Source: a virus
Length of the DNA: 64,000 bases
IMG/VR virus record: IMGVR_UViG_3300031857_000105
Span: 12,778 to 76,777 of that record
Reading direction: 5' to 3' (one strand)
This document shows, one piece after another, positions 1 to 64,000 of this stretch. Position 1 is the first letter of the stretch, and each line of letters begins with the position of its first letter. Position numbers and translations under genes: made by a program. Below the pieces are notes generated by a model, which ran no database searches, was not told where the DNA came from, and saw nothing but the letters and a program-made list of their open reading frames with translations.

Positions 1-1237
1 AACAGCAACATACAATTTAGGACAAGGCGGCGCAACTCCGTTACGTTGGAATAACGTATTCTTAAGCCGTGCTGAAATTGACGGACTTGTAATTGATAGT
101 AACACTATTCAAACTACAGTAGGCAATGATAACTTAACATTGCAAGCCAACGGTTCAGGCATTATTTCAATTCCAAGTAATGATGTGCAAATAAATCAAA
201 GTTTGACCGTAACAACTGATTTAACAGTTACTACAGGAACAACATATTTAAAGAATACTGGCATTACTGGTACTGTTACACAAACAGGCGACATTAATCA
301 AACCGGTAATTTTACCACAAGCGGTAATACAGAAGTTACTGGAAATATAACTGGAACAGGTTATTTAAGATTACCTAATATTGAAATTAGTGGCAGTACT
401 ATTACAACTAGAACTAGTGGCACTGATTTACAATTGACAGCTAACGGAACCGGTAACGTTGTAATTGAAGGGATTAAAGTTGAAGACAATGTAATTAAAA
501 GTACCGCAACAAATTCAGATATTACATTAACTCCGCAAGGAACTGGTATTGTTACCATTGACAGTAACCAAAGTTTAAAAATTCCAGTGGGTGATAACGC
601 TGCCCGTCCTGGTACACCTGTAAATGGTATGATTCGTTACAATAACCAAATTGGACGCTATGAAGGTTATAATAACGGTCTCTGGTTAACTATGAGTGGA
701 GTTGCAGATTCAGACGGTAACACATATATTACTGCTGAATTGACTCCTGGCGCAAATGATAATACTTTAAGATTCTACGCCGATGGCAATTTAATGGCTA
801 CCATCGATAGTACTAAGCTATATACAGAGCGTTTAAAAACTAGCAATTTAAATATAGAAAGCAATACTATTAGTTCGATAAGTACTAATAGCGATATTAA
901 TTTATCACCAACTGGAACTGGTAGTGTACGTGTTGGAAATTTAAGTATTAAAAATAATACAATTACCAACGTAGTATCAGGCGCAATAACTGAATTTAGT
1001 CAAACAGGCACAGGATATGTAAAAGTTCCAGGAACTTACGGAATTGTAATTCCATCAGGTACAGACTCTACACGCCCAGGTGTGACTGAAAGCGGAATGA
1101 TTCGTTTTAACACAGAGCAACAGCTTGTGGAAGTCTACAACGGATCAATATGGACAGGTGTATCTGGAGTTGGTGGTGGTATTAACTTTAACGATGCAAC
1201 AAACATTGCAATTGAATACGTTTTAACATTTGGATAA
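1..1237 (+). CDS. Virion structural/tail-fibre-associated protein, 5'-truncated by the window edge
   Basis: The frame is open from position 2 (TATYNLGQGG...), so the real start is upstream. Repeats N-x-I-x(5-6)-SDI-x-L-x-P-x-GTG-x-V and two 'IP.G....RP.....GMIR(Y/F)N' modules are typical of myophage tail/baseplate proteins. Confidence 0.65.
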   Translation, partial: TATYNLGQGGATPLRWNNVFLSRAEIDGLVIDSNTIQTTVGNDNLTLQANGSGIISIPSNDVQINQSLTVTTDLTVTTGTTYLKNTGITGTVTQTGDINQTGNFTTSGNTEVTGNITGTGYLRLPNIEISGSTITTRTSGTDLQLTANGTGNVVIEGIKVEDNVIKSTATNSDITLTPQGTGIVTIDSNQSLKIPVGDNAARPGTPVNGMIRYNNQIGRYEGYNNGLWLTMSGVADSDGNTYITAELTPGANDNTLRFYADGNLMATIDSTKLYTERLKTSNLNIESNTISSISTNSDINLSPTGTGSVRVGNLSIKNNTITNVVSGAITEFSQTGTGYVKVPGTYGIVIPSGTDSTRPGVTESGMIRFNTEQQLVEVYNGSIWTGVSGVGGGINFNDATNIAIEYVLTFG

Positions 1238-1240
1238 AAT

Positions 1241-1573
1241 ATGGCAACCACATTTGGAAACTCTTTAATACAAGAATTAGGAACAACACCAACAACTGCT
1301 CTAACATCGGCAGCTAATGCTCGTGTTACCGTTATCGGTTTAAGCCTAACTAATCTAACAGACAGTATTATTTTAGCAACTATTCTTATAGAAAATAACA
1401 CTACTGGCGACAGTGCTCATTATATTAAAGGCATCCCAGTTCCACCAAATCAGAGTTTGCGTGTTATTAACGGCGGTGAAAAATTAATTATTGGTACTAA
1501 TACCAGCATCATCTTTACAGCTAGCCAAGATGATAGTTTAGATTTAGTAATGAGTTATGTATCAATTACGTAA
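1241..1573 (+). CDS. Small beta-rich virion structural protein
   Basis: 110 aa, translationally coupled to the upstream gene, with a 'TVIGLSLTN...IKGIPVPPNQSL...GEKLII' pattern seen next to T4-like tail genes; similar in layout to 21639..21992. Confidence 0.5.
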   Translation: MATTFGNSLIQELGTTPTTALTSAANARVTVIGLSLTNLTDSIILATILIENNTTGDSAHYIKGIPVPPNQSLRVINGGEKLIIGTNTSIIFTASQDDSLDLVMSYVSIT

Positions 1574-1583
1574 GGAATAAATT

Positions 1584-1967
1584 ATGACATATTATGTTGG
1601 ACAACTTAGTTCAGTTGAACTACTAGGAGAAGGAAACCCAAGATTTTTCTACGGACTTCGTAGACAAGACACAGGAGACAATGACGGTACTTTATTTTTT
1701 ACAAAAGTTGATCAACTTACAAGTACTGATGTTATAACTATAAACAACGCCGGTGCTGGTTCTGACAATTTTGAAACATTTGAATATGGTATTGATTTTT
1801 TTGACGGGCGTCTTGCACAAGATCATAGTCGCCCCTACACAAATTTACAATTTGATCAATATCGCTGGGATAGCAAAAATTGTTATTATTACATAAATGC
1901 TAATGGCGAGTTAATAGTGAGAATTAATCAAGCATATACATACGCACCAGAACAAATTGTTAGTTAA
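1584..1967 (+). CDS. Hypothetical phage protein, probably structural
   Basis: 127-aa ORF with an AAGGA RBS inside the tail gene cluster. Confidence 0.5.
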   Translation: MTYYVGQLSSVELLGEGNPRFFYGLRRQDTGDNDGTLFFTKVDQLTSTDVITINNAGAGSDNFETFEYGIDFFDGRLAQDHSRPYTNLQFDQYRWDSKNCYYYINANGELIVRINQAYTYAPEQIVS

Positions 1968-1987
1968 TAAAGACAAGGAATATAAAA

Positions 1988-4900
1988 ATGGCAGCAGAAT
2001 TTAAAATTGGTAGACTACGTTATAACTGGGTAGGTACATGGACTCCTGGAACGGTATACAGTCGAGACGACGTAGTACTTAATGACGGAAAAGCATATTC
2101 TTGTCTAGTTCCAAATACAGCAAGTGCAAACTTTTATACAGATTTAAACAACATTTTTCCACGCTGGCAAATTGTACTCGACGGTAAATCATGGAAGGGT
2201 CCTTGGGTATCTAATTATTCATACGGTGTTGGAAATATTGTAATATTTGGCGGTAAAGCCTATATTAGCATAACTGCTCATGTTAGCTCATTATTTGAAA
2301 GTGACGTTGCCAACTGGAATGTATATGCTGAGTTTGACGGATGGAAGCCCAGCTGGACTCCTAGCACAGCCTACGGTGTTAATGATGTTGTAAAATACGG
2401 TGGTATTGTTTATAAGTGCATAGCCAACCACTCTAGTGCAGGCTCAACTAGTGCAGGCCTTGAAGCTAACCAAGCCAGCTGGCAAGTTTATTATTCTGGC
2501 GTTGAATACAAAGGCATCTGGGCATCAGGTTTTAGATACAAACTTAATGATTTAGTAAAAATACGTGCAAATATCTATATTTGTACACAATATCACACAT
2601 CTACTAATACGTTTGATGACAGTAGCTTTAGTATGTGGATACCAGGACAATTATCAAATGTTGTCTGGAACCCATCTACTGTTTACCAAGTTGGTGATGC
2701 AGTTATCCACGGCGGTGATGCTTATATTTCTAAGACTGCTAACAATCAAAACAATTATCCAGACACTGATGCTATAAGATGGGGATTCTTTAACGTTGGT
2801 TATACTGTTCGAAATACATGGTCTGCAGGCCCGGCTTCATACGCCCCAGGTGATTTAGTAACTCGTAACGGACAACTTTATGAAGCTGTTGCAAGAAGTA
2901 CTGGGCAAGATCCGAACACTAGTACAGTCACAGCAAGTTATGTAGCATTAGGAAGTTCTTCAACTGAATTAAATCTTTCATCAATAACTGGAATAACGGC
3001 AGGTATGACAGTATCGGGTGTTGGATTTGTTAGCGGCCAACGTGTTGCTACGGTTGTAAATGAAACAGCCAGCGCAGAAGATTCTACTCTTACAAATAAT
3101 ACAATAACTATAAGTTCTTTTACATCAAAGACTGGCACTGGGCCATACTTGGTGACTTTTGCTATTCCTACACAAGACATTGTGCCATCAGCAAACTCTC
3201 AATTTATAGTTGCAGGTAACAGTAATGTGCTTTATAACGGAACATTTGCTGTTAACAGCACTACAACTACAAGTATTACTTTAACTTATATAAATGATCC
3301 GGGTGTATACGGTACAGGAGTTACAACAATTACTGATACGGCACGTAAAGTGTTAACATTAGGCGGAACAGTTACCGGAACTTTTAGAATAGGTATGAGA
3401 CTTCCGCAAGCTAATAATGCCTATATAGTAGCAGGATCAGGAACTTCGTGGATTGTAACTACTACTCAAATATTAACATTGCAAACAATCACTGCAACAT
3501 TCCAAGGAATAACACTATCACGCGAGTCGGATCAAGCGTTAACTGATTTGCAGGCAATTAATTTTGTTGGAATTAATTCACAATATTGGTCTTTATTAAT
3601 TCCTGGAAAACAATGGGCAAATCGTTGGGTTAGTACAAGTCAGTACAGTGTAGGAGATGTAGTTTCATATTCAACTGGAACTTATGTCTGCATAAAACCG
3701 CACACACAATCTAACAGACCTGACATTGATACTACATCTACGTATTGGGTATTGCTGATAAAACACGATCCTAACAATACTTTGAATAATCAAGGTGATT
3801 TAAGAACGTTTGCAAATGATCGTCCCCAAGCTGTTGCCATAGGAACTGATACGTATGTGTTAGGAGTAGATTCAAATTTGCCAAATTGGCGAAAACTCAA
3901 TGTTGTTCCTGCGGTCTATTATGTTGATTCTTACACAGGTGTAGATACACCTGGCTACGGCGTTACTTGGGATCAACCATGGAAGACTATCAAGTATGCT
4001 TGCGATACAATTACTACAGGATTTTATTTTCCTAATGCCGTTGAACTTGTAAAGGCAAATAAAGCCTTTATAATTGCAGAAATGTATCAATGGATGCTTT
4101 ATCAAATGTCAAATAATATTGCGCCATTTAGTGCTGATAGTCTATGGAATCCTTATAAAGCGCAAAGAGATGCTGAACTAATTGTAGATGCAATACTGTA
4201 CGATTTAAAACGTGGCGGCAATAGCCAATCTGTTGGTGCTGCGCAATCTTTCTTTTACACTGGAAGCCAAACACGATTATACAATAGCTTAACAAAAGCC
4301 ACATTGCCTTATTACACACCTTCATTAAATTATTTGTTAAGTTTGATGCAAAGTGTTGTTGCTAATACTGCCGTGACTGTAAGTTATCAAACATTAAACA
4401 ACGTAACACCAGTTAGTGTAGTAAATCAAATTATTATTAATAATTTAACAGCAGAAGCAAATGTTGCAAACAACATATCAAGTTTGATGGGCATTATCAC
4501 AACAGCACTAACAAACGAAAATACTTATCTTGTACCGTCTGCAAATACAGGTATATCTGCAAGTATCTATGTAAAAACAGGTACATACAATGAAATATTA
4601 CCTATTGCTATTCCTGAAAATGTATCAATTATAGGCGACGAATTGCGTAGCGCAGTGGTTCAGCCAGCGTCAAGTAAAACATTTTATTGCACACAAACAA
4701 TAGCCCCTAACAGCAGTCCATCAACTTCAAATACGATGATTGTTAACAGTACGGCTGGATTGTCAAATAATATGCCTCTTCAGTTTATTAGTCCGTTTGT
4801 TAATAATGCAAGTACAACGTTTGGCGGAGTAACATCTGGTAGAACATATTATGTTGATGGTAACTCTATAACTAGCACTAGTTTACGAATAAAAGATTCT

Positions 4901-7900
4901 CCAACGTTTACATTTATTGCTACTACAGTAGTTAGTAGTAATATTTTAACTAACGTTTCAAACATTACTAATCTTTCAGTAGGCATGCAACTATCAGGAC
5001 CTGGCATACCATTTGATGCTTATGTTTATTCTTTTAATCAGGCAATAAACACTATTTCTACTATTACTATGTGTACAGGATATCCGTTAGCTGAAGGGTA
5101 CGTATTTGTTGAAGCGTATGCTACAGAAAGTGGAATTTTAAGAACTTTAACATCTACTGGAAACTATGTACAACTAACAAACGGCAACGGCAACATGACT
5201 ATATATGCCGGCGATTGTTTAAAAGACATGTTCTTAATGAGGAACGGAACTACTATTCGTAACATGTCTCTGTTTGGCCTTAAAGGAACATTAACGGCTA
5301 ATAATCAATATCTAACAGCTCGGCCCACCGGCGGCTCTTATACTAGTCTCGATCCAGGAACAGGTCCTAATGATACTAGTGCATGGATTATACGTCGAAG
5401 CCCTTACGCACAAAATCTTACAGTATTTGGTGAAGGAGCCATTGGAATAAAAATTGACGGTACTTTACACAACGGCGGCAGCAAATCGATAGTGTCTAAC
5501 GACTACACTATGGTTATAAGTGACGGAATCGGTATCTGGTGTACAGGCCCGGGTTCAATAACTGAAGCTATTAGTGTGTTCTCATATTATGCGTATGCTG
5601 GTTATTTTGCTGAAGACGGCGGAAGAATTCGTGCAGCCAACGGTAATAGTTCTTATGGAACATTTGGTGTAATTAGTGAAGGATTTGACACTACAGAAAC
5701 TCCATTAACTGGGACTATTAATAATCAGTCACAGCAAGTACAGGCGGAAGTTACTAGTGCGTTCGGTACTGTAGATCAGTTATTAAAATTAAACTACAAC
5801 AATGCCGGTTCTAATTATTTTTCTCCTGCAACTAACATGTTAAAAAGAAGTAATGAATTTTTAACTACTTGGACTAATGATTCTTATTTGTCATTTACTA
5901 AGAATAATATTGCCCCTACAGGTTACACTGAAGCATGGTTACTATCTGGATCAACTACTACACCGGGAACTGGCTATGTTCAACAGAGTATTACAATAAA
6001 TCCAGCAGGCTATACATATACTAATATTGGCGGAACAACCCAAGATGGCGCACCGGGCTCTGGGGCTACTTTTGATATTAGAGTTACTAGCACAGTATAC
6101 GTGGTAACTGTAAATTATTCAGGCGGCAGTAGTGCTCAATATCAAACAGGAAATAATATTAAAATTCTTGGATCAGTACTCGGTGGGTTAAATGGTGTTA
6201 ACGATTTAATTATTGTTGTCGGTGACTTAACAGGTACTGGTATTTCTACTATTTCAGCAATATCTGGAACAGTGCCTGCAGGCAGTAATCAAAATTATAC
6301 ACTTAGCATGTTTGTGTATGACGGCGGAACATCTGCTACTTTAGATATGCAAGCTATATTTTCTGGTACTACAACAGTTACCAGCGGTATTAGTTATAAT
6401 ATTTCAAGTAAAACTATTACTCCATACTCGGGCACTAGTATTACAAGCAGTGCAAATGGCGGTACTTTACCCGTAAACTTTAAAGCACAAAAAACTTTAG
6501 TTAACGGTTGGTATAGAGTTTGGTTCTCTATTAACGACAGTACAGGTGTTAATAATACATTGACTTTTAAGTTCTTCCCGCAAGGAGCGACAGCACCAGT
6601 AGCTAACACTTATTCAATAATATACGGAGCTCAGCTAGAAATATCTGATGAAGACTATACGCCTAGAGTTTATTTAGAAACAACAACTAATCAGTTTACT
6701 GCTTATGCAAATTATCAAGTTGTTGGTGCAGGAGCAGGCGCACTATTATCCGGAGATGAAATAAGAAGTCAATCAGTATTCAACGTTCGAGTTACTACTG
6801 ATTCTAACGGGTTTACTGGTGGAGCTGGTTACGGCAGTAGTTTAAATACGGCGGCCGACGGTAACCTAAATTCAATACGACTTGCCGCAACTGACCAAGG
6901 GATTTTTAATTACTTAGGCATGCGTGTTTTTATTGGTGGCGGCACTGGCGCTGGACAATACGGATTTGTTACATACTATAACAACAGCTCTAGTGTTGAC
7001 GCTAACGGGATTACTACAAAAACTGCTCTTATAGCTAAGGAAACAATTGATCCAATAGGAGTAATTTCTACAACTTCTAATGCTACCCCTGCTAATAATC
7101 TAATTACCCTAGAAGATCAAATTGATATTAGTCAATGGTACATTAATCAAGCAGTTCAATTTATACCTACATATTATACAACAACAGTAACGGCTACATC
7201 TATTGACACTGTGATTGCTACCGGATCTCTTGGCGGAACAGTAAACACTATAAGTATACCTACTGAGAGTCTTGCAATTAACATGCCAATTACATTTGGA
7301 GCAGGAGATCTCAATGTAAGTCCTGGTTTTATATACTATATTACACAAATTGACTATATTGGCAATACAATTCAAATTGCAACTAGTATAGCAGGAACTG
7401 CAATACAGCTTACCCCAGTTGCATCAACATCTCAAGTAGTAACATTTCCTCGGTATTCTGGATATATTAAAGCACCAACTACTAATATGGTTCCAAATAT
7501 TAACATACAATTTACCGGCGTTGCTCTTGGAGGAGTAGCTCTTGGTACGACTTATTATATAAGTGATATTATAGATGCAGATAATTTTACAGTATCGGCA
7601 AACAAAACAATTTTAACTTCTACAGAGTCAATAGGTGGTTCTACTAATACTATTGAAGCAAACACAATATCGTTGGTTCCTTGCAATACTGTTGTATTTT
7701 CAGGAACGATTTTTGATGCCGCTATTTCTCCAGGAGTAATATATTATATTAGTAATATTGTTGACGCCGGCAGTTTTAACATTACCACAAGTATTATACG
7801 TACTAGTGTTACATCAACAACATTTGGTACAAATTTAATTGAAATTACTGATACAACAGGATTTGTTGTTGGACAACCTATAATTTTTAGTGGTATTTTG

Positions 7901-10900
7901 CCAGGAACAACGTTTGGTAATATACAAGCCGAAACTGTTTATTATATTCTAACTATTAATGCAGTTAATAATACAATTACAATTAGTACAGATAAAACAA
8001 ACACATTTACATTAACTACTCGCGCAGGATTAATACAAGCTAGAACATGTCCTGAACCTATATCATTAGGCGGTGGTACTGGATCAATGACAGTTACATC
8101 AACTGGCACAAGAGTAGTAGTTACTCATAGTGTTGGAAATATTAGTACAATGAACGGAACATTCTCCACAAGTCTATACGGAGGACTAAATTCATACACA
8201 GTATATTATATTACATCAATCTCAACAGCGGGCCTTAACCCAACCATAACAGTAAGCACTACACAAACGGGCACTCCTCTTATACTTACAACTGGTGTAG
8301 GTAATATGCAACTAGTGGCTAGCGGCTGGGATCATATAAATCCAGGAACACCTACAGTTCCAACAGACTCTACAAGTTCTTATTTTATTGAACCAAAAGT
8401 AACCTTTACTGATCCAACTTGGAGCCAAACCGTAGGATCAGTTAATACTCCGTTGACCGGCGGCGCAACATTTATAAGTTTAGCGGCTGGAAATAATAGA
8501 TGGTTAGGATTACCAACCTCTGGAGCAGTTGGAGCAACATCAACTAATGGAACAAGTTGGACAGCAATAACATTACCAACTGGAATATCTTCATGGAGTG
8601 ATATTACATACGGCAACAATTACTGGGTGGCCTTAGGTAAACAAGCCGGCGGCGGAGGTCCACTAACTTCAGTTGCCGCATATTCTAATTCTAATGGTTT
8701 AGGTTGGAGAACTGTTGCTTTTCCTACTAACGGCAATTATCATAAAATTTGCTACGGCAACGGAACATTTATTGCTATAAGTTCTGACAGTCATCGTGCA
8801 GTCTATTCAACAAATCACGGACTTAATTGGACCCAAAGCTATTTGCCAAGCAGCACACCTATTACGCAAACAGGAGCTCCAGTAATAAGTACTGCACAAT
8901 TTAAATTTGGTGTTTCTAGTTTATACCTAGACGGTTCAAGTCACATTGATGTTGCAAGTGATCCAAAATTTACTTATAGCTCAGAAGATTTTACTGTTGA
9001 GTGTTTTGTGCGCCCAACAAGTTTAACCGGAACTCAAGTAGTAATTGATCAAAGAACATCTGCTAACGAAGCATCAATTTATGTTGATGTTTCTGCAACA
9101 GGCGCTGTACGATTATATGTGCTTGGCTCGTATCAAATAACTTCGACTACACTAATAACAGCTGGAGCATGGAGTCACATTGCAGTGTCAAGAACTAGCG
9201 GCGTAACAAGATTATTTGTTAACGGAACAGTACAAGGCACAACATATACTGATGCTAACGTGTATGCAGAGAAACCAGTTGCTATTGGAGCATCATTTAG
9301 TGCTTCAAATCGTTTTACAGGTTATATTGATGAGGTAAGAATTAGTAGAGGCGTAGGTAGATATACTGCTACATTTACTCCAACAGTCCAAGAGTTTGAC
9401 TCTGACGACAATACTATGTTGTTAATGCATTTTAATGACTTGAACAATTCTACAAACATTGCTAGTACCATAGGAACTTGGGTGTCAATAGCCTACGGTA
9501 ACGGAGTATTTGTTGCAATTAACAGTAACGGACAAACAGGATGGAGTGTTGACGGCGCTACTTGGAACTCATCAACCCTACCAACAAGTAACACACTGTT
9601 AAGTGGAGTTACTATCCTAGGCGGCGGCGGTACATTCCAGTGTACAACAACGACAACACTTCTTGTTATTGGGCAAAGCGTAAGAATTTCTGGAATTAAA
9701 TCTGGAGATGGCACTATTAAAAACGGCACTTACTACATAAGCGCAACTAATGGCAAGTCATCTTTTACATTATCTGCTAATCTTCAAAATGCACTATCGG
9801 GAACAAATCCAATTACAACAGGAGCTGGTACAACTACTGGACTTACTTTTGAAGTTGGAGTAGCATCTTACACAGGTATAGCATACGGAAACAATAAGTT
9901 TGTAGCAGTACAGACTGGATACGGACTAGAAACAGCAGTTAGTTTTGACGGCGTAAATTGGATACAGTCATTAAATTATATGTCCGCAACTATGGTTAAA
10001 TATGGTCAAGGGGTATTTTTAGCACTTAACTCTACAGGCAGTACATCTTACGCTAGCGAACATGGATTACTTTGGAAGAAACGAACATTAACGTATGGAA
10101 GTATAAATGCAAGCATGTTTGGTCACAATTCCTCAAATGTGGGATATTTTGTAACTTTAACAGGCACAGGTGAGTCTGAGGGCAATGCAACTGTAATTAG
10201 CGAAGGCGCACGGGCACAAGGAAGACCAAGTTTAAATTCTGGAGTAATCAACGGAATTACTTTATGGGAAACTGGATCTAATTATTCAGTTCCTCCAACA
10301 GTAACGTTGACAGACTATAATGTGTCAGTAACTGCTACAGTTAATCCTCGTATAAGCAACGGTACTTTATCTAATCCAACATTTGTAAATAGAGGAACAG
10401 GTTATAATACTACTTCAACAGTAGTTTCAGTAACAGGTGATGGATTTGCAGACACATTCCAGATTGGATTACAATTAATCGTTAACAATTTATCAACTAT
10501 TCCAGTTATTGGTAGCAATATACAAATTTTAAATAATAGTCAAGTTTACAAAGTTACAAATGCTGAGGCAGTGTTTGGAACTAGTGCTCCGTTTATCCAA
10601 GCTAATATTCAGGTATCGCCAGAAATTACAAATGCACTGAGCCCAGTTCATAACACACCAGTAACCTTCCGACAATTATACAGCCAATGTCGATTAACAA
10701 ATCACGATTTCTTGCTTGTCGGTACCGGCAATAAGGCGCTGACGAATTATCCGTTCACTGATCCAACAACAGCAAAAATTGAAAATCAAGCAGTTGAAAC
10801 TAATCAGGGACACGTATTCTATACCAGTACAGACGAAAACGGTAACTTCCAAGTTGGTAGTTTATTTGGTGTGCAACAAGCAACTGGTACAGTTACCTTA

Positions 10901-11290
10901 AGTGCAACACAGTTTGGTCTAACAGGACTTGAAACTTTAAGTCTTGGCGGAATTGCTGTTGGAAGCCAGAGCACTGTTGTTACACAGTTCTCTACAGATC
11001 CAACATTTTCAGGAAATTCAGATGCAATTATTCCAACTCAACGAGCAATTAGATCTTACCTAACTGGGCGTTTAAGTCAAGGCGGTGCTAATACATTTAC
11101 TGGAAATTTAATTGCTGGTACTGTTTCAGTTGGCGGCCCAAATTTCATTAAATCAACAATTGCAAACGGCTCAACGGGCTCAAGTATTAACATGATCAAC
11201 AAAGTATACTTTCCAGGTAATTCAGTAGACGGTAATATCCCTGCTCTCAATATGTTTATTCGCAGCGGAACCAAGCGCGGTAACGTATAA
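1988..11290 (+). CDS. Giant modular virion protein (tail fibre/receptor-binding), paralogue A, 3100 aa
   Basis: N-terminal W..g..Y...DvV..gG..Y.C repeats (CBM5/12-like), a pectin-lyase-like beta-helix core (YVKTGTYNE..P...VSIIGDELRS), W..IAYGNG.FVA propeller-like repeats, a LamG/concanavalin-like domain at about 8880-9440 (DFTVECFV...WSHIAVSR...GYIDEVRIS); Thr/Gly/Ser-rich. Confidence 0.75.
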   Translation: MAAEFKIGRLRYNWVGTWTPGTVYSRDDVVLNDGKAYSCLVPNTASANFYTDLNNIFPRWQIVLDGKSWKGPWVSNYSYGVGNIVIFGGKAYISITAHVSSLFESDVANWNVYAEFDGWKPSWTPSTAYGVNDVVKYGGIVYKCIANHSSAGSTSAGLEANQASWQVYYSGVEYKGIWASGFRYKLNDLVKIRANIYICTQYHTSTNTFDDSSFSMWIPGQLSNVVWNPSTVYQVGDAVIHGGDAYISKTANNQNNYPDTDAIRWGFFNVGYTVRNTWSAGPASYAPGDLVTRNGQLYEAVARSTGQDPNTSTVTASYVALGSSSTELNLSSITGITAGMTVSGVGFVSGQRVATVVNETASAEDSTLTNNTITISSFTSKTGTGPYLVTFAIPTQDIVPSANSQFIVAGNSNVLYNGTFAVNSTTTTSITLTYINDPGVYGTGVTTITDTARKVLTLGGTVTGTFRIGMRLPQANNAYIVAGSGTSWIVTTTQILTLQTITATFQGITLSRESDQALTDLQAINFVGINSQYWSLLIPGKQWANRWVSTSQYSVGDVVSYSTGTYVCIKPHTQSNRPDIDTTSTYWVLLIKHDPNNTLNNQGDLRTFANDRPQAVAIGTDTYVLGVDSNLPNWRKLNVVPAVYYVDSYTGVDTPGYGVTWDQPWKTIKYACDTITTGFYFPNAVELVKANKAFIIAEMYQWMLYQMSNNIAPFSADSLWNPYKAQRDAELIVDAILYDLKRGGNSQSVGAAQSFFYTGSQTRLYNSLTKATLPYYTPSLNYLLSLMQSVVANTAVTVSYQTLNNVTPVSVVNQIIINNLTAEANVANNISSLMGIITTALTNENTYLVPSANTGISASIYVKTGTYNEILPIAIPENVSIIGDELRSAVVQPASSKTFYCTQTIAPNSSPSTSNTMIVNSTAGLSNNMPLQFISPFVNNASTTFGGVTSGRTYYVDGNSITSTSLRIKDSPTFTFIATTVVSSNILTNVSNITNLSVGMQLSGPGIPFDAYVYSFNQAINTISTITMCTGYPLAEGYVFVEAYATESGILRTLTSTGNYVQLTNGNGNMTIYAGDCLKDMFLMRNGTTIRNMSLFGLKGTLTANNQYLTARPTGGSYTSLDPGTGPNDTSAWIIRRSPYAQNLTVFGEGAIGIKIDGTLHNGGSKSIVSNDYTMVISDGIGIWCTGPGSITEAISVFSYYAYAGYFAEDGGRIRAANGNSSYGTFGVISEGFDTTETPLTGTINNQSQQVQAEVTSAFGTVDQLLKLNYNNAGSNYFSPATNMLKRSNEFLTTWTNDSYLSFTKNNIAPTGYTEAWLLSGSTTTPGTGYVQQSITINPAGYTYTNIGGTTQDGAPGSGATFDIRVTSTVYVVTVNYSGGSSAQYQTGNNIKILGSVLGGLNGVNDLIIVVGDLTGTGISTISAISGTVPAGSNQNYTLSMFVYDGGTSATLDMQAIFSGTTTVTSGISYNISSKTITPYSGTSITSSANGGTLPVNFKAQKTLVNGWYRVWFSINDSTGVNNTLTFKFFPQGATAPVANTYSIIYGAQLEISDEDYTPRVYLETTTNQFTAYANYQVVGAGAGALLSGDEIRSQSVFNVRVTTDSNGFTGGAGYGSSLNTAADGNLNSIRLAATDQGIFNYLGMRVFIGGGTGAGQYGFVTYYNNSSSVDANGITTKTALIAKETIDPIGVISTTSNATPANNLITLEDQIDISQWYINQAVQFIPTYYTTTVTATSIDTVIATGSLGGTVNTISIPTESLAINMPITFGAGDLNVSPGFIYYITQIDYIGNTIQIATSIAGTAIQLTPVASTSQVVTFPRYSGYIKAPTTNMVPNINIQFTGVALGGVALGTTYYISDIIDADNFTVSANKTILTSTESIGGSTNTIEANTISLVPCNTVVFSGTIFDAAISPGVIYYISNIVDAGSFNITTSIIRTSVTSTTFGTNLIEITDTTGFVVGQPIIFSGILPGTTFGNIQAETVYYILTINAVNNTITISTDKTNTFTLTTRAGLIQARTCPEPISLGGGTGSMTVTSTGTRVVVTHSVGNISTMNGTFSTSLYGGLNSYTVYYITSISTAGLNPTITVSTTQTGTPLILTTGVGNMQLVASGWDHINPGTPTVPTDSTSSYFIEPKVTFTDPTWSQTVGSVNTPLTGGATFISLAAGNNRWLGLPTSGAVGATSTNGTSWTAITLPTGISSWSDITYGNNYWVALGKQAGGGGPLTSVAAYSNSNGLGWRTVAFPTNGNYHKICYGNGTFIAISSDSHRAVYSTNHGLNWTQSYLPSSTPITQTGAPVISTAQFKFGVSSLYLDGSSHIDVASDPKFTYSSEDFTVECFVRPTSLTGTQVVIDQRTSANEASIYVDVSATGAVRLYVLGSYQITSTTLITAGAWSHIAVSRTSGVTRLFVNGTVQGTTYTDANVYAEKPVAIGASFSASNRFTGYIDEVRISRGVGRYTATFTPTVQEFDSDDNTMLLMHFNDLNNSTNIASTIGTWVSIAYGNGVFVAINSNGQTGWSVDGATWNSSTLPTSNTLLSGVTILGGGGTFQCTTTTTLLVIGQSVRISGIKSGDGTIKNGTYYISATNGKSSFTLSANLQNALSGTNPITTGAGTTTGLTFEVGVASYTGIAYGNNKFVAVQTGYGLETAVSFDGVNWIQSLNYMSATMVKYGQGVFLALNSTGSTSYASEHGLLWKKRTLTYGSINASMFGHNSSNVGYFVTLTGTGESEGNATVISEGARAQGRPSLNSGVINGITLWETGSNYSVPPTVTLTDYNVSVTATVNPRISNGTLSNPTFVNRGTGYNTTSTVVSVTGDGFADTFQIGLQLIVNNLSTIPVIGSNIQILNNSQVYKVTNAEAVFGTSAPFIQANIQVSPEITNALSPVHNTPVTFRQLYSQCRLTNHDFLLVGTGNKALTNYPFTDPTTAKIENQAVETNQGHVFYTSTDENGNFQVGSLFGVQQATGTVTLSATQFGLTGLETLSLGGIAVGSQSTVVTQFSTDPTFSGNSDAIIPTQRAIRSYLTGRLSQGGANTFTGNLIAGTVSVGGPNFIKSTIANGSTGSSINMINKVYFPGNSVDGNIPALNMFIRSGTKRGNV

Positions 11291-11311
11291 AACCGTAGAA
11301 ATATAAAAAGA

Positions 11312-11317
11312 TAAATA
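11312..11317 (+). promoter_or_regulatory. Late-type promoter core (TAAATA)
   Basis: gaTAAATA in the intergenic gap before paralogue B, followed by a GAGG RBS; resembles the T4 late promoter TATAAATA. Confidence 0.5.
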
Positions 11318-11337
11318 CTATCAGAGGATGACAAAAA

Positions 11338-14300
11338 ATGGCAGAATTTAAATTAGGTAGAATTAAATTTGTGTACCGAGGTACATGGACAGCGAATCGT
11401 AGCTATAACGTTGACGATGTTGTTACAAACGGCGGAAAAACCTACATTTGTGTAATAGGTCATACTTCAACAAACACAACGGCCGGATTTGCTACCGACC
11501 TAGCAGGTGGTGTTGGAATTACTAAATGGAATCTAATTGCTGACGGCACAACATGGCGCAATAATTGGGCATCAACTACCTATTATAATTTAGGGGATAT
11601 TGTCCTATGGGGTGGAACTGTATACGTTTGTAAAACCGCTCATACTAGCCAAGTATATTTAGAAGACGATCAAAGTAAATGGGATTTGTTTTCTGCAGGA
11701 TTTAAATGGTTAGGCGCTTGGGCTACTAGTACACGATATAAAGTTCGTGATTTTGTCTATTATGGTGGTAGTACTTACGTTTGTAATACACAGCATACTT
11801 CTGCGTCAACAAATGCATCCGGTCTAGAAAATGACATTAGCAAATGGGATATATTTAACCAAGGCGTTACGTATCTTGGCAACTGGAGTGGAAGCAGTGT
11901 AAGATATAAATTAAATGATGTTGTTAAATTTGGCGCCGACTTATGGATTTGTACCGCATATCATACATCAACTGGCACAAGCATTGATACTGGTAATTTT
12001 GCAACATTTGTAAACGGCTTTGAATTTGAAGGGTCTTGGAGTGCCTCTAATGAATACCAAGAAGGCGATGTTGTAACCTATGGTGGTTACACTTATACTG
12101 CTATACAAAATAGTGGAGCTAGTGACCCAAAGACTCCAAGTACACAAACAGCATATTGGAAAGTATTTACATCTGGTTTAGTATATGCTGGCGAATGGAA
12201 TTCTAGTACATCATATCTAATTGGTAATGTTGTAACATTGGGTAGTTATACTTATGTAGCCACCGCTGACAACGCTGCATCAAAGCCGCCTACTTTAACA
12301 GCTACATTCACAGGTAGCATTACTGGAACAGCATTGACAACTTCAGCACCAACCGGCACAATTACCGTTGGTATGACAATAACCGGTGGTACAGTTTCTG
12401 CAGGAACTACTATTGTTTCAGGCAGTGGAAGTAGTTGGGTAGTTAACAACAGTCAAGCAGTGTCTAGTGCTTCTTTAACAGGCATCATTACAAATCCAAA
12501 CTGGGGACAATTAAGTTCTGGTATTCGTTGGGCAGCGGCACCGAACACAACATATACAAACGTTGCTAGTAGTAATCTTATTGCAACAGGTAGTGGTAGC
12601 CCAACATTCACAGTAACACGATCTAGTACAAATTACTCCGTAGTAATTGGCAGTACAGCTGGCACAGGTTATACAGTTAATGACACATTAAAAATTCTAG
12701 GTAACGTTTTAGGAGGCGCAACTCCAGGTAACGACTTAGTAGTTAAGGTTGCAACTATTACAGGCGGCGGCGCAACCGGGCCAATAGGCACCGTTACAGT
12801 AGTTACTGGATATGCATCAACATGGAAAACTGGTATAACCTATGTTATAGGCGATGCAGTCTACTATGGAAATAGTAGTTATATTTGCATTAGTGCTCAT
12901 ATTGGCTCTACTAGCGTTAATGATCCTATTAGCGATACAACTGCCACTTACTGGAATATTTTAGCTAGTGGCGCTGATAGCGGAGCACTAACTACTCAAG
13001 GCGACATGGTATATTATGGCGTCAATGGCCCAACACGCTTACCTATTGGTTCAGATGGCCAAGTACTACGTGTCGATGGCAATCAGCCAAGTTGGAAATA
13101 TTATGGTGAGTTACAAAATATTGTATATGTTGCATCTAGCGGAACAGACGCTATTGGTAACGGACAAGGGTTAACTTTAGACAAGCCATGGAAGACTGTG
13201 GGATATGCTTGTAAACAAGTTGAAGACGGATATCAAAATAGAAATGCCGGATTAATTCTTCAAATTAACAAACAGTTCATGATGAAAGAAGTTAATAATT
13301 ATATATTAACTCAATATTCTTTTAATGTAACTGGAACAGCATCATCAGGCAATACTTTTGTAACTGGCGGAACAAGCACAACAAGTCAGGTAACTACTGC
13401 CAGCATGTACTACGGTATGCCTATTACATTTAGCGCAGCAACAGGTGGTATAACAGTAGGCACAACTTATTATGTTAACACTATACCTAACAGTACTACT
13501 TTTACAATTAGTGATGCATATCAAAGCGGTATAACTAAAACAGTTGGATCAAGTAGTGCAGTTGCTTCTACAGCAAGTTTTGCCTATGTTCAAAGCAAAG
13601 CAGAAAGAGACACTGGCACTGTAATTGATGGAATTGTATTTGATTTAACGCATGGCGGAAATTTATATACAATTACTGCTACTCAAGCGTATTTTAGCAC
13701 TCTTACTTCGTATATTACAACTGGTACAAGACAACAGGCTCCTGTTTTTGCAGGCGCTTTAAGCTACCTTAAGGACATATTATTTCCTGCGGTAATGTCA
13801 AATTCTGCACCGGCTAATAACTATCAAACTATAAGAAGTATTAGTGTTGGTGACAGAGCAATTCAAAATATATCTGGAGTTACAACATCAGATGTAGAGT
13901 CCGGAAGTGTTGCTAGAATACAATCATTGTTGGGTGTTATAACAACTTCATTGTCTACAGGAACATATGGCAATGCCCCATTACTCAACAGACCAAACAC
14001 TACTATCTATTTAAAAACTGGCACATATAACGAATATGGTCCTATTGTAGTTCCTCAAGATACTGCAATTGTAGGAGATGAACTGCGTAGTACTATTGTA
14101 CAAGTTGCGGGCCCCGCAACTTATTTAGGTACTGATAAGCCAAAAACTGCTGCAGCATTAAATCGTTTAAAGACATTATTACCTGATTTAATTTCGAATA
14201 CACCAATAACACCAACTACAACAGGTACACTATTTCCTAATACAAAAACACAGGTAACTAATTTGCCTGTAGGTGATACTGGAAATACTACAGCAGTTAA

Positions 14301-17300
14301 TCTTGTAGTTAATAATACTAAGATCGTTCAGGACATGTTTAGTGCCGGTGGAGTCATCACAGGCCCAACTAATCCCAACTATCCTAACGGCTTACCATAC
14401 GAACCGGCAATTAGCACCCCAGCAGTCACCGGATATAACACATCGTATCTAGCAAATTACGGCGACGGTGTAACATTAATTCGAGCTAACTATCAATATA
14501 TTAAAGATGAAATAGTAGCTTTCTTAAACACTGATCCTACCTTAACTGGAGCAGAGCAGTGGGTAAATTACAGTTCCACTTATCAAGCAGAAACAAAACG
14601 TGATTTAGGATTCATTCTTGACGCAATCTGCTACGATATGACATACGGTAGTAACAGTCAATCGTTAATTGTTGGAAGTTCATACTATAGCCTAAATACT
14701 CCTCAACTTTTTGCACCGTACTTAGCTGGCGTGTTAAGTTCGTTAAACCGTTTATCAACAGTTATTGGACAAATTGTTACCAAGGCAAACGTTACAGAAA
14801 GTGTTGGAAATACAACTACGCAAAATATAACTGGCACAGCTGGATCAGCAGCCGCGGCAGCGTTTGCTCAAGCTCGTGTAGCAGATATTTTATATTGGAT
14901 TAACAACGGCACGCCTGATACCTCAGCGGCAACATTTACAGGATCAACAAGCGGCACAACACTAACGGTTAGTGGTGTAAGCGGAACTATTAAGATTGGA
15001 CAAATTGTTACCGGTGGAACTATTGCCGCTGGTACGTATATTACAGCAGGTTCTGGAACAAGTTGGACTATCAGCGTAAGCCAGTCGGCTACTGCTACCG
15101 GGTCCACACTAGATATTACTCCAATAACATCTGGAGCATACGCATTAGCGTCAACTGCAAATAAAGCATCCTTTGATGCAGTGCAGGCACGTGCCGCAGA
15201 AATTGCTGCAGATGCTACTTCATGGGTTGCTAAATTCTTCCAGAATGAAAGTCCAATTGTATCTTTAACTACAAGGGATGCTGGATACGTTGTACAAGCT
15301 CTGGCATACGATTTACTATTTGGCAGTAATTTTTACAGTATTCAAACTGGCAGATCTTATAACAGACTAGTTTCTTCTGTTGCAACATTGCATAGTAGTC
15401 TTGCAGATTCAACATATGGAGCAATTGGCTTTGTTGGCGAGCGTGTTAAAATACTTGCATCTAATGGTGCAGTTGTACAAACTAATACAGTTATTGACGA
15501 AATGGTTGCACAAATTTACGGACAACCTACAAATACAGCTACATTTAATGGTACCATTAATGGTACACAGTTAGTAGTTAACAGCGCAGTTACTGGTACT
15601 ATTGCGGTAGGTATGCAATTAACAGGCACAGGAATTGCACCAGGAACATCGATTATTTCTGGAAGTGGAACAACTTGGTTATTAAATTATAATCAGTCAG
15701 TGAGCTCAACTACAACTACAATTGTTAATGTTAGCACAACTGTTACTTTAAACGGTCAAACATTCTCAAACATCCTTACTGCGGGTACAACTGAAGGGTT
15801 TGTACCAGGATTAGCAATTACAATTACTGGCGCACTAATCAGCAACTTAGTTGCTTGTACTTACTATATTAAACAAGTATTAAGTTCAACTCAGTTTACA
15901 GTTAGTGAATCTTATTTAGGTTCAACATTTGTTATTAACAGCAATGCTACTGGCGCTATGACAGCAGTTGTATATGGTATCTATAGCGGTCTTGGTTTAA
16001 CAACAGATATTACAGCAAGCGGCACCGCTATTCCTGTAACAACTGCAACTACAAGTACAAACCTAATTACTATTACTAGCAATGCAGGTATGATTGTTGA
16101 CATGCCGATTGTATTCACAGGATTGCCTGCAAATATTACTACGACTGCAACAGATATTACAAGTAGTAGCATCACATTAGGTGCAACAGTAAGTTCACTT
16201 GGTGTAGTAGTTGGACAAAAAGTTTGGTTTACTGGATTTACTCCACAAGCAACTGGTACAAGTTCTTCGATAGTTTCTAATCAAGTTTATTATGTTAAAA
16301 CTGCAAGTGCTAGTGAAATTACTATTGCTGCAACACTTGGCGGAACTGCATTAACACTAGCTAATGCTACTGGGTTATCTTTAACTGCAACTTTCAATAC
16401 CGCCGGCGGGTTAGTAAATGGTCTCCAGTATTGGATTAATAGTGTAACAGTTGGAACATATCCGGCGGCCGGCACAACCATCACTGTTACTGAATCATAC
16501 AAGAGTGGAACTGCTTTTGTAATAACTGACACTGTCTCTGGCATGTCAGCAACGGCGCAAGTTGGAATGGCTACTGATCAAGGTATTAATCAAAAAATTA
16601 CCAACGGTACTGTTGCACCGTGGAATAACCCAACTGGTACTTATAAATCAACTAATGGTTATAACAACACTCTAAGTACTATAAACGGTGCTGAAATTAT
16701 TCGTGCTAATAAGAATTTCTTAGCCAATGAATTAGTAGCTTATATATTATCTCAATATGTTGCTACTGTAACTACTACAGCGCAAGACGGAACTATTACC
16801 TGTAGCGGAGCACACAATTTAATCGTAGGAGATCCAGTAGTATTCTCAGGAACAATATTTGACGGTCAAATTTTTGCAGAAATAGTATACTGGGTGTTAT
16901 CAACACCAACAACAAATACATTTACTATCACAATTACTCAACCTGGAAAAGGACCACAACTTGTAAAAACTTTAGCAGGTGCATCTGGTTCAATGACTGT
17001 AAGCTATTACATGACTCCAACTAAGTGCATACGCGATGCTGAATCATATATTGAGGGACTAGTATACGACTTAACAGTTACAGGAAACTATAAAGCAACA
17101 CGATTTGTACAGTTATACCTATCAGCACAAGCTGGATCAATAACAAATAACTTGTTCCATTTAAGAAACGGTACTGGTCTACGCAACATGACATTAAATG
17201 GCATGACTGGTGCATTAACATTGCCTAATGCGCTAGGAACTCGCAGACCTACAGCAGGATCATATTCTAGTTTAGATGTAGGATTTGGCCCAACAGACTC

Positions 17301-20300
17301 AAGCGTGTGGATCAGCGTAAGATCCCCATACACACAAAACTTAACATTGTTTGGTAGTGGATGTAGCGGCATGAAGATTGACGCAGCCTTACACAGCGGC
17401 GGCAACAAATCTATTGTTGCCAACGATTACACAACTATCATCAGTGACGGGTTTGGAGTATGGTGTACTGGATCTAATGCATTAACAGAACTTGTTTCAG
17501 TATTTGCATATTATTCATACGCAGGTTATATGGCAGAATATGGTGGACGTATCCGTGCTACTAACGGTAACAGTTCATACGGTACATACGGTGTTATTGC
17601 CGAAGGTATTGACTCGTACGAAATTCCATTATACGGTAGACTAAACAACCGTGCTAATCCTGCATACGTTACTAATGTTGTAACAGATGGTACTGATGAA
17701 ATTCTTCGAATAGAATTTGAAAACGCAGGTAGTCATTATTCAAATGCAATTCCTACAGTTAACGGTGCTGGATATAATATTGTAACAATACAGGATGAGT
17801 TCCGTGACTCGTCAGTATTTGAAACACGCCTAGTTGATTTAAACAACGGTCAAGGCATTGGCGGAAGCAATTATTTAACAGCGAGCAACGTAGCGCAAAC
17901 CGGCACGGTTGGAACAATTACTATTGCTAACTCTGATATTCAATTAAGTTCAGCTTATGTAGGTATGAGAATACAACTTATAGCTGGTACAGGTGTTGGA
18001 CAGTTTGCAAACATTATTGGATACGCACAAAGTAGCAAACTTGCTAACATAATTCGTCCAAATTTTGCAACGTTAACTATTACAACAAATAATACTACCG
18101 TATTCACGGTGGCTAGCACGGCAACTATGTATGTAGGACAACCAATTTATCTTGGTGCAGCAATTGGTGGATTAAACACAGAAACAGTATATTACGTAAG
18201 TACAACAAGTTTCTCTAGTACACAGTTTAGAGTAAGTACAACAGCAGTAGGTGCTGCTGCAGGCACAGGCAACGTATCGTTGACAGCTACTAGTGCAACA
18301 CCAGCAGTAACAACAGCATCAATTATTGTTGGAACTACATTAACTGTAGGAACATTATCTTCCGGTGTAATCTATCCAGGTATGTTATTGAGTGGTGGTT
18401 CAGTATTACCTAATACATATATTGTTGCTAACATTAGTGGCTCAGGAGCTGGCTCGACATGGACTGTTAGTGTAAGTCAGAATTTATCAAGTACAGCATT
18501 AACTGGTACCGTAAGTGTTCCTGTATACGAAGCAGGATGGGATCATGTTGTTCCAGGAACAACAATACAGCCGCTATTAGATGCTACATCTGGTTATATT
18601 ATTGAACCTGCATTGTCATTCACTGCTCCTGGATTTACTAGCACAGCAATCACCATGACTGCTGCCGCAGCTACTACATGGGCTGGATTAGCTTTTGGGC
18701 AAGGCACTTTTGTTGCTACATCAAATGCTACAGGAGTTACATCAACAGCAAAAACTACAGATGGTATAACATGGGCCGCCGGCGGCGCACTACCAACAGA
18801 TGCAAGTGCAACATGGAGTGCTGTTGAATACGGCGGCGGACAAAATGCAACAGCGACGGCAATAGTAGGTGGTATTGGTGGATCTGGAGCAATACTAACA
18901 GCAGTTCTTGGTTCTGGAAACACCGCAGGACAAATTATTGGTATTACTGTAGTGAACGGTGGATATAATTATACAACACCGCCAACTATAGTTATTACAG
19001 ATGCAACAGGTGCTGGCGCAACGGCTACAGCTAGAGTACTAAACGGTTCTATTCGAGCAGTAGATATGATTATCACAGGTAGTTTGTACGCAAATCCAAT
19101 TATTACTGTGGTAACTAGTAGCATATCAAGTATTACTGCTGCAACTTGGGGCAGTGGATATTACGCCGCTCCAATTGTAACAATTGAACCACCTTTTACA
19201 GCTACAGGATGGAGTTCAGGCGGAGCAGTAACAGCCGGAAATTATTATTCAGCAGTTGATAATACAGTTAGTCCAAACGTAACTAACTATTATCTTGCTA
19301 GTGGCTCTGGAACAACTTTTAGTACAACTAAACCTACATTTACAAATGCAGTTTACGGTAAATCAGGGTTTGGTGCACCAGGTGTATTCAGCACAGGGTT
19401 TGGAACCAATGTAACATTAACTTATGTCGGTACCCTACCAGTTGCTACTGCTAATACAAACACTAACGCGGCTGGATATGGTGTAATAAGTTATACTGTT
19501 AGCCAGACTGGTTATGGTTATGCAACCACACCAACAATAACAGTAACCGATCCAAATGCGGCATTTTTGGCTATTTCTACAGCAACATCATCTGCAGCAT
19601 ACAGTACTGACCAGGGCGCAAACTGGTCAGCTACTGGCGGTACCACTGGCAAAACTAATCTTAATGCATTAGCATATGGTAATAATCTATATCTAGCAGT
19701 TGGTGGAACCAGTTCAGCTTCAGCAGTATCGTTAAGTGGTAGTTTAACAGGTACATGGTCCGACAGATCAGCTGACATCACAACAAATTCATCAGGATAT
19801 AGTGCAATAGCATATGGTGCCGGTGTATTCTGTGCAATTGGCGGAACTGTAAGTTCGTTCACCGCGGCAGATCCAACAAAGTGGTATGTAGGTGATTCTT
19901 TAACAAGTAAAACTTGGGTAGATATTGCATACGGCAATGGACGATTTGTTGCATTGGCCAGTGATGGCACTTTACAATATACTGTTAACTGGCAAACAAA
20001 GAACTGGACAACAGGCCCATTTGCAGCCAACAACACATGGCAAACAGTTTCAAACAATCCATTAAGTGCTAACGGTGTAACAACATGGAAAAACATTAGT
20101 TACGGTCAGGGCTTATTTGTTGCAGTAGCAACATCAAGCCAAGCAGTAGCAATAAGCCCAGATGGATTAAACTGGACTTACTACGCAACCGGCATGCCGA
20201 GTTCGAGCAACTGGACTGGTTTAACATTTGGTAATCCTATAGATGCTACACTAGGAAGTGTTCCAACATGGGTAGCTGTGTCTAATACTAGCGGAAAAAT

Positions 20301-21612
20301 TTCTACTAGAATTCAAACTGGTGCAACCGCACAAGGCCGTACAAGAGTTGTTAATAATCAACTTTCTGAAATTAGAATGATTGAGCCTGGCAGCGGTTAT
20401 CCACGTGGTAATGTAACCGCAACAAGTACAACAAGTACTGGTACAATTACCGTTGATAGTACAATTAATTTAATAGCAAATCAACCAATTGTGTTTAATA
20501 CTACAGTACATGGTAGTGTGGGCGGAATAACTCCAGGAGTATACTACTATGTCAAAGGTACACCGACAAGTACTACATTCCAAATATCCACAACACCTGG
20601 CGGATCAATATTTGCATTGACTTCGGCAACTGTTAGCGGAGTGACATACTTTGCCGGCCCAATTATTACTCAAACAGATCCTAACAAAGTTAATACTGCA
20701 CCATTGGTTGCACGTATTGGTAATGGTGCGTTAGGCAATCCAAGTTTTGCACACCGAGGCATTGCTAATACTACAGCAACCGCTAGTTATCAAGGTGACG
20801 GATATGCCGATTTGTATCAAGTTGGTACGTATATCAACGTAAGTGGATTATTTGACATTCCAAAACCTGGATGTAACGTTGTATTCTATAGCATTACTGG
20901 AACAAGTCGTTGGTATAAGCTAGTTAGCGTAACTAACGTGTTAGGTATCCCAGGAAACTACACAGCTACATTCCAGATTAATCCAGGACTTTCAACATTG
21001 TTAGCACCTGCACACAATGATTTAATTACAACAAATCTACAGTATAGTAACGTTCGTTTAACAGGACATGACTTCTTGTATATTGGAACTGGCGGATTCA
21101 CTGCAACAAATTACCCGTATGTTGATGCAACTAAAGCAGTTCAAGCAAATCAACAGTTTGCTACCGGTGGCGGTCGAGTGTTCTTTACAAGTACTGACCA
21201 AGACGGTAACTTTAACGTAGGTAACTTGTTTGGAGTTCAGCAGTCAACTGGTACTGCCACATTGAACGCTAGTGCGTTTAACTTGTCAGGACTACAGAGT
21301 TTGACACTTGGCTCGGTAAGTTTAGGAGTTGGCTCAGCTACAATTTTCCAGTTTAGTTCAGATCCGTATTTTACAGCTAATAGTGATGGTGTTGTACCTA
21401 CACAGAAGGCTATTAAAGCGTATATTACAGCACAAATTGGTGGCGGTCAAAGCTCGCTGAACGTAAATACTATTACATCAGGACAGATATACATTGCTGG
21501 AAATCAGATAAGTAATACGAATAATGTTCAAATTTACGTAGCAAGTAAAATGTTATTTACAGGTGGAATTGACGGAGCACCTGTTGCTCTTGCATTCTTT
21601 GGACAGAGATAA
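11338..21612 (+). CDS. Giant modular virion protein (tail fibre/receptor-binding), paralogue B, 3424 aa
   Basis: Shares the N-terminus (MAEFKLGRI vs MAAEFKIGRL), the core (SPYTQNLT.FG.G..G.KID..LH.GG.KSIV.NDYT..ISDG.G.WCTG) and the C-terminus (RLTGHDFL.IGTG...GRVFFTSTDQDGNF.VG.LFGVQQ.TGT.TL) with paralogue A. Confidence 0.75.
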   Translation: MAEFKLGRIKFVYRGTWTANRSYNVDDVVTNGGKTYICVIGHTSTNTTAGFATDLAGGVGITKWNLIADGTTWRNNWASTTYYNLGDIVLWGGTVYVCKTAHTSQVYLEDDQSKWDLFSAGFKWLGAWATSTRYKVRDFVYYGGSTYVCNTQHTSASTNASGLENDISKWDIFNQGVTYLGNWSGSSVRYKLNDVVKFGADLWICTAYHTSTGTSIDTGNFATFVNGFEFEGSWSASNEYQEGDVVTYGGYTYTAIQNSGASDPKTPSTQTAYWKVFTSGLVYAGEWNSSTSYLIGNVVTLGSYTYVATADNAASKPPTLTATFTGSITGTALTTSAPTGTITVGMTITGGTVSAGTTIVSGSGSSWVVNNSQAVSSASLTGIITNPNWGQLSSGIRWAAAPNTTYTNVASSNLIATGSGSPTFTVTRSSTNYSVVIGSTAGTGYTVNDTLKILGNVLGGATPGNDLVVKVATITGGGATGPIGTVTVVTGYASTWKTGITYVIGDAVYYGNSSYICISAHIGSTSVNDPISDTTATYWNILASGADSGALTTQGDMVYYGVNGPTRLPIGSDGQVLRVDGNQPSWKYYGELQNIVYVASSGTDAIGNGQGLTLDKPWKTVGYACKQVEDGYQNRNAGLILQINKQFMMKEVNNYILTQYSFNVTGTASSGNTFVTGGTSTTSQVTTASMYYGMPITFSAATGGITVGTTYYVNTIPNSTTFTISDAYQSGITKTVGSSSAVASTASFAYVQSKAERDTGTVIDGIVFDLTHGGNLYTITATQAYFSTLTSYITTGTRQQAPVFAGALSYLKDILFPAVMSNSAPANNYQTIRSISVGDRAIQNISGVTTSDVESGSVARIQSLLGVITTSLSTGTYGNAPLLNRPNTTIYLKTGTYNEYGPIVVPQDTAIVGDELRSTIVQVAGPATYLGTDKPKTAAALNRLKTLLPDLISNTPITPTTTGTLFPNTKTQVTNLPVGDTGNTTAVNLVVNNTKIVQDMFSAGGVITGPTNPNYPNGLPYEPAISTPAVTGYNTSYLANYGDGVTLIRANYQYIKDEIVAFLNTDPTLTGAEQWVNYSSTYQAETKRDLGFILDAICYDMTYGSNSQSLIVGSSYYSLNTPQLFAPYLAGVLSSLNRLSTVIGQIVTKANVTESVGNTTTQNITGTAGSAAAAAFAQARVADILYWINNGTPDTSAATFTGSTSGTTLTVSGVSGTIKIGQIVTGGTIAAGTYITAGSGTSWTISVSQSATATGSTLDITPITSGAYALASTANKASFDAVQARAAEIAADATSWVAKFFQNESPIVSLTTRDAGYVVQALAYDLLFGSNFYSIQTGRSYNRLVSSVATLHSSLADSTYGAIGFVGERVKILASNGAVVQTNTVIDEMVAQIYGQPTNTATFNGTINGTQLVVNSAVTGTIAVGMQLTGTGIAPGTSIISGSGTTWLLNYNQSVSSTTTTIVNVSTTVTLNGQTFSNILTAGTTEGFVPGLAITITGALISNLVACTYYIKQVLSSTQFTVSESYLGSTFVINSNATGAMTAVVYGIYSGLGLTTDITASGTAIPVTTATTSTNLITITSNAGMIVDMPIVFTGLPANITTTATDITSSSITLGATVSSLGVVVGQKVWFTGFTPQATGTSSSIVSNQVYYVKTASASEITIAATLGGTALTLANATGLSLTATFNTAGGLVNGLQYWINSVTVGTYPAAGTTITVTESYKSGTAFVITDTVSGMSATAQVGMATDQGINQKITNGTVAPWNNPTGTYKSTNGYNNTLSTINGAEIIRANKNFLANELVAYILSQYVATVTTTAQDGTITCSGAHNLIVGDPVVFSGTIFDGQIFAEIVYWVLSTPTTNTFTITITQPGKGPQLVKTLAGASGSMTVSYYMTPTKCIRDAESYIEGLVYDLTVTGNYKATRFVQLYLSAQAGSITNNLFHLRNGTGLRNMTLNGMTGALTLPNALGTRRPTAGSYSSLDVGFGPTDSSVWISVRSPYTQNLTLFGSGCSGMKIDAALHSGGNKSIVANDYTTIISDGFGVWCTGSNALTELVSVFAYYSYAGYMAEYGGRIRATNGNSSYGTYGVIAEGIDSYEIPLYGRLNNRANPAYVTNVVTDGTDEILRIEFENAGSHYSNAIPTVNGAGYNIVTIQDEFRDSSVFETRLVDLNNGQGIGGSNYLTASNVAQTGTVGTITIANSDIQLSSAYVGMRIQLIAGTGVGQFANIIGYAQSSKLANIIRPNFATLTITTNNTTVFTVASTATMYVGQPIYLGAAIGGLNTETVYYVSTTSFSSTQFRVSTTAVGAAAGTGNVSLTATSATPAVTTASIIVGTTLTVGTLSSGVIYPGMLLSGGSVLPNTYIVANISGSGAGSTWTVSVSQNLSSTALTGTVSVPVYEAGWDHVVPGTTIQPLLDATSGYIIEPALSFTAPGFTSTAITMTAAAATTWAGLAFGQGTFVATSNATGVTSTAKTTDGITWAAGGALPTDASATWSAVEYGGGQNATATAIVGGIGGSGAILTAVLGSGNTAGQIIGITVVNGGYNYTTPPTIVITDATGAGATATARVLNGSIRAVDMIITGSLYANPIITVVTSSISSITAATWGSGYYAAPIVTIEPPFTATGWSSGGAVTAGNYYSAVDNTVSPNVTNYYLASGSGTTFSTTKPTFTNAVYGKSGFGAPGVFSTGFGTNVTLTYVGTLPVATANTNTNAAGYGVISYTVSQTGYGYATTPTITVTDPNAAFLAISTATSSAAYSTDQGANWSATGGTTGKTNLNALAYGNNLYLAVGGTSSASAVSLSGSLTGTWSDRSADITTNSSGYSAIAYGAGVFCAIGGTVSSFTAADPTKWYVGDSLTSKTWVDIAYGNGRFVALASDGTLQYTVNWQTKNWTTGPFAANNTWQTVSNNPLSANGVTTWKNISYGQGLFVAVATSSQAVAISPDGLNWTYYATGMPSSSNWTGLTFGNPIDATLGSVPTWVAVSNTSGKISTRIQTGATAQGRTRVVNNQLSEIRMIEPGSGYPRGNVTATSTTSTGTITVDSTINLIANQPIVFNTTVHGSVGGITPGVYYYVKGTPTSTTFQISTTPGGSIFALTSATVSGVTYFAGPIITQTDPNKVNTAPLVARIGNGALGNPSFAHRGIANTTATASYQGDGYADLYQVGTYINVSGLFDIPKPGCNVVFYSITGTSRWYKLVSVTNVLGIPGNYTATFQINPGLSTLLAPAHNDLITTNLQYSNVRLTGHDFLYIGTGGFTATNYPYVDATKAVQANQQFATGGGRVFFTSTDQDGNFNVGNLFGVQQSTGTATLNASAFNLSGLQSLTLGSVSLGVGSATIFQFSSDPYFTANSDGVVPTQKAIKAYITAQIGGGQSSLNVNTITSGQIYIAGNQISNTNNVQIYVASKMLFTGGIDGAPVALAFFGQR

Positions 21613-21638
21613 TTTAAAACAAATTGGAGAAAACATAA

Positions 21639-21992
21639 ATGGCAACAGGAATTTTATATACAGGTACACTAACCTCAACAACGGCAACGACTGCCTACGT
21701 AGTACCAAGCACAACTTATAGCGTAGTTAATGTAAGTTTTACAAACACAGGAACTTCAGCCGCTACTATTCGATTGTATATTGGTGCAAGTTTAGGAACA
21801 GCTGGTTCAGTAACAGGTAGTCTTGTACCAAGTGAAGCAATTGAATATGATACTACTATTGCTCCTAAGGGTGTTTTTGAAAGAACGGGCCTAGTCTTAA
21901 GTAGTGTTTCAGGTGCAAAGTATATTACAGTTTATGCATCAACTGGTAACGTAAACGTAAACATTTACGGCATTGAAACATCAACAGTTTAA
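21639..21992 (+). CDS. Small virion structural protein
   Basis: 117 aa, GGAG RBS, 'IEYDTTIAPKGVFERTGLVL' motif, tail cluster context. Confidence 0.5.
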   Translation: MATGILYTGTLTSTTATTAYVVPSTTYSVVNVSFTNTGTSAATIRLYIGASLGTAGSVTGSLVPSEAIEYDTTIAPKGVFERTGLVLSSVSGAKYITVYASTGNVNVNIYGIETSTV

Positions 21993-22010
21993 CATACAAG
22001 AGAGATAATA

Positions 22011-23129
22011 ATGGCACGTTATAATACAATTATTCCAACAGCGACAGCGGCATCGGCTACGTCTATTACTTCGCCAAATTCAGGAGCTTTGGTTTCATTT
22101 ACAGGAACCACATATTCTGTAAGTATTGGTGATCCTGTTTTGTTTTCCGGCCTATCGCAAATTTTTTATAATGCTGCCAGCGGAACAATAACTTTAACTT
22201 TTACCAGTGTGGGAGCTGGAGTATTTGTTGGCCCAGGGGCTAGCGGTACTACAAGCCAATTACTAACAACTGGTTCCACGGTTACACTTTACTCTGACGG
22301 AACTAACTGGGTAGTACTCGGCGCCAGTGGCGGCCCAATATCAGGAAGCACTGGTTCATTTAGCGGTAACGTTACACTTAGCGGTACAACACCAACATTA
22401 AACTTAAACAATACTGCACCAACTATTGCAACTAACAACTCTGGAAGTACTGCAAGTTTATTTGATAGCAATGCTACAACGGTAAATGCCTTTGGTGCGG
22501 CAACAACAATAACTGTTGGTGCAACTACAGGTACCTTAAACTTACGTAATACCACAATCACTGCCGCCAATGCTACTACTCTTAATTTAAACGGTACTAG
22601 TCCTAGTATAGTTACTAGCAGTACTGGTACAGGAAGTGTGTTTAATACTAACATTGGAACAGGAAACTTATTCGGATCTGCTACAACGGTTAACCTTGGC
22701 ACTGGTGGTACAACTATTACCATAGGTGCTAGCAGTAGTGGTACAGCTACTATAAGATTAACAACGGCTAGTTCAACAACTAGTAACGGAGCATTAGTTG
22801 TTGCCGGCGGTGTTGGAGTTGCAGGACAAGTTACCTGTGCAACACTAGTTGAAACTTCAAGTATTGCATTTAAAGAAAATGTACAACCATTAACAAATGC
22901 GTTAGACGTAGTTATGCAATTAATGGGTGTTACATATGATCGTAAAGACAATAAGCGTCACGAAGCTGGTTTAATTGCAGAAGAAGTATTTAAATTTGCT
23001 CCTGAATTAGTTAGTTTAGATGCCGATGGCAAACCATACGGTATTCAATACACTAAGTTAGGCGCATACTTAGTTGAATCAATTAAAGTTTTAAAACAAG
23101 AAATTGATTTTTTAAAGAATAAGGAATAA
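22011..23129 (+). CDS. Tail fibre protein with C-terminal intramolecular chaperone (peptidase S74)
   Basis: C-terminal 'TSSIAFKENVQPLTNALDVVMQLMGVTYD...GLIAEEV...PELV...IQYTKL.AYLVESIK.LK.EID.LK' is the S74 auto-cleaving chaperone signature; Thr/Gly-rich shaft. Confidence 0.85.
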   Translation: MARYNTIIPTATAASATSITSPNSGALVSFTGTTYSVSIGDPVLFSGLSQIFYNAASGTITLTFTSVGAGVFVGPGASGTTSQLLTTGSTVTLYSDGTNWVVLGASGGPISGSTGSFSGNVTLSGTTPTLNLNNTAPTIATNNSGSTASLFDSNATTVNAFGAATTITVGATTGTLNLRNTTITAANATTLNLNGTSPSIVTSSTGTGSVFNTNIGTGNLFGSATTVNLGTGGTTITIGASSSGTATIRLTTASSTTSNGALVVAGGVGVAGQVTCATLVETSSIAFKENVQPLTNALDVVMQLMGVTYDRKDNKRHEAGLIAEEVFKFAPELVSLDADGKPYGIQYTKLGAYLVESIKVLKQEIDFLKNKE

Positions 23130-23133
23130 AAAC

Positions 23134-23565
23134 ATGGCAAATTTACAAGCAACAGATGTCGGCGGTACACTAACCTCGCTAAGGTTAGAAAATACAACTA
23201 CTGTTAGTAAAACTTTACAATTAGCCGATCGAGATAGAGTAGTATCGTGTAACAACACATCATCAATTACAATTACTGTACCAGCAGACGGCACTGTTGC
23301 CTTTCCGGTAGGGTCAGTTGTATATATTAATAAAGTAAACAATGGGGCTGTACAACTAGCAGCCGAAGGTGGTGTGTCATTATCACGAACTGGTACACTT
23401 GCTCTAAATGAAGAAATGTTTGTAAGAAAAAGAGCTGCCAATACTTGGATAGTAGTAGATTCTGCAACTGCACTTACTTACACCGGCGGTACAGTTTCAC
23501 AAGCTGGATCATTTACTGTAAGATCATTCACCTCTGCAGGTGCTAGTACATTTACTATATCATAA
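23134..23565 (+). CDS. Putative tail-fibre-associated protein
   Basis: 'ITITVPAD..VAFPVGS...GAVQLAA..GVSL...NTWIV' module typical of phage fibre genes. Confidence 0.5.
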   Translation: MANLQATDVGGTLTSLRLENTTTVSKTLQLADRDRVVSCNNTSSITITVPADGTVAFPVGSVVYINKVNNGAVQLAAEGGVSLSRTGTLALNEEMFVRKRAANTWIVVDSATALTYTGGTVSQAGSFTVRSFTSAGASTFTIS

Positions 23566-23584
23566 TTAATTTCACGAGGTCAAC

Positions 23585-24583
23585 ATGCCAATAATTAAAA
23601 GTTTAAGAAAAAAACACAATCCAAAAGAAAATGAAAACGTTTCTTACTCGCCGCCTTTAAAGATAACAGGCGGCGACAAGGTTTATACTGCGGGCGGATA
23701 TACAGTACACATGTTCTTAACGCCAGGGCCGCACCAATTAAAAATTGAACCAGTCAAAGATCTTCCAAAAGAAATGATGGGTTTAATTGTAGATAGAACT
23801 TTAGAAGTGTTAATGGTGGGCGCAGGTGGTGCAGGTGGCGGTTATTCCGGTGGTGGTGGTGGTGGCGAAGTATTATACATTAGTCGAAATGTAGGAACTG
23901 GAACATTCCCGTTAAACGTTGCTCCGGCTACTAGTGGAGATAACGGTGCGTGGTCTGCTGCCAAGTGCGGAACAGGTACAACTGGTTTTGGAGAAACTGC
24001 TAAAGGCGGTGGCTCAGGAAGAGCATCAGACGATAGTATTCCTGCGAACCCTTACACTCCCGTTGCTAACGGTGGCGCAGGATCTTCAAGAACTGCTGGA
24101 TATTTTGGACAACAAGGAACTTCAGTAGGTACTGGTGTTACTAGACATGGCGGCTTTAGAGGCGGCCAAGAAAACAGCCCAGCTAACGATGCTCCTAACT
24201 ATCCAGGTCACGGTGGTGGTGGTGCTGGACAAAGTATTACTGGCAATACAGGTGGTGGTGGTAACGGTGGTGCTGGCGGCAGCGGAGTTTCATATAGTCT
24301 AACAGGAACTGCATTATTCTGGGGCGGTGGCGGCGGCGGCCAAACATACTACGGAGGCCAAGGCGGTGCAGGTGGTGCAGGTGGTGGTGCTGCCGGATCA
24401 GGTGGTAACGGCGGTAACAGCGGCGGCTCTGGATTAAATCCAGGTGGCAGTACTAATGCTGCCAGCTCAGGTGCGAGCGGCGGTGCAAATACTGGTGGTG
24501 GTGGTGGCAGTGGAAACGGACAAAACGGCAGTACTGGCGGCGGTGGCGGCTCCGGTGTTGTTATAGTTAGATATCCAACATAA
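23585..24583 (+). CDS. Glycine-rich virion protein (polyglycine adhesin-like)
   Basis: 'EVLMVGAGGAGG...GGGGGG', many GGxG runs, terminal 'GGSGVVIVRYP'. Confidence 0.65.
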   Translation: MPIIKSLRKKHNPKENENVSYSPPLKITGGDKVYTAGGYTVHMFLTPGPHQLKIEPVKDLPKEMMGLIVDRTLEVLMVGAGGAGGGYSGGGGGGEVLYISRNVGTGTFPLNVAPATSGDNGAWSAAKCGTGTTGFGETAKGGGSGRASDDSIPANPYTPVANGGAGSSRTAGYFGQQGTSVGTGVTRHGGFRGGQENSPANDAPNYPGHGGGGAGQSITGNTGGGGNGGAGGSGVSYSLTGTALFWGGGGGGQTYYGGQGGAGGAGGGAAGSGGNGGNSGGSGLNPGGSTNAASSGASGGANTGGGGGSGNGQNGSTGGGGGSGVVIVRYPT

Positions 24584-24589
24584 CCTGCT

Positions 24590-24997
24590 ATGCCCCTTTA
24601 CAAGACTAACAAAGATATTTTCAAAGACTTTGGAGAAGAAGTCTTTGATTATCGATTCAATAAAGAAACTCGATATATTTTAAAAACCAAAGACTGGGAT
24701 TATAAACGAGAATTAAAAGTCGAAGATGTTGAAATATGGGAAGTATTGTTTGAAGATAGTTGGGGATTAGGTGTATATGCGGCTTATGAACCTTACGCTG
24801 AATTTTACATGATAAAATATGCAGATAGCACAGGTAATCATGTGTACGACACACATTATGGCGCAGGCGCACAAAATAAAATTATGCAATTTATGGTTTC
24901 AAACAACATACCTTTTAATCTACACGATGTATATGTTGATGAAGATAAAACCTGGTTGTACTTTTCAGAATCTGAAAAGAAAATTATTATTACTTAA
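24590..24997 (+). CDS. Hypothetical protein (paralogue of 25463..25807)
   Basis: DWDY...EDVEIWE.L.ED...LGVYAAYEPYAEFY motif shared with the opposite-strand ORF. Confidence 0.6.
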   Translation: MPLYKTNKDIFKDFGEEVFDYRFNKETRYILKTKDWDYKRELKVEDVEIWEVLFEDSWGLGVYAAYEPYAEFYMIKYADSTGNHVYDTHYGAGAQNKIMQFMVSNNIPFNLHDVYVDEDKTWLYFSESEKKIIIT

Positions 24998-25021
24998 CAT
25001 AGAATTTACGGAGTTTACAAA

Positions 25022-25207
25022 ATGAACGAATCATTATTAGATTTAAATGACACAGATTTAGTCAGCGGTTATAGAGAAAATGTAACAAAGTTTTTAGCAG
25101 AACAGTCTAAAGATATATCAGAACAAAATATAGAAGAACGAGATAGATTAAATCTTCTTCTTAGTACGTATATGGCTGAAATAGTTAAAAGAAATATTGT
25201 ACTATAA
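25022..25207 (+). CDS. Hypothetical protein
   Basis: 61 aa with a GGAG RBS. Confidence 0.5.
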   Translation: MNESLLDLNDTDLVSGYRENVTKFLAEQSKDISEQNIEERDRLNLLLSTYMAEIVKRNIVL

Positions 25208-25468
25208 ATGATGGAAGATAATAATTTTTGTATTCCGTTGTTTGACAATGAAAAATTATTATCTCCAGCGTTTATTAAATCAAAAAGGTGGATTGTAAAT
25301 ACTTGCAAAGAAGAAATTTTAGCAAGCTCTAGCAAACACGTATGTTTTGAAAATCTTTTTCAAAAAAAGTTTAAAGCAGTTTTAACACCAAGTTGCTCCA
25401 CCGGATGGCAGCAGATTGAATTTACAAATCAAAAAGACAAGTCTATTTTTCTACTGACCTGGTTATAA
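25208..25468 (+). CDS. Hypothetical protein
   Basis: 86 aa, abuts the upstream stop codon. Confidence 0.4.
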   Translation: MMEDNNFCIPLFDNEKLLSPAFIKSKRWIVNTCKEEILASSSKHVCFENLFQKKFKAVLTPSCSTGWQQIEFTNQKDKSIFLLTWL

Positions 25469-25807
25469 ATTTATAGAGTTTATTGGTAAAACAATTTCGC
25501 ACTGATCTAAATATCTTTTTAATTCATCGTGCGAATTTAACCCATAAAAAGTTTTAAATCTTCTAGAGTCTACAAAATCATAGTAGACCAACAGATAGAA
25601 TTCAACATACGGATTCCAAGAAGAATAAATTCCAATATTATATGGATCTGTATACAATTCCTCCCATATTTTTACATCGTCTATTGTAATTGATTGAGAA
25701 TAGTCCCAATCAACAGTAATAATTGGCGGCGAGTTGTTTTGTATACACAGATCACTAGTTGTTCCGTTATTTAGAAACAAGTGATCTTTTAATACTAGTC
25801 TATTCAT
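25463..25807 (-). CDS. Hypothetical protein (paralogue of 24590..24997)
   Basis: DWDY...DDVKIWEELYTD...IGIYSSWNPYVEFY. The ATG at 25807 is preceded by GAGGG and is preferred over the TTG at 25825. Confidence 0.6.
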   Translation of the reverse strand: MNRLVLKDHLFLNNGTTSDLCIQNNSPPIITVDWDYSQSITIDDVKIWEELYTDPYNIGIYSSWNPYVEFYLLVYYDFVDSRRFKTFYGLNSHDELKRYLDQCEIVLPINSINL

Positions 25808-25828
25808 GATTAAAGATGCCCTCAAATG

Positions 25829-25841
25829 TATTTAATAAATA
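25829..25841. promoter_or_regulatory. Back-to-back TAAATA late-type promoter cores
   Basis: TATTTA-A-TAAATA between divergent genes. Confidence 0.4.
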
Positions 25842-25848
25842 TTTTCGT

Positions 25849-26472
25849 ATGCAAACTCCAAACAGAATACACTCATGGTTTTCAACTACTATATATTATG
25901 AAGAAATTCCAAATGAGCCACTAGTATTAAAATTAACTAGTAAGGCTCTGGAATTAAAAAAAATATACACTAGTAGTGCTACTGCTTGGCGATGCAGTAC
26001 ATTTAACACTTTAGATTTATACAATTGGGAAACAGACCAAGATCCTAGTGTATTAGAATTGATAGAAAAGTGTGCTAGAAATGTAGGAGATTTTGCTCAA
26101 TCTTTTTCTTCTGTCCCGCTAGATAATTATGAATTAGCTTGTACAGGATTTTGGTTTAATGTTGCAGAACCCGGTGCATACCAAGAGTATCATCAACATG
26201 CTAGTAGTCATTTTAGCCTTTGCTACTACTTGAACGTGCCAAAAAAATCTGGAAATATTGTTTTTAAAAGTTTTGAGTCAATGTTTGACATGTGCCCGTT
26301 ACCTATACCGGATCAGTACGTAAATACAAATTCTTATAAAACAGTATCTTATACACCATCAGCGGGATCACTTTTAATTTTTAGATCAAATGTATTACAT
26401 ATGGTTGAACAAAATCTTAGCGATGAGAATCGAATCAGCATTTCTATGAACTTTAATCTAATTAAAAAATGA
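25849..26472 (+). CDS. 2OG-Fe(II) oxygenase (TIGR02466-like, HxH type)
   Basis: WFN...YHQH.SSHFSLCYYL...LLIFRSNVLH.V..N.SDENRISISMN; alternative start at 25816. Confidence 0.8.
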   Translation: MQTPNRIHSWFSTTIYYEEIPNEPLVLKLTSKALELKKIYTSSATAWRCSTFNTLDLYNWETDQDPSVLELIEKCARNVGDFAQSFSSVPLDNYELACTGFWFNVAEPGAYQEYHQHASSHFSLCYYLNVPKKSGNIVFKSFESMFDMCPLPIPDQYVNTNSYKTVSYTPSAGSLLIFRSNVLHMVEQNLSDENRISISMNFNLIKK

Positions 26473-27137
26473 TACATTTTCCTGCAATTTGCGTAGATAA
26501 TTTTTACAGTGACCCGGATCGTATTAGAGAATGGGCACTATCTCTTGACTATAGCCCAGCACCAAACGGAAACTGGCCTGGAAAGCGATCAGAAAAATTA
26601 CACTTAGTTGATCCTAAATTTTTTCAAGATTTTTGTAGTAAGATATTTTCTTTGTATTTTGATATGGATAGCACTGATATAAAATGGGTAGTGCATACAC
26701 AATTTCAGCTTATCGAACCGTACGACCAAGATCCTAATTCAAAAAAAAATACTGGTTGGATACACTACGACGATGATACTATATTTGGTGGTCTTATATA
26801 TTTAAATCCAGACATAGATACAAATTGCGGAACGTCTGTATTTAGACAAGATAGAGAATCTATATCAAATGCTGATTTTAAAGAAGCAAAGCAAACTTTT
26901 TATATGTCAAAACGATATGCAAATTACGAAAATGTATTAACTGAGCATAACAATAATTTTACAGAAACTATAGTTTTTAAAAATTTATACAATAGATTTA
27001 TAAGTTTTGACGGCGAAACAGCGCACAAGGCAAATAGTTTTTTTACAGAAATTCCTAGACTGACTCAAGTGTTCTTCGTAGCTAAGTGTGACACTAATTC
27101 AACTTGGCCAATTGCTAGGCATCAGAGGTATCTTTAA
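26469..27137 (+). CDS. 2OG-Fe(II) oxygenase-like protein
   Basis: VDNFYSDPD.IR...WPGKRS...GWIHYD...GLIYL...GTS...YNR...FDG..AH...RLTQVFF. Confidence 0.75.
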   Translation: MIHFPAICVDNFYSDPDRIREWALSLDYSPAPNGNWPGKRSEKLHLVDPKFFQDFCSKIFSLYFDMDSTDIKWVVHTQFQLIEPYDQDPNSKKNTGWIHYDDDTIFGGLIYLNPDIDTNCGTSVFRQDRESISNADFKEAKQTFYMSKRYANYENVLTEHNNNFTETIVFKNLYNRFISFDGETAHKANSFFTEIPRLTQVFFVAKCDTNSTWPIARHQRYL

Positions 27138-27138
27138 A

Positions 27139-27762
27139 ATGGATGTTATAATGGAATTCACTACTCCTGTTGGAATGTTTTATTCTAGCAAGGATCTGGG
27201 CCAGCGCACATATGATGAAGTTTTAAAAATCATAGACAATCAAAATGAAGATGTGTTTGTTTACCAAAATATTTCAAAAACTACACCAGACAATTTACAT
27301 TTAAGACCAGAGTTTTCAGAATTTTTAAAATTTCTCGAAGATAAAACAAAAGCATTTTCTGAAGAAGTTTTAGGTGTTCGAATGACTGACTTATCCATAA
27401 GCGGCATGTGGAGTAACGTACATACTCCCGGTTCAAAACATCACAATCACCAGCATCCAAATTCTTTTATTTCAGGTGTGTATTATCCGGTTTGCCCTGA
27501 CTGCGAAGATATTGGAAATATTATTTTTGTAGATCCAAGGCAAGCAAAAAATATGGTCCAGGCAGATTTTTTTAAATCGTCTTGCATATCAAATAGAAAT
27601 ATTTGGGTAACTCCTGAGTCTGGATTATTATTAATTTTTCCTAGCTGGCTTGAGCACGGAACTGATCCGTTTATAGCTAACCCGGAAGATAAACGAGTAT
27701 CTATAAGTTTTAACTATCAACTAAAAAAATGTGATCAAAAAACAATGAGAATTTATGAATAG
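27139..27762 (+). CDS. 2OG-Fe(II) oxygenase (TIGR02466-like)
   Basis: MWSN...HQHPNSFISGVYY...FVDPR...LIFPSWLEH...RVSISFN; ATG 27139 has a GAGG RBS. Confidence 0.85.
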   Translation: MDVIMEFTTPVGMFYSSKDLGQRTYDEVLKIIDNQNEDVFVYQNISKTTPDNLHLRPEFSEFLKFLEDKTKAFSEEVLGVRMTDLSISGMWSNVHTPGSKHHNHQHPNSFISGVYYPVCPDCEDIGNIIFVDPRQAKNMVQADFFKSSCISNRNIWVTPESGLLLIFPSWLEHGTDPFIANPEDKRVSISFNYQLKKCDQKTMRIYE

Positions 27763-28381
27763 ACAACTAGTAATCCCAGCAGAAAATTCATTTATAGGAT
27801 CTTGGTTCTTAGAAGATATGTCTTTGTGCGACGATATGATACATTACTTTGAAACTTCTCCAGATAAATTAGACGGAGTAGTATATAGAGACGGCCAGCT
27901 AATTGTTGACAAATCAGAAAAAGACTCAAAAGATATAATGTTAGATTTTAAGGAAGAAATTACAAAACGATATGTTCGAGAACTGCAAAAAGTTTTAGAA
28001 ATGTACAAAATAAAATATGTAAGATCGGATAGTGTTGGAAAGTTTGGTATAGAATCTATAAATCTACAAAAATATGGGCCTAATGGCGGATACAAATTTT
28101 GGCATGCTGAACGAGCAGACGGCCATCCACCTAGTGTTTATAGACATTTAGTCTTTATGACATACTTGAATACAGTTAGTGACGAAGGCGAGACAGAATT
28201 TTTCTATCAAAAAGTTAAAGTAAAACCGCAGAAAGGGCTTACGCTAATTTGGCCATCTGACTGGACCCATACGCATAGGGGTATTCCTTCTATGACTCAA
28301 ACCAAATATATTGCCACGGGCTGGTTTACTTTCTTAAATAGAACACCGGGTGAAGAAGTACAAGCAGATAAAAATATTTAA
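27755..28381 (+). CDS. 2OG-Fe(II) oxygenase
   Basis: QKY.P.GGY..WHAE...LVFMTYLN...GETEF...LIWPSDWTHTHRG...KYIATGW. Confidence 0.85.
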   Translation: MNRQLVIPAENSFIGSWFLEDMSLCDDMIHYFETSPDKLDGVVYRDGQLIVDKSEKDSKDIMLDFKEEITKRYVRELQKVLEMYKIKYVRSDSVGKFGIESINLQKYGPNGGYKFWHAERADGHPPSVYRHLVFMTYLNTVSDEGETEFFYQKVKVKPQKGLTLIWPSDWTHTHRGIPSMTQTKYIATGWFTFLNRTPGEEVQADKNI

Positions 28382-28392
28382 AGGGAAAAAAT

Positions 28393-29022
28393 ATGGCGAA
28401 TATGGTTAATGGATTGTTTACTGGGGAGATTCAACCCTCATCGACAATTTGCGGTTGTATAGCCATATACAAAAATTTATGGCCTAACCCCGATGCAACT
28501 GTTGATTTAGTTAATTATCAGTGTAACGGTTTTGAAGGAGAAGTATTTTATGAGAGAGCAGGTACTGTAGGGTTAGGCGAAAATCAAAGACACAGGACTA
28601 ACAAAGTGTTGTCTCTTACTAACCGAGCAAACTTTAGTGATAATAAAGCACTACAAAGTGTACATAACCAATTTTATATGATGTTATTAGCCACAACAAT
28701 TCCCTACGCTAGAAAATTTAATATTCATGAAGGCTTGTGGCACGAGTCATACAGCATGTTGAGATATGATGTAGGCGAAGAATATAAAGTTCATTATGAT
28801 TCTTCAAGTAGTATGGGCAGAGTAATATCAGCAATATGTTATCTTAACGATGATTTTGAAGGTGGCGAATTAGAATTTCCTTACTTTGGTGTTAAAATTA
28901 AACCAGAGAAAGGAATGTTAGTATTATTTCCATCTAATTTTGCTTATGCACATATATCAAATCCTATTATAACAGGTTCTAAATACGCTCTAGTTACATG
29001 GATTAAAGATCGAGAATTGTAA
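28393..29022 (+). CDS. 2OG-Fe(II) oxygenase, prolyl-4-hydroxylase-like
   Basis: LRY..GEEY..HYD...ISAICYLNDDFEGGELEF...LFPSNFAYAH...GSKYALVTW. Confidence 0.85.
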   Translation: MANMVNGLFTGEIQPSSTICGCIAIYKNLWPNPDATVDLVNYQCNGFEGEVFYERAGTVGLGENQRHRTNKVLSLTNRANFSDNKALQSVHNQFYMMLLATTIPYARKFNIHEGLWHESYSMLRYDVGEEYKVHYDSSSSMGRVISAICYLNDDFEGGELEFPYFGVKIKPEKGMLVLFPSNFAYAHISNPIITGSKYALVTWIKDREL

Positions 29023-29039
29023 ACTAACAGGAATTAAAT

Positions 29040-29594
29040 ATGGAACATGATTGGATAGTTTGTGACACACTGTATGATCTAGCAGATTGTATAGAAATAA
29101 AAAAAACGTGTGTAAAAAACATTGATGAGAACATTATCGACGGGCCAGCGCACAATACCGTTAAGACATCTGAAGTTAAATTACTAAATTATAGACATGT
29201 TAAAGATGCCTTAGAACCTGCTCACGAATTTGTGTTGCATATTAATAAAAATTATTTTGGATTAGATATCCATAATGTATGTGACGGAGATGTAGTATTA
29301 CTTAACACATACGATTCAAAAAATAAAGCATCGTACGAATGGCATAAAGATGTAGCGTCCACTACCCAATTGTTTGATTTTAAATTAACAATGTTAATAA
29401 ATTTATCAGATGGAAATTACGAAGGTGGAAATTTGCAAATTTTTACCACTGGTGGCGAACAAACAATAGACAGTTTTAAGCAACCCGGAGCCGTGTGCAT
29501 TATTCCTTCATGGGTTCCTCACCGAGTAACTAATGTTACTAGCGGAGTAAGAACTACACTTTCTTATTTTTATACTGGACCCAAAATTAGATGA
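29040..29594 (+). CDS. 2OG-Fe(II) oxygenase (PKHD-like)
   Basis: YEWHKD...KLTMLINLSD..YEGGNL...IIPSWVPHRVT.VTSGVRTTL...GP. Confidence 0.85.
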   Translation: MEHDWIVCDTLYDLADCIEIKKTCVKNIDENIIDGPAHNTVKTSEVKLLNYRHVKDALEPAHEFVLHINKNYFGLDIHNVCDGDVVLLNTYDSKNKASYEWHKDVASTTQLFDFKLTMLINLSDGNYEGGNLQIFTTGGEQTIDSFKQPGAVCIIPSWVPHRVTNVTSGVRTTLSYFYTGPKIR

Positions 29595-30175
29595 TACAAG
29601 ATAATAATCATGTAAAACTCTTTTATAGTTTTCTTGACGAAACTACGTTAGATATTAATGTAAACGATTTAGCTGACTATTGCTATTTTGTTAAAAATAA
29701 TGATGGTGGCAAAGTGTTGAGCAATGTTGGAGGGTGGCAAAGTAGTAATTTAGACGTCACAATACCAGAACTTAGACCTCTAATTACCTGTGTTTTAGAA
29801 AGAGCCGAAAGCCTAATCTTAGAATACGACTTACCTAGAACTTTTAAAATTGATCCAATTTGGATTAACATTAACGAGAAGTATCACTACAATATGATCC
29901 ATGAGCATCCGAGGAGTCTGCTAGCAGGTGTGTTTTACGTAAAGGCACCAAAGGATAGTGGAGATTTAGTTTTTGTAAATCCTATTACAACTATGCAACA
30001 CTATATTGATCAAACACGGATAGAAAAATATAATCCATTCAACTCTTATAGTTGGGCAATAGAACCAGCTGACAATACACTAGTAATGTTTCCTTCCTGG
30101 GTGCCACACTTTACTCTTCCAAATTCTTCAAACGAAGACAGAATCTCAATTGCATTTAACATAAGTGAACGCTAG
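29591..30175 (+). CDS. 2OG-Fe(II) oxygenase (TIGR02466-like)
   Basis: SNVGGWQS...WININ...HEHPRSLLAGVFYV...MFPSWVPH...N.SNEDRISIAFN. Confidence 0.85.
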   Translation: MIQDNNHVKLFYSFLDETTLDINVNDLADYCYFVKNNDGGKVLSNVGGWQSSNLDVTIPELRPLITCVLERAESLILEYDLPRTFKIDPIWININEKYHYNMIHEHPRSLLAGVFYVKAPKDSGDLVFVNPITTMQHYIDQTRIEKYNPFNSYSWAIEPADNTLVMFPSWVPHFTLPNSSNEDRISIAFNISER

Positions 30176-30941
30176 TATGTTTGATATTTTTATTAAAAAA
30201 AGCGAAGTTATTTTAGATTGTTTCACAAATGTGGGAACAGTATATGATACCGCTAAAATTAATAATGCTGTACATTTTATACCAGACTGGTGGAAAAATA
30301 CACCTAAAGTACAAGAAGGGTGGGCTACTATTAAAAATTGCAAAGCCTTTAAAGATTACTATAAACATGGTATTGTGATCCCTTCTTGGTTTGAAATGGA
30401 AATTAGCTTCTTTGGTGAAGATGGTCCGGACGGAAAAGAAATAGGAATAAAATATTCAAACGACAATGTGGATATAACTAAATCACATAATCATTATCAG
30501 TTTGATAAGTTTACTCAACACGATGGAAAAAATCTAAAGATAATGTCCCCGTGGGCCTTTAGAACTAAAGAAGATATAAAATTTGTATGGAGTCATCCTG
30601 CTTGGAATACTAGAGAGTCTATGTCCTATCTATCAGCCCTTCCAGGAGTAATAGATTTTAAATATCAGCACCATGTTGCTATTAATTTTTTAATGATTCA
30701 GCCAATTGAACCTTTATCAATAACTGTTGAACCATTAGAACCTTTAGTAATGTTACACCCTATGACTGAAAAACGTGTTGTAATAAAAAATCATTTGATT
30801 TCTGATAATGAATACAAACGATTATTTGCTATTCAAGATCTAGTTTTAAAAAGAGATGTCGATGACGAAATTAAAGAATATGATAAGAAAAAATCGCTTA
30901 CAAAAAAAATAGAGAAAATGTCCTGTCCTTTTAAATACTAA
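30165..30941 (+). CDS. Hypothetical protein inside the oxygenase array
   Basis: 258 aa with IPDWWK...TIKNCKAF.DYY..GIVIPSW...KIMSPW...LPGVIDF; no recognisable HxD/E...H triad. Start may be ATG 30177. Confidence 0.6.
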   Translation: MNASMFDIFIKKSEVILDCFTNVGTVYDTAKINNAVHFIPDWWKNTPKVQEGWATIKNCKAFKDYYKHGIVIPSWFEMEISFFGEDGPDGKEIGIKYSNDNVDITKSHNHYQFDKFTQHDGKNLKIMSPWAFRTKEDIKFVWSHPAWNTRESMSYLSALPGVIDFKYQHHVAINFLMIQPIEPLSITVEPLEPLVMLHPMTEKRVVIKNHLISDNEYKRLFAIQDLVLKRDVDDEIKEYDKKKSLTKKIEKMSCPFKY

Positions 30942-30942
30942 T

Positions 30943-31575
30943 ATGAGTACTATACCTAACTATCAATTTGAAAACTTTATTGGCATTTTTGACAATGTCA
31001 TTGATGATAACGATTGTCAACGCATAATTGAACACTTTGAATTAGTGCAGTCCTCAAAGTTAAGTATGTCTAGACAACAGATAAATCCTCAAATTAAAAA
31101 AAGCCAAAAAGATACAGACAACTATTTTTTATCTGGTACTTCTGGATTTGCTAACCCGCAAGTTGAAGATATAATTTCTTCAGCAGACAGTTGGATATTT
31201 GAAAATTTAAAAACAGCAGTTTGGTCTTGTTATAATTTGTATGCAGATAAATTTGGGGTGTTTAACGACTTGGGAAAACATGCAATTTCAGGTTCGATTA
31301 AAATACAAAAAACTGAAAAAAGCCAAGGGTATCACGTGTGGCATTGTGAAAACGATTGTATAAAAACAGGTAACAGAATTGCCTTGGTTATTTTATATCT
31401 TAATGATTTAGATGAAGGCGGAGAAACAGAATTTTTATATCAGTCTTTAAGGATTGCTCCGCGTAAGGGCAGAATGATAATATGCCCTTCAGATTGGACT
31501 CATACCCACAGGGGAAATCCTCCTCTTAAAGATGAAAAATATATAATTACTACATGGATTGAATTTATAGAATGA
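30943..31575 (+). CDS. 2OG-Fe(II) oxygenase
   Basis: KIQKT...GYHVWHCE...ILYLND..EGGETEFLYQ..RI.P..G...ICPSDWTHTHRGNPP...KYIITTW. Confidence 0.85.
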   Translation: MSTIPNYQFENFIGIFDNVIDDNDCQRIIEHFELVQSSKLSMSRQQINPQIKKSQKDTDNYFLSGTSGFANPQVEDIISSADSWIFENLKTAVWSCYNLYADKFGVFNDLGKHAISGSIKIQKTEKSQGYHVWHCENDCIKTGNRIALVILYLNDLDEGGETEFLYQSLRIAPRKGRMIICPSDWTHTHRGNPPLKDEKYIITTWIEFIE

Positions 31576-32147
31576 AAGATTTTTTAGAAATCAAAGAAGC
31601 TACACCAAGAGATAAATTTAATAAAATACAAGATTTTATTTTATCAGATTCTTTTCCGTGGTTTTATACTGGCACAACAATAAACAATTCATCAGCTGAA
31701 ACTAACTTTAGTTTTTTTCATAGTGCATTTCATTACGAAGATGGCTATTCGTTTATAGGAAAAGACCTTGCTGAATTAGTTACAGAATGTATGGCTACAA
31801 CTGACGTTAAAATTAATTCTCTTTTAAGATTACGATTAGGACTTATAACTAGTACACCAAGTCAAGTAGTACACACTCCACACATAGATTTTTCATTCCC
31901 TCATTATACAGGTTTACTATATCTTAACAACACAGATGGTGAAACTTTTTTGTATGATGAAAAATACGATACTAATCTAGATAAAAAAAATTATGATAAT
32001 TTTGTAAGATCTAAAAAAAATACAATCTTAACAAAAACAAACCCGGAAGAAAACAAAATATTTGTATTTGACGGATTATATTATCACGCCAGTTCTAGCC
32101 CTAGTAGTCATGATCGAAGAGTAGTTCTTACATTTAACTATGTCTAA
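31572..32147 (+). CDS. 2OG-Fe(II) oxygenase-like protein
   Basis: FPWFY...PHID...LLYLNNTDGET...NKIFVFDG.YYHASS.P...RRVVLTFN. Confidence 0.75.
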   Translation: MKDFLEIKEATPRDKFNKIQDFILSDSFPWFYTGTTINNSSAETNFSFFHSAFHYEDGYSFIGKDLAELVTECMATTDVKINSLLRLRLGLITSTPSQVVHTPHIDFSFPHYTGLLYLNNTDGETFLYDEKYDTNLDKKNYDNFVRSKKNTILTKTNPEENKIFVFDGLYYHASSSPSSHDRRVVLTFNYV

Positions 32148-32673
32148 TACTATTATAGAAAACAGTTTGGTTTTAACTACGGATCAAAAAAACTATATTG
32201 ATAAAAATATTTTATCTAATAATATTCCTTGGTTTTTTAGTGAAGATTCTGTATATGCAGATCAAAAAAATTACTTTTCACATGTGCTAATTCATAGGAT
32301 AGAAGATAAAAAAAATTTAGAAATTAATTCTCCTCACACACTTTTTTTTGTAGAAATCTTAAAAAAAATCTGCATAGACAACGATGTTACATGTTCTGAA
32401 ATTCTTAGGGCATCTCTAAACACAACATTTGCAAATAATGATACAACTGGAACAGTACACGTAGATCATGAATTTGATCACATGAATTGCATAGTATATT
32501 TGTCGTCCGTCGACAATGCAGGAACACTTATTTTTGAAAATGATCAAAAAACTATAGCATACAAATCTAATTGTATCAAGTACAGTTATTTGTTGTTTCC
32601 AGGATTATATCACGCTCAATTATTCCCGCCGCCGGGTACAAGAAGAACAGTTTTTGTAGCAACTTTTAAATAA
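32140..32673 (+). CDS. 2OG-Fe(II) oxygenase-like protein
   Basis: IPWFF...LRASLN...HVDH...IVYL...GTLIF...FPGLYHA...RRTVFVATF. Confidence 0.7.
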   Translation: MSNTIIENSLVLTTDQKNYIDKNILSNNIPWFFSEDSVYADQKNYFSHVLIHRIEDKKNLEINSPHTLFFVEILKKICIDNDVTCSEILRASLNTTFANNDTTGTVHVDHEFDHMNCIVYLSSVDNAGTLIFENDQKTIAYKSNCIKYSYLLFPGLYHAQLFPPPGTRRTVFVATFK

Positions 32674-32679
32674 TTGGTA

Positions 32680-33129
32680 TTATATTAAATCGACTATATC
32701 AAATACAGTTTGTAATTTAGTACGAATTGTTTTGTTTGAAAAACTATTACGAAGCCCCTGGTGTAAGGGCTTTGGTGCGTAATCAATAGTTGACCATGCC
32801 CAAGCACAATGCTCATCACTTAGTACAGGAATAAATTCATCTTGTATTACACACAAATATGTGTGAAAATTAAAAACTTTGTCGTTACTAACAAATGTTT
32901 CTAACGGAATTGTTTTGATTATTACTGGCGAAAATCCTATTTCTTCTTGAACTTCACGCTGTAAACCTTGCCACGGATTTTCGTGTTGTAAGTTTGTCCC
33001 CCCAACAAGTCCCCAAGTGCCTGTATGTTTGCCTTGAGATTTTTGTAACATTAAAAATCTCCGTGTTGATTTAGCGTAGAATAATGCTCCGCTACAAACA
33101 ATTTTATCTGTTAAAGATCTAGTCTCCAT
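32680..33129 (-). CDS. Nudix hydrolase
   Basis: Nudix-box variant WGLVGG-x9-LQREVQEEIG. Confidence 0.85.
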   Translation of the reverse strand: METRSLTDKIVCSGALFYAKSTRRFLMLQKSQGKHTGTWGLVGGTNLQHENPWQGLQREVQEEIGFSPVIIKTIPLETFVSNDKVFNFHTYLCVIQDEFIPVLSDEHCAWAWSTIDYAPKPLHQGLRNSFSNKTIRTKLQTVFDIVDLI

Positions 33130-34586
33130 GCACCTGCCTTATATTCACCTTCAAACGATTTGGCCCAAAATACGCCATTCCATACATACTGTACTCCTGT
33201 ATATATATTCGTTTGCCAGATCATAGTGTCAGGTTCTTGAGCAGAATCAAATATTACATTCCAAGCCGTTCCAGACCACTCGATAATATCATTAGCTCGA
33301 GCAATAAAATCAGCACCCAGTGTGGATTTCCAAGCATCTGGTCCGTCATCATTAATTTCAGATCCGATGTCTTCGATGATTAAAAATCTATCACCTGCAT
33401 TAACGTCTTGCATACCGTGTCCTGGATATACTTTTTGTGGATCAATAATAGCATCAAATTTTCCTCGAGCAGTTGCTTGATTAAATCCCATATCGCCTAA
33501 CATATATCCGTTAGAGTCGATGAGCATGTCTTGTGGACGGGTGTCGGTGTCCCACGAAACTGTTAATATTGTTGGATCTAACGGACTAATAGCAACAGTA
33601 CCAACTACTTCTGTGCCGTTAGGTTGAACAAGATACAAACTACTAGACCCTGCTGTATATTTTCCAGGATACTGGTCAAATACTGCTTGCCATTCAATTG
33701 GAGTTCCTTGACGTACTGGAATATCTAATGTGGGTTCACGTGGAATACTACTTTCAGATTTTTGTAATAGTATTGCTTGATTGTTATATACTTGAATATT
33801 GTAGTCTGTAATAGTTACAACATCGCGAGTAAGCAGTTGACCCATAGTAACTTCAGCACCAGCAAGCGGTTGTCCTAGACCTTCTATGTAAGTATTCTTA
33901 TCTATAGTTGCGCCGTCATAAAGACTAGTAATAATTTTAGTAATAACACCAAGATGTTTAACTTTAACTGGTGGACTGATCCAAATTGGAGTATCGAAAT
34001 TCAATGACGCGATATCGATAGGACTGTCGTTTCCAATAGGAACTGTACGGCTTGACCAATTAACTTGTCCTAAATTTAAAATAGTAAGACTAGTCCAGTC
34101 AATATAATTGTCTGTTGTTTGTAATTCTAAACTTGGATTAAACAGTACTAGAATTTGCTCCATTAATTGTAATTTTTGCTCAGTGTTTGCAGTCCATATA
34201 TCACATTTTAAAGACAACTTAAATGGAGTTGGCATTAAACGTTCTACAGTATAGTTACGCCCTTGCCCAGTAGTGTATACAGGATTGTCAGGATCTGCAT
34301 TATTAATTTCGCGCTCACGCACATGAACTTTTCCAACATAGCTAGGGTCTCCTAGTCTATTTCTATCTAATTCTAATCCGCTAATGTAAACACTCATACG
34401 TGGAACACTATTGATTTTGTTTTCACTGTTTTGACGAATAATACTAGCAGCTTGTCTGTCAGCATCTCCGTACATAACTGGTACACGTACTAATGTACCG
34501 TCACCGTATCGTACTGTAAAGTTACTTAATACACGAATAGTCTGTGTAATATAACGTCTAATTTGTCCGTCATAAAAATGTTGCAT
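33111..34586 (-). CDS. Tail completion/sheath stabiliser protein (T4 gp15-like) with C-terminal extension
   Basis: FYDGQIRRY...VPVMYG...PRMS...PTPFKL...DIW..N..QKLQL.EQIL.LFNPS; adjacent to the neck genes. Confidence 0.65.
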   Translation of the reverse strand: MQHFYDGQIRRYITQTIRVLSNFTVRYGDGTLVRVPVMYGDADRQAASIIRQNSENKINSVPRMSVYISGLELDRNRLGDPSYVGKVHVREREINNADPDNPVYTTGQGRNYTVERLMPTPFKLSLKCDIWTANTEQKLQLMEQILVLFNPSLELQTTDNYIDWTSLTILNLGQVNWSSRTVPIGNDSPIDIASLNFDTPIWISPPVKVKHLGVITKIITSLYDGATIDKNTYIEGLGQPLAGAEVTMGQLLTRDVVTITDYNIQVYNNQAILLQKSESSIPREPTLDIPVRQGTPIEWQAVFDQYPGKYTAGSSSLYLVQPNGTEVVGTVAISPLDPTILTVSWDTDTRPQDMLIDSNGYMLGDMGFNQATARGKFDAIIDPQKVYPGHGMQDVNAGDRFLIIEDIGSEINDDGPDAWKSTLGADFIARANDIIEWSGTAWNVIFDSAQEPDTMIWQTNIYTGVQYVWNGVFWAKSFEGEYKAGAWRLDL

Positions 34587-36163
34587 TATAAATCTGCCTT
34601 TGGTCTAAGAGCTTTTGATAAACTTTGTCGTTGTGCTTCTCTGTTGTTGCATAGACTTAGTTTCCATAATCCGTCATATGGTAAAAATTCTGAAGCTGTT
34701 CCTGTATTATTAATATTACCAGAATTTGTAGCAACAAAAGTAGTTCCTACAGTATTAGAAGTTGCACCAAGCAATGTGAAATCTGTATTTCCTAAACTTG
34801 TAATTTTATAAGATTTTCCAACTGTAAAATAACCATCAGAAAATTCTGGAAGTGTAATTCTTACTTTACCAGCATTGTTGGAAATGATACCACTATTTTC
34901 TTCAACTACGTATACTATTTCTACTGTTTCTAATTTAAAGACAACATATAATGATTCTTGATAATCAATAGGTGTATCGAACACATAGTTGTAATTTACT
35001 GGAATAGATGTTGCTGGCGGAATAATTGGAGGAGGAAGCTTCAGCCAATCGATTCCAACTGCTTCGTTATAGATATAAGTTGTGTTATTGATAAATCCTG
35101 TAGTATGTGTTTGACGAGTATCGTTGTTAGTCATATTCATACGTACTGCATCTTCTACTTTAATCCAACGTGCTCCGTCAAAGCGGAATAGTCTATTGGG
35201 CATAAAATCTGTACGCAAAAAGAAATCATCTGGGCCTGCTGTTTCTGGAAACTGAATACCGTGTCCAAAGTCGTATCCGTTTTGCGGAAATCCATCGCCA
35301 ACTAAAAATCCTGTATAACCAGTTCTAACAGGTCGTTTATTAGACTCTAATGCAGTGATTGAAGTTATACTTGCGTCGAGTGTGTCAGTATCAGAAGTAT
35401 TAAGAGTAGTTTTACCTTGCTCATCCACGGCTAACGTATAAAACTGACGAGTTTCGTAACCGCTTTTTGGAGAGTCTGCTTCTGCTTGTAGTATTACAGC
35501 ATCGTTGATTTGTAGTTCAGCACCACGAGTACTTAAAATATCACGTAGTGTTTTATCAATAGGATTGCCGTTGGCATCAATTGCTGGTTTATCAAGGATG
35601 TCAGCAAATTGTTGAGCATCTGTAATCTTTTTAAGACGCAATCTATACAAGTGTGGATACCAAGTCGCACTAAAACCTTCGCTAGCACGACCCACATCTT
35701 CAATAACATAATATCGTGGCAGGCCAATTTCGTATTCGTTTAACGCAAAATTATCACGTAAATGTGGTAATTCTAACACGTCACCACTTAGGGGTTTTCT
35801 GCCAATGTAATTAACAAAATCGTTAATATGAACAGTCATGTAAATTGTGTCATTGTCAATAAACAGACCAAACTGGCTTAGGTTAAAGTCAATGTTTTGT
35901 ACATTGTAAATACCGCGAATTCTGTAAATTTCTTCGCTGTATTTCCTATCGCGATTTTCTAAAAATAACAAATCTTGAATATTTGTTTCTTTCACAGCAT
36001 CGTATATAGGCTGATCTGCGGTACCTTCTGTGGCTATTTTAGGGCCTAGGTACTTGTGCAAGTACACATCCGTGCCGCCAACCTGAAACATCTCAGAAAT
36101 TTGACGATCCATGAACTTGTAATCTTGCCCTCTTTCGGGTTTGTATAATGATAAACGTGGCAT
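34586..36163 (-). CDS. Neck protein (T4 gp14-like)
   Basis: E.FQVGGTDVY...D.LF.E...LSQFGLF...GDVLELP...YVIEDV; next to the gp13- and gp15-like genes. Confidence 0.6.
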   Translation of the reverse strand: MPRLSLYKPERGQDYKFMDRQISEMFQVGGTDVYLHKYLGPKIATEGTADQPIYDAVKETNIQDLLFLENRDRKYSEEIYRIRGIYNVQNIDFNLSQFGLFIDNDTIYMTVHINDFVNYIGRKPLSGDVLELPHLRDNFALNEYEIGLPRYYVIEDVGRASEGFSATWYPHLYRLRLKKITDAQQFADILDKPAIDANGNPIDKTLRDILSTRGAELQINDAVILQAEADSPKSGYETRQFYTLAVDEQGKTTLNTSDTDTLDASITSITALESNKRPVRTGYTGFLVGDGFPQNGYDFGHGIQFPETAGPDDFFLRTDFMPNRLFRFDGARWIKVEDAVRMNMTNNDTRQTHTTGFINNTTYIYNEAVGIDWLKLPPPIIPPATSIPVNYNYVFDTPIDYQESLYVVFKLETVEIVYVVEENSGIISNNAGKVRITLPEFSDGYFTVGKSYKITSLGNTDFTLLGATSNTVGTTFVATNSGNINNTGTASEFLPYDGLWKLSLCNNREAQRQSLSKALRPKADL

Positions 36164-36168
36164 AATGA

Positions 36169-36188
36169 TATTTATCGTAAGATAAATA
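36169..36188. promoter_or_regulatory. Divergent late-type promoter pair
   Basis: Perfect inverted repeat TATTTATC-GTAA-GATAAATA, giving GATAAATA on both strands between the gp14-like and gp13-like genes. Confidence 0.6.
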
Positions 36189-36205
36189 TACTAGGAGAAC
36201 TTATA

Positions 36206-37000
36206 ATGGCAGATATTTACCCAACAAATCCAGGCGAATCCGACAGTACATTAGAGCGTAATAAAGCATTTGATTACGTTAAAACAATGCTGGCTGATGG
36301 TATGGTTGAAGTGGAACTTGATCCTAAACACTACGAAATAGCGTTAGACCGAGCACTTAATAAATTCCGCCAGCGTAGTAGCAATGCTGTAGAAGAAAGT
36401 TACATGTTTCTAGAACTACAACAAGACGTAAATGAGTATAGATTGCCAAACGAAATTATAGAAGTTCAAAGTATTTTTAGACGGGCAGTAGGTTCACGCA
36501 GTGGCAATGGAGCAGGCGGCACGTTGTTTGAGCCGTTCAACTTGGCCTATACAAACAGTTATTTGCTATCAGGTTCTATGATGGGCGGATTAGCAACATA
36601 CGAACTATTTGCTGGATACCAAAAATTAGTAGGACGTATGTTTGGCGCATACATTGAATTCAAATGGCGTCAAAGTAATCATATGCTAACAGTATTGCAA
36701 CGTCCGTTTGCACAAGGTGAACAAGTTCTATTAAGAACACACAACTATCGTCCTGATTTTGTATTACTACAAGACATATATGCAAAACAGTGGCTATACG
36801 ACTATACTCTTGCAGTATGTAAATTAATGCTAGGTGAAGCTCGTAGCAAATTTGGAAATATTGCAGGCCCAGGAGGATCGGGTATTCAACTTAACGGCGC
36901 AGCATTAAAAGCAGAAGGAGACAAGGAAGTTGAAAAACTCGAAAAAGAAATATACGATTATGTTCCTGGCGGTACACCGTTAACATTTGTAATTGGTTAA
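36206..37000 (+). CDS. Neck protein (T4 gp13-like)
   Basis: VEVELD..HYE.A.DRAL..F...WLYDYTLA.CK.MLGEARSKF...PGG..IQLNG..LK.EG..E...LE.E. Confidence 0.75.
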   Translation: MADIYPTNPGESDSTLERNKAFDYVKTMLADGMVEVELDPKHYEIALDRALNKFRQRSSNAVEESYMFLELQQDVNEYRLPNEIIEVQSIFRRAVGSRSGNGAGGTLFEPFNLAYTNSYLLSGSMMGGLATYELFAGYQKLVGRMFGAYIEFKWRQSNHMLTVLQRPFAQGEQVLLRTHNYRPDFVLLQDIYAKQWLYDYTLAVCKLMLGEARSKFGNIAGPGGSGIQLNGAALKAEGDKEVEKLEKEIYDYVPGGTPLTFVIG

Positions 37001-37007
37001 AAATCTC

Positions 37008-37036
37008 TTGACCTTGTAATAAAACTGTTATATACT
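37008..37036 (+). promoter_or_regulatory. sigma70-type (early) promoter
   Basis: TTGACC-17 nt-TATACT upstream of the dNMP kinase, followed by an AGGAG RBS. Confidence 0.7.
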
Positions 37037-37058
37037 AGTGGCTCACTAGGAGACTTCT

Positions 37059-37757
37059 ATGATTATTGGCGTATGCGGTTTTATTGGTTCTGGCAAAGAT
37101 ACTATTGCCGATTACTTAACTAACTTCCATGAATTCCGACGAGAATCATTCGCCAATACCCTTAAAGATGCCGTAGCTAACGTGTTTGGTTGGGACAGAA
37201 CAATGTTAGAAGGTCGTACAAAACAAGCTCGTGAATGGCGCGAACAAGTAGATCCGTGGTGGGCAGAACGTTTGAACATGCCTAATTTGACTCCTCGTTG
37301 GGTGCTACAATATTGGGGCACTGAAGTTTGCCGAAGAGGATTCCATGATGATATTTGGATTGCAAGTCTAGAAAATAAACTCCGCAACAGTCGAGATGAT
37401 GTAGTAATATCAGATTGTCGTTTTCCTAACGAAATTAAGTCAATTAAAGACGCAGGCGGAATTGTAGTACGTGTTGTCCGTGGCGAAGAACCTGAATGGT
37501 ACGAAGATGCTATCAATGCTAACCGAGGAGAAAACGGTAATTTTTCATGGTCTACAAGCCGTAGCAGACTTGAAAAACTAGGCATCCATGCTAGTGAAAC
37601 AGCATGGGTAGGAACTAAGTTTGACGCTGTGCTAGATAACAATGGCAGTATTGACGACCTGTTTGCCCAAGTTAGAGGTCTGGTACAAGATCACCTTGCT
37701 TCCACTTCACACCCTCACGGTGAAGCAGTCTTTGACAATTTGAACATACCGTCTTGA
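37059..37757 (+). CDS. Deoxynucleoside monophosphate kinase (T4 gp1-like)
   Basis: MIIGVCGFIGSGKDT P-loop; SFA..LKD; TPRWVLQYWGTEV.R; VVISDCRFPNE. Confidence 0.9.
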   Translation: MIIGVCGFIGSGKDTIADYLTNFHEFRRESFANTLKDAVANVFGWDRTMLEGRTKQAREWREQVDPWWAERLNMPNLTPRWVLQYWGTEVCRRGFHDDIWIASLENKLRNSRDDVVISDCRFPNEIKSIKDAGGIVVRVVRGEEPEWYEDAINANRGENGNFSWSTSRSRLEKLGIHASETAWVGTKFDAVLDNNGSIDDLFAQVRGLVQDHLASTSHPHGEAVFDNLNIPS

Positions 37758-38007
37758 GATTAGTGTGTCGGCAGTTGTTTAGATCGCCGTCCACATGAAA
37801 CACATTAAACACCTCTGAGTAAAGGCTTTTAAACCCACACTTATCGCAGGTGTTTTTCATTTTATAGCCAGCACGATGCCATCGTGCAATTCCAGCATAT
37901 TTGCCACCTTTAAGGCAAGCCTCACATAATTTTCTATAGTAGGTTCTACCGTTTTTAACATAGTTAACGGCAGCTGGTCTATATCCACACGAACATAATG
38001 GTCTCAT
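37672..38007 (-). CDS. Small Zn-binding HNH-like protein
   Basis: CxC, CxxC, CDKCG...VFHVDGDLNN...NLKTVCSNCQR (HNH-type fold); overlaps the kinase 3' end convergently. Confidence 0.65.
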   Translation of the reverse strand: MRPLCSCGYRPAAVNYVKNGRTYYRKLCEACLKGGKYAGIARWHRAGYKMKNTCDKCGFKSLYSEVFNVFHVDGDLNNCRHTNLKTVCSNCQRLLHREGVKWKQGDLVPDL

Positions 38008-38111
38008 ATTTTATTTAAGCCTTTTCCGTCCCTTTTTCAGAGTGTATTACAAGTATAAAAAGCCAAAAAGCACTAAATACAATTAGGAATAGTATTCACG
38101 GAGATTACAAC

Positions 38112-41100
38112 ATGGCCCAATTAAGTTCACCAGGCGTAAGCGTATCAGTTATAGACGAAAGTTTCTATACTAGTGCAGCTCCTGGAACAACCCCTTTAAT
38201 TATCGTCGCATCTGAACAAGACAAAGCAAATGGTTCAGGCACTGGCACAGCACAAGGTACTACACAAGCAAATGCTGGAAAAGTATATTTGCTAACAAGT
38301 CAAAAAGACTTGGCAGATACATTTGGTACCCCTGTCTTTAAAACTGATGCAAACAACAACCCAATACACGCTGGAGAGCAAAACGAATATGGCCTCCAAA
38401 CAGCTTACAGTTATTTAGGTGTAAGTAATCGTGCGTATGTAGTACGTGCAGATCTTGACTTAGCACAGTTAGAAGCAACATCAGTTGCACCAACTGGTGA
38501 TCCTGAAAACGGAACGTATTGGTTTGATTCATCGAGCACTAAGTTTGGTATTTTTCAATGGAACGGCGGATTAGCAACTACTACAAGTGGACAAACATTT
38601 GGAAATAAAATACCAACTGTAATTACAGATTCAGCACAAGTAGAATCAGGTGCGCCTAAAGCAAATATTGGACAATCTGGCGATTATGCAGTAGTAGCAA
38701 CTAGCCAAGTTTATTCATTATGGTTTAAAAAATCAAAAACAGATACAGATAGCGGAACATGGGTAAAAGTAGGAAGCGAAGCATGGTCAGCAAGTTGGCC
38801 TACTGTGCAAGGTACTGCAGCAAATCCAACACTAGCATCCGGTGATTCTATCATAATCAACGGAACAACTGTTACAGGTCATATCAATATAGATACACTA
38901 GTAGCAGACATTAATGCAGGGGTTGACGGTGATCCTGATGCTGATAATAATTCAGCTATCATTCCAGGTGTTACAGCCGCAGTTATTAATGGTAGATTAG
39001 AATTATACTCAACTGGCGATGATGTTATTGTATCAGGTACATTGTGTGCAGCACTAGGTGTTGTAGCTGGAACTTACAAAGCACCAGCATTACAAATTAG
39101 CGCACATACTAGCGTACCACAGTGGAAGCGTACTTTAACTACATATAACAATAACAGTGCAACTGGTTCTGTATGGATCAAAACAACTGAACCTAATTTA
39201 GGTTCTCGTTGGAGAGTTAAAGTTTATAATTCAACAACTAAAGCCTGGGAGGAAAAAACAGCACCGTTGTATCCAAATTCAGCGGCTGCATTGAAAGGAT
39301 TAGACACAGCAGGCGGCGGCATTAACCTAGCTCAAGGCGCATTGTACGTAAAATATAACTTAGAAGAAAGCGAAACAAGACCAATCGCTGATTTTAGAAT
39401 TCAAACTAGAAAAGTATCCGGCGCAACAAGAATCACATCTAGCTCAACATTTACTGCGGTTAGTGTAGGAAACAATGGAAAAATTGTTACAATTGGTGAG
39501 TCAGTTAAAGGACAATCATTTTCAACATTAGATTTTGACGGAGACCCAATTAGTTTCACTGTTGCACAAAACGATACTGTTAATGAAATTATTACAAAGT
39601 TGTTAAATGCAGTACAACAAAATTCTACAATCCCTTCAGGTCTTACAAGAGTTGCATACACAACAAGAATTACAGCAGAAAACGTTGAAGGCCGCTTAGT
39701 TCTTAAGCATTTAGATGGCGGCGAAATATACTTACAAGATTCTAACGGAACTGTAGTTGCTGACTTATTTGGCCCAGTGTGGAACGGTTTAACTGGTACT
39801 TTAAACTTCTATGACTGGCCAAACCAAGGCTCGGCCGGTGATAAATTTGTAGCCAGCAATTGGACTCCATTTAATGCTATAACAGCAAGTGCCGATGCTC
39901 CAACAACAGAGCCAGTTGCAGAGCAGTTATGGTACAGTTCAATGGTCGACGAAGTAGACATTATGGTTCACAATGGCACTACATGGGTTGGCTATCGTTC
40001 ATTATACCCAAGTACAGATCCTATGGGTCCTATTGTAAGAGCTACTCGCCCAGTTAATGGCGACCGTTCAGACGGTGCTAATCTTGCTGACCGAGATTTA
40101 TGGATTGACACTAGTGACTTAGAAAACTATCCAACAATTTACAAGTGGATTGACAGCACTAAAAAATGGGTACTAATTGACACAGCAGATCAAACAACTG
40201 AAGACGGAATTATTTTTGCAGATGCACGTTGGGCAGCTTCTGGTGATGCAGTTGATCCTGCAAGCATCGAAACATTGCTAACAAGTGATTTCTTAGACCC
40301 AGATGCTCCAGATCCTGATTTGTATCCACAAGGTATGTTGTTGTGGAATTTACGTCGTTCAGGGTTTAACGTAAAACGTTTTGTACGTGACTACATTGAT
40401 TTAAATGCAGACAACACTAGATACAACGATGAAGCAATGGGCGGTGACGGCATTGTAGATCCGTATTATCCACATCGTTGGGTTACTGAGTCTGGAAATC
40501 AAGTTAATGGCGCTGGAACATTTGGCCGCAAAGCTCAACGTAAAGTTGTTATTCAAGCACTACAAGCATTAGTAAATAGTAATCAAGAAATGCGTGATGA
40601 AGAATCGCGTGTGTTTAACTTAATTGCTTGTCCAGGATATCCAGAGCTAATTGGAGAAATGATTAATTTAAACTACGATCGCGGATTAACATCTTTTGTA
40701 GTTGGTGATACTCCAGCTCGTTTAACACCAGATGCTACTACATTGAATAACTGGGGTAAAAACGTTGCAGGCGCAGTAGAAGATAACGATGACGGCTTAG
40801 TAAGCAGTGACGAATACTTTGGTGTATTTTATCCATGGGGTTACACAAGTGACAACATTGGAAACAACATCGTTGTTCCACCAAGCCATATGATTTTACG
40901 CACTATTGCATTAAATGACCAAGTTAGTTATCCATGGTTCGCTCCAGCTGGAACACGCCGTGGTGGTATTACTAATGCATCAGCAGTTGGATATATTACT
41001 AGCGAAGGCGAATTCCAGTCAGTATCATTGAATACTGGACAGCGCGATACACTTGCTGATAGTAAGATTAATCCAATTACATTCATTACAGGAACAGGAC

Positions 41101-41468
41101 TTGTTAACTACGGACAATATACTCGTGCTAGAAACGCTAGTGCATTGGATCGTATTAATGTAGCTCGTTTAGTAATTTATCTACGTCGTCAATTTTCACT
41201 ATTGGCAAAACCATATGTGTTTGAACCAAATGACAAGATTACACGAGACGAGTTAAAAGGTGCAGCAGAAAGTCTATTGCTCGAGTTAGTAGGACAACGT
41301 GCTCTATACGACTACATTGTAGTTTGTGATACAAGCAACAATACTCCAGCACGTATTGACAGAAACGAACTATATCTAGACGTTGCGATTGAACCAGTTA
41401 AAGCAGTTGAATTTATTTACATTCCACTACGCTTGAAGAACACTGGCGAAATCAAAGGCCTAGCATAA
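38112..41468 (+). CDS. gp18: Contractile tail sheath protein (gp18-like), 1118 aa
   Basis: LSSPGVSVSVIDES N-terminus; C-terminal PWFAPAG.RRG...INPI...ALDRINVARL..YL...FEPND..TR...VVCD.SNNTPARIDRNELY.D.AIEPVKAVEFIYI. Confidence 0.95.
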   Translation: MAQLSSPGVSVSVIDESFYTSAAPGTTPLIIVASEQDKANGSGTGTAQGTTQANAGKVYLLTSQKDLADTFGTPVFKTDANNNPIHAGEQNEYGLQTAYSYLGVSNRAYVVRADLDLAQLEATSVAPTGDPENGTYWFDSSSTKFGIFQWNGGLATTTSGQTFGNKIPTVITDSAQVESGAPKANIGQSGDYAVVATSQVYSLWFKKSKTDTDSGTWVKVGSEAWSASWPTVQGTAANPTLASGDSIIINGTTVTGHINIDTLVADINAGVDGDPDADNNSAIIPGVTAAVINGRLELYSTGDDVIVSGTLCAALGVVAGTYKAPALQISAHTSVPQWKRTLTTYNNNSATGSVWIKTTEPNLGSRWRVKVYNSTTKAWEEKTAPLYPNSAAALKGLDTAGGGINLAQGALYVKYNLEESETRPIADFRIQTRKVSGATRITSSSTFTAVSVGNNGKIVTIGESVKGQSFSTLDFDGDPISFTVAQNDTVNEIITKLLNAVQQNSTIPSGLTRVAYTTRITAENVEGRLVLKHLDGGEIYLQDSNGTVVADLFGPVWNGLTGTLNFYDWPNQGSAGDKFVASNWTPFNAITASADAPTTEPVAEQLWYSSMVDEVDIMVHNGTTWVGYRSLYPSTDPMGPIVRATRPVNGDRSDGANLADRDLWIDTSDLENYPTIYKWIDSTKKWVLIDTADQTTEDGIIFADARWAASGDAVDPASIETLLTSDFLDPDAPDPDLYPQGMLLWNLRRSGFNVKRFVRDYIDLNADNTRYNDEAMGGDGIVDPYYPHRWVTESGNQVNGAGTFGRKAQRKVVIQALQALVNSNQEMRDEESRVFNLIACPGYPELIGEMINLNYDRGLTSFVVGDTPARLTPDATTLNNWGKNVAGAVEDNDDGLVSSDEYFGVFYPWGYTSDNIGNNIVVPPSHMILRTIALNDQVSYPWFAPAGTRRGGITNASAVGYITSEGEFQSVSLNTGQRDTLADSKINPITFITGTGLVNYGQYTRARNASALDRINVARLVIYLRRQFSLLAKPYVFEPNDKITRDELKGAAESLLLELVGQRALYDYIVVCDTSNNTPARIDRNELYLDVAIEPVKAVEFIYIPLRLKNTGEIKGLA

Positions 41469-41487
41469 TAATAACGGAGCATACAAA

Positions 41488-42111
41488 ATGGCAATCGCAA
41501 GTTTATCAAAATTCACAGTACCTTTAGCAACTGATCAATCAGCTAGTGCTCAAGGTATGTTGATGCCCAAGTTAAAATATCGCTTTAGAGTGATGTTTGA
41601 AAACTTTGGCACATCAACACCAACAACAGAATTAACCAAGCAAGTTCAAGATGCAGCTCGCCCGCAAGTTACTTTTGAAAACCAGAAAATTATGGTTTAC
41701 AACTCAACAATTAACTATGCAGGCCGTCCAGCATGGAGTGAAATGGTTGTTAAGTTACGTGATGACGTAACAGGACAAGTTTCAAAACTAGTTGGTGAAC
41801 AAATGCAAAAACAATTCGACTTCTTTGAACAAAGTAGTGCAGCGTCAGGCGGCGACTACAAGTTTTTAATGCGTATTGAAATGCTAGACGGTGGTAACGG
41901 TGCAAGTACTCCTAATATTCTTGAAACATGGGAATGTTATGGTTGCTATGTGCGTCAAACACAATACAACCAACTTTCTTACGGTAACCAAGAAATGTTG
42001 ACTATTGACTTGACAATTCAACCAGATAATTGCATACAAATCACAGGCGGAGCAGAAGCTCCAACTTCGAGACGTACTGGAACAGCAGCAACAGCTTCTG
42101 GTTCAAGATAA
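41488..42111 (+). CDS. gp19: Tail tube protein (gp19-like)
   Basis: Directly follows the sheath; PKLKYRFRV...RP...YAGR..W...L.Y...I.LTI.PDN. Confidence 0.8.
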   Translation: MAIASLSKFTVPLATDQSASAQGMLMPKLKYRFRVMFENFGTSTPTTELTKQVQDAARPQVTFENQKIMVYNSTINYAGRPAWSEMVVKLRDDVTGQVSKLVGEQMQKQFDFFEQSSAASGGDYKFLMRIEMLDGGNGASTPNILETWECYGCYVRQTQYNQLSYGNQEMLTIDLTIQPDNCIQITGGAEAPTSRRTGTAATASGSR

Positions 42112-42118
42112 TAAAATT

Positions 42119-42141
42119 GGCCTACTTAGTGGGCCTTTTTT
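42119..42141 (+). terminator. Rho-independent terminator
   Basis: GGCCTAC-TTA-GTGGGCC hairpin followed by TTTTTT, after the tail tube gene. Confidence 0.75.
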
Positions 42142-42189
42142 ATGGGCAATCATTAACTACTCAGTTAATAGTTACGGATAAATATTTGT

Positions 42190-43179
42190 ATGGCCTTTAC
42201 ACCTAATTCATTTTTATACAGTCCAAGCAACGTAACGTTGAAAGATTACGCACACGCTGCTCGTGTGTTTACGGACGATCAATTTAGACTTGCTCCTAAA
42301 AGTAAGTTTTTATTCCATGTAGCATTTAATATAAATCAATCAGCTTTAAAAAATATTGATATTGCACAACGATATAGAAATGAAATTAATGTACTTGTTA
42401 AAACTTGCGATTTACCTCAATACAAAGTAACAGTTGATACACTCAATCAATACAACAGAAAAAAGAATATACAAACAACTCATAAGTATGAAGCGTTAAA
42501 TATCACATTCCATGACGATAATATGGGTTTGATTAATCAGTTATGGCAAAATTATTATAGTTACTATTATGCAGATTCTACCAGCGCATTGAATCCAAGC
42601 GCATACAAAAGAAATGCAACAAGAAATAGTAATTATATTACGAACCCTTATGGTTTAGATAACGGTAGTACTACTCCATTTTTTAATTATATTACAATCT
42701 ATCAAATGGCTCGTCATGAGTATGTTAGTTATACGTTATTAAACCCTGTTATTAATTCGTTTAATCATAACAAGTTAGATTATGGGAATGGAAATACTCC
42801 ACACGATTTTAGTATGGGTATTGCATACGAAGCAGTAGCATACGGCAACGGAGAAGTAACAGTGGGAGATCCAGAAGGCTTTGGATTTGAACATTACGAC
42901 CAAACTCCAAGTTCGTTACAACCTGGTGATGGCTCAAGACAAGAAAGTCCAACATTTACCAACGGCTCTTCATTAAATGTGCAAGAAGTAGTTAACACAG
43001 TAGCAGCTCAACTTAATACATATCAAAATACAAAAGAAAATCAAAATACTGGATCGAGCAAATCATTGTCTACCACGCAGACACAACAAAATGGAGGATT
43101 GCAAGGATTTCAGTTCCCGGTGGCTAAATCTTCATCAAGTAACACAGTAGTAGCAACTCAATCGTCAGTAGGAAAATAA
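42190..43179 (+). CDS. Tail-tube-like/baseplate tube-initiator protein (gp54/gp48-like)
   Basis: Tube-family pattern LVK..DLP......NQYNRK......Y..LNITFHDDN...LDY; follows the tube gene. Confidence 0.55.
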   Translation: MAFTPNSFLYSPSNVTLKDYAHAARVFTDDQFRLAPKSKFLFHVAFNINQSALKNIDIAQRYRNEINVLVKTCDLPQYKVTVDTLNQYNRKKNIQTTHKYEALNITFHDDNMGLINQLWQNYYSYYYADSTSALNPSAYKRNATRNSNYITNPYGLDNGSTTPFFNYITIYQMARHEYVSYTLLNPVINSFNHNKLDYGNGNTPHDFSMGIAYEAVAYGNGEVTVGDPEGFGFEHYDQTPSSLQPGDGSRQESPTFTNGSSLNVQEVVNTVAAQLNTYQNTKENQNTGSSKSLSTTQTQQNGGLQGFQFPVAKSSSSNTVVATQSSVGK

Positions 43180-43180
43180 C

Positions 43181-43549
43181 ATGGCAACAAATTTACCCCC
43201 ACAAACACCAAATAATTCAAGCCAGGAAGTTAAACAATTTTTTGACAAGTATTATATTAATCAGATAAGTTTTCCATCAAGCCAAATTGATGCAGTTGTA
43301 GGATTCTTTTTACAGAACGGATTTGATGTAGAAAGTGCTCGAAGTACTGGTATAGTATTGTTGAATCAAGCTCGTGAAGATAATGTTAATGTATTTGAAT
43401 TAATAGACACATTAAAAACATTATCAGATGTTCAACTTAGCCAAGTGGTTGCACAAATCTTAAACGCTTACAGAGAAAAGGTAAGTGTACTTGGTTATCG
43501 TGTAACTGGAATTGTTGACGAATACGAAAGTAGAAACATTCTAGTATAA
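43181..43549 (+). CDS. Hypothetical protein
   Basis: 122-aa coupled ORF in the structural operon. Confidence 0.55.
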   Translation: MATNLPPQTPNNSSQEVKQFFDKYYINQISFPSSQIDAVVGFFLQNGFDVESARSTGIVLLNQAREDNVNVFELIDTLKTLSDVQLSQVVAQILNAYREKVSVLGYRVTGIVDEYESRNILV

Positions 43550-43550
43550 T

Positions 43551-43988
43551 ATGGCTACCAAATTTGCTCGTGGAAAATTCAACTTAACTCAACCAGAAAA
43601 GTACGTAGGAACAAAAATGCCTACATACAGATCTAGTTGGGAGTTTCAATTCATGAGATTTTGTGACACTAACATTAGCATACAAAAATGGGCAAGTGAA
43701 GCTATACAAATCCCCTACAAAGATCCGCTAACTGGTAGACAAACAGTTTATGTACCAGATTTTTTTATACAATACGTTGATAAAAATAATACAATGCATG
43801 TAGAACTAATAGAAGTCAAGCCCGCAAGTCAGACAATTTTAGAACGTGTGGGCAAGAACAAATATAATCAAGCGCAATATGTTAAAAATCAAGCTAAATG
43901 GGCTGCTGCAAATATTTGGTGCAAACAGCAAGGAATTAAGTTTAGAATACTTAATGAAAATGATATGTTCCACCAGGGCAATGCATAA
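43551..43988 (+). CDS. Head completion nuclease (T4 gp4-like, TnsA-like PD-(D/E)xK)
   Basis: GKF...PEKY.G...YRSSWE..FM..CD....I..WASE.I.IPY......Y.PDF......IEVKP..QT....NQAKW.AA..WC...G..F.I.NE. Confidence 0.85.
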   Translation: MATKFARGKFNLTQPEKYVGTKMPTYRSSWEFQFMRFCDTNISIQKWASEAIQIPYKDPLTGRQTVYVPDFFIQYVDKNNTMHVELIEVKPASQTILERVGKNKYNQAQYVKNQAKWAAANIWCKQQGIKFRILNENDMFHQGNA

Positions 43989-43995
43989 GTAAAGT

Positions 43996-44484
43996 ATGAC
44001 TAAAAAACTTGAAGAACTATTAAACCTTCCTGAGAGTAAAAAAATCATCAAGGACGAGGAAAAGAAACAAGCTAAAGCTGAGATGGCTAAATCACAGCCC
44101 CTTCTTCGCGATATCAGCGAATTTGACAAAATTTCTGCTGCCTTGCCCCAAGTTAAAGGATTAGGCGATGCTAGCGATACTGAATTTGATGCGCTAGCCC
44201 AACGTGCTACGGATGCATACGATGATTTAATGGATTTAGGAATGAACGTAGAAGCTCGCTACAGCGGTCGTATTTTCGAAGTAGCAGGAACAATGCTTAA
44301 AAATGCTATTGATGCAAAAGCCGCCAAAATAGACAAAAAACTCAAGATGATTGAGCTACAGATTAAGAAGCAAAAGCTAGACAACGATGCAAATGGTGAA
44401 GATAACAGCATAAATCTTACAGGAGACGGAGTGATTATTACAGATCGCAATAGTCTACTGGAAAAATTAAAGAATATGAAATAA
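43996..44484 (+). CDS. Putative terminase small subunit (gp16-like)
   Basis: Helical 162-aa protein, 'R.FEVAG.MLKNA.DA...K' and terminal 'DRNSLLEKL'; 1.6 kb upstream of the large subunit. Confidence 0.45.
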   Translation: MTKKLEELLNLPESKKIIKDEEKKQAKAEMAKSQPLLRDISEFDKISAALPQVKGLGDASDTEFDALAQRATDAYDDLMDLGMNVEARYSGRIFEVAGTMLKNAIDAKAAKIDKKLKMIELQIKKQKLDNDANGEDNSINLTGDGVIITDRNSLLEKLKNMK

Positions 44485-44505
44485 ATATAGTATCGGGATT
44501 AAACT

Positions 44506-45126
44506 ATGAAATCATTTAAAGAATACTTAACAGAAAGCAAGAAAGTTTACGAATTTAAAATTAAACTAGCCGGCGATCATAAAAAAGCAGGAGAGCTGAT
44601 CAAGTCAGCTTTATCACAATATAAGGTTGAAAGTTGCTCAGCAGGTAAGCGTTTACCTATTGCAGAAACACACGCAGATTTCCTGCATATTACAAATACA
44701 GATGTTACAATTTTTGATGTCTGCACTAGTTACCCAGTAACTAGTCAACAAGTTAGAGCGTTGATTGCAGAAAAGTGCCGTTGCCCGTTAGACAGTGTTA
44801 AGGTGCGTAATTTAGCTGAAGATGCTGAAGATACTCTTAATCATGCAAATGATGAAAAATCTGGCGAGGCATTATTAAGCAAAGATTACGAAGCAGATTC
44901 AGAGGGACAAAAGCTAGTTGGTGAAAAACAAAAGTTTAATCTACTAAAAGAGTTAATGAAAGACAAAAAAACTCTTGAACAGTACAAAGGTGTTAATGAT
45001 GCAATACTAGCATCAAAAATGCCAACTGAATCGGCACCAGCAGATTCATCAAACATTAATACAAAAAGCCCTGTTGGAAGTGTTAAGGCTAAGAAACCAA
45101 CAGCAAAAACTGTCGGAGCAAGATAA
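44506..45126 (+). CDS. Hypothetical protein, probable internal head protein
   Basis: N-terminus MKSFKEYLTE resembles the T4 capsid-targeting sequence. Confidence 0.5.
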   Translation: MKSFKEYLTESKKVYEFKIKLAGDHKKAGELIKSALSQYKVESCSAGKRLPIAETHADFLHITNTDVTIFDVCTSYPVTSQQVRALIAEKCRCPLDSVKVRNLAEDAEDTLNHANDEKSGEALLSKDYEADSEGQKLVGEKQKFNLLKELMKDKKTLEQYKGVNDAILASKMPTESAPADSSNINTKSPVGSVKAKKPTAKTVGAR

Positions 45127-45603
45127 ATGAACTTCCAAGAATTATACAATAAAATTAGACAACTAGACGAAACATCTCCAGAGATGATTCCTCCTGCCGC
45201 AGTTACATCGCCCGACGATGAGATGCTAGCAACAGAATGTGGTGGCATGATGTCTCCACAAATGTCTGCACCTAAACAAAGTGATTCTGTAACAATGAAT
45301 GTTAGTATGAATGGCAGTGGCGCAGGTGGCATTAAAGATTTATTAGATATACTACGAAATATTGAAAATGCAAGCGGACAAGATACCGATGATGTATTAG
45401 TTGGTGTTGAAGCGGAAGAAGCATTTAGCGATGCAACAACTAGACCAGATCCAACAATGGTTCCAACACCGGACAGCGGTGATGACTTACATCGCGAAAA
45501 AGAAGAATATCCAAAAGCCAACGGCGGCGGTAACCCAATGCGTATGCGCGAAACATTAGTTTCTAAGTTGTCAGCAAGATATAACGAAATTAAAGGAGCG
45601 TAA
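45127..45603 (+). CDS. Acidic low-complexity protein, possible head core protein
   Basis: MNFQELYNKIRQLDE start; D/E/P-rich. Confidence 0.5.
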   Translation: MNFQELYNKIRQLDETSPEMIPPAAVTSPDDEMLATECGGMMSPQMSAPKQSDSVTMNVSMNGSGAGGIKDLLDILRNIENASGQDTDDVLVGVEAEEAFSDATTRPDPTMVPTPDSGDDLHREKEEYPKANGGGNPMRMRETLVSKLSARYNEIKGA

Positions 45604-45604
45604 T

Positions 45605-46042
45605 ATGAACGCAGAACAATACCGTGCCCTAGTTGCAAAATTAGAAGCAATCAATGAAGCACCCGTAGCCGCATTTAATCAAAATGCAGGCGCCACACCA
45701 GATGCATCTGCGCCTGTAGGTTCGGTTGCAGCCGATCCAGCTGTAGCACCAACAGAAACACCAGCACCAACACCAACACCTGCCACAGATCCAAATCAAA
45801 TCCCAACAATTGAAGCCGCAACCTTTAGTCAAGCATACGCTCAGGCTAGAAAGCAAGGTTTAAAGAAATTTAAATGGTGTGGTGTTTATGCTGTTAAAGA
45901 TAAAGTTAACCCACAGCCAGTTCCACCGAAGCCAGTTAAACCAGCACAAGGAAAAGTTGACTACGTTGGACAAGCTGATCCACTAGGTGGCGATGCACAA
46001 AACCCAATGAGTTTCGCATCTAATAGTAATTTTGGCGCATAA
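45605..46042 (+). CDS. Pro/Ala-rich hypothetical protein
   Basis: GGAG RBS; PTETPAPTPTPAT linker and an 'FSQAYAQARKQG.K.F.W.G.Y' module. Confidence 0.55.
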   Translation: MNAEQYRALVAKLEAINEAPVAAFNQNAGATPDASAPVGSVAADPAVAPTETPAPTPTPATDPNQIPTIEAATFSQAYAQARKQGLKKFKWCGVYAVKDKVNPQPVPPKPVKPAQGKVDYVGQADPLGGDAQNPMSFASNSNFGA

Positions 46043-46060
46043 GATTTCGTCAGCAGTATC

Positions 46061-46087
46061 AAAAGGGCTCTTCGGAGCCCTTTTTTT
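46061..46087 (+). terminator. Rho-independent terminator with cUUCGg tetraloop
   Basis: AAAAGGGCTC-TTCG-GAGCCCTTTTTTT. Confidence 0.9.
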
Positions 46088-46101
46088 GTGTAAATAAAGT
46101 T

Positions 46102-47697
46102 ATGGCAAAATCACTAGACGGCGTCTTAACTAAAAAGGCGCACACTAAAGAAAGGTTTACAGAAGAACAAGTTCAACACTTGTTGCAATGTGCTGACCCT
46201 GTAGAAGGGTACATGCATTTTGTTAAAAACTTTTTTCATATACAACACCCTACAAAGGGAAAAGTTAAATTTGAACCGTTTGACTACCAAGTAAGACTGC
46301 TACACAGTTATCACGATTATCGTTTTAACATTAACATGATGCCACGACAAAGTGGTAAGACAACTTGTGCGGCTGGTTATTTGCTATGGTATGCAATGTT
46401 TCATCCGGATCAAACTATTCTAGTTGCTGCACACAAATATACGGGCGCACAAGAAATTATGCAACGTATTCGTTATGGATATGAACTTTGCGCTGATTAT
46501 ATTAGAGCAGGTGTTGTAAACTATAATAAAGGTTCAATGGAGTTTGAAAATGGATCAAGAATTGTATCAGCTACTACTACCGGCAACACTGGCCGCGGTA
46601 TGTCAATTTCCCTACTATACTGTGACGAGTTTGCATTCGTTCAACCTAATATTGCAAGCGAGTTTTGGACTTCAATCAGCCCAACACTAGCAACAGGTGG
46701 TAAGGCAATTATCACTTCAACGCCTAACAGTGACGAAGACACGTTTGCTAACATATGGAAAGAAAGTAAAGATTCGTTTGATGAGTTTGGCAACGAACGA
46801 CTAGACGGATTAGGCCGTAACGGATTTCATGGATTTAGAGCAGAGTGGCATGAACATCCTGATCGCGATGATGAATGGCGTAAAAATGAAATGGGCCGTA
46901 TTGGCGAAGAGCGTTTCCGCCGTGAGTATGGATGCGAGTTCTTGGTCTTTGATGAAACCCTGGTAAACAGTCTTAAACTTGCAGAAATGTCAGGACGAGA
47001 ACCATTATTTAAAATGGGTCAAGTTCGTTGGTATAAAAAGCCAACTCCAGGCAACACATATCTAGTAGGATTAGACCCTAGTTTAGGCACCGGCGGCGAT
47101 TTTGCAGGTATCCAAGTATTTGAATTACCTAGTATGACGCAATGTGCAGAGTGGCAACATAACTTAACTATCGTACAAGATCAAGTCAAAATCTTCCGGG
47201 ATGTAATCAGATACATTCAAGGCGAAATAGGTGAAGATTATCGTAACAGTATATATTGGAGTGTAGAAAATAACACACTAGGCGAAGCCGCATTAGTTGT
47301 TATTGCTAACTTAGGAGAAGAGACATTTCCAGGATTATTCCTAAGCGAGCCTGTTAGAAAAGGGCATGTACGTAAATTCCGCAAGGGATTTAATACTACA
47401 CACGGCAGTAAGATTTCCGCCTGTAGCCGACTAAAGTACTTTGTTGAAGAAGATAAAATGAAAATTCACAGCAAAACGCTTCTCAGCGAACTTAAAACAT
47501 TTATTGCAGCAGGTGTTACATTTAAAGCAAAAGAAGGCCAGCACGATGACTTGGTTTCTGCATTATTGTTAATTATACGCATGACTGTAGTACTAGCAGA
47601 ATGGGATCCGCTAGTTTTTGAAAAATTAACCTTAGAATCTTCAATGGACGATGATTGGGAAGCACCGCTACCTATATTCGTTTCCTCAAACCTTTGA
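46102..47697 (+). CDS. gp17: Terminase large subunit (gp17)
   Basis: Walker A MPRQSGKTT, Walker B LLYCDEFAF, IITSTPN, F.REY.CEF, nuclease GLDPSLG.G.D and HDDLV. Confidence 0.95.
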   Translation: MAKSLDGVLTKKAHTKERFTEEQVQHLLQCADPVEGYMHFVKNFFHIQHPTKGKVKFEPFDYQVRLLHSYHDYRFNINMMPRQSGKTTCAAGYLLWYAMFHPDQTILVAAHKYTGAQEIMQRIRYGYELCADYIRAGVVNYNKGSMEFENGSRIVSATTTGNTGRGMSISLLYCDEFAFVQPNIASEFWTSISPTLATGGKAIITSTPNSDEDTFANIWKESKDSFDEFGNERLDGLGRNGFHGFRAEWHEHPDRDDEWRKNEMGRIGEERFRREYGCEFLVFDETLVNSLKLAEMSGREPLFKMGQVRWYKKPTPGNTYLVGLDPSLGTGGDFAGIQVFELPSMTQCAEWQHNLTIVQDQVKIFRDVIRYIQGEIGEDYRNSIYWSVENNTLGEAALVVIANLGEETFPGLFLSEPVRKGHVRKFRKGFNTTHGSKISACSRLKYFVEEDKMKIHSKTLLSELKTFIAAGVTFKAKEGQHDDLVSALLLIIRMTVVLAEWDPLVFEKLTLESSMDDDWEAPLPIFVSSNL

Positions 47698-47707
47698 TAA
47701 ATATAAC

Positions 47708-50026
47708 ATGGACGCAAATTTAGATAAAATCGCAAAAGATCTGTATGGTAAAATACAGACCCGTTTTCGCAACATTAAAATCGGTGATGAAAACGCAGAA
47801 GTATTGAGCAAAAAGGAAGACATTCCCAGAGCTCGATTTTTTGAGTTCGAATACGAAGAAGGTGGTGCCCCACTAGGAACTATTGCCATTACACTAGACC
47901 CACAAGACGGTGTTGTAATGCAAGTTAGCGGAGATTTAACCGACGACGATAATGCTACTCATCACGGTGCTTATAAATTCATACGTGGTTTTAGACAGTT
48001 TGCAAAAGATAGATTACTCAACTTTGACGTACAAAATATTGGAAAAAGTAACTTGGATAAACGAGATTACGAGTACCAGGCCAAACGTAAGGAAATGCCA
48101 ATTATGCCCGCAATTATGGAAAATAAACTTTATGGTAGCAATAGAATTAGCTATCAGGATCTAGGCGAAGCTCGCTTAGTTATTAAACATAGCCAACCAA
48201 TTAACTTAGATTTACCAGCTGGGCGTACAATGCACATTGAAAGCATTTACATTGAAAACACCGCTGGTGAAAGATTCAAGTATCCATATAAACATCTTAA
48301 CGGTGCTCGTGCATTAGCAGAACATATCAAACACGGCGGCAATCCTTATGACAATATTGGACAACACATTTGCAGTTTAAGTGAGGAATTAGCCCATTTA
48401 CGTAAATTCAAAGGATATGTTAGCCGTCAAGAACAATTAAGCGAAGCAATGGCTAATGTTACTGGTCGCGTAATGGAACGCATTGAAACTATCAAAGAAA
48501 CTATTAACAAATTACAACGTACTGCCTACTATGAGTCATTTGTTGAAAATTTTGAAGACCAGGAAGAACAAATGATTCCTGAAGAAGTGCAAAATGATTT
48601 GATTGATCGTTTGACTATTCGCACATTTAATGAAGAATTAAAATCAGTATTTCCTTACATTTATAAATTTATTGACGAGTCAGAGATTGATGTTGTTGAG
48701 TTAAATGCAGACGATTTAATTGGCGAAGAACAACTATCTGAACGTGCTACACCCGAATGGCTAGCCACTGTATCTAAAGCTAAAGAGCTATTGTCACAAG
48801 GTATGACCGTTGATCAAGTAGGAAAACAATTAGGAGCTCAGGGTCCTAACAATGGAATGGCCGGAACAATGGGCGGCACGTGGGGTGCAATTAATCGCGC
48901 TCAACAAGAATTAAAGCCATCAAAACCATCATTTGAATCAGTAGAAGATCAATTTGAAAGTTTCTTGGATGACATCGTTCGTGAAGATAAAAACGAAGTT
49001 ATTAGTTCTAACAACGATGCACAAGCTGCAGCTATTGAAAAATTAAATACAATTTTAGCACAAAATATGCAAGTTGGTCCTAACGGCGACAATGCTATTA
49101 TGACTCTCAAAGGGTTAATTGACGAGCCTAGTTTTGTTGATGCAGTTAAAGCTGTGCCAGCAGAAACAGACTTAAATGATTTAATTAAAGGCTGGGTTGA
49201 AACAGAACACGAAGATCTGTTAGGTCGTTTGGAGTTTCCAAGCGATGAAGCAGCTCAAGAACCAGCACCAGCCGAACCTGCTCCAGCCGAAGCTCCTCCT
49301 GCTGAACCAGCACCTGCTCAAGCAGCTGCCGAACCAGCACCAGCTCCAACTGAGCCAGCACCAGCACCAGTAGCTGAAGCAAAAGACACTGTTGAGAAAG
49401 ATGAAGATGGCAATGTCAAGAGTTGGAAACACGAAGGAGATTGGAAAAAATCAACTGAAAAGAAAGATCCACGCGGTAAGGTTACAAACGCTAGTGGCCA
49501 AGCTCTAAAGAAAACTATTGCTATGGCTAAGAAAGCAGGCGCAACGTTAGAAACACAGATGGATTTTGGCGATAAGGTAATGACCATTGCCGAAGTATTA
49601 GAATCATGTGGTATGACTCCGCAAGATGTAGGATACGAAGAACCTGAACAAGAAGATGGTTTACAGGGAATGTTGAAATATATTAGCGGCTTTTATAACA
49701 AAGATGAAGGCAACTTTCCACTAGGCGGTATGCGTGTTAAGATCAAAGTTAAGAAAGCATTTGAAGACGGCGAGTTTGGCGGCGCAGGTGAAGAAGATTT
49801 ATTAAAAGTAATCAAGTTTATTGACGCTAAAGATCCAAGTGGTAATGAACATAATCAAATTTCTCGACTAGCAGGAATACAAAAACCAGAAGTTCCGCAT
49901 CAAGCAAAACAAGGTTTTGACATTAGTGCCTTAGAAACACAACTCCAAAGCATTAGTGAAAGTCCTACAGTCAGTTACAGCGAAGATCAAAGTTTAGCAA
50001 GAATTGTTAGTCTATCTCGAGGATAA
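47708..50026 (+). CDS. Large acidic hypothetical protein with Pro/Ala linker, probably virion-associated
   Basis: ATG 47708 follows TAAATA; about 772 aa; (E/A)PAPA repeat region. Confidence 0.6.
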   Translation: MDANLDKIAKDLYGKIQTRFRNIKIGDENAEVLSKKEDIPRARFFEFEYEEGGAPLGTIAITLDPQDGVVMQVSGDLTDDDNATHHGAYKFIRGFRQFAKDRLLNFDVQNIGKSNLDKRDYEYQAKRKEMPIMPAIMENKLYGSNRISYQDLGEARLVIKHSQPINLDLPAGRTMHIESIYIENTAGERFKYPYKHLNGARALAEHIKHGGNPYDNIGQHICSLSEELAHLRKFKGYVSRQEQLSEAMANVTGRVMERIETIKETINKLQRTAYYESFVENFEDQEEQMIPEEVQNDLIDRLTIRTFNEELKSVFPYIYKFIDESEIDVVELNADDLIGEEQLSERATPEWLATVSKAKELLSQGMTVDQVGKQLGAQGPNNGMAGTMGGTWGAINRAQQELKPSKPSFESVEDQFESFLDDIVREDKNEVISSNNDAQAAAIEKLNTILAQNMQVGPNGDNAIMTLKGLIDEPSFVDAVKAVPAETDLNDLIKGWVETEHEDLLGRLEFPSDEAAQEPAPAEPAPAEAPPAEPAPAQAAAEPAPAPTEPAPAPVAEAKDTVEKDEDGNVKSWKHEGDWKKSTEKKDPRGKVTNASGQALKKTIAMAKKAGATLETQMDFGDKVMTIAEVLESCGMTPQDVGYEEPEQEDGLQGMLKYISGFYNKDEGNFPLGGMRVKIKVKKAFEDGEFGGAGEEDLLKVIKFIDAKDPSGNEHNQISRLAGIQKPEVPHQAKQGFDISALETQLQSISESPTVSYSEDQSLARIVSLSRG
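49259..49378 (+). repeat. Imperfect coding tandem repeat (EPAPA)n
   Basis: EPAPAEPAPAEAPPAEPAPAQAAAEPAPAPTEPAPAPVAE; DNA units like gaaccagcacca. Confidence 0.7.
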
Positions 50027-50838
50027 TGGATTTACTAACAGTAACTTGTCATCAAGACAAGATACAAATGCTGTTACAAGCAGAAAGTGTACAAAAATTT
50101 CTAAAACCATGCAAACACTGGGTTATTATAAACGACCCTAGTGTTTGCTTAGAACAATGGCACGAGTTGCTAAGTCCTTACTATGAAAACCACCAACTAA
50201 TTTTAGTAGATTCTTCTACTATCAAATCAGATTTTAAATCTGAAAAAGGCGGCTGGAGTCGTCAGCAATATTTTAAATTTGCAGCTTACAATCTAATTAA
50301 TGATGACTATTTAATTTTAGATTCAAAAAACTTTTTTATCAAACCCACTGATATAAATGAATGGAATACTGTTATTGGAAATGGCACCATAGCTAATTTT
50401 AAATCAAATGCCAGCTGGGAAGAAACAATAGTAGCGTATTCGAAACATCTAAACATTCCTGTTAATTTTAATCAGCTATCGATAGTAACCCCATTTGTAT
50501 TTCAAAAGAAAATTCTAGATTTAATCGAAAACTACCAAGAATTTCTTAATTGGTTTGTATCTCAAAATGTTATAGAAAGTGAATTTTTTTATTATTCAAT
50601 GCTGTTACACAAACAAGATATATTTCCACAAAGTTCACAACAGCCCAAATTTCACTTGTTAACGCAAACTTACGGATTTGAAATATTTGATCTATGCAAG
50701 TTATTCTTTGATAAAGACAACATCAAAGTAGCAGGAATCCATCGTTCAATGTTGAACAAATTTAATAACGAAGAACAACAATCGTTCGATAAATGGTTGG
50801 CGTCAAAAGGATTACAATTAAGACATTTGGCAAAATAA
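50026..50838 (+). CDS. Glycosyltransferase-like protein (GT-A/DUF6492-like)
   Basis: LLTVT...S...F...GW.RQQ..K......DYLILDSKNFFIKP; AT-rich gene between the structural and replication blocks. Confidence 0.5.
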   Translation: MDLLTVTCHQDKIQMLLQAESVQKFLKPCKHWVIINDPSVCLEQWHELLSPYYENHQLILVDSSTIKSDFKSEKGGWSRQQYFKFAAYNLINDDYLILDSKNFFIKPTDINEWNTVIGNGTIANFKSNASWEETIVAYSKHLNIPVNFNQLSIVTPFVFQKKILDLIENYQEFLNWFVSQNVIESEFFYYSMLLHKQDIFPQSSQQPKFHLLTQTYGFEIFDLCKLFFDKDNIKVAGIHRSMLNKFNNEEQQSFDKWLASKGLQLRHLAK

Positions 50839-50863
50839 TACCACATTTCAGGCAAGATTTCTC

Positions 50864-50892
50864 TTGCTTTACTAAATAAAAGCGTATACAAT
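50864..50892 (+). promoter_or_regulatory. sigma70-type promoter with an embedded TAAATA, upstream of gp32
   Basis: TTGCTT-17 nt-TACAAT; the spacer contains cTAAATA. Confidence 0.55.
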
Positions 50893-50982
50893 AACATGTA
50901 TGCGCTTTTTGTTTTAAGGTAGATCCGTAAAGCAAAACAAGGCAAATGAAGTAAACAAAGGCTTATATAAAGGAGAAATATT

Positions 50983-51972
50983 ATGGCAACTTTGGCTGAA
51001 ATTAGAGCAAAACTTAAGGCATCTGAATCAAAAGGTTCAGACAATCAACGTTCAGGTGGTGATAAATCAATTTACCCATTCTGGAATCTTAAAGAAGGCG
51101 GCGAATCCGTATTGCGATTCCTCCCTGATGGTAATCAAGACAACACTTTTTTCTGGGTAGAGCGAGCAATGATTAAATTGCCATTCGCCGGAATCAAAGG
51201 TGAATCAGAAAGCAAACCAGTACAAGTACAAATCCCATGCGTAGAAATGTATGGCGATTCTTGTCCAATTCTAAATGAAGTACGTGGTTGGTTCAAAGAC
51301 CCAGCACTAGAAGATATGGGTCGTAAGTACTGGAAAAAGCGTAGTTACATTTTCCAAGGTTTCGTTGCAGAAGACGGACTTGGCGAAAAGAGTGACGAGC
51401 AACCAGAAAATCCAATTCGTCGTTTTATTATTGGACCTCAAATCTTTACAAGCATTCGTGCGGCACTAGTTGATCCAGAATTGGAAGATTTGCCGACAGA
51501 CTTTGTACATGGTCTAGACTATCGTATGAAAAAAGGTTCAAAAGGCGGATATGCTGACTACTCAACTTCAACATGGTCGCGTCGTGAGCGTCCACTAAGT
51601 GATGCTGAACAAGCGGCAATTAAAGAGCACGGCTTGTTTAACTTATCAGACTTCTTACCTAAGAAGCCAGGCGAAGTTGAATTGAAAGTTATGAAGGAAA
51701 TGTTTGAAGCTTCAGTAGACGGCGAAGCATATGACATGGAACGCTGGGGACAATATTTTAAACCAGCAGGTATGAGCCAAAACACTGGTGATCCTAATAA
51801 GTCGACTGCATCTGCACCTAAAGCAGCTCCTGCACCACAAGCATCTCACGATGATGAAGATGATACTCCTGCTCCAGCAGTTAAGGCTACACCAGCCGCA
51901 ACTCCTGCAGACGCAGGCGGCGATTCACGTGCCCAAGACATCTTGGCAATGATTCGCAATCGTCAAAAGTAA
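50983..51972 (+). CDS. gp32: Single-stranded DNA-binding protein (T4 gp32-like)
   Basis: LRFLPD...CVEMYGDSCPI...YWKKRSY...IGPQIF...YADYSTS.W; acidic/Ala-rich tail; strong AAGGAG RBS; upstream of UvsX. Confidence 0.85.
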   Translation: MATLAEIRAKLKASESKGSDNQRSGGDKSIYPFWNLKEGGESVLRFLPDGNQDNTFFWVERAMIKLPFAGIKGESESKPVQVQIPCVEMYGDSCPILNEVRGWFKDPALEDMGRKYWKKRSYIFQGFVAEDGLGEKSDEQPENPIRRFIIGPQIFTSIRAALVDPELEDLPTDFVHGLDYRMKKGSKGGYADYSTSTWSRRERPLSDAEQAAIKEHGLFNLSDFLPKKPGEVELKVMKEMFEASVDGEAYDMERWGQYFKPAGMSQNTGDPNKSTASAPKAAPAPQASHDDEDDTPAPAVKATPAATPADAGGDSRAQDILAMIRNRQK

Positions 51973-52037
51973 AAACCGCTTGGGCCTCTGCAACTTAGTT
52001 GTACGCCCAGGTTCTCACATCTATTAGGAGAATAATT

Positions 52038-52229
52038 ATGAGTAAATTGGCAAAATTAGCAAAAGTAAATGAATCGATTACTATCAATCGTTATGACAAT
52101 GGTTGGATGGTTGAAGTTGGTGGACGTGACGAGGACAGCGAATGGAAAAACGCTAAAATTCTTTGTAACACAGAAGATGAAATGATCGCTGTAGTTAAAG
52201 AATGGAATTCAATGGACTTGGACAACTAA
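52038..52229 (+). CDS. Small hypothetical protein
   Basis: AGGAG RBS before ATG 52038 (MSKLAKL...), 63 aa. Confidence 0.6.
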   Translation: MSKLAKLAKVNESITINRYDNGWMVEVGGRDEDSEWKNAKILCNTEDEMIAVVKEWNSMDLDN

Positions 52230-52230
52230 T

Positions 52231-53289
52231 ATGGCTACTAAGGCATTCGATTTATCTAAATTTAGAAAAACGTTAACTAAGTCCATCGACGGACTTGGTG
52301 TTGGATTTAACGATCCAACAGATTGGGTTAGCACAGGCAATTATACGCTTAACTATCTAATCAGTGGTGATTTCCACAAAGGTATTCCGCTAGGTAAGGT
52401 TACTGTATTTGCAGGCGAATCTGGTGCAGGTAAATCATTTATCTGTTCAGGTAATCTAGTGCGTAATGCACAAGCACAGGGCATTTATGTTATCTTAATT
52501 GATACAGAAAATGCGCTAGACGAAACATGGCTACACGCTCTTGGTGTAGACACAAGCGAAGATAAACTTCTTAAACTCAACATGGCAATGATTGATGATG
52601 TGGCTAAAACCATTCATGAATTCATGAAAGAGTACAAAGAAATGGCAGAACGTCCTAAAGTCTTATTTGTCATAGACTCATTGGGTATGTTGCTTACCCC
52701 TACTGACATTAACCAGTTCCAAGCTGGTGACATGAAGGGAGACATGGGCCGTAAACCTAAAGCACTTACAAGTTTGGTGCGTAACTGTGTAAACATGTTT
52801 GGTAGTTATAACGTAGGTATGGTTTGTACAAATCACACTTACGCCTCGCAGGACATGTTTGATCCAGATGACAAAATTAGTGGCGGACAAGGCTTTGTCT
52901 ACGCAAGTTCTATCGTTGTTGCTATGAAAAAACTCAAACTTAAAGAGGATGAGGATGGCAATAAGGTATCAGATGTCATGGGTATTCGTGCGTCATGTAA
53001 GATTATGAAAACTCGTTATAGTAAGCCTTTTGAAACTGTACAAATTAAGATTCCATATGAAACAGGTATGAATCCTTATTCAGGAATGGTTGATATGTGC
53101 GAGAAAGCCGGCCTGCTAAAGCAAGAAGGTAACAGACTCAAGTGGGTTGATCCAGAGACAGGTGAAGAGTTCAAATTCTACCGAAAAGAATGGAAAGATG
53201 ATAAATTAGATATGTTAATGGCAAAATTTCATATTAAAACTTTAACAACAACTACCATTCCTGAGGAGACAGACGAGAATGTTGAATGA
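52231..53289 (+). CDS. uvsX: RecA-like recombinase UvsX
   Basis: STGNYTLNYLISG...FAGESGAGKS, IDTENA, FVIDSLG, NHTY...SGG. Confidence 0.93.
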   Translation: MATKAFDLSKFRKTLTKSIDGLGVGFNDPTDWVSTGNYTLNYLISGDFHKGIPLGKVTVFAGESGAGKSFICSGNLVRNAQAQGIYVILIDTENALDETWLHALGVDTSEDKLLKLNMAMIDDVAKTIHEFMKEYKEMAERPKVLFVIDSLGMLLTPTDINQFQAGDMKGDMGRKPKALTSLVRNCVNMFGSYNVGMVCTNHTYASQDMFDPDDKISGGQGFVYASSIVVAMKKLKLKEDEDGNKVSDVMGIRASCKIMKTRYSKPFETVQIKIPYETGMNPYSGMVDMCEKAGLLKQEGNRLKWVDPETGEEFKFYRKEWKDDKLDMLMAKFHIKTLTTTTIPEETDENVE

Positions 53290-53512
53290 AACACAAATTG
53301 GTGATGTATGGTTGCTTTTTGCAGATTATATCGATAAAAAGCAATTAGAACTTGTTGCTGAACGATATGTAGATTTATTGGCTGATCATGGAGTTAGTGA
53401 CAAAGTGTTGCAAAGTGCAACCGGTGTTGACGAAACTTTAGACTCTGCCATTGAATACTATCTTGATGAAGAAGAAGTCGACGACGATGACTACAAGGAA
53501 CTAGACTTTTAA
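53279..53512 (+). CDS. Small acidic hypothetical protein
   Basis: 77-aa coupled ORF between UvsX and UvsY. Confidence 0.55.
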   Translation: MLNETQIGDVWLLFADYIDKKQLELVAERYVDLLADHGVSDKVLQSATGVDETLDSAIEYYLDEEEVDDDDYKELDF

Positions 53513-53964
53513 TGTGGTACGCTAAAATTGCCAAAGATATTTCTTATATTCCTGACGCTGTTGAATATTTTAACGGCGAGTTAGACAATGCTAGAATGGA
53601 ATGTCGAATTACAGGTAATGTTGAGAAAGCAGCCGCTTCGATGCCCGGTATAGTAGAACAACGATTTAGTCAATTGCAAGAAATTGAGGCAGTTTTAGAA
53701 TATTTAAACATTGAACTTCGTAGATTGAAAAGTAGTCACTTTCGTAAATATCTTGAAAACTATCAACGTGCTTTATCTTCTAGGGACTGTGAAAAGTTCG
53801 TAGAGGGTGAAGCAGACGTTGTAGATTTTGAAAAAATTATTAACGAATTTGCTTTACTACGTAATAAATGGTTAGGTATTACCAAAGCACTTGATCAGAA
53901 ACAATGGCAAATTACTAACATTGTAAAGTTACGTGTCGCTGGCATGGAAGATGCTACACTATGA
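53512..53964 (+). CDS. uvsY: Recombination mediator UvsY
   Basis: Helical 150 aa; 'KYLENYQRALSSRD.EK.VEGE...K.LD.KQWQITNIVKLR.AG'; position after UvsX. Confidence 0.75.
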   Translation: MWYAKIAKDISYIPDAVEYFNGELDNARMECRITGNVEKAAASMPGIVEQRFSQLQEIEAVLEYLNIELRRLKSSHFRKYLENYQRALSSRDCEKFVEGEADVVDFEKIINEFALLRNKWLGITKALDQKQWQITNIVKLRVAGMEDATL

Positions 53965-54716
53965 AGATAGTTTTAGTAACTGGCGGTTTTGACCCACTAC
54001 ACAGTGGACATATTGAATATTTTAAAGAAGCTAAAAAGTTAGGCGATAAATTAATCGTTGGACTTAATAGTGATGCTTGGTTGGAACGAAAAAAAGGTCG
54101 TGCATTTATGCCAGGGCATGAACGTTCTGCTATTATAGAAAATCTTAAAATGGTCGATGGTATTATATTGTTTAATGACGATGACAATACTGCATCCGAA
54201 GCTATTAAAAACGTAAAACAACTGTATCCTAACGATCAAATAATATTTGCTAACGGTGGTGATCGCAATGCAGGCAACATTCCAGAAATGTTAATACCCG
54301 ATGTATTATTTAAATTTGGAATCGGCGGCGCAAATAAGACTAACAGTTCAAGTTGGATCTTAGACGAGTGGAAAGCACCAAAGACTGAACGCCCATGGGG
54401 ATATTATCGTGTGTTGCACGAAGTACCTGGTACTAAAGTTAAAGAGCTTACGGTTAATCCAGGACAAAGTTTAAGTTTGCAAAGACACAAATTTAGGCAT
54501 GAGTTTTGGCATGTCACTTCTGGAAAATGTGCAGTTGAACAACGAATGCCGGGTGGTTATATGCTACCTACTATCGAATTAACTGCTCATAAGCAAGTAA
54601 GTGTTCCTATCAATGATTGGCATCGGATTTATAATCCTTACAACGAACCATGTAAAATTGTAGAAATACAATACGGTGAGTCGTGTACAGAAGACGACAT
54701 AGAACGTCAAAACTAA
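53961..54716 (+). CDS. Cytidylyltransferase (HxGH) fused to a mannose-6-phosphate-isomerase-type cupin
   Basis: VTGGFDPLHSGH...VGLNSD.WL.RKKG...FANGGDR; C-terminal TERPWGYY...VKEL.V.PG.SLSLQRH..R.E.W...EIQYG...EDDIER. Confidence 0.85.
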   Translation: MKIVLVTGGFDPLHSGHIEYFKEAKKLGDKLIVGLNSDAWLERKKGRAFMPGHERSAIIENLKMVDGIILFNDDDNTASEAIKNVKQLYPNDQIIFANGGDRNAGNIPEMLIPDVLFKFGIGGANKTNSSSWILDEWKAPKTERPWGYYRVLHEVPGTKVKELTVNPGQSLSLQRHKFRHEFWHVTSGKCAVEQRMPGGYMLPTIELTAHKQVSVPINDWHRIYNPYNEPCKIVEIQYGESCTEDDIERQN

Positions 54717-54737
54717 TTTGCCCAAAAGGTGATCCGC

Positions 54738-54769
54738 AGGCCTTAAATAATATTGAGGCCTATTTTTTT
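54738..54769 (+). terminator. Rho-independent terminator
   Basis: AGGCCTTAA...TTGAGGCCT hairpin followed by ATTTTTTT. Confidence 0.7.
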
Positions 54770-54778
54770 CACAAAAGG

Positions 54779-54807
54779 TTGACCTTTGTTAACAAATTGT
54801 GTATAGT
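54779..54807 (+). promoter_or_regulatory. sigma70-type promoter
   Basis: TTGACC-17 nt-TATAGT; the ATG lies 7 nt past the -10. Confidence 0.65.
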
Positions 54808-54813
54808 ATACAT

Positions 54814-55992
54814 ATGACAACAGTAGATAACATACTCTTACAAATAATCAACGCATCTGATGATACAATTAGTGCTATTAAATCACGAGATTTAAAAGTA
54901 ATGAAAAGTTTGGCAAAAATAGTGTTGTCTCCAAACTTTATTACAGAAAATCAGGGAAGATTGCTTTTAAAGATTTTAAATGAAAATTTAGAAAAATTTG
55001 GAAATCTTTCAGATGAAGTAAATTCCGCAATCAACACGCCTACTTGGTCAAAATCATTTCGTCCAATTGACAAAACTAAAAAAATATACCTATCTAAAGA
55101 CGAACCAGGCATAGTTATAGAATTTGCATTTTCTTCAACATTGCGTAAGGTGCTTACGAGTATTTGGAAGGATGTTGCAGGTCTTACTCAAATCAATTCA
55201 GGCAAATTTTATCGAGCTGACCTTACTGAAAAAAACATTGTAACACTCTACGAAACCTTTCATACTCATGATTTTGAAATAGAGGAAAAAATTTGCAATT
55301 TTTACGATACTATAAAATCTTGGTCAAAAATTGAGGTTGAAAGTCAGTTTATACTAACCAACTTTTCTCATGCAAACTTTCAAAAAGCCATAACGCATGA
55401 TCTCGGCCTTGAAACAGAAATAGACAAATGTGTCATACAAGACCGAAGTATTCGGTATCAGTATTTTGTGGAAAATACCCCAGAAAATCCCAAAAATTTG
55501 ACCGAAAAAATTGCATTTCGTAAATCTAGTAAAGTGTGGATTAATAAAACTGAAACTGGTCTTGACGAAATATTCGAAAGTTTGTTAAAATTAAAACGAT
55601 TACCGGCACTAATTATTTTCGATAACAACGACCATAAAAGGTGCTTTGAAGAACTGAAAAATCTTCATGAAAATTTGGAAAAAAATGGAATTTTTGAGGG
55701 TGTGGGAATTTATTTCAGATTGCCCAATGACGAGTATGGAACTCAGTTTAATAAATTTATTGCTGAACACCAATACAATGTACAACTCGATGATTATGCA
55801 AAAGTTGTCGGAGTACAAAACGGAAAAATACCCAAATTTTTCCTGAAAAATGCGTGGAAGCCGCTTAGTGTGATATCAATAGGCAGTCCACTAAAACAAA
55901 CTAAAACGGCAGCGTATTCTAATTGTTGTGATTTGATAATTTCCTATACAGACCAACAACCTATTATTGAAACAGGAAACTTATGGCTGTAA
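54814..55992 (+). CDS. Hypothetical protein
   Basis: About 392-aa ORF overlapping the UvsW start; no motif recognised. Confidence 0.6.
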   Translation: MTTVDNILLQIINASDDTISAIKSRDLKVMKSLAKIVLSPNFITENQGRLLLKILNENLEKFGNLSDEVNSAINTPTWSKSFRPIDKTKKIYLSKDEPGIVIEFAFSSTLRKVLTSIWKDVAGLTQINSGKFYRADLTEKNIVTLYETFHTHDFEIEEKICNFYDTIKSWSKIEVESQFILTNFSHANFQKAITHDLGLETEIDKCVIQDRSIRYQYFVENTPENPKNLTEKIAFRKSSKVWINKTETGLDEIFESLLKLKRLPALIIFDNNDHKRCFEELKNLHENLEKNGIFEGVGIYFRLPNDEYGTQFNKFIAEHQYNVQLDDYAKVVGVQNGKIPKFFLKNAWKPLSVISIGSPLKQTKTAAYSNCCDLIISYTDQQPIIETGNLWL

Positions 55993-57449
55993 AATTAGTT
56001 ATAAAAGACGAGGTTAACATTAAATTTGAAGGGTTAGCATTAGATGCCCGCAAAAAGTTAGCCAACACTTTTAAGTATGAAATTCCCTATGCTCGCTATC
56101 ATCCAGCTTACAAACTAGGTCGATGGGATGGTATGGTTAGTATGTTTGGCCTTGGCGGCAATGGTTATTTAAGCCAACTAGAAAAGATACTATCTGTGCT
56201 ATCCAGCATGAATATCGATATTGATGAATTGGAAGATTTACGTTCAACACCTAAACTTTCATTCACTCCTGTTACAGAAACTTATTGGGCGGACCAAGGC
56301 AAAGTATGGCCAAAAGGTCACCAGCAGGAAGGTAAACCCATATTGTTGCGCGACTATCAAGTAGACGCAATTAACAGATTTATTGAAAATACACAAAGCC
56401 TACAAGAGATTGCCACTGGTGCAGGAAAGACTATTACAACTGCTACTCTTAGTCAGCTTTCTGAAAAATATGGACGGACAATTACCATTGTACCTAATAA
56501 GAGTCTTGTAGAGCAAACAGAAGAAGATTTTATTGCTGTAGGTTTAGATGTTGGTGTATATTACGGAGATCGCAAAGATCTTAATAAGACACATACTATT
56601 TGTACATGGCAAAGTCTTAATATCTTAGATAAGAAAAGTAAAAATCAAGAACAAGATATTGTAACTCTTGCAGAATTTCTTGACGGCGTTAAATGTGTCA
56701 TAGTCGACGAAGTTCATATGGCAAAAGCTGAAGTTTTGAGATCGTTACTTACACAAAATTTATGCAATGCGCCAATCCGCTGGGGATTAACTGGAACTGT
56801 TCCTAAAGAAAAATTTGAAAGCGAACAGATATTTGCCAGCATTGGCCCAGTAATTGGCGGCATTAAAGCTCACGAGTTACAAGAAATGGGAGTGCTATCT
56901 AATTGCCACGTTAACGTAGTGCAAATGATAGATTTACCAGAATTTAGAAGTTATGCTGAAGAATTAAAATATCTTGTAACAGATGACAACAGGATGTTAT
57001 ACATCAGCAACTTAATAAAAGGCATTAGTGAATCTGGAAACACATTAGTACTTGTTAACAGAATCGATTCAGGCAAATTTTTAGTAAATGAATTGGAAGG
57101 CGCAGTATTCATTTCCGGGGAAGTAAAAACAAAGGATAGGAAAGAAGAGTATGATGAAGTTAAAACTAGTAGTGAAAAGATTATTGTGGCGACTTATGGT
57201 GTGGCCGCTGTTGGTATTAATATCCCAAGGATTTTTAATTTGGTTCTTCTTGAGCCCGGAAAGAGCTTTGTTAGGGTTATACAAAGTATTGGGCGAGGCA
57301 TTAGAAAAGCAGAAGACAAAGATTTTGTCCAGATCTGGGACGTTACAAGCACCTGCAAATACGCCAAGCGACACTTAACAGAGCGAAAGAAATTTTACAA
57401 GGAAGCCAAGTATCCGTTTACATTAGAAAAAACGGACTGGACAAAATAA
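55983..57449 (+). CDS. uvsW: SF2 DNA helicase UvsW
   Basis: WDG...LRDYQ, ATGAGKT, IVDEVH, GLTGT, ATYG...GINIP, QSIGRG.R. Confidence 0.9.
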   Translation: MAVKLVIKDEVNIKFEGLALDARKKLANTFKYEIPYARYHPAYKLGRWDGMVSMFGLGGNGYLSQLEKILSVLSSMNIDIDELEDLRSTPKLSFTPVTETYWADQGKVWPKGHQQEGKPILLRDYQVDAINRFIENTQSLQEIATGAGKTITTATLSQLSEKYGRTITIVPNKSLVEQTEEDFIAVGLDVGVYYGDRKDLNKTHTICTWQSLNILDKKSKNQEQDIVTLAEFLDGVKCVIVDEVHMAKAEVLRSLLTQNLCNAPIRWGLTGTVPKEKFESEQIFASIGPVIGGIKAHELQEMGVLSNCHVNVVQMIDLPEFRSYAEELKYLVTDDNRMLYISNLIKGISESGNTLVLVNRIDSGKFLVNELEGAVFISGEVKTKDRKEEYDEVKTSSEKIIVATYGVAAVGINIPRIFNLVLLEPGKSFVRVIQSIGRGIRKAEDKDFVQIWDVTSTCKYAKRHLTERKKFYKEAKYPFTLEKTDWTK

Positions 57450-57455
57450 GGAATT

Positions 57456-57962
57456 ATGCAAATATTAACATTAGATAACGTAACATTTTCGTTGAACAAT
57501 TTACCGGACGAGGTAGACGATAGTACAAGATTCGCAGTACTTGATAACAGTGATCCGCATAATCCAGATTTTTTCTTTATGCCACTGATATTTTTAGAAT
57601 CTTTTAATAGTCCCGCAATGGTACTAAGAATCGGCGAAGATGAAGTAACAATGCCCATCGATTGGAGCATTGCGGTAGGTGATAGTAGTGCTGCAACCGA
57701 CATTGAAATTCTTCCTCTTACAAGTTTAAATGACAGGGGGTTTGAAGCATTAATTTTTAATCCACTTAGCAGTTTTAGAGTTGAGTTTAAGAAAATTGAA
57801 ATTGTAAATTTTTATAATGACGTTAAATGGTATTTCCCAAAGATGAAAAACGGACAACTGTTAGCAGTTCCAACCCGCTTTCAAGAAAAACCAAACTGTG
57901 CATATTTTGTTAAAGAAATTAGTAGACAAAGCGAAATTATTCAATTAGATAAAATATTATGA
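57456..57962 (+). CDS. Hypothetical protein, possible degenerate Hint-fold
   Basis: 168-aa beta-rich ORF with AAGGA RBS; spacing resembles Hint blocks but the catalytic residues are missing. Confidence 0.6.
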   Translation: MQILTLDNVTFSLNNLPDEVDDSTRFAVLDNSDPHNPDFFFMPLIFLESFNSPAMVLRIGEDEVTMPIDWSIAVGDSSAATDIEILPLTSLNDRGFEALIFNPLSSFRVEFKKIEIVNFYNDVKWYFPKMKNGQLLAVPTRFQEKPNCAYFVKEISRQSEIIQLDKIL

Positions 57963-58102
57963 CCGACAAAGAATTATTAGATCGAATTAATACAGCATAT
58001 AAAGTGTATCCACATCCAAGCAAAGAAATTGATTTTTTTATATCTTGGATGTATAAACAATATGGAATTGTACAACAGGAGAAAAAAGATGGGAAGCCTT
58101 AA
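57959..58102 (+). CDS. Small hypothetical protein (47 aa; not in the ORF track)
   Basis: MTDKELLDRINTAYKVYPHPSKEIDFFISWMYKQYGIVQQEKKDGKP; ATGA overlap with the upstream stop. Confidence 0.5.
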   Translation: MTDKELLDRINTAYKVYPHPSKEIDFFISWMYKQYGIVQQEKKDGKP

Positions 58103-58379
58103 ACCTGGCGTAACACTTATACATGAACGTGTAGATAATGTAGTCTACACTAGAGAATTTGGATCAGATCCTAGTACTAGACAAGTAGCAGGATGGGATT
58201 ATAATAAAGCCAATCCACATTTTGATCCTCGTACAAATGATGGCAGACCATTACATGATCATATAATGGATAGCAAAATGTGGGGTGAAATTCGGAGAGA
58301 AGCACGTACCAATATCACTTTACAAAAGGCCCTAGATCGTGTTATAATGATATACAAATTGAGTAAGGACAAAGTATAA
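58089..58379 (+). CDS. Hypothetical protein
   Basis: AGGAG RBS before ATG 58089 (MGSLKPG...). Confidence 0.6.
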   Translation: MGSLKPGVTLIHERVDNVVYTREFGSDPSTRQVAGWDYNKANPHFDPRTNDGRPLHDHIMDSKMWGEIRREARTNITLQKALDRVIMIYKLSKDKV

Positions 58380-59005
58380 TGGCATTAAAAGTTGCATATT
58401 TTCAACCAACAGTATTAGCTATTGATAATGTTCCGCCTGTAGAATTTAGTAAAATTTATAGTCTAGCTGAAGCATTACACAACAGACCAGAATTAAATGA
58501 TGCCAATAATCCTGCAATTAGTATTAGAGGAGGTCAACAAATACAAGTATATCCAAATGCGATAGGCATAGATGTTACTTGGTTAGTCAATTGGCTTCAA
58601 ACAATTTGTACCGGATATATGGAATTGGTATCTCAACAATCTGGTACCGAAGAATTAAAACATTGTAAACCTGTGGTAACTAGTATTTGGACTATACGAC
58701 AGCATTCTGGAGACTATCAAGAGATGCATAGTCATCCCGGCGGCAATTTAAGCGGCAATATATATCTTAGCGCACCCGAGTTAAATGACACACGAAATCC
58801 TAGTGACAGTCAAATTTTATTTAGATTACCGCAAACAAAAGATGTCACCAAATTTATTATGAATGACACTTGGAAATATGACCCAATACCTGGAACTATC
58901 ATAGTGTTTCCAAGTCACTTGCCCCATACAGTTTATCCCTGGCAAGGAATTGGAAATAGAACCGTAGTAGCATTTGATGCCATATTGAGACCAAAAGATG
59001 AGTGA
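58379..59005 (+). CDS. 2OG-Fe(II) oxygenase (TIGR02466-like)
   Basis: SIW...GDYQEMHSH..GNLSG.IY...VFPSHLPHTVYP...RTVVAFD. Confidence 0.8.
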   Translation: MALKVAYFQPTVLAIDNVPPVEFSKIYSLAEALHNRPELNDANNPAISIRGGQQIQVYPNAIGIDVTWLVNWLQTICTGYMELVSQQSGTEELKHCKPVVTSIWTIRQHSGDYQEMHSHPGGNLSGNIYLSAPELNDTRNPSDSQILFRLPQTKDVTKFIMNDTWKYDPIPGTIIVFPSHLPHTVYPWQGIGNRTVVAFDAILRPKDE

Positions 59006-59477
59006 AAAAGTTGAGCTAAAAGAAAAGATTTCAGCAGTCGATGAAAATGTTCGCGAGCTATGGGATGCTATGGATGCTGAACAACAAAAGAGTCTCAAAA
59101 GCGAATTCTTTATTCTTAACAGATATATCAGTAATGCTAAAACATCTAACAGAGAAACTCAGCAACACTTTGTATTGACAGTTAACGAATATTTTAATAA
59201 ACATTGGAATCTACTACAAAAACATCCTAAGCTCATGTGGTTGTTATTGTGTATGTGCAGCTATGATGGCAAAACACATTTTTATCACGAATGGATTGGC
59301 AACAAAAAGAAAACTGGCAGTGATAGTAAAAAAGTTAAATTTTTAACAGATATCTACCCTAATAGAAAAATAGACGAGATAGAACTGTTAGCTAAAATGA
59401 CGACAGATAAAGAGTTAAAAGAATTAGCAAAACGATACGGAATGGAAGATTCAACAATTACTAAAAAATTTAAATGA
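58998..59477 (+). CDS. Putative clamp-loader small subunit (gp62-like)
   Basis: FFILNRYIS...VNE...HPKL.W.L...FYHEWI..KKK...FL..IYP pattern and replication-block context; weak similarity. Confidence 0.4.
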   Translation: MSEKVELKEKISAVDENVRELWDAMDAEQQKSLKSEFFILNRYISNAKTSNRETQQHFVLTVNEYFNKHWNLLQKHPKLMWLLLCMCSYDGKTHFYHEWIGNKKKTGSDSKKVKFLTDIYPNRKIDEIELLAKMTTDKELKELAKRYGMEDSTITKKFK

Positions 59478-60166
59478 TGTCATTAATTAGTCAGCCTTAC
59501 ATTTGTCAGCACTGTAACAAAGGGTTCATGCAAGAAAAAACCCTTATCGTACATGTTTGCGAACAAAAACGACGAGCAATGGCTAAATCTGAAAGACACG
59601 TAGTACTTGGATACGATACATACAATCGATTTTATAAAATTTCTCAGAACAGTAAAGGCGACAAAACATACGAAGAGTTTGCTAGAAGTCCGTACTATAA
59701 TGCATTTGTAAAGTTTGGAAGTTTTGTAAGTAATGTAAATCCACTGTATCCTGAAAAGTTTATCGACTACGTTGTTAGATCAGGCGTTAAATTGGATCAT
59801 TGGTGTAGAGAGGAATTATACGAAAAATATGTATTGGATCTTATTAAGACAGAACCAGTCGAAGTTGCGCTAGAGCGTAGCATCAAACATATGATGGACT
59901 GGGCAGAAAAAAATCAAAGTGTATGGCATCATTACTTTTTATACGTTAGTTTGAGCCGTGCAACATATGATATTAAAGACGGAAAAGTTAGTCCTTGGTT
60001 AATACTAAACAGTTCAAATGGTAAGGAAATGTTGAAAAAATTGGGCGATGAACAGCTGGTTTCTATAAGTAATATTATAGACTTGCAGTTTTGGCTCAAC
60101 AAATTTAAAAAGTTGCCTGCTGATACAGAACTTGTGCGTCAAGTCGTTAAGGAATCTAATATATGA
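59474..60166 (+). CDS. Hypothetical protein with N-terminal C2HC zinc finger
   Basis: YICQHCNKGFMQEKTLIVHVC. Confidence 0.6.
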   Translation: MMSLISQPYICQHCNKGFMQEKTLIVHVCEQKRRAMAKSERHVVLGYDTYNRFYKISQNSKGDKTYEEFARSPYYNAFVKFGSFVSNVNPLYPEKFIDYVVRSGVKLDHWCREELYEKYVLDLIKTEPVEVALERSIKHMMDWAEKNQSVWHHYFLYVSLSRATYDIKDGKVSPWLILNSSNGKEMLKKLGDEQLVSISNIIDLQFWLNKFKKLPADTELVRQVVKESNI

Positions 60167-60360
60167 CAACTACACCAAACCAAGTGAGCGGTAACCCAGA
60201 TGCACTACAACTTGAACTACAAGTAATTGTTTCAGAGGAAGATAATTCAGTATACGTAAAATTTATTGGATTCGAAACAATAGAAGAAGCAGACAAGTAT
60301 GCAGATCATCTAACAGAACATTTGCCATTGTTGCTGTTCGAAAGCGAGATAAAACATTGA
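60163..60360 (+). CDS. Small hypothetical protein
   Basis: 65-aa coupled ORF. Confidence 0.5.
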   Translation: MTTTPNQVSGNPDALQLELQVIVSEEDNSVYVKFIGFETIEEADKYADHLTEHLPLLLFESEIKH

Positions 60361-60545
60361 GACACTTAAAAGACGGAACTAAGGCTAAAGAATTAAAAGA
60401 ACCAGTTACACTTACAGTCTATACAAAATGTCCAGAAAAGTGGATGTTATGCGATAAAGAAACAGGCGAAGTGTATATTGGACACATGACCAAAGGTAAG
60501 AATAGTTGGAAGAAAATTGACCAGTGGGACGGAAAAGATGCCTGA
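60357..60545 (+). CDS. Small hypothetical protein
   Basis: 62 aa; TKCPEKWML.DKETGEVYIG. Confidence 0.5.
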   Translation: MRHLKDGTKAKELKEPVTLTVYTKCPEKWMLCDKETGEVYIGHMTKGKNSWKKIDQWDGKDA

Positions 60546-61119
60546 TATTGATATTGACTTTGCTAATAGAACACATGCTCTTGATAAATTCAAGCATGTA
60601 GTTTCGGCTATTAAAGAGGATGATGGCACTTTTAAAAAGCACAATACTGGCATATATTGTACTAGTGTGCCGTACAATCCAATTACTAAACTAAGTACAA
60701 TCGATTATAAAGAAGCAGAAGATAGAGGTTATTTTAAAATAGATTTTTTGAATGTTAGTGTTTACGAAGGTGTAAAAGACAGAAAACATTTACTTGAATT
60801 AATGGAGACTGAACCGCTATGGGACCTACTAGAACAAGACGATTTTACCCAACTCCTGTTCCATGTGAATGGGCATGGGTCTATTCTGAGACAAAGCAAA
60901 CCAAGATCTATCGAGCAATTAGCAGCAGTACTGGCAATGATTCGACCCGCGAAACGTTATCTGATTGGGAAAGATTGGACTACGATTATGACGGAAGTAT
61001 GGACGAAACCGGAGAACGATGAGTACTACTTTAAGAAAGCACATGCCATTGCTTACGCACATGTGATTGTTGTACAGATGAATTTAATCTGCGAAGGTCT
61101 TAGCTACGGCTACAGTTAA
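60538..61119 (+). CDS. dnaE: Miniature DNA polymerase III alpha (DnaE/family C)-like nucleotidyltransferase, 193 aa
   Basis: PDIDIDF, KHNTG, GYFKIDFLNV, KPRSIEQLAAVLAMIRP and YYFKKAHAIAYA are collinear with DnaE motifs. Confidence 0.75.
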   Translation: MPDIDIDFANRTHALDKFKHVVSAIKEDDGTFKKHNTGIYCTSVPYNPITKLSTIDYKEAEDRGYFKIDFLNVSVYEGVKDRKHLLELMETEPLWDLLEQDDFTQLLFHVNGHGSILRQSKPRSIEQLAAVLAMIRPAKRYLIGKDWTTIMTEVWTKPENDEYYFKKAHAIAYAHVIVVQMNLICEGLSYGYS

Positions 61120-61490
61120 CGAGTTTTACGTACTAATTGTACACTTTTACGTTTTACACGTTTCATTGTTAAATTCATCAAATTAACAACTGGCCCTAAT
61201 ATAATCCTAACATCTTTGCTATTAAATGTTCGCACAGCATAAGCAAAGGGTTTAATTTGATCTCTACAGATTATACTAATAGGAAATTGACGGTTTGATT
61301 CCCACCACCAAGTTTCTCCTATTTCTAAAAATAGTGTTTTTTCTTGTGGATCACGTATTGCATTTAAATCATAGAAACTAGTTACATACTGGTCCTGATT
61401 GATTATGATGCCCACGTATTCTTCTTCACCGTAGTTTAATACGCTTATAAAGGGTAGATTTTGTTCTATATCGTCTCTTAGTTTTGCCAT
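61116..61490 (-). CDS. Hypothetical protein
   Basis: MAKLRDDIEQNLPFIS...EYVGII.N...WWWESNRQFPI...KRVKRKSVQLVRK. Confidence 0.6.
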   Translation of the reverse strand: MAKLRDDIEQNLPFISVLNYGEEEYVGIIINQDQYVTSFYDLNAIRDPQEKTLFLEIGETWWWESNRQFPISIICRDQIKPFAYAVRTFNSKDVRIILGPVVNLMNLTMKRVKRKSVQLVRKTR

Positions 61491-61516
61491 AAATATACAA
61501 TAAGGGTTTGTGCCAG

Positions 61517-62632
61517 ATGCAAAAAATTTCAAGTTATTTATATCCAAATAGGATTGAACTACTAGCCAATTTGGCAGGATTTACTACGGAGTATACAAAC
61601 GTGTATCAGAGAACAATAAAAATTTATAACGGTATAGATAACACTATAGAGTTTGATATCAAGAATGCCGATCAAAAAAGATTAGAGCTGATTACAGACT
61701 CTGGAGCAACTCCACCTAAGGTTGCTGTTGTAACCGGTATTGAATTAAATGTTATGGATGCATCTGGTCAAGCGTTACCTAATAGTCCTTATACAGTTAC
61801 TCCACACCCAACACTAAAAGGTATCGCAACTGTAACGATTCCGCAAGAAGATCTAGCAGATTTATCGGACCAATATTTAAAATACAGTGTAACAGCTAGA
61901 GCTAACGGTAACGACATTATGTTATACGGAGATAGTCGCTTTGGAGCAACAGGTACTATTGAGTTAATTGGCAATGCAATGCCAACATTTAGAAATGATA
62001 GAGTTTACGAATCTTTTACAGCAGAAATAGATTTAAAAGGTTTTCCAACTTGGCATTCTAGCGCAATACCTGCAAGATTTTACGAAGCAGTTAAAACAGA
62101 AACTTTACAATTTGATATAGATGTTAAAGGATTAACTGGTAATGTTTGGATTGAAGCAACTAAACAAAGTACAGTTAACACCGAAGCGTTCAAAAAAGGC
62201 GACATCGTCTATTCATTTCCCGATTGTGATGATGCAACCGAGACATTGTCTTCTCCAAATCTTACCATTGGAGACTATCAATATTACAGAGTTTCATATG
62301 CTACCCAATTAGGAAATGGCATTGGAGCTACTTTCACTGTTACACAAAATAATGGCAGTTATGAAGTTGCAGTTAGAGCTGGCGGAACAGGCTATGCAGT
62401 TGGCAGTCAACTTAAAGTATTTGGTAGTGTAATCGGTGGCACAGATGGTGTTAACGACCTGACTATTACAGTTGAATCCGTTGATAGTGCGTCAACTGGA
62501 TACATTTCGAGCTATTCAGTAAGTTCTGCAAATAGTGTTTCTTGGACTGGAAATGCCGCAATTGGTTCGTCTACTTTTGTAGTAACGGGCAAAAATATTA
62601 CCGGAACTGTTGACAAAGTAACCGTCAGTTAA
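61517..62632 (+). CDS. Probable virion structural protein carrying a module shared with the giant tail proteins
   Basis: IKIYNGIDNTIEFDIKNADQK N-terminal domain; C-terminal GATFTVT...GGTGY.VG..LKV.GS.IGG..GVNDL.ITV module; TAAATA upstream. Confidence 0.55.
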   Translation: MQKISSYLYPNRIELLANLAGFTTEYTNVYQRTIKIYNGIDNTIEFDIKNADQKRLELITDSGATPPKVAVVTGIELNVMDASGQALPNSPYTVTPHPTLKGIATVTIPQEDLADLSDQYLKYSVTARANGNDIMLYGDSRFGATGTIELIGNAMPTFRNDRVYESFTAEIDLKGFPTWHSSAIPARFYEAVKTETLQFDIDVKGLTGNVWIEATKQSTVNTEAFKKGDIVYSFPDCDDATETLSSPNLTIGDYQYYRVSYATQLGNGIGATFTVTQNNGSYEVAVRAGGTGYAVGSQLKVFGSVIGGTDGVNDLTITVESVDSASTGYISSYSVSSANSVSWTGNAAIGSSTFVVTGKNITGTVDKVTVS

Positions 62633-62639
62633 GTATAAT
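62610..62639 (+). promoter_or_regulatory. Consensus sigma70 promoter
   Basis: TTGACA-18 nt-TATAAT; the primase ATG lies 7 nt past the -10. Confidence 0.7.
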
Positions 62640-62645
62640 AGTGCT

Positions 62646-63653
62646 ATGAGTCTCATAGCCGATACATTACTTCAATATCTACCTTCGAAGCGTAAACATA
62701 CTCCAAGTGGTTGGATAAGTTTCAATGCGCCGTGTTGTGACGACAAACGACAACGTGGTGGATTTATTATCAACGGTGGCGATGCCGTTAGCTATCATTG
62801 TTTTAATTGTGGATTTAAAGCAAGTTGGCAACCTGGTAGAACTATTAGCCAAAAAATGAATAAGCTCATGCGGGATTTAAACATTCCCGATGATATTATA
62901 TCTCAACTACGTTTGGAAGCACTAAGATTAAATGAAAATTCTACAGCCACAATAAGACAAATTATACCAACGTTTGAAGTTAGAGCATTGCCAATAGATG
63001 CTATTAGTTTTGAAGAGTTAACTACATTCTTAAAACTTCCAGACGGAGATTATGCAGTCCCAACAAAGTTTACTGAAGCATTTGCCTACTTAGTTGAAAG
63101 AAAAATCGATCCGTGGAGTTATCCATTTTACTGGGCTAATAAGACAGGATTTAATAATAGACTTATCATTCCATTCTTATACAAGGGTGAAATAGTTGGG
63201 TGGACTGCCCGTGCTATTAATGATGCCAAACCTAAGTATCTAAGCGAGCAACAACCTGGCTTTGTCTTTAACTTAGATCGTCAAACTAACGAAAGAGATT
63301 TCGTAATTGTTAGTGAAGGGCCGTTTGATGCGCTAAGTATTGACGGGTGTGCTTTATTAGGTGCCGAGATTAAAGACAGCCAAAATTGGTTACTTAAACA
63401 ATTAGGTAAAGAAATTGTTCTAGTACCAGATAGGGACCACGAAGGTCCTAGAACAGTAGAACAAGCGATAGACTATGGTTGGAGTGTCAGTATGCCCGAC
63501 TGGCCTAAAGGTGTTAAGGATATCAACGATGCCGTAGTTAAACTAGGACGTTTGGCAACATTATACTTGATTACATCTGCAAAAGAATCTAACAGTTTAA
63601 AGATACAACTAAAAGCTAAAAAGTGGTTTAAGGAACATGAAGAGAATACTTGA
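62646..63653 (+). CDS. gp61: DNA primase (T4 gp61-like, Zn finger + TOPRIM)
   Basis: NAPCC.D...YHCFNCG; RLIIPF...VGWTAR...KYL; VSEGPFDA; VPDRD..G; KDINDA. Confidence 0.85.
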   Translation: MSLIADTLLQYLPSKRKHTPSGWISFNAPCCDDKRQRGGFIINGGDAVSYHCFNCGFKASWQPGRTISQKMNKLMRDLNIPDDIISQLRLEALRLNENSTATIRQIIPTFEVRALPIDAISFEELTTFLKLPDGDYAVPTKFTEAFAYLVERKIDPWSYPFYWANKTGFNNRLIIPFLYKGEIVGWTARAINDAKPKYLSEQQPGFVFNLDRQTNERDFVIVSEGPFDALSIDGCALLGAEIKDSQNWLLKQLGKEIVLVPDRDHEGPRTVEQAIDYGWSVSMPDWPKGVKDINDAVVKLGRLATLYLITSAKESNSLKIQLKAKKWFKEHEENT

Positions 63654-63750
63654 AATATTTTTAATGCCTGTAAAATGGTGGCAGGCAAGACAAGCATATA
63701 AAAAACGTCTGGAAGAATTACGTAAACGAGATCCATTTATATACAAATGA
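63637..63750 (+). CDS. Small hypothetical protein (37 aa; not in the ORF track)
   Basis: AAGGA RBS; MKRILEIFLMPVKWWQARQAYKKRLEELRKRDPFIYK; ATGA overlap with the next gene. Confidence 0.55.
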   Translation: MKRILEIFLMPVKWWQARQAYKKRLEELRKRDPFIYK

Positions 63751-64000
63751 TTACATGGGGAATAAGCGCCAACAGTCACGATGCAGCTATCGCTGTATTT
63801 TGTGATGAGAAATTAGTCTTTGCCAGTCACAGCGAGCGATTCAGCGGCAAAAAGAATGATAAAGATTTATCTCCTAAATTAATCGATTACGCAATTAAAA
63901 AGTTTGGAGCTCCAAAAAAAGTATATTGGTACGAAAATCCATTGTTTAAAACAGCACGTCAGCTATTTGCTGGCCAAGGCTGGAAATGGCAAGACAATAA
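63747..64000 (+). CDS. Carbamoyltransferase (NodU/CmcH family), N-terminal part, runs off the window
   Basis: MITWGISANSHDAAIAVF...LVFASHSERFSGKKND...WYENP. Confidence 0.8.
   Translation, partial: MITWGISANSHDAAIAVFCDEKLVFASHSERFSGKKNDKDLSPKLIDYAIKKFGAPKKVYWYENPLFKTARQLFAGQGWKWQDN

Follow-up and report, generated by a model that had tools for sequence, protein, structure and literature searches.

A probable C-terminal subunit of a two-piece minimal family-C DNA polymerase on a fragment of an uncultured phage genome

A small gene in the DNA of an uncultured phage very probably encodes the C-terminal subunit of a two-piece minimal family-C (DnaE/Pol III alpha-type) polymerase of the T4-like group 2.2 jumbo phages. 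The gene lies at 60538..61119 on the plus strand of the window, the 64,000-nucleotide stretch analyzed here, which covers positions 12,778 to 76,777 of the IMG/VR record IMGVR_UViG_3300031857_000105 and extends to the end of that record, a 76.8-kb fragment estimated to hold about 21% of a genome. The 193-aa product, called the C-unit below, comprises the second half of the palm and reduced fingers, as judged from its matches to the protein families phrog_11778 and phrog_405, an AlphaFold2 (AF2) model, structure comparison with VIA-align and the dN/dS ratio.

The split minimal Pol III alpha of group 2.2 jumbo phages has already been described by Iyer, Anantharaman, Krishnan, Burroughs and Aravind (2021, Viruses 13:63; PMC7824862, sections 3.4.1 and 3.5), who predicted from sequence an arrangement in which a Pol III alpha encoded by two distant genes accompanies a family-B enzyme. 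The gene in the window very probably belongs to a further example of this arrangement. The family also has existing labels, namely “DNA polymerase” in PHROGs and “DNA polymerase” or “DnaE-like DNA polymerase III alpha” in several GenBank records. A literature search for a published activity test of the split minimal Pol III alpha found none.

The gene, its motifs and its conservation

The open reading frame begins with an ATG at 60538 and ends with a TAA at 61117-61119, and the N-terminus of its product reads MPDIDIDF. The stop of a 62-aa frame upstream overlaps this start by 8 nt. The initial annotation had described an intact frame of 193 aa, with its own ATG and stop and five motifs in the order found in DnaE, and this description is confirmed, including the translation it quoted. 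The PDIDIDF motif (residues 2-8; 60541..60561, plus strand) matches positions 441-452 of phrog_405, and the structural alignment with the E. coli enzyme begins here, at residue 400/401. D3 and D5 are the two metal-binding aspartates of the first strand, and by position we take them to be the equivalents of E. coli D401 and D403. The KIDFLN motif (residues 67-72; 60736..60753, plus strand) holds K67 and the third catalytic aspartate, D69, and is aligned to E. coli “VKFDFLGL” in a profile search of the PDB. Two motifs belong to the fingers. The first, IRPAK (residues 135-139; 60940..60954, plus strand), is aligned to “LFRPG” of E. coli Pol III alpha at about 637-641 and also has a weak match to PF17657 (E 0.08), and the second, YYFKKAHAIAYA (residues 163-174; 61024..61059, plus strand), is aligned to “YGFNKSHSAAYAL” of the same enzyme, within 741-770.

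The 193-aa protein matches phrog_11778, “DNA polymerase,” from end to end (E 7.6e-67). It also gives three collinear matches to the DnaE-like phrog_405, a profile of 1190 positions, at 441-452, 579-678 and 776-809 (E 3e-8). When a profile of 85 homologues was searched against the PDB, Pol III alpha chains were the only matches (E 1.1e-5 to 1.6e-4). In the resulting alignment, K67-x-D69 corresponds to the K-F-D of E. coli “GLVKFDFLGL,” IRP to “FRPG” (about 640), and FKKxHAxAYA to “FNKSHSAAYAL” (about 755-766). With the C-unit as a single sequence, no Pfam model scored above its threshold, the sole match being PF17657 at 12.7 bits versus a cut-off of 22 (E 0.08), and phmmer against the PDB gave only chance matches to cellobiose phosphorylase. 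A megablast search of 6 kb against isolated phages had no match. The motif order in this reading frame reflects homology with DnaE and not chance.

The family to which the gene belongs is large and well conserved. IMG/VR holds at least 549 relatives of the C-unit. Of the best 80, 79 begin with M-P-D-I/L-D-I/L-D and have a stop in the same frame 0-41 codons ahead of that start. Searching 1.84 billion cluster representatives gave 418 clusters at 50% identity (E <=1e-3), and the clusters holding a full-length C-unit are 183-219 aa long and aligned from their first residues. Sixty-nine distinct close relatives are 186-194 aa long, and compared with the window gene they have a median dN/dS of 0.10. 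Across the 85 homologues (29-56% identity), D3, D5, K67, D69 and P137 are invariant, and D7, H35, G38, R136, K139, K166, H169 and A174 are at least 90% conserved. Strong purifying selection acts on this intact gene, which is not a broken fragment.

These observations bear directly on the idea that the gene is a decaying fragment or a frameshifted remnant of a full-length DnaE. The idea draws on the length of the protein, which is far shorter than DnaE, and on the weak single-sequence searches of Pfam and the PDB. It is already refuted by the conservation data and retains next to no likelihood: the dN/dS of 0.10, the uniform length of 186-194 aa, the hundreds of same-length clusters, the invariant catalytic residues and the conserved start with its upstream stops all speak against it. 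Also, when all six frames of the entire contig were searched with the DnaE-like profile, no signal lay outside ORF 60538-61119, and there was no match to a PHP domain. The initial annotation had likewise judged the gene to be no broken fragment, and the same-length homologues, their conserved aspartates (D3, D5 and D69 invariant) and the dN/dS well below 1 bear this out.

Structure of the C-unit and what it lacks

The AlphaFold2 model of the C-unit, made with the alignment of 85 homologues, has a mean pLDDT of 96.5 and a pTM of 0.89. Searched with Foldseek, its best 18 matches were all family-C polymerases, and so were its best 15 in VIA-align, where the next unrelated fold followed at Z 3.2. 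Residues 1-191 align with residues 461-841 of Taq Pol III alpha (Z 9.7, rmsd 3.8 Å, 190 aligned), and the C-unit also aligns with residues 971-1299 of PolC (Z 9.3) and residues 400-784 of E. coli Pol III alpha (Z 8.8). The likeness to DnaE noted in the initial annotation is seen in the model as well, with Z from 9.7 down to 8.8. In Pol III alpha of E. coli and Taq, the part matched by these roughly 190 residues of the C-unit is about 385 residues long. From these comparisons, the C-unit is the second half of a Pol-beta-like palm (D3, D5, D69 and K67) together with reduced fingers (R136-P137 and K166/H169).

The compactness of the protein comes from two internal gaps and from what is absent at its ends. 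From D7 to alignment position 54 there are about 47 residues versus about 133 in E. coli, so that about 86 residues are gone from the stretch that links the aspartate pair to the K-x-D strand in the cellular enzyme, and the thumb is therefore absent. From RP to YxFKK/FxKxH there are about 26 residues versus about 114 in E. coli, that is, about 88 fewer, and about 90 residues of the fingers are gone. Both the internal deletion of the thumb and the shortening of the fingers had been read correctly from the sequence at the outset, as had the absence of the PHP, clamp-binding and OB parts. The C-unit ends at about E. coli residue 784 and has no PHP, clamp-binding, HhH/OB or tau-binding parts.

The C-unit shares with the Pol III alpha enzymes of E. 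coli (2hnh), Taq (2hpi/3e0d) and M. tuberculosis (DnaE1, 5lew) and with PolC (3f2b) a Pol-beta-like palm with three aspartates and K-x-D, and it has the finger motifs RP and FxK(S/A)H in the same order, with Z of 8.8-9.7 over 187-190 residues. Unlike them, it lacks the thumb, about 90 finger residues and the PHP, clamp-binding, HhH/OB and tau-binding parts. Another difference from these enzymes is that the first half of the palm, with its GRGSS motif, is on another polypeptide.

This last difference matters for how the C-unit is understood. The initial annotation had proposed a self-sufficient, “designed-down” enzyme with “all catalytic motifs in 193 aa,” that is, a mini polymerase or nucleotidyltransferase with every catalytic element in one small protein. 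The three aspartates, K67 and the finger motifs are indeed present and invariant, and the model suggests that the C-unit folds confidently alone (pLDDT 96.5). However, the first half of the palm, with the nucleotide-binding G-S motif, is not in the C-unit; the chain opens directly with the PDxDxDF strand, its first aspartate strand, and its structural match starts from E. coli residue 400. Because the protein starts at this strand without the GRGSS palm half, its sequence suggests that it is not a complete enzyme alone. Also, the G-S half exists as a separate, co-occurring gene, and natural fusions join both halves in DnaE order (both are described below). The claim therefore holds for the aspartate, K-x-D and finger motifs and fails for the G-S motif, and a self-sufficient enzyme is highly improbable.

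The partner half and its natural fusions

In related phages, the missing half of the palm has a gene of its own, whose product of about 170 aa carries a GRGSS motif and belongs to the family phrog_11127/PF07733; it is called the N-unit here. The initial annotation had offered, as an alternative, one part of a split polymerase completed by the neighboring gene at 59474..60166. The idea of a split is right in principle, and the partner, as seen in relatives, is the distant phrog_11127/PF07733 gene rather than this neighbor, which belongs to phrog_11058 and has no DnaE signal. Other neighboring frames were considered as the missing piece as well, and scans of 57456-60545 and 61116-62632 gave no DnaE signal.

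An example of the N-unit comes from phage Sharanji, whose published description lists a “DNA polymerase III DnaE” gene (PMC11895373). This gene is the N-unit and not a homologue of the product of ORF 60538-61119. Its protein, WNN14566.1 (172 aa), belongs to phrog_11127 (E 3e-87), ends “...GLGRGSSVASY...NEFLKW” and matches positions 360-429 of phrog_405, directly ahead of the first match of the C-unit at 441. The N-unit of a close relative of the window ends “...GVGRGSSVASY...REFLR” and passes PF07733, the DNA_pol3_alpha NTPase domain, at 46.5 bits versus a cut-off of 23.9. In general, N-units end “...EFLR” or “...EFLK” where DnaE runs on into PDxDxDF, and the site at which DnaE has been cut is the loop between “...ERFL” and “PDxDxDF.” Near the N-unit gene, Sharanji has a gene annotated as “chaperonin 10 Kd subunit.” In an IMG/VR relative, a frame in a similar position (L088:899-1243, minus strand; listed alongside L007:13019-13345, minus strand) is putatively GroES-like as judged by eye, and the same relative has a further small frame at L088:531-902.

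On the 76.8-kb contig itself, no N-unit was found by searches with the protein, phrog_11127 or PF07733. Since the contig holds about 21% of the genome, this absence is uninformative, and the pairing of the two halves in the source phage rests on its relatives. The C-units on five long contigs are 73-80% identical to the product of ORF 60538-61119. All four of these contigs that are at least 51% complete have one N-unit each, in a separate open frame of 169-176 aa that lies 160-185 kb from the C-unit. The fifth (41% complete) and four shorter contigs (16-40% complete) have no N-unit, which is expected for fragments and adds no support. From these relatives, we infer that the two halves are also paired in the phage from which the window comes.

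The same pairing is seen in isolated phages, in which the distance between the N-unit and the C-unit is 30 kb in 121Q, 43 kb in PA5oct and 182 kb in Atu_ph07. Seven genera appear in both isolated-phage searches (Escherichia, Pseudomonas, Klebsiella, Erwinia, Salmonella, Xanthomonas and Yersinia), and in each the numbers of N-units and C-units are equal or one apart. In metagenomes, the N-unit forms at least 7,999 clusters at 90% identity (E <=1e-5; 8,000 candidates scored), and many of these carry the JGI label “DNA polymerase III alpha subunit.”

In a few cases, the two halves are found in one chain. Three assemblies encode an N-unit followed by a C-unit in DnaE order, as P0109 (375 aa) and as P0153 and P0154 (376 aa; from ENA and Logan assemblies), with a linker of about 10 residues (“...KEFIKDNKEGIYNIADFDID...”). 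These fused forms make up only three clusters at 90% identity, and a search of IMG/VR did not find them. They have the same C-terminal module as the C-unit, about 35% identical to the product of ORF 60538-61119, and differ from it by the fused N-unit and the linker. Their nearest relatives are split forms, with N-units 43-66% and C-units 51-59% identical.

A model of the fused protein was made with a joint alignment of N- and C-units, in which the first six residues of the C-units were misplaced. Its mean pLDDT is 93.5 and its pTM 0.90, with the linker alone uncertain, although Pol III alpha structures that AlphaFold has already seen may have shaped part of the fold. The model aligns with M. 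tuberculosis DnaE1 at Z 21.8 over 328 residues and with Taq Pol III alpha (Z 19.9), PolC (Z 17.7) and the E. coli enzyme (Z 15.6); the next fold class, Pol-beta-like nucleotidyltransferases such as the CCA-adding enzyme and Cid1, follows at about Z 3. The doubling of Z from the C-unit alone to the fusion indicates that the two halves pack as they do in DnaE, a modeling result that supports this packing and does not prove it.

The fusions raise the question of how the separate halves come together. DnaE is the classic host of split inteins, and the two halves could be joined covalently by one, as happens in cyanobacterial DnaE. There, likewise, two distant genes encode the catalytic subunit of DnaE. 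However, the N-units end “...EFLR/K” directly at the stop, with no N-terminal intein fragment; the C-unit starts M-P-D-I-D, with no C-terminal intein fragment; and polymerase sequence accounts fully for both proteins. The chance that a split intein is at work is vanishingly small. Unlike the cyanobacterial halves, the phage halves have no intein fragments, are cut inside the palm and presumably associate non-covalently.

Genomic setting and possible function

The C-unit gene sits in a block that is common to the window and to E. coli phage 121Q, Pseudomonas phage Paride and Sinorhizobium phage Phosso: a UvsW gene, a zinc-finger protein, the C-unit, a small gene on the opposite strand and a primase. 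In the window, the block starts with a UvsW-type helicase at 55983..57449 on the plus strand (phrog_16, E 8.6e-75; ResIII, DEAD and Helicase_C domains), and a UvsW-like gene is in the same place in 121Q. Upstream of the C-unit is a plus-strand gene at 59474..60166 that encodes a 230-aa protein with an N-terminal zinc-finger-like CxxC...HxxxC; it matches phrog_11058 (E 3.2e-60), to which no function is assigned there, and has no Pfam match. Phages 121Q, Paride and Phosso each have a homologue of this 230-aa protein (25-37% identity) just ahead of the C-unit gene, and this zinc-finger neighbor is a possible partner of the C-unit. An Atlas search with the neighbor gave viral hypothetical clusters only. 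Directly downstream of the C-unit is a small minus-strand gene at 61116..61547 (phrog_11637, E 2.2e-31, with no function annotated), and a gene of the same position and strand is found in Phosso, 121Q and Paride. The block closes with a DnaG/T4 gp61-type primase at 62646..63653 on the plus strand (phrog_47 “DNA primase,” E 2.5e-48; Toprim_2, E 1.2e-5), which is syntenic with 121Q, Paride and Phosso. Between the small opposite-strand gene and the primase, 121Q and Phosso also have a gene annotated as a virion structural protein.

Several other genes in and around this block deserve mention in their own right. Between UvsY and the UvsW-type helicase sits a plus-strand gene at 53961-54716 whose 251-aa product has a cytidylyltransferase-like domain (PF01467) fused to the C-terminal mannose-6-phosphate isomerase/cupin domain PF01050. 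Inside the replication block are a plus-strand gene for a 168-aa protein at 57456-57962 (phrog_11279, E 7.9e-42, function unassigned there; no Pfam match) and a plus-strand 2OG-Fe(II) oxygenase gene at 58379-59005 (PF13759, E 5.5e-18; phrog_81). After the primase, at 63747-64000 on the plus strand, comes the N-terminus of a carbamoyltransferase (PF02543, E 3.5e-5) that is cut by the contig end and occupies the place of a DnaB-type helicase in the isolated relatives.

In the window, the T4-type replication and recombination set consists of a gp32-type SSB, UvsX, UvsY, the UvsW-type helicase and the primase, and this T4-like setting is shared with the group 2.2 jumbo phages. A family-B polymerase (PF00136) has no match on the fragment of about 21% itself, and frames of about 890 aa match it in three of the four long relatives. 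The initial annotation had suggested a search of the rest of the genome for a family-B polymerase or other DnaE pieces. Searches of the fragment found neither, and among the four long relatives that are at least 51% complete, three have the family-B enzyme and all four have the N-unit (the fifth long contig, 41% complete, is without an N-unit).

The C-unit of the group 2.2 jumbo phages (phrog_11778; 121Q gp16 and Phosso gp437) is, like that of the window, a stand-alone protein of about 190 aa that represents the portion of the core binding Mg2+ and template. Those phages also have the distant N-terminal NTP-binding unit and the family-B polymerase, both of which were found in long relatives of the window's phage. 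The C-units of isolated phages are 40-51% identical to that of the window, the closest isolated phage being at 51%, and they share synteny with it. The window gene differs in coming from an uncultured phage and from a genome fragment on which the partner gene was not found, which is no difference in kind.

How might a polymerase core in two pieces work? The N-unit and the C-unit would dock non-covalently and rebuild one active site, in which the N-unit would hold the triphosphate of the incoming dNTP and the C-unit would supply the two Mg2+ ions along with contacts to the template and the dNTP. The reconstituted enzyme may be an accessory template-dependent polymerase beside the family-B replicase, used for example in primer extension or repair. 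One possibility is that the pair extends primers made by the primase before a hand-off; in Firmicutes, DnaE extends primers before their hand-off to PolC. Of course, there is no thumb, clamp-binding motif or OB domain with which to grip the DNA, and this counts against such an enzyme. The zinc-finger neighbor at 59474-60166 might supply the missing grip. That the pair of about 360 aa, or the 375-aa fusion, is an active template-dependent polymerase, a specialized partner of the family-B replicase that manages without thumb, clamp contact and OB domain, is a tentative and rather doubtful proposal.

One could also consider a pair that is real and is no templated polymerase at all. It might then be a terminal transferase, add tails to primers, synthesize a nucleotide signal or be a replisome component without catalytic activity; end-tailing and nucleotide signaling had been among the roles suggested in the initial annotation. 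The absence of the thumb, clamp-binding and OB elements would fit such a role, and this phage group already has a family-B replicase. The next-best structural relatives of the fused model are Pol-beta-like nucleotidyltransferases such as the CCA-adding enzyme and Cid1, though at about Z 3 only. However, the finger motifs are still there and hardly vary, and in Pol III alpha, these motifs contact the template and the incoming dNTP. The gene also lies within a conserved helicase-primase replication block, and on this evidence a role outside templated synthesis is improbable.

With the two-piece polymerase core as the preferred reading, the family shows that a DnaE-type core can be reduced to about 360 residues and cut through its active site. 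In the same family, one set of replisome genes is seen to hold both a bacterial-type polymerase core and a family-B replicase of the archaeo-eukaryotic type. If the pair or the fusion is active, it would be the smallest family-C enzyme by far and would offer a minimal scaffold for studies of family-C catalysis. It would also mean that a jumbo phage group that is very abundant in the environment has a second, as yet unexplained polymerase.
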